Position numbers and translations under genes: made by a program | Assembly (NCBI GenBank): GCA_048882045.1 | Contig: JBHLRZ010000049.1 | Span: forward strand, 1 to 17,203 | DNA length: 17,203 nucleotides | From: Candidatus Thorarchaeota archaeon | Lineage (GTDB): Archaea > Asgardarchaeota > Thorarchaeia > Thorarchaeales > Thorarchaeaceae | Direction: 5' to 3' | The notes under the pieces: model-generated | The model's input: the letters and a program-made list of their open reading frames with translations, nothing else | Told to the model about the DNA's origin: nothing | Databases searched by the model: none | Shown: one piece after another, positions 1-17,203 of the stretch | Position numbering within the stretch: position 1 is the stretch's first letter | How the letters are laid out: each line of letters starts with the position of its first letter

Positions 1-207
1 AATACACCAGGCACAATTGACAGTGGATATCGAGGAGAGGTCAAGACCATCATGATAAACCACAATGATGAGGTGTTCAAGATAACAAAGGGCATGCGAA
101 TCAGTCAGCTAGCGATCCGACCCGTACCTGATGTTGAGTTTGTAGAGGTAGAAGATCTCTCGGACACAGAACGTGGGGAAGAAGGATTTGGTAGCACAGG
201 GAGATAG
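1..207 (+). CDS. dut: dUTP diphosphatase (trimeric dUTPase), C-terminal part; 5' end lies outside the window
   Basis: Frame 1 translated by hand: NTPGTIDSGYRGEVKTIMINHNDEVFKITKGMRISQLAIRPVPDVEFVEVEDLSDTERGEEGFGSTGR*. It contains motif 3 (GTIDSGYRGE), motif 4 (RISQL) and motif 5 (RGxxGFGSTG). TAG is at 205-207. Not in the supplied ORF track. Confidence 0.96.
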   Translation, partial: NTPGTIDSGYRGEVKTIMINHNDEVFKITKGMRISQLAIRPVPDVEFVEVEDLSDTERGEEGFGSTGR

Positions 208-341
208 AGGCGCAATCCCATCGAAGTTGGTTGTGACATATTCAGTAAGCAGGCTTATCTTGTTTGGTAACAAGTAGTCTTTAAGTTTCACGAGGGAGCA
301 GGTCTTGCAGTCGACTCCAACAACATAGATTCCAAGAGTCG

Positions 342-695
342 ATGCATCATAGATGGATAAGGAGCCAAGGACCAGTGTCAGGGGAGTCAAGTTATCCGGA
401 ATTCAGCCTGGATGATGTGTATACTGGCGAACCTAAGGAAAAGAGCACTGGGTGGAAATGGTGTGTCGGGTTTATGATGGTCTTCATTGTTCTCTTTGTT
501 CTCTTTTTGTCGCTTCCAGAAGAACTGCGAACAGCTGCAGAATTGGGCTTCCAAATTGTGTCCGCCTTTTTTTCCTTATTCACGCTATTTTACATAGTTT
601 ACTTGCTCTACCCAGCTAGACAAAAGAACTCTGAGATTCCAGATTCGGAGTCAAACAGAAATGATAATTCGCCGTCTGTGTCGCAATGTTTTTAA
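342..695 (+). CDS. Hypothetical small membrane protein (2 predicted TM helices)
   Basis: 117-aa ORF with two hydrophobic stretches (WCVGFMMVFIVLFVLFLSL; FQIVSAFFSLFTLFYIVYLLY). It is co-oriented with dut and the tRNA. The start codon is uncertain. Confidence 0.6.
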   Translation: MHHRWIRSQGPVSGESSYPEFSLDDVYTGEPKEKSTGWKWCVGFMMVFIVLFVLFLSLPEELRTAAELGFQIVSAFFSLFTLFYIVYLLYPARQKNSEIPDSESNRNDNSPSVSQCF

Positions 696-696
696 T
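689..696 (+). promoter_or_regulatory. Possible TATA box of the tRNA gene
   Basis: TTTTTAAT lies about 27-34 nt upstream of the mature tRNA 5' end, the spacing expected for an archaeal TATA box. Confidence 0.35.
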
Positions 697-722
697 CAGC
701 AGCAAGGGAGGAAGACCTCGAT

Positions 723-828
723 GGGCCGGTGGTCTAGCCCGGCTAATCTGTCATTTTGAATGGCAGAGTCGACTGATACTGCATTGACAGTGCAGTGGTC
801 ACGAGTTCAAATCTCGTCCGGCCCACCA
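723..828 (+). tRNA. tRNA-Val(GAC) with a non-canonical intron at about position 21/22; CCA encoded
   Basis: Acceptor stem GGGCCGG(723-729)/CCGGCCC(818-824) followed by A-CCA. Anticodon arm CTGCA-TTGACAG-TGCAG with GAC at 786-788. T-arm ACGAG-TTCAAAT-CTCGT. Removing 746-773 gives a normal D-arm (GGTCTAGCCCGGCTATGAT) and a 78-nt mature tRNA. Confidence 0.95.
746..773 (+). other. 28-nt tRNA intron with a bulge-helix-bulge/loop splice motif
   Basis: Central 4-bp helix CGGC/GTCG, 3-nt bulges TAA and ACT, and an intron hairpin TCTGTCATT-TTG-AATGGCAGA. Cleavage after the second nt of each bulge gives exactly the canonical D-loop. Confidence 0.85.
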
Positions 829-829
829 T

Positions 830-3601
830 CTATTTCTGTTTCAAAATCTTTGTCAGCTTAGACCATCCAATCCCCAGCTTATCCAGTGCCCACTGAGCAA
901 TGTTGTGGCAATCATGACAAACTAGAGCCCATTCTTCGGGGTTCAATTTTTGCAGGTTCTTCTTTCGATTTATCATTGCAGGATCATGTGTCTGTCCATC
1001 CTTTCTATGAAGAATCATTGGAACATCTGCAGAGTCGCAATTGCAGAGTGAGCATGTGTCTCCGAATAGTGCCTTCCTCAATTCCTTTTTAGTGAGGTTT
1101 GAATCCATCTTCTTAGCTTGTTTTGAAAGAGGTGCACTCTCGTCTGGAAGGTCTAGAACTCCTTTAGGTTTGACCGATTCCTTGGTGCGTGATTCAAGAA
1201 GTGACTCAATCTTCGCCCAATCATATCCATAGACATTCATGAGCAGATGTGCTCCCAGATGGCATCTATCACATAGAGGAGCCCATTCTTCGGGGTTCAA
1301 TGACTTGAGCTTCTTCAAAGACCGGAAAAGGTTTCTGTCATGTTCGGTCCCATCTTTTCTGTGTAGATGTAGACTCTTCTTTGATTCATTTTCAGTGTGA
1401 CATGCATAGCATTTATTCCCGAATATCTCGACACGAGTTTCTTTGAGCTTCATACGCCTATTTCTCTGATATTGTCTTCTCTCTTCGTCGATGTCTGTCT
1501 TTACTTTCGTTCTCTGTCTCTCTCGAGATTCCCACCCCTGATCATAGAATAATTTCTGGATGGTTTGTGAATGTACACCTAAAATCTCACCAATTTCCGA
1601 GTGAGAGAATCCTTCAACATAGTACAGGAGATAAACCCAATCAGGATCCAACTGTTTTCTAGTTGAGCGAGTCCTTTGATATGCCCAGTTATTCTTCTCG
1701 AAGGTTCGACGAACAGTCTTCATACTTACTCCCAAGATGTCGCATATCATCTCGAAGGAATATCCCTCCTGGAAATACAGCCTGCCAATCTCTTCAGCCT
1801 GTGTCTTGGATTTCTTTGGTCCAATCACTTTCCGAATCGTGGGCATGTCAAGTCCTGAGTACTCGGCTATCTGGAAGAAAGTCATCCCCTCCTCATGATG
1901 TAGCCTGCGAATCTCATCATCACTCAGTTTCTGTCTCTCTCTCTGTATTCGCATCTCCCAACCGTGCTTCCTGAACACTCCTCTGAGTATCTTGATTGTT
2001 AGGTCGAGGTCTGAGGCAATCTCTTGGAATGTCTGTCCCTCAGAATAGTACCTATGATGAATCTCTGCATCGCGGAGTGCCTTTCTCACCTGGTTCCTAG
2101 AGAGCCCTGTCTTCTTCGCAATCTCCCTCTCAGACAAGTTCTCCAATAGACGAAGCCTGACCACCTCCTCAAGAGGACCCTCCAGTTCGTTTGAGCTCTC
2201 GAATTCTTCGACCCGAGCCTCTTCTGCCTTCTCTACCACGCTTGACCATAGACTCTCCACCTCCTCTGCAAAGCTCCTGTCCTCAGAAACACCTTTCTCT
2301 CGGACTATCTGTTTGAACCGGTCTCGCTCCTCCTCTGAGAGCTCAGCAAAGAGGTTCCTGAGCTTTCTTCGTAACCTCTGTTCGTCGGACTCGTAATCTG
2401 ACAGTATCTTGTAGACTCGCTGCATCTCACCCGTTAGAGGGTCCTGAACATAGTCGTATTCATCGTCCATGTACTCATCTAACATATCTTGGACCTTCTT
2501 TACAAAGTCCTCCAGATCTTCTAGGACCTCTTCCTCCTCCAAGACCTCTTCGTCTGAAATCTCACCTTCTAGAACATCATCAGCCTCTTGTACTTCAGTA
2601 TCTTCCAACTCAGACTCTGCAGACTCAACAATTCTCTGGATTTCGTCACTCGCATCCTGAAACTCTGGTTCTTTAGCCTGTTCAATATCAGAGTCTAAAG
2701 CGGGTTCAGAAACATCCTCGACCTCAGCTGTCTGAGGCTCATCCTCATTGGCTTCAGATTCGGAAGCGGTTTCCATTGAATGGTTTGAGCTGTCCTCGAC
2801 ACTCTCAGGCCCCTCTCTCTTCGACTCGATTGAGTTGGTCATGTCTGACCTGTCATCATCAGCACTTGTTTCAGGCTTCGAAAAGTCTGATTCTGTTTCA
2901 GTGGATTTATGGTTGAGAGTGCCATCAGGAGATGTTTCATCTGTTTCTGTATGTTCCTGTCTGGTGAAACGATTTGTGAACTTGTCATTCACAGCATCTG
3001 TCGTTGCTTCTGGCTCTTCAACACTCCCTTCAGACTCATTGACATCTTGAAACGATTCTTCAGCCTCTTCTGAAGCTTCTTGTTCAGTTTCGGTCTGAGC
3101 CTCAGCCCCTCCTGAACCTCCCTTCGTTTCCAGAGCGTAGGCCATCCCGTTCCCAGCATCCTCATAGGACTCGCTCGATTCTGTCATGTCAGAGGATGAG
3201 CCTGTGTCACTGTCCTGCTCTTCGGATTCAGTTTCTTTGTAAGAGGGTTCCTCAAGTTGACGGTCCATGTCATTGACAAATCGGTCGTGAAGATCATCCC
3301 TGACCTCATCCAAGTCATGACCGAGGTCGTCCTCCATCGACCCCTCAGCATTTTCTTCGTTCTCCATCGAGTCAAGCTCTCTGGATGCTTCATCAGCCAA
3401 GTCTTTGGCATCCGCCTCTGTTTCATCTAGCTCCCGCGAAGCCTCGTCCGCATATCTTTCTGCTTCCTCCTCCCGCTCTAGATCTTTGACAGCCTCGTCC
3501 TCTGGGGACTCTTCGCTCTCATCGGTCTCTCGATATTCCTGCTCTTCGCCCTCTTCTGAGTCCGAATACCTCTCTCTGTCGTCTGAACGTTCATACGACA
3601 A
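830..3601 (-). CDS. 923-aa protein: long acidic disordered N-terminus, 5 tandem HTH repeats, 2 tandem Zn-binding HNH-like endonuclease domains
   Basis: The first ~460 aa are extremely E/D/S-rich. Five repeats resemble EIxRLYxxEGxSFxEIAxxLGxSxxTIRKxF (about 1530-2170). Two domains read FGxxCxxC...LHRKDGxxHD...LNPEEWAxxCxxCH (about 1245-1425 and 895-1065). The TTG start overlaps the upstream ATPase stop, and the TAG stop is 1 nt from the tRNA CCA. Confidence 0.85.
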   Translation of the reverse strand: MSYERSDDRERYSDSEEGEEQEYRETDESEESPEDEAVKDLEREEEAERYADEASRELDETEADAKDLADEASRELDSMENEENAEGSMEDDLGHDLDEVRDDLHDRFVNDMDRQLEEPSYKETESEEQDSDTGSSSDMTESSESYEDAGNGMAYALETKGGSGGAEAQTETEQEASEEAEESFQDVNESEGSVEEPEATTDAVNDKFTNRFTRQEHTETDETSPDGTLNHKSTETESDFSKPETSADDDRSDMTNSIESKREGPESVEDSSNHSMETASESEANEDEPQTAEVEDVSEPALDSDIEQAKEPEFQDASDEIQRIVESAESELEDTEVQEADDVLEGEISDEEVLEEEEVLEDLEDFVKKVQDMLDEYMDDEYDYVQDPLTGEMQRVYKILSDYESDEQRLRRKLRNLFAELSEEERDRFKQIVREKGVSEDRSFAEEVESLWSSVVEKAEEARVEEFESSNELEGPLEEVVRLRLLENLSEREIAKKTGLSRNQVRKALRDAEIHHRYYSEGQTFQEIASDLDLTIKILRGVFRKHGWEMRIQRERQKLSDDEIRRLHHEEGMTFFQIAEYSGLDMPTIRKVIGPKKSKTQAEEIGRLYFQEGYSFEMICDILGVSMKTVRRTFEKNNWAYQRTRSTRKQLDPDWVYLLYYVEGFSHSEIGEILGVHSQTIQKLFYDQGWESRERQRTKVKTDIDEERRQYQRNRRMKLKETRVEIFGNKCYACHTENESKKSLHLHRKDGTEHDRNLFRSLKKLKSLNPEEWAPLCDRCHLGAHLLMNVYGYDWAKIESLLESRTKESVKPKGVLDLPDESAPLSKQAKKMDSNLTKKELRKALFGDTCSLCNCDSADVPMILHRKDGQTHDPAMINRKKNLQKLNPEEWALVCHDCHNIAQWALDKLGIGWSKLTKILKQK
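925..1301. repeat. Perfect 23-bp direct repeat GAGCCCATTCTTCGGGGTTCAAT at 925-947 and 1279-1301
   Basis: Read directly from the sequence. It encodes LNPEEWA in both HNH domains. Confidence 0.9.
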
Positions 3602-6600
3602 CTTCAGACCCCTGACTCCTGATTTCTATGTTGACTGACTCGACAATTGTGTTCCAGAGTTCTTCATTCTCTGGAGTTCCCAGGATTGTCTTTGCATGCT
3701 GTAGCATCTTTGTTGCGACCAACTCTAGGTTATGATTATCACCGGCAGCTTTCTTTGAGAACACACGAATCATTCGAGCAATAGGAGTCGTATCTCCATT
3801 CACAGCCTTTCTCAAACGGTCATAGTACCGACTTGCGAACTGTTCTGTCCTGACGATTGCCTTGATGAAGAGGTCAAGTTCGTCCTCAGTCTCTGGTCTT
3901 CTGAAACTCGATTTCTCCTCAACCCGCTTCTTTGCTAGTTCATTAAATTCCTCAATGGAAGACTTCACGATGGAACGAATCTCTTTTCCAAGTGCATCTT
4001 CATCGACCGTGACTGACTTGATTCTGTGCGAAACTTCATTGTATAGACGCTGATAGATCAGGTCAATGTTCTCTGGGAGGATGTCATCTCTCCATAGATA
4101 ACCATCCCACTCCTCAACGATGTCTTCTTTGACTCTTGCTTCCTGCGACAGTATCCAGAGAATGTACTGACAATAGAAGAGAAGACCAGGTCCTTTTTCA
4201 GCAAGCTGTTTTGCTATCCCGCGAATGATGACCCCTCCTATGACAGGATTCCCACTCTTTGTGGCATCTATCATGGCTGAGAGTGCTCCATTGAAGGTCG
4301 AGTGGTTGAGAATCAGGTGTAGTTTGAACACATCGAGCATGTCGATTGATACGAGTCTACCACCCAGTTCATTGAGTTTTGGAGTGCTCATGGCAAGTGA
4401 TGATTTTCTCTGAAAGTGCGGATTCTCTTCAAATACGGATTGCATGCGCTGTCTGATGTCCTCGTCTGTCACAGGTGTGTCGTCAGAAAGCCGTGGATGT
4501 TTCTGGAAGGGATTGTCAATTCGGACTCTGACTGGTTTACTTGCACTTGCTGTCCTGACCACAGCTTCTCCCACTGGGAGGGCCCCCATCATCCTGATTT
4601 GCTCATCTGTGCAGTTCATCAGGTCTCCAAGGAGTTGGCGTTCACTCTTTGGTCCAGTGGCATGTACTATATTAGTGAGAGCCATTGTAATGGCTTCGTT
4701 GTTCAAGTGCAGTGGCTTTTGGGTTGCTATACTGAATCCAAGTCCGGCACTACGAGACTCCCTCATTGAAACGGTGATTGTGTCGATAGCCACATTCTGC
4801 GCAGCATGATCCTCATCCTCTTTGAGTCCCTTTCCACCAGAGAGAAACCGATGGGCCTCCTCCAAGACTACATAGAACTTCAGGCCCTTCTCGTGCATAG
4901 AATCCAACTTCTTCTTCGCTTCAAAGTGGCGACCCAGATTAGACACCAACCAATAGACGAAGAATGCACGTTCCTCCTTAGACAGCTTGTCGAGAAGAAT
5001 CACACTCGGTCTTGATACCAACTCTTCGATTGAGATTCCTGATATCGTGCCAAACACACGACTGAGCGCACCCTTGCATATCGTGCGGAGTCGTCCATAG
5101 AGGGCACCGCGAAAGTCTTCGTTTCCTCTGCTACTGTACTGGATGTCGTCTTCCATCTGTGGTAATGTTTCTAAGAAGTCTGACAATAGAATGGGAATCC
5201 CTCTAGTGTTAGTGTCGCGGTTCCAACCCAACCGTTCGAATGTGAGCTCAATCAGGGCCTCAAGATACTCCTTGATCATCCCATGAGTGGGCATCATAGC
5301 CACGAATGCAGCCTTTGTGTCGTTGATTATGGAGCTAACATGAACACCTCTCCCATAGGCTGTGAATGAGAACCTCAGGGGAGCTACTGTTTCATCTCCA
5401 AGTGTGAAGATCCAAAGTGAATCAAGAACTCTTGTTAATTTCACATACTCCTCGCTCTTAGAGGCAAGCAGAACGAGGAAGTTGATCTTTCTCTCTTGGA
5501 GTTGGAGGAGGATGTTGAGCTGAGTTGTCGTTTTTCCTCTTCCAGTATCACCAGTGAGCCCAGTATGAGATGCTAAATCGATAACTGGAATCCCAAAGTC
5601 CGAAATCTCTCTTCCTGTATCATCAACAATCTTGCCTATTCTGATAACATCTCCATCAATCTTAGAACCAGTTCTAGGATGAAGATTCGCTGGATTGGAA
5701 CGGAAAGCGGCGTGGTCTGAAACGGAGATACCGACATCACACTTTGGGAGGGGGAGAAAGACACATGCCTCTTCAAGCGACATTATTGTAGACTTGCCAA
5801 TAGGGATTCCCTTGAGGAGCTTTGGGACCTGTTGCGGCTTGACCTTCTTGGTCATTGTTCTGAAGTCATTTCTCTTATCTGCTGGAATCAGGTTCCCTCT
5901 TAGAACTGTCATCAATCTTCCAGCCATGTTTTCAGCAATCTTCTTTGTAAGCTCCCAGCTGATGATAGTCACTTCGGTATCGCATACATGACTGTGGCTC
6001 AGACGCTTGATCTTCTTCTGTATTGACTCTGCTTCCTGAGCGGCCCGGGAATCTACCTTGGTCACTGACTGTTGTATCTCTCCTGAGAAGAGTGTGGACT
6101 GTGGACTCGATACGGTCATCTGAGCTTGTGCCATCGCCTGCCGATACTTGTTTTCCAATGATTTCCTAGCCCGATCACTCGGTGTTTTTGGAGTGAATGA
6201 GATCTGGATGATGGCATCTGACATACCCTGCAAGACCTCGGCAACAGCAGTCATTAGGTCCCCGTTCTGCTGCGGGTCTTCTATCGTGAGAGGTTCACCA
6301 ACCAAATGAGAAAGAACATAGACCATCCTAGAGTCGGTTGAAGGCCCATTGAATCTGGAGTGGGTCTTGAACTTGAAATCGGGTAGTGTTGCCTTGATGG
6401 CATCTGTGAGTGTCTGGATGTTATTTGGAAGCTGTATCAGTTCCGTAGTCCAGGTGATATAGAGGATGCGTGTATTGTTATCGACACGCTGATACCTTAG
6501 AGCTCCAGGGATATTGGAGAGTGTCAAAGCGCGTAGTATATTGTAAAATGGCTTATGAGGTCGGTCCTCATTCTTATCCACAAAATACTCCTCAGGAAAC

Positions 6601-6680
6601 TGTGTGATTTCTACAGCTCCAACGAAGAACTCTCTTCCAGATGTGAGCAGTTTCCCGATTTCAGCCAAGATTTCGGACAC
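3591..6680 (-). CDS. HerA/FtsK/VirB4-superfamily (DUF87-like) P-loop ATPase, 1029 aa
   Basis: Walker A H-x-G-x-T-GDTGRGKT (about 5529-5552), Walker B YVVLEEAHRF (about 4845-4874), and the downstream ESRSAGLGFSIATQKP motif typical of HerA/VirB4. GGAGGA SD precedes the GTG start. Confidence 0.9.
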   Translation of the reverse strand: MSEILAEIGKLLTSGREFFVGAVEITQFPEEYFVDKNEDRPHKPFYNILRALTLSNIPGALRYQRVDNNTRILYITWTTELIQLPNNIQTLTDAIKATLPDFKFKTHSRFNGPSTDSRMVYVLSHLVGEPLTIEDPQQNGDLMTAVAEVLQGMSDAIIQISFTPKTPSDRARKSLENKYRQAMAQAQMTVSSPQSTLFSGEIQQSVTKVDSRAAQEAESIQKKIKRLSHSHVCDTEVTIISWELTKKIAENMAGRLMTVLRGNLIPADKRNDFRTMTKKVKPQQVPKLLKGIPIGKSTIMSLEEACVFLPLPKCDVGISVSDHAAFRSNPANLHPRTGSKIDGDVIRIGKIVDDTGREISDFGIPVIDLASHTGLTGDTGRGKTTTQLNILLQLQERKINFLVLLASKSEEYVKLTRVLDSLWIFTLGDETVAPLRFSFTAYGRGVHVSSIINDTKAAFVAMMPTHGMIKEYLEALIELTFERLGWNRDTNTRGIPILLSDFLETLPQMEDDIQYSSRGNEDFRGALYGRLRTICKGALSRVFGTISGISIEELVSRPSVILLDKLSKEERAFFVYWLVSNLGRHFEAKKKLDSMHEKGLKFYVVLEEAHRFLSGGKGLKEDEDHAAQNVAIDTITVSMRESRSAGLGFSIATQKPLHLNNEAITMALTNIVHATGPKSERQLLGDLMNCTDEQIRMMGALPVGEAVVRTASASKPVRVRIDNPFQKHPRLSDDTPVTDEDIRQRMQSVFEENPHFQRKSSLAMSTPKLNELGGRLVSIDMLDVFKLHLILNHSTFNGALSAMIDATKSGNPVIGGVIIRGIAKQLAEKGPGLLFYCQYILWILSQEARVKEDIVEEWDGYLWRDDILPENIDLIYQRLYNEVSHRIKSVTVDEDALGKEIRSIVKSSIEEFNELAKKRVEEKSSFRRPETEDELDLFIKAIVRTEQFASRYYDRLRKAVNGDTTPIARMIRVFSKKAAGDNHNLELVATKMLQHAKTILGTPENEELWNTIVESVNIEIRSQGSEVVV

Positions 6681-6896
6681 TCATTCTCCTCCGTTTGATC
6701 TTGGTCTTGTTGCCAGGGCACGATTGATTGGGTCCCGACAATGGGAGCAAGCATGCAAACTCCACCACACGCCTGTTCCACACTTCCAACCTACTTTTCC
6801 ACTCATATCGAGGTATGGCCCCTCCCATCGTCGGGGATTCTTGGGAAGTGAGTGTGAGGTCCTCCTTGGTGGAAGGATACCTCTGGGGGGTTTCAC
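6681..6896 (-). CDS. Small hypothetical protein with a Cys/His cluster, possibly the first gene of the ATPase-HNH operon
   Basis: The 71-aa ORF's TGA directly abuts the ATPase GTG start (TGA-GTG). It contains WKC...HACSHC. Competing ORFs overlap it. Confidence 0.4.
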   Translation of the reverse strand: MKPPRGILPPRRTSHSLPKNPRRWEGPYLDMSGKVGWKCGTGVWWSLHACSHCRDPINRALATRPRSNGGE

Positions 6897-7239
6897 ATCC
6901 TTTTACATCTGGAGATACCATCATCCTTTCACTCCCTACTGCGATCTACCATCACACAAGATTGCCCAAAGCCCTTTACTCAAGGGGCAATAGAATGTAT
7001 GGGGGCTCTAGTGTTGGAAGGGATAGTCCAAAATCCTCTGTTTTTCTTGTTCTCCGGGTGTGACTCTTAATTGCAGATGAAATTGGCCTGAGACTGGTCT
7101 TCACCTCATCGCGTATGCCGCATTTTGCACAAGGACTAAAGGTTCAAAGTGATATATCAAACGCCACTCTACATGATTGCGGGATTATTGGGAATGCTAC
7201 GTGAGCTTGTTATGAAGCTAGATTTCCTTCCAGATTTAT

Positions 7240-7764
7240 ATGCCTCCAAGAGTAAAATTTTCCATGTCAATGAAGAAGCAAGCCCCAGATGTTGACAAAC
7301 TTGCAAAATCAGTTGACGATAATTTTAGTCGGCCAATGTATGTGCTATATTTCCTATGGGCAACTGGATTCTTCACAATAATCGGGATTACAGTATATTT
7401 AGTCACGTTAATGGTAGCTATAGGATTCCAGACAGGTGCACTCACCGTAGATAGTACAATATCTAGCACAGTTGCTATTTTAGCTCTAATGATTAGTATC
7501 ACACAATATAGTGAGAAATCTAACAAAGTTGAAGATGATGATTTTGCTATAGATTGTATCAAAAAGAATCTCAAGATTCTAACTAAGAAGAATCCCAATC
7601 TGACTGAGGATGAGAAACTGATTCTAAGTGGATTAATCAAGATGAAATCAAGAAATGAAAAGGCCAACATACAGGATGTCGCAAAATATCTATCCACAAG
7701 TACTGATGATTGGATTGCTTTTCTTTATGGACTGGGTGATGGATCCTCCCTTTTGAAGGATTAA
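7240..7764 (+). CDS. Hypothetical membrane protein (2 TM helices plus a small soluble C-terminal domain)
   Basis: 174-aa ORF with two hydrophobic segments. Its stop overlaps that of the convergent 633-aa ORF (TTAA at 7761-7764). Confidence 0.7.
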   Translation: MPPRVKFSMSMKKQAPDVDKLAKSVDDNFSRPMYVLYFLWATGFFTIIGITVYLVTLMVAIGFQTGALTVDSTISSTVAILALMISITQYSEKSNKVEDDDFAIDCIKKNLKILTKKNPNLTEDEKLILSGLIKMKSRNEKANIQDVAKYLSTSTDDWIAFLYGLGDGSSLLKD

Positions 7765-16502: not shown

Positions 16503-16547
16503 TTGACAGTGCGGTGGTCACGTGTTCAAATCACGTCCGGCCCACCA
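16503..16547 (+). repeat. R5: copy of the tRNA-Val 3' half (att-like)
   Basis: TTGACAGTGCGGTGGTCACGTGTTCAAATCACGTCCGGCCCACCA matches tRNA 784-828 at 42/45 positions. Confidence 0.95.
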
Positions 16548-16573
16548 TTTCTTCTCGGCAGTCAGAGAGATAG

Positions 16574-16613
16574 TTTATACTCTTTCATGTGCACTTCCCA
16601 ACTGACGGGGTGA
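16574..16613 (+). promoter_or_regulatory. TATA box and SD of the Zn-ribbon gene
   Basis: TTTATA at 16574-16579, and GGGGTGA (archaeal-type SD) at 16607-16613, 7 nt before the TTG start. Confidence 0.55.
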
Positions 16614-16620
16614 TTTTCGG

Positions 16621-16827
16621 TTGGATGAATTGAAGAAGGTCTGTACATCTTGTGGAAGTGAGAAACTAGCCGGGCCATTTAGATCAAAAACGATTGTTTG
16701 GTTTGGAATGTTTTCCCATGCAGCGAGCGATGCTTATGTTTGCCTTGTCTGTGGACATGTGGAGGACTTTTTCACACAAGTGGATATAGAAAAAATCCGA
16801 AGAAAATTCGATAAGAACCAAGGATAA
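16621..16827 (+). CDS. Small zinc-ribbon protein
   Basis: 68 aa with CTSCGS...CLVCGHVE and a good SD and TATA box. It is the only gene between R5 and R6. Confidence 0.8.
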   Translation: MDELKKVCTSCGSEKLAGPFRSKTIVWFGMFSHAASDAYVCLVCGHVEDFFTQVDIEKIRRKFDKNQG

Positions 16828-16897
16828 CAGCTCAGTAGAAAACCGATACTGAGAACGCAGATCTGTGTAGTCTTGGTCAGATACATCTCGAATGTAC

Positions 16898-16941
16898 TTG
16901 ACAGTACGGGGGCATGTGTTCAAATCACGTCCGGTTCACCA
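16898..16941 (+). repeat. R6: degenerate copy of the tRNA-Val 3' half
   Basis: TTGACAGTACGGGGGCATGTGTTCAAATCACGTCCGGTTCACCA differs from R5 by 5 substitutions and 1 deletion. Confidence 0.88.
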
Positions 16942-16975
16942 TCCACTTCTGCTTCTATTAGACAAAGGAGTCTTG

Positions 16976-17203
16976 TTACAGGCCTTTGTGTGAGAGTAAC
17001 AGGAACTCTATCGTTTCGTCGAGTGAGAGGGTGACACCGAGCTCTTCTGGGTTCGTTTCGAGCCATTCATCCAGGTGTTTTTGGTCCGGGAAGAAATTGT
17101 AATGGTCGCAGAATGGAATACCCTTAGGACCATCTCCAATCCAAAAGAGGACGGATGGGTGAGAGGCATGGGCAAGCTCACCATCCTTGATTTGAATTTC
17201 CAT
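16976..17203 (-). CDS. merB: Alkylmercury lyase (MerB)-like protein, C-terminal part; probably begins outside the window
   Basis: FCDHYNFFPDQKHLDEWLETNPEELGVTLSLDE resembles the MerB C-terminus (FCxxxHFFxSxxxxxxWxxxHP...LSxxEA). Confidence 0.65.
   Translation of the reverse strand: MEIQIKDGELAHASHPSVLFWIGDGPKGIPFCDHYNFFPDQKHLDEWLETNPEELGVTLSLDETIEFLLLSHKGL

Follow-up and report, generated by a model that had tools for sequence, protein, structure and literature searches.

Transfer RNA genes are classic landing pads of mobile DNA, and such insertions nearly always depend on a tyrosine or serine recombinase. The Asgard archaea are the closest prokaryotic relatives of eukaryotes. In archaea, tandem integration and the loss of integrases have both been documented (PMC8371274, PMC6563490), and in phages the homing endonuclease SegB cuts within tRNA genes, where it sets off tandem rearrangements (PMC13096335), while the boundaries of genetic exchange are marked by free-standing endonuclease genes (PMC10448857). 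This report concerns a locus of a Candidatus Thorarchaeota archaeon in which an intact, intron-bearing tRNA-Val(GAC) is followed by six partial copies on the same strand, R1-R6, all within a 17,203-nt stretch that makes up one entire contig (C49, GCA_048882045.1 JBHLRZ010000049.1) and is called the window throughout. With a probability that we put at roughly 0.5, and on the strength of sequence comparison, this array would represent the stacked scars of serial invasions of tRNA-Val(GAC) by elements that are marked by a nuclease with an array of HTH repeats and two HNH modules. Cassette-like arrays recur at this one tRNA gene across an Asgard archaeal family in which no tyrosine or serine recombinase was found to account for them; instead, a nuclease family tracks tRNA identity.

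The tRNA-Val gene and its partial copies

The initial annotation had described one intact tRNA-Val(GAC) and six same-orientation copies of its 3′ half, delimiting units of about 8.9, 1.4, 1.8, 0.7, 2.7 and 0.35 kb, and both the copies and the intervals are borne out (Table 1). A 23-nt pattern that spans the T-loop through the acceptor end gives, with up to three mismatches, six plus-strand matches in the window and none in 200 shuffles, R2 being detected via its anticodon-side piece and not via this pattern. Measured from start to start, the spacings from the tRNA through R6 are 8959, 1442, 1868, 708, 2742 and 394 nt. The description of the copies as 3′ halves holds for the four that are full, but R2 and R4 are truncated pieces; likewise, the reported start at the motif TTGACAG applies to R2, R3, R5 and R6, with R1 starting at GACAG, but not to R4, which has only the part from the T-loop to the CCA end. 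The 22 nt upstream of R3 are similar to the 22 nt upstream of R6. In a genome-wide scan, orphan T-arm/acceptor ends are essentially limited to C49, and the fragments are thus clustered behind the tRNA, as had been claimed, and not scattered. Since each repeat is shorter than the 77-nt overlap of the assembly and has its own variants, and since comparable arrays are present in 11 independent assemblies, an assembly artefact is unlikely. The contig ends 260 nt past R6, where a 77-nt overlap joins it to contig C82, on which the conserved right flank of the array follows the ~180-aa ORF that is shared by the two contigs and is homologous to an array unit of the relative G044. On the left side, there is a 77-nt overlap with contig C68, whose adjoining ORF is a Pfam dUTPase match (5e-18).

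Table 1. Features of the window, in order of position
Feature	Position	Strand	Basis or remark
dut (dUTPase) 3′ end, conserved left flank	1..207	+	rest on C68; Pfam match of C68 ORF
117-aa membrane ORF 5′ of tRNA	342..695	+	ORF list; homologue in C91; Pfam matches weak only
Intact tRNA-Val(GAC), native promoter	723..828	+	5′ end and D-loop insertion of resident type
28-nt D-loop insertion, non-canonical intron	746..773	+	comparison with intron-less orthologues L025, L027, L035
923-aa HTH-array and double-HNH protein	830..3601	-	profile, alignment and structure-model evidence
1029-aa HerA/FtsK-superfamily ATPase	3591..6680	-	NCBIfam CedD and HerA; PADLOC HerA and mad8
174-aa predicted membrane protein	7240..7764	+	weak SLATT-like match only
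633-aa protein	7761..9662	-	no match in Pfam, NCBIfam, PHROG, PADLOC
R1, tRNA-Val 3′-half fragment	9745..9786	+	begins GACAG; 97.6% identity to tRNA
379-aa cargo gene	10049..11188	+	weak Ig-like Big_7 match; unit GC 39%
R2, first 27 nt from anticodon loop only	11185..11211	+	begins TTGACAG
490-aa cargo gene	11208..12680	-	no family match
R3, full 3′-half fragment	13053..13098	+	begins TTGACAG
200-aa uracil-DNA glycosylase superfamily cargo gene, family-4-like	13161..13763	+	Pfam UDG 9e-11; NCBIfam
R4, truncated, T-loop-to-CCA piece only	13782..13806	+	
HNH-family gene remnant, final 16 codons	13807..13854	-	repeat comparison and translated sequence
848-aa cargo gene, patchy accessory	13844..16390	-	homologue also in C91
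R5, full 3′-half fragment	16503..16548	+	begins TTGACAG
68-aa zinc-ribbon gene, own TATA-like box	16621..16827	+	350-bp unit
R6, 3′-half fragment, most degenerate; distal array end within window	16897..16942	+	begins TTGACAG
C-terminal part of ~180-aa ORF starting on C82	16976..17203	-	weak MerB-like match

Removal of the intron from the intact gene, modelled at tRNA positions 24-52 as a 29-nt window, yields a normal cloverleaf upon folding. ARAGORN finds no tRNA in the window with its default settings, and the tRNA-Gln that it reports with introns allowed is a mis-call, the gene being tRNA-Val(GAC). Rfam gives only a partial match to the intact gene (24.8 bits) and, at a relaxed threshold, no matches to the short fragments. 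The anticodon stem of the intact tRNA, CTGCA/TGCAG, differs from that of all six fragments. Four of the six have the resident-type stem strand, intact in three cases and with a single mismatch in the other, whereas R6 has two mismatches in that strand and R4 does not extend to the stem.

Repeats that are direct, on one strand and, except for R2, extend to the CCA end are what classical gene capture would leave behind. By that account, integrative plasmids or viruses with a tyrosine integrase inserted serially into tRNA-Val, with crossover in either the anticodon loop or the T-loop, and every insertion displaced the previous 3′ half; subsequent deletion removed the integrases along with most of the other genes, so that only fossil att sites and a small number of captured genes persist, with the HNH gene as unrelated cargo. 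Tandem integration and integrase loss are known in archaea (PMC8371274, PMC6563490), the truncated and degenerate copies resemble fossils, and GC is atypically low in units 2-4. The searches for the enzyme argue otherwise and agree with the earlier claim that no integrase lies in or near the array. No tyrosine recombinase (PF00589, PF16795) was found in this 93%-complete genome, and no integrase occurs on the tRNA-Val contigs of 86 relatives; integrases are present in 29 of the 86 genomes of the archaeal family, never on that contig. Among more than 30 unit ORFs from 12 genomes there is no integrase or recognizable remnant of one, although small or highly diverged remnants could escape such a search. 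The presumed att sequence, i.e., the 3′ half, is absent from IMG/VR in exact scans, and one metagenome scan for it returned four ordinary intact tRNA-Val genes and nothing else. Together with the arrangements seen in relatives (see below), these results make serial capture by integrases an unlikely, if still serious, explanation.

Array genes and the HNH nuclease family

The genes of the array occur on both strands, mostly as single and unrelated genes per unit, with no common promoter and no uniform orientation. In this respect, the locus is the tRNA-anchored hotspot that the initial annotation had proposed, one at which unrelated genes accumulate, mostly singly and in both orientations, and whose content varies between related genomes and between the two haplotypes of the assembly. 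What that account of the units had overlooked is the gene that abuts the tRNA. Its stop codon is 2 nt from the CCA end of tRNA-Val, and its 923-aa product has an acidic N-domain (residues ~1-450), five HTH repeats (~455-700) and two HNH modules in tandem (~745-805 and ~845-910). In an alignment of 21 sequences, the Cys and His residues of the HNH motifs do not vary in either module. Pfam HNH matches to the protein are weak only, and a profile search against PDB sequences matched the HTH repeats only; however, the best fold matches to a structure model of the HNH part (pLDDT 89.7) are nearly all HNH nucleases. The top structural neighbours, namely Cap5, McrA, T5 SciA, Cas9-HNH and PacI, align over 64-72 residues with an rmsd of 3.1-4.2 Å and Z scores of 3.5-4.8, Foldseek E-values being >0.1 throughout. 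When the whole 335-aa model is used for the fold search, HTH matches dominate, and nuclease neighbours appear only with the separately folded HNH part. The 923-aa protein, with its predicted HNH nuclease fold, is the only mobility-type gene product tied to the array.

Of the 86 genomes that represent the archaeal family, 34 have matches to this HNH family, up to 13 in a single genome, and a sample of 158 genomes from the phylum's other families yielded none. A tRNA gene adjoins ~15 of the 21 copies examined, and several copies have, on their far side, a partial copy of the adjoining tRNA, in some cases inverted or consisting of an intron-less 5′ piece; inverted 5′ fragments beside HNH genes are an outcome that integrase-mediated gene capture cannot yield. 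The HNH clades sort by the type of neighbouring tRNA, near-identical copies are found in different genera, and the presence of the HNH gene correlates with variant anticodon-stem or intron alleles of the tRNA. Remnants of HNH genes adjoin tRNA-Val in G034 and G041, at R4 and in contig C91, which is a second haplotype in the same assembly. The remnant at R4 and its tRNA end are 84% identical, across 73 nt, to positions 805-877. The 48 nt that are shared on the 3′ sides of the 923-aa and 848-aa genes are explained as this remnant of an older HNH gene; homology between the two proteins, as suggested by the matching 3′ flanks, was ruled out by BLASTP. Most units, in the window as well as in relatives, show no HNH trace, an observation that sits against an array driven by the HNH nuclease.

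Among the other genes, that for the 1029-aa ATPase and the start of the HNH gene overlap, and co-location in relatives indicates that the ATPase recurs in a two-gene module with proteins that have the acidic N-domain. PADLOC calls no defence system in the array, its only matches (HerA-type and mad8) both being to the ATPase. The 633-aa protein has no recombinase signature in Pfam, NCBIfam, PHROG or PADLOC and may be an alpha-solenoid, its Atlas model being poor and its HEAT/ARM-like neighbours, at TM < 0.4, not usable. Homologues of the 848-aa protein are present in 9 of the 86 genomes, where they are located elsewhere in the chromosome with no flanking tRNA pieces.

The 350-bp zinc-ribbon unit is common to this array and those of three other species, with 82-88% identity across the four compared with ~70% for the flanking core genes, and its neighbours differ in every array. 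That such a unit spreads without an enzyme gene of its own is a further observation against an HNH-driven array. The same unit bears on the initial proposal of an integron-like platform, whereby each unit with its tRNA half would be an independent cassette that leaves as a circle and re-enters at the tRNA or any half-site by means of a recombinase acting in trans. The units suit this proposal in being too small for autonomy, with one gene each and at least one promoter-like box, as does the variation of array content by species and haplotype, yet repeat-anchored homologous recombination explains the sharing of the zinc-ribbon unit equally well. No candidate for a trans-acting recombinase emerged, neither PF00589 nor PF16795 being found in the genome or on the tRNA-Val contigs of the 86 relatives. 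R2 lacks one end, R4 the opposite end, and R6 is degenerate; the sites can thus not all be functional, and the left ends of the fragments in relatives are scattered. With gene orientation mixed as well, the idea that the tRNA halves serve as attC-like sites is not upheld, and a platform of independent cassettes is very improbable.

The locus in relatives and a possible route to the array

At the dut/tRNA-Val locus, 11 or more further species of this Thorarchaeota family have comparable arrays, always between the same conserved flanks, and, as the initial annotation had anticipated, the content of the arrays varies. The site is empty in the closed relative G057, and the last repeat abuts the conserved flank; both facts also fit gene capture by integrases, as does the clustering of fragment starts at position 32 and in the T-loop, which are dyad-symmetric sublocations used by tyrosine integrases. 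In three relatives (G053:C22, G066:C53 and G037:C145), an intact HNH gene lies between the 5′ and 3′ fragments of a split resident tRNA-Val. In this fresh state, a short spacer separates the resident 5′ fragment from a complete replacement tRNA-Val, which is of a different allele; next come the antisense HNH gene, whose stop abuts or overlaps the 3′ end of the replacement tRNA, optional cargo (HerA-type ATPase, others) and, finally, the resident 3′ fragment. The 5′ fragment is of the resident allele and located 20-55 nt upstream of the complete tRNA-Val, which scores 50 bits in Rfam and whose acceptor stem and T-arm co-vary. The 3′ fragment beyond the HNH gene in G053, where the unit consists of the tRNA and the HNH gene and nothing else, is 24 nt long and starts from the T-loop, whereas that in G066 begins just past the anticodon. 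At the junctions in all three relatives, 13-23 nt of the target are missing, which could be later erosion and not an insertion signature. A split resident tRNA accompanied by a replacement tRNA is not the geometry expected of attP x attB recombination, and gene capture cannot yield such a 5′ fragment together with a complete replacement tRNA. In the window and in G030, no 5′ fragment is present and it is the tRNA beside the HNH gene that has the native promoter, an arrangement that is compatible with attL/attR geometry; these two loci also fit ordinary 3′-half replacement, which is an observation against an HNH-driven array.

The second haplotype, C91, is without 13 kb of the array, and the counterpart of R4 in it is the 3′ end of an intact tRNA. 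C49 and C91 differ by a divergent block that runs from directly after dut to R4; both flanks, including the dut 3′ end, are 93% identical, compared with 70% for the tRNA-containing stretch inside the block. This contrast would be expected of a recombination hotspot at which homologous recombination with diverged relatives reshuffles the region, the fragments stem from old unrelated events, and selfish free-standing HNH endonucleases settle beside tRNA genes and do not build the array. The association of free-standing endonuclease genes with exchange boundaries in phages (PMC10448857) and the many units devoid of an HNH trace fit the same scenario. Left unexplained by it are the split resident and replacement tRNAs exactly where HNH genes are intact, the tracking of tRNA identity by HNH clades, and the partial tRNA copies beyond single HNH genes, and we consider a mere hotspot improbable.

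For serial invasion by HNH-bearing elements, the following route can be envisaged. The HTH array would recognize the DNA of the tRNA gene, in which the pair of HNH modules would make a break, either within the anticodon loop or within the T-loop. Repair of the break from an element-bearing copy would then swap the essential tRNA for an allele protected from the nuclease by a different anticodon stem or by a 37/38 intron. Recombination between the 5′ fragment and the nearby replacement tRNA would yield one chimeric tRNA at the native promoter, the state seen in the window, with the distal 3′ half as the sole scar. Repeated invasions, decay of the older HNH genes (as in the remnant at R4) and lasting cargo would produce single-gene units between 3′ halves, and the scars may double as homology anchors for the exchange of units between lineages. 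Features of a homing element are present, in that the gene interrupts its putative target and that occupied and empty alleles coexist (the three relatives, G057, C49/C91), but the HNH gene could also be a passenger homing into an already unstable site.

A broader proposal, for which our confidence falls somewhat short of even, is that this lineage-specific HTH-array/double-HNH family represents a new Asgard homing element, which would break an essential tRNA gene, install an immune replacement tRNA along with cargo, and build a gene-capture array by repeated invasions. Half-tRNA scars would anchor the exchange of single genes between species, giving an integron-like outcome via a nuclease and not an integrase. 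If the nuclease does drive insertion, this would be a gene-capture route, undescribed in the literature searched, in the prokaryotes most closely related to eukaryotes. It would also offer a concrete selective reason for the diversity of tRNA alleles and for tRNA introns, i.e., protection from cleavage, and would point to programmable-looking HTH-array nucleases with long DNA targets.

Comparison with known systems

In layout, the locus resembles tandem genomic islands at tRNA genes and the gene capture described for archaea (She et al. 2001; PMC8371274; Thaumarchaeota survey, PMC6563490), with which it shares direct, same-strand repeats of the 3′ part of a tRNA behind an intact tRNA, tRNA-proximal growth, decay of mobility genes with persistence of cargo, and empty sites in relatives. 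Unlike those islands, the array has yielded no tyrosine integrase or remnant, its units are as small as 0.35 kb, and the fresh insertions comprise a replacement tRNA and both resident halves, not attL/attR hybrids. Streptococcal CIME/ICE accretion (PMC5704250) likewise involves integrase-less units with att-type repeats that share one chromosomal site, in tandem, with a larger element; there, however, the att sites belong to a known tyrosine integrase of the neighbouring ICE, an enzyme for which no equivalent was found here. Integrons and integrase-less attC clusters resemble the array in the ordered succession of mostly single, promoter-poor or self-promoted genes with a recurring site between them and in varying content. 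They differ in that no IntI was found in the window or the 93%-complete genome, that the sites are co-linear tRNA halves, two of them truncated, and not attC hairpins (imperfect palindromes), and that gene orientation is mixed with no common promoter, the zinc-ribbon unit having its own TATA-like box. Finally, as with SegB of T4/T6 (PMC13096335; overview, PMC2988022), a nuclease gene sits beside tRNA genes, is patchy among close relatives and is adjoined by rearranged or duplicated tRNA pieces; SegB targets the DNA of tRNA genes, as is proposed, from sequence, for the HNH protein. Yet SegB is a GIY-YIG enzyme of phages, whereas the present family joins a double HNH to an HTH array and is encoded in the chromosomes of Asgard cells, and, in relatives, the element is found within a split single-copy tRNA gene, together with a replacement tRNA, cargo and arrays of half-tRNA scars.

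The tRNA gene, its partial copies and the alternative haplotype

The window makes up all of contig C49 of a draft genome of 3.6 Mb (93 contigs, 44 % GC). The intact tRNA-Val(GAC) followed by six same-strand partial copies (R1-R6), as described in the initial annotation, is real, since the copies could each be placed and the 23-nt core common to them gave 0 chance matches in 200 shuffles. The clustering of the fragments also held, in that orphan T-arm/acceptor ends in a genome-wide scan are essentially confined to this contig. The tRNA was not detected by default ARAGORN on the window and gave only a partial match in Rfam, because of the 28-nt insertion in its D-loop.

Features of the tRNA-Val locus and of its alternative haplotype
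Feature	Position	Strand	Remarks
tRNA-Val(GAC), intact	723-828	+	cloverleaf fold once insertion is taken out
D-loop insertion, 28 nt	746-773	+	from comparison with intron-less orthologues, where it is missing
923-aa ORF (HNH gene)	830-3601	-	stop 2 nt from the CCA end of the tRNA
HerA-type ATPase + acidic N-domain	3591-6680 and 830-2180		multi-copy two-gene module across the family
R1	9745-9786	+	same strand as tRNA
R2	11185-11211	+	first 27 nt of 3' half only
R3	13053-13098	+	
R4	13782-13806	+	T-loop to CCA only
R5	16503-16548	+	
R6	16897-16942	+	
C91 (contig of the same genome, G000; locus L011)	1-2648		second haplotype; additional gene (inosine-uridine nucleoside hydrolase) between dut and tRNA

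The first unit is an 8.9-kb block of four long ORFs, and those after it hold, in order, a 379-aa gene, a 490-aa gene, a UDG-family gene, an 848-aa gene and a 68-aa zinc-ribbon gene. Both strands are used, and the description of the later units as mostly single genes in either orientation thus agrees with their ORF content. Units 2-4 are ~39 % GC, under the 5th percentile of the genome, and homologues of the 848-aa gene lie elsewhere in other genomes, with tRNA pieces absent nearby. Overlaps of 77 nt at contig ends join C68, which carries dut and its upstream genes, to either C49 or the 2.6-kb C91, and join C49 to C82, on which the conserved right flank lies (several small genes besides two rubrerythrin-like ones). 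The locus has its second haplotype in C91, with a dut that is 93 % identical and a tRNA-Val in which a canonical 37/38 intron is present in addition to a D-loop insertion; the stretch including this tRNA (C91 1387-2068) is ~70 % identical to C49 215-877. Immediately behind the C91 tRNA comes the stretch found after R4 in C49 (93.7 % identity), and 830-13781 is therefore present in one haplotype and missing from the other.

Elsewhere in the genome, contig C12 has an inverted tRNA 3'-end fragment (29756-29778, minus strand) ~230 nt upstream of a tRNA-Val(CAC) (30006-30142) that contains two insertions and has no HNH gene at its locus. With introns allowed, ARAGORN called two tRNAs on contig C17 (10166-10771 and 13035-14180), with introns of 514 and 1048 nt; both calls are probably artefactual, but insertions into tRNA genes could also account for them.

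Arrays and split tRNA genes in related genomes

In a set of 86 genomes from the family, tRNA-Val(GAC) is followed on its own strand by between one and three 3' fragments, spaced by 0.35-3.5 kb, in at least 11 further species, the left and right flanks being the same every time; the closed genome G057 has the site without an insert. The units are again single unrelated genes, encoding, for example, a SAM methyltransferase, TPR protein, amidohydrolase, GNAT, S9 peptidase, solute-binding protein, CAAX protease, aminotransferase, GH4 enzyme and others. A class of 3' fragments with a ~30-nt hairpin-like insertion in the variable region (loci L024 ~2860-2932, L028 ~2095-2164 and L029 ~3215-3289, in oriented coordinates) is common to G031, G037 and G041, and partly to G049, the genes around it differing from one genome to the next. 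Four species share the 350-bp zinc-ribbon unit, beside different neighbours, and its DNA identity between species is 82-88 % versus ~70 % for flanking core genes, which points to an exchange of small units between lineages. In the window, a conserved TATA-like box and leader (16549-16620) lie straight after R5, ahead of the zinc-ribbon gene.

The most common left end of the fragments is the first base of the anticodon loop; a second class begins at the T-loop, and some pieces are shorter. These modal boundaries coincide with the loops in which integrases classically cross over (PMC8371274). Searches with PF00589 and PF16795 gave no matches in the window's own genome, PF00589 genes are present in only 29 of the 86 relatives and never on a contig bearing a tRNA-Val copy, no integrase is found among the unit genes of the relatives' arrays, and the att sequence (the tRNA 3' half) was not found in IMG/VR. 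The claim that the units are devoid of an integrase is thereby borne out.

In three relatives (contigs G053:C22, G066:C53 and G037:C145), an intact HNH gene occupies the same dut/tRNA-Val locus together with a complete tRNA-Val of another allele, i.e., a replacement that has the acceptor GGGTCGG paired to a fitting 3' strand, a T-arm unlike the resident one and an intron at 37/38, and that scores 50 bits in Rfam; 20-55 nt upstream of it is a 5' piece of the resident allele (acceptor GGGCCGG). In G053, the resident 3' fragment (24 nt from the T-loop) lies beyond the HNH gene, which is all that separates it from the complete tRNA, whereas in G066 the 3' piece begins just after the anticodon, 8.4 kb off, past an HNH plus HerA-ATPase block like that of the window. 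Given this order of 5' fragment, whole tRNA and distal 3' fragment, the element lies within the resident tRNA gene and brings a whole substitute tRNA with it. At the junctions of these loci, 13-23 nt of the target are missing, and a conservative attP x attB recombination would spare these and yield hybrid tRNAs. In G047, G049 and G065, the HNH gene has a 5' fragment upstream, in some cases from an intron-less copy, and a full tRNA downstream, in either orientation, and in G038 a 22-nt 3' fragment sits just past a lone HNH gene, next to a tRNA-Thr; such layouts cannot simply be made by an integrase. G053:C22 also has two tRNA-Gly-like orphan 3' ends, 1.1 kb apart (28142 and 29224), that may be another small scar array.

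The HTH plus double-HNH protein

Although the initial annotation rightly saw no integrase in the array, it overlooked the HNH-type gene that abuts the tRNA. In the 923-aa protein, an acidic N-terminal half is followed by five HTH repeats and then by two tandem modules of the pattern CxxC...HRKDG...CxxCH, and the Cys and His residues are invariant in both modules across 21 family members. The Pfam HNH model matches the modules weakly; a separately folded 202-aa region reached a pLDDT of 89.7, and its nearest structural neighbours (Z 3.5-4.8 over 64-72 residues, with a Foldseek list also made) are almost all HNH nucleases, including Cap5, McrA, T5 SciA, Cas9-HNH, PacI and IscB. The HNH assignment of the two modules is well supported, and the nuclease activity is a predicted one.

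Matches to the family occur in 34 of the 86 genomes, at up to 13 per genome, and none was found in sampled genomes of 26 other families of the phylum. About 15 of the 21 copies examined adjoin a tRNA gene, often with the stop codon inside, or a few bases from, the tRNA 3' end on the opposite strand. Clade membership follows the kind of tRNA nearby (Val-GAC, Val-CAC, Val-UAC, Ser-GGA and others), which is a pattern among related, non-independent rows and not a statistical test. Near-identical proteins in different genera (G038:C151 versus G083:C46 and G038:C259 versus G085:C21, branch lengths 0.03-0.08) indicate a recent horizontal transfer of the element. The ATPase's partner protein, 1100-1900 aa, is variable in its C-terminal part, with the HTH/HNH module at the end of only some, and related loci lie on G027:C109, G053:C67, G053:C8 and G059:C1. 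Since the module recurs with other C-terminal domains, the 923-aa protein looks like the partner's acidic domain fused to a tRNA-homing module.

Origin of the array

The window tRNA has a 5' end of the resident type, and its D-loop insertion is homologous to that in the 5' fragment of G053; its anticodon stem (CTGCA/TGCAG) is like that of the replacement alleles. The resident-type strand TGCGG is kept in R1, R3 and R5, and with one mismatch in R2 and two in R6, while R4 is too short to reach the stem. This is as a deletion between a 5' fragment and a replacement tRNA would leave it, with the present chimeric-type tRNA as the product. Together with the final 16 codons of an earlier HNH gene, which come after R4, and HNH remnants after tRNA-Val in G034 and G041, the stem pattern suggests that the array represents the scars of repeated invasions by HNH elements. 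The newest would be 830-9744 beside the tRNA, with the HNH gene, the HerA-type ATPase and two further genes, and of the older units only the cargo would be left.

A lineage-specific HTH plus double-HNH nuclease element is the best-supported driver, at a probability of about 0.5. Because most units have no HNH trace, the modal boundaries are of the integrase type and the zinc-ribbon unit moves without an enzyme gene of its own, the array, in part or as a whole, may instead stem from an integrase since lost, from a recombinase in trans or from simple homologous recombination with the repeats as anchors. Of the integron-like platform first proposed, with tRNA halves in the role of attC sites, the outcome stands, i.e., gene accretion at a fixed site; the membership and mechanism do not. 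A literature search found no archaeal HNH element described as splitting a tRNA gene while bringing along its replacement. A precedent is offered by SegB of the T-even phages, a homing endonuclease whose cuts fall inside tRNA genes and which causes tandem rearrangements at these sites (PMC13096335).

Follow-up and report, generated by a model that had tools for sequence, protein, structure and literature searches.

An ATPase/HTH-HNH gene pair flush with tRNA-Val(GAC) in a Thorarchaeota archaeon: a possible tRNA-directed, homing-type module

Introduction

HerA-clade motors are encoded together with nuclease-type partners in DNA repair (HerA-NurA) and in defence (Sir2-HerA, DUF4297-HerA, TdpAB and DndFGH). 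The operon described here, found in a 17,203-nt stretch of DNA from a Candidatus Thorarchaeota archaeon (contig JBHLRZ010000049.1; hereafter the window), has the same general make-up, and the ATPase cores of those systems superpose on that of its ATPase, P0002, at Z 21-30. It differs in that the partner, P0001, is not NurA, Sir2, DUF4297 or TdpB but joins an acidic half to a swappable tip, and in that the ATPases possess extra N- and C-terminal domains and, in most paralogs, a 4-TM anchor.

Homing endonuclease genes provide a second comparison. Phage SegB is a homing endonuclease linked to a tRNA gene cluster in T4/T6 (PMC13096335), and MobE is encoded by a free-standing homing endonuclease gene (PMC2790892). 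Genes of this type share with the present one a modular DNA-binding nuclease beside its presumed target, presence/absence variation, decayed copies and a link to tRNAs. On the other hand, the gene studied here is chromosomal and archaeal, places two HNH units behind five helix-turn-helix (HTH) repeats, belongs to a family whose members are in many cases joined to an acidic half and paired with a motor ATPase, and encodes a predicted DNA cutter; the insertions also bring kilobases of cargo and a replacement tRNA part. Among Asgard archaea, Wu et al. 2022 (PMC8813620) proposed that the site-specific integration of a Heimdallarchaeal element beside a tRNA relies on a co-opted homolog of homing endonucleases. 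This element, HeimM2 of Heimdallarchaeum, is likewise an Asgard integrated element adjoining a tRNA, but its endonuclease is of the rRNA-intron type, it sits between the 16S rRNA gene and tRNA-Arg, and the terms HerA and HNH each occur zero times in the text of that paper (PMC8813620).

Tycheposons are defined by a tyrosine (rarely serine) site-specific recombinase (bioRxiv 10.1101/2020.12.28.424599). Like the present locus, they consist of cargo units parted by tRNA 3' fragments downstream of a tRNA, with the mobility gene proximal to the tRNA. Unlike in tycheposons, the searches made here detected neither a tyrosine nor a serine recombinase in the window or the genome, the HNH gene occupies the integrase-like position, and some units carry a whole tRNA that was inserted into the resident tRNA.

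Type VII secretion involves an FtsK-family ATPase, EssC, together with LXG/EsaD nuclease toxins and immunity proteins. The family described below resembles this arrangement, and polymorphic toxin systems (Zhang et al. 2012; PMC3482391), in pairing an unchanging N-terminal part with C-terminal nuclease modules that recombine, in the membrane FtsK/HerA-superfamily ATPase of most paralogs and in a small, conserved downstream ORF at some loci. Nevertheless, searches found neither WXG nor LXG domains, the C-terminal modules belong, as judged from sequence, to sequence-specific homing-endonuclease types, and the ATPase of the window is unanchored, with no space for an immunity gene at the locus.

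Results

The docking site and the operon

The tRNA-Val(GAC) gene (721-828, forward strand) ends in an encoded CCA (826-828) and contains a non-canonical D-arm intron at about 746-773. It was recovered by the Rfam tRNA model (24.8 bits), by ARAGORN with introns allowed (723-828) and by a custom T-arm/acceptor detector (723-825); the default ARAGORN run gave no call for it because of the ~28-nt intron. This tRNA is the docking site of the module. The gene for P0001 (830-3601, reverse strand, 923 aa) terminates with a TAG at 830-832, 1 nt away from the CCA, just as the original prediction had described, and its start shares 11 nt (3591-3601) with the gene for P0002 (3591-6680, reverse strand, 1,029 aa). 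The predicted overlap was thus found at the same junction, and it recurs at two further loci (L002 and L005). The operon of ATPase and HTH-HNH genes is genuine.

The small cysteine-containing ORF regarded as the first gene of the operon fared differently. A 71-aa ORF (6681-6896, reverse strand) does lie in the same frame as the ATPase, separated from it by a TGA followed by GTG. As a gene it did not hold: in L002/L004, where the ATPase is 81% identical, the region upstream of it is not conserved, and the ORF matched no family in family-profile searches, so that it is probably, on these sequence grounds, non-coding leader DNA.

The ATPase

P0002 comprises an N-terminal alpha/beta domain (residues ~19-310), a P-loop motor (~325-760) and a C-terminal helical domain (~780-1021). 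Walker A (GDTGRGKT, residues 377-384) and Walker B (VVLEEAH, 604-610) are present, and G377, G382, K383, E608 and A609 are invariant among 31 homologs. The predicted model (pLDDT 83.8) superposes on the C-terminal part of DndH (7es4) with Z 30.5 (rmsd 2.8, 339 residues aligned), on VirB4 (4ag5) with Z 29.4 and on HerA (4d2i) with Z 29.1, and Foldseek matched it to TrwK/VirB4 (1.9e-14). Structure searches place the motor nearest to VirB4, TrwB, HerA and FtsK, and the nearest ATPase structures include the defence motors DndH, HerA-Sir2, HerA-DUF4297 and TdpA. The PDB sequence search also gave matches including HerA, and PADLOC matched mad8/HerA. P0002 had no match at E<=0.01 in Pfam (DUF87/HerA), and the best NCBIfam match, the DNA-translocating ATPase CedD (8e-13), scored 47.9 bits against a cutoff of 600, with HerA models at 20-29 against 800-970. 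Consequently, the HerA/VirB4-like identity proposed originally is upheld by Walker motifs and fold (Z 29-30.5): P0002 belongs to the HerA/VirB4 clade of the FtsK-HerA superfamily, outside all named equivalogs. A TM scan found no TM-like segment or membrane anchor in P0002, whereas most ATPase paralogs carry a 4-TM N-terminal anchor in the same scan, and membrane attachment is a feature of the family at large.

The partner protein

The N-terminal half of P0001 (aa 1-461; 2219-3601, reverse strand) is acidic, disordered and of low complexity, with a D+E content of 30-46% over about residues 1-480, and is common to partners with differing C-terminal modules. Five HTH repeats resembling sigma70 region 4 and Cbp1 follow (aa ~478-690; 1532-2170, reverse strand). 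This array matched Pfam Sigma70_r4_2 (1.5e-21) and HTH_23 (1.8e-13), NCBIfam Cbp1 (4.5e-8) and, among PDB profiles, the 'CAP repeat' 8vd6 (1.5e-8) and a DeoR HTH; VIA gave HTH matches at Z~5 for the region.

Two HNH-like repeats complete the protein (aa ~728-790, 1232-1420; aa ~847-905, 887-1063; both reverse strand), and each reads CxxC...H-[RK]-K-D-x3-H...W-x2-LCxxCH-x3-H. Across the 23 sequences of alignment A4, C731, C734, H747, K749, D750, H754, W773, C777, C780, H781 and H785 of the first repeat are invariant, and the columns of C850, C853, H865, K867, H872, W891, C895 and H899 of the second nearly so; the putative catalytic and zinc residues of both units are kept in fused as well as free-standing forms. 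The structural model has a beta-beta-alpha unit in each repeat, with H747 of the first on strand 155-158 (beta1) and CxxCH where helix 188-199 begins (A4 numbering). As modelled, P0001 therefore carries the zinc-site-plus-His signature of HNH (beta-beta-alpha-Me) nucleases. Pfam HNH (PF01844) did not match P0001, and a homolog (L006) reached 16.8 bits, under the 21.4 cutoff; PHROG 'HNH endonuclease' families matched at 1.6e-18, mostly via the HTH region. Foldseek with the model of the HNH region returned Cas5-HNH, McrA and Gme-HNH at weak E values (~0.7-1.5), and the best HNH-type row of VIA was Cap5 (7rwm, Z 4.9, residues 127-216) in a list made up mostly of HTH domains. No clear HNH fold was recovered by the fold searches. 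The acidic-5xHTH-2xHNH architecture, as originally read, is nonetheless borne out by composition, HTH profile matches and the invariant HNH-type repeats.

A two-gene family with exchangeable C-terminal halves

The operon is a member of a Thorarchaeia-specific two-gene system. The ATPase/partner pair was found in 42 out of 87 Thorarchaeia genomes, with a patchy, multi-copy distribution, and the recurrence of homologs as an overlapping pair agrees with the functional pairing that had been proposed. P0001 has 11 close homologs, and the family comprises 97 representatives at E<=1e-30. In BLASTP, its N-terminal half (1-461) is 60% identical to that of the L002 partner, whereas the C-terminal halves are unrelated; tblastn finds the partner N-terminal half in further loci. 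The partners (~900-1300 aa) have three types of C-terminal half: HTH+HNH, HTH+LAGLIDADG (the majority) and NUMOD3+HNH. LAGLIDADG_3 of Pfam exceeded its cutoff in L007 and L232, and the NUMOD3x8+HNH type was over cutoff in L225; Atlas neighbours were all LAGLIDADG. Every partner type found has a homing-endonuclease-like C-terminal half with long DNA-reading arrays. A conserved ORF of ~196 aa occurs downstream of six class-B partners only and is absent at class-A loci.

Association of the HTH-HNH type with tRNA genes

That homologs should lie next to tRNA genes was a check set beforehand, and they do: nine distinct intact HTH-HNH genes end -25 to +7 nt from the 3' end of tRNA-Val(GAC), and four gene fossils are flush with it. 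For the HTH-HNH family, 17 of 29 loci are <=150 nt from a tRNA, compared with a background of 1.2% (ORFs >=250 aa of the genome under study, G000, <=100 nt from a tRNA), and the wider HNH family is enriched ~50-fold beside tRNA genes. This enrichment supports the suggestion that the HTH-HNH part is a site-specific, homing-endonuclease-like module tied to tRNAs. Remoter members, fused or free-standing, adjoin Val(TAC), Val(CAC), Leu(GAG) and other tRNAs. The order dUTPase-tRNA-Val-HNH is kept in relatives that share 51-74% identity with P0001 in the HNH region; vertical inheritance therefore accounts for part of the recurrence, and related loci cannot be counted as independent.

A role of the ATPase in tRNA targeting, which had also been put forward, did not survive the comparison. 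The ATPases paired with HTH-HNH proteins at tRNA-Val(GAC) are 30% (L006), 56% (L170) and 100% identical to P0002, and the 81%-identical ATPase of L002 is paired with a LAGLIDADG C-half partner in a tRNA-Trp island that also carries Mrr and HEPN_AbiV genes. A LAGLIDADG partner accompanies most ATPase paralogs, which are located away from the tRNA-Val docking site; the majority LAGLIDADG pairs are not flush with tRNAs, and three HTH-HNH partners lie at tRNAs without a neighbouring ATPase. Thus, the genomic site tracks the C-terminal half of the partner and not the ATPase lineage.

Repeats, insertions and fossils

R1 (9743-9795, forward strand) repeats the 3' part of tRNA-Val in direct orientation. 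It extends from the anticodon loop to just beyond the CCA, is 96-98% identical to the tRNA 3' half (784-828 pairs with 9745-9790) and marks the distal end of an 8.9-kb module-bearing segment. Analogous tRNA-repeat boundaries occur in L006, G067 and G054, and the segments bounded in this way measure 8.9, 13.2, 8.4 and 3.1 kb, the last containing the partner gene alone. In four genomes (G054, G067, G038 and that of L006) the resident tRNA is interrupted in its anticodon loop, and the HNH gene abuts a complete tRNA-Val that belongs to another allele; in these genomes the segment entered the tRNA and brought a replacement tRNA.

Deeper in the window, a fossil (13806-13854, reverse strand; alignment z = 8.2 against shuffles, ...EFEWIKLTKILRKK* against ...IGWSKLTKILKQK*) beside repeat R4 preserves the 3' terminus of an older HTH-HNH gene. 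The same fossil is flush with an intact tRNA in a strain contig of the same assembly (C91), which reads tRNA-Val, fossil and P0003 gene and lacks the 830-13780 block. Genomes of a single genus variously have an occupied, a fossil-bearing or a module-free tRNA-Val locus, which thus shows a homing-type presence/absence polymorphism with decayed copies at one conserved site.

Recombinases and arrays lacking the module

No large ORF of the window contains a tyrosine or serine recombinase domain, and PF00589, PF00239 and PF16795 had no match in the genome (93% complete), while control genomes gave matches. The locus is integrase-less in this sense, as had been noted originally; across the genus, just 8 of 28 genomes gave a PF00589 match. 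Site-specific recombinases, and not homing, classically leave direct repeats of a tRNA 3' part as their scar.

The original prediction further held that the pair may be the engine of the array. This was contradicted, since equivalent arrays lack the module. Five genomes (G033, G032, G045, G029 and G046) have arrays of tRNA-Val fragments without the module at the locus, searches of G045 for the ATPase, HNH and PF00589 gave zero matches, and the cassette arrays at tRNA-Leu(CAG), Leu(TAG) and Phe(GAA) of the genome under study contain cargo only. The module is therefore not the engine of the arrays; another mechanism builds them and could also have placed the module-bearing segment.

Discussion

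The swappable homing-endonuclease tip, drawn from a family flush with tRNAs, suggests a tRNA-targeting selfish element without a classical integrase. We tentatively favour, at a probability of about 40%, a selfish module of the homing type that is directed at tRNAs and aided by an accessory DNA motor. The C-terminal half of P0001 would be a sequence-specific DNA binder and cutter aimed at the tRNA-Val(GAC) gene, which would account for the position of its own gene. The module would cut module-free tRNA-Val genes at the anticodon loop, the T-loop or the 3' junction, and the break would be repaired by copying or joining in a unit composed of the HNH gene, the abutting tRNA part (or a whole tRNA) and the DNA behind. 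The ATPase, common to all partner types, may be an accessory motor that processes ends or moves DNA, and would not set the target site. The recombinase-type repeats, arrays without the module, vertical synteny, weak recovery of the HNH fold and a LAGLIDADG majority not flush with tRNAs count against homing.

The main rival, also raised in the original prediction as a nuclease-ATPase defence or secretion/effector module, is still live, and we consider it possible, if somewhat unlikely. The pair would then serve in biological conflict, as a polymorphic nuclease effector exported by a HerA/FtsK-type machine with immunity or as an intracellular HerA-nuclease defence, carried as cargo of recombinase-moved tRNA-anchored islands, with the flush position meaning merely that the gene is the island's last. 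A constant acidic half with exchangeable nuclease C-terminal halves typifies polymorphic effectors, the motor is structurally nearest to defence ATPases with PADLOC HerA/mad8 matches, and Mrr and HEPN_AbiV in the L002 island, the patchy multi-copy distribution and module-free arrays point the same way. The N-terminal 4-TM anchors of most paralogs, as in FtsK/EssC/T4CP, and the ~196-aa ORF of six class-B loci, a potential inhibitor, fit export or toxin-immunity. Nevertheless, reading arrays such as five HTH, eight NUMOD3 or a double LAGLIDADG are rare in toxins and defence effectors, P0002 has no membrane anchor, and the window has no downstream immunity ORF, for which there is no room because the P0001 gene abuts the tRNA. 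Moreover, the tRNA position of HTH-HNH genes is constant across three ATPase lineages, even where no ATPase is adjacent, and free-standing family members are at tRNAs too. The motor's closeness to VirB4, TrwB, HerA and FtsK, and CedD as its best NCBIfam match, could instead hint at a minimal DNA-transfer system likened to Streptomyces TraB-clt, T4CP-relaxase and Ced, in which the partner marks or nicks a chromosomal site, the motor pumps DNA to another cell and the locus spreads via recombination. Most paralogs are membrane-anchored, the partner has predicted site-specific DNA-binding arrays, and the strain-level swap of whole array blocks with another tRNA allele suggests transfer of long DNA. 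We regard this as improbable, as there are no further conjugation or pilus genes nearby, P0002 is unanchored and partner-only loci exist.

It is no less doubtful that the pair is a recombination engine that constructs and feeds the tRNA-Val cassette array as a whole by acting in trans on the cargo cassettes. This proposal gains from the module being the sole nuclease-type gene in the window with no integrase detected in array or genome, from its place as the tRNA-proximal unit with the fossil of an older copy deeper in the array, and from the location of junctions in tRNA loops and the duplicated 7-bp TGTTCAA at R2/R4. It meets, however, tRNA-Val arrays in module-free genomes, among them G045 with no family match at all, and arrays at the Leu(CAG), Leu(TAG) and Phe(GAA) genes of a genome with a single HNH gene whose long HTH array is presumably specific. 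Least probable, in our view, is an old, vertically inherited neighbour of tRNA-Val that has been domesticated as a DNA-binding regulator or chromosome-handling factor, with the nuclease inactive or irrelevant and the adjacency historical. The conserved order with dUTPase accords with such a resident, and regulators also have HTH arrays. Yet the gene is absent from the co-assembled strain, the fossils represent repeated loss, different ATPase lineages (30%, 56% and 100% identity to P0002) occupy the site, the insertion of units into the tRNA brought along a foreign tRNA allele, related genes lie at other tRNAs, and the catalytic-type residues are invariant.

The tRNA-Val gene and the adjoining gene pair

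The window is the entire 17.2-kb contig C49 of a 3.6-Mb genome (G000, 93% complete), and close protein homologs of its genes carry the name Thorarchaeota. The tRNA-Val(GAC) gene occupies positions 721-828 on the plus strand, and has the acceptor stem GGGCCGG/CCGGCCC, a T-arm, an anticodon loop with GAC and, at 826-828, an encoded CCA. ARAGORN in its default mode reported no tRNA in the window; the gene is real but bears a ~28-nt intron in the D-arm. It scores 24.8 bits against Rfam and was recovered both by ARAGORN with introns allowed and by a custom detector, which we used instead of the Rfam tRNA model because the latter overlooks most multi-intron tRNAs in Thorarchaeia genomes. When the window gene was compared with those of L006, L167-L171, L192-L196, L216, L219, L220 and L294, tRNA-Val(GAC) proved to vary to an unusual degree inside a single genus. 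The T-stem occurs in at least five alleles (ACGAG/CTCGT, ACGTG/CACGT, GGGAG/CTCCC, GCGTG/CACGC and ACGCG/CGCGT), the changes being compensatory, and the acceptor in two (GGGCCGG and GGGTCGG), and the introns differ in number and position (D-arm, canonical 37/38, or both).

Two genes run towards this tRNA on the minus strand. The stop codon of the first (830-3601), encoding the 923-aa partner protein P0001, lies 1 nt from the tRNA CCA, and the gene for the 1,029-aa ATPase P0002 (3591-6680) overlaps it by 11 nt. The original prediction placed a small ORF upstream in the same operon; we do not count this 71-aa ORF (6681-6896), which continues the ATPase reading frame across a TGA, as a gene, since the corresponding DNA is not kept upstream of the 81%-identical ATPase of the related loci L002 and L004 and no family matched it. 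The GC content of the module (830-6896) is 0.471 versus 0.386 in the rest of its segment (6897-9742), 0.41 in the remaining array and 0.442 in the genome; the 8.9-kb module-bearing segment is compositionally composite.

A predicted HerA/VirB4-clade motor

P0002 bears Walker A and Walker B motifs. It matched no Pfam family and fell below every curated equivalog cutoff; its matches to the HerA, CedD and mad8 models and to solved HerA chains are weak and consistent. In an AlphaFold model computed from 31 homologs (pLDDT 83.8), the core (about residues 325-735) superposed on the C-domain of DndH (Z 30.5), VirB4 (Z 29.4), HerA (Z 29.1), TrwB (Z 22.7) and FtsK (Z 17.5), and Foldseek gave concordant results. 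As modelled, P0002 is a motor of the HerA/VirB4 clade to which an alpha/beta domain has been added at the N-terminus and a helical domain at the C-terminus. We do not assign the pair to MADS; the PADLOC mad8/mad1 matches reflect a generic HerA core and an HTH.

The ATPase family was found in 42 of 87 Thorarchaeia genomes, often in multiple copies and patchily even inside the genus. Most paralogs open with four TM-like segments, which are absent from P0002, the L002 copy and a few others. Matches in bacterial and Nitrososphaerota genomes are confined to the ATPase core. In viral contigs only distant relatives of this core (25-29% identity) were found, so that nothing points to a viral origin. 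An overlapping large partner gene almost always stands behind the ATPase gene, and our full-text literature searches found no description of a HerA/VirB4-type ATPase paired with such a partner.

A constant acidic half with interchangeable heads

Residues 1-480 of P0001 consist of 30-46% Asp and Glu. Five sigma70-r4/Cbp1-like HTH repeats follow (residues ~478-690), and residues ~728-905 carry two copies of the motif CxxC...H-[RK]-K-D-x3-H...W-x2-LCxxCH-x3-H. Across 23 aligned homologs, both fused and free-standing, the Cys, His and Asp of the two copies are wholly or almost wholly invariant. In a model (pLDDT 86) each repeat forms a beta-beta-alpha unit with a His in the first strand. Fold searches of this part were dominated by HTH domains; HNH structures came up only weakly, Cap5 with Z 4.9 and Cas5-HNH, McrA and Gme-HNH with E values of about 1, so that the assignment of residues ~728-905 as two putative HNH units rests on motif, conservation and topology.

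Residues 1-461 of P0001 share 60% identity with the partner encoded next to the L002 ATPase, itself 81% identical to P0002, and beyond this point the two proteins are unrelated. The C-half is of the type found in L002 and L007 in 16 of 20 paralogous loci. LAGLIDADG_3 scored above the Pfam cutoff in the L007 and L232 partners, and the ESM-Atlas neighbours of this C-half, by features and structure, are all LAGLIDADG/DOD homing endonucleases; judged from these matches, it is LAGLIDADG-like. A third type is encoded at L225 (5644-7500; G052:C10), with eight NUMOD3 motifs (4.5e-54) and an HNH domain above the Pfam cutoff. Since the N-half is shared and the C-halves are of three types, the partner appears to be a constant acidic half joined to one of three homing-endonuclease-type heads. 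The L225 partner itself, which stands behind a membrane-anchored ATPase paralog, is without the long acidic half.

Directly downstream of six LAGLIDADG-type partners lies a conserved ~196-aa ORF without a Pfam match (26-69% identity within the family; L223 9533-10123, L224 2041-2631, L228 1309-1962, L230 2225-2818, L238 7699-8301 and L240 3098-3691), which was found neither in the remaining loci with LAGLIDADG-type partners nor in any HTH-HNH locus. Directly behind the LAGLIDADG-type pair of L007, the urocanase gene (16693-18742) reads as an ORF of 128 aa (Urocanase_N positions 1-43) and one of 543 aa starting from position 48; the cause may be a frameshift, a mistake in the assembly or disruption of the gene where the pair ends.

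The HTH-HNH head tracks tRNA genes

Homologs of the P0001 C-half with sufficient flanking sequence all lie in the same dUTPase neighbourhood. Nine distinct intact HTH-HNH genes end between -25 and +7 nt from the 3' end of tRNA-Val(GAC), and four 3'-end fossils of such genes lie flush on it, at the window's tRNA-Val repeat R4 (the same fossil as on the strain-variant contig C91, z = 8.2) and in G042, G071 and G035; no significant HNH fossil was found at the repeats R3, R5 and R6. The ATPases beside the tRNA-Val HTH-HNH genes are 100%, 56%, about 30% and 28% identical to P0002, and three HTH-HNH loci have no adjacent ATPase at all. The site tracks the head and not the motor.

The HTH-HNH family comprises about 60-90 clusters at 50% identity. 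Its distant members, many of them free-standing and 300-570 aa long, adjoin Val(TAC), Val(CAC), tRNA-Leu(GAG)-like and other tRNAs in three geometries: convergent and flush on the 3' end, on the same strand just downstream, or on the same strand just upstream. By a conservative, intron-tolerant detector, which finds 35 tRNAs in G000, a tRNA lies within 150 nt in 17 of 29 family loci; these are partly related rather than independent and involve at least eight different tRNA contexts. As a background, among G000 ORFs that encode 250 aa or more, 1.2% have a tRNA within 100 nt. The 848-aa protein P0003, expected from the DNA repeat D3 to be an HNH paralog, turned out to be an unrelated secreted or membrane protein; the stop codon of its gene falls within the HNH fossil.

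Insertions into tRNA genes

Module-bearing segments have the tRNA at one end and a direct repeat of its 3' part at the other. They span 8.9 kb in the window (829-9742), 13.2 kb in L006, 8.4 kb in G067 and 3.1 kb in G054, where the partner gene is alone. In G054, G067, G038 and the L006 genome, the 5' part of the resident tRNA, cut around the anticodon loop, stays beside the promoter, its 3' part is displaced by 3-13 kb, and a complete tRNA-Val of a foreign allele (GGGTCGG acceptor, GGGAG/CTCCC T-stem) stands flush with the HNH gene. From the split resident tRNA and the complete tRNA of another allele it follows that these units entered the tRNA gene and carried a replacement tRNA with them. 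A second junction point is the T-loop GTTCAA, where R2 ends (11185-11211) and R4 begins (13781-13807) in the window, with TGTTCAA duplicated. The distal repeat of G054 likewise begins at the T-loop (L257 14401-14426), and at L313 (6330-6346) an HTH-HNH ORF stops within the T-loop of a sequence that resembles tRNA-Leu(GAG) and of which the 3' part is missing.

Contig C91 (L294, 2648 bp), a diverged second version of this dUTPase/tRNA-Val locus from the same assembly, carries the dUTPase gene, tRNA-Val, the HNH fossil and the P0003 gene in this order and lacks the block 830-13780. Thus, the window state is an insertion relative to a co-occurring strain. Identity between the two contigs is 96% (aa) for the dUTPase, 95% for the P0003 gene and only 46% for a 117-aa ORF, and the tRNA-Val of C91 has the older ACGTG/CACGT T-stem and introns unlike those of the window. 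In the source metagenomes the module has the same depth as its flanks, and several different sequences stand behind the tRNA CCA. We discarded the metagenome contigs as evidence of excision, as they break at every tRNA repeat and the sides of their joints measure 22-37 nt.

The LAGLIDADG-type pair of L002 resides in an island anchored at tRNA-Trp (8760-21650). Two repeats of the 3' end of this tRNA, 18 and 16 nt long, bound the island, and the tRNA-Trp locus of G000 lacks it. The island holds the closest relative of the ATPase and its LAGLIDADG partner, then Mrr_cat, a 368-aa ORF and HEPN_AbiV. A 35-nt tRNA-Trp fragment (8661-8695) lies just upstream of this tRNA-Trp.

Arrays, integrases and the role of the module

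Consistent with the original prediction of an integrase-less locus, no recombinase domain was found in the large ORFs of the window, and Phage_integrase, Resolvase and Phage_integr_3 had no match in G000, with control genomes positive; a Xer-type recombinase was likewise not found with these three models. Phage_integrase matched in only 8 of the 28 genomes of the genus, and most genomes of the genus carry tRNA-anchored cassette arrays with no integrase detected. The accompanying proposal, that the ATPase-HNH pair drives the arrays, fared worse. tRNA-Val fragment arrays stand without an ATPase or HNH gene at the locus in G033, G032, G045, G029 and G046, and G045 has no match to either protein nor to PF00589. 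G000 has one copy each of the ATPase and HNH genes, and its three cargo-only arrays (L310-L312; C9:63400-68200, C2:94299-95000 and C54:9361-12200), at tRNA-Leu(CAG) (four repeats), tRNA-Leu(TAG) and tRNA-Phe(GAA), contain no recombinase or HNH gene. Such arrays therefore do not require the module in cis; the evidence does not support its role as their engine, which we consider improbable.

What the module does instead is best described, at a probability of roughly 0.4, as tRNA-gene-directed, homing-type selfish behaviour with the ATPase as an accessory DNA motor. We favour this reading because the heads all appear to be of homing-endonuclease types with long DNA-reading arrays, because the HTH-HNH head keeps its nucleotide-precise relation to the tRNA whatever the motor, because copies arrive, decay and are replaced, and because units enter the tRNA at loop-coding positions with a replacement. 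The main rival, which we regard as rather unlikely, sees the pair as a conflict system (a defence complex, or else an effector of the polymorphic nuclease kind) residing on tRNA islands that some recombinase moves. Several features fit such a system: the heads are swappable, most ATPase paralogs have membrane anchors, a small ORF occurs at some loci and L002 has defence-like neighbours. Against it, the heads are of kinds that are sequence-specific in nature, the window ATPase is anchorless and the window has no room for an immunity gene. A DNA-transfer system is about as improbable as the array engine, and a vertically inherited, domesticated factor slightly more so.

Eukaryotes have no closer known relatives than the Asgard archaea, and to our knowledge little is known about DNA exchange in their genomes. 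It is attractive to speculate on an integrase-free route of DNA movement, albeit the whole scheme is doubtful. HTH-HNH proteins would cut tRNA genes at loop-coding DNA (anticodon loop or T-loop), and cutting would drive the insertion of units composed of a replacement tRNA part and cargo. The coupled HerA/FtsK-like motor would resect DNA or pump it from one cell to another. Successive invasions, together with decay of the nuclease genes, would leave tRNA-fragment cassette arrays across Thorarchaeia and would also drive the unusual turnover of tRNA-Val alleles.

The module joins a DNA motor to interchangeable heads of putative homing-endonuclease type, one of which is tied to tRNA with nucleotide precision. 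If this head cuts tRNA genes, this would explain how a site is chosen without an integrase, and likewise the layout with a replacement tRNA and the rapid, compensated turnover of tRNA-Val alleles, and the family would be a source of natural, modular DNA-targeting proteins for long sites. If it is an effector or defence component instead, the pair would represent an undescribed system that uses homing-endonuclease domains as weapons. For an element of Heimdallarchaea, it was suggested that a homolog of homing endonucleases had been recruited for site-specific integration adjacent to a tRNA (Wu et al. 2022, PMC8813620), and the phage homing endonuclease SegB acts in a tRNA gene cluster (PMC13096335). 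Tycheposons likewise form arrays anchored at tRNAs, but their defining feature is a tyrosine recombinase (bioRxiv 10.1101/2020.12.28.424599).

Units of the cargo-only arrays of G000 are single genes between repeats, such as those for a beta-propeller/TSP3 surface protein and a ketopantoate reductase, and small ORFs. In the window, a single-gene unit between R3 and R4 (13161-13763) encodes a uracil-DNA glycosylase-family protein (Pfam UDG, 8.9e-11), and the array that bears it begins beside the dUTPase gene.
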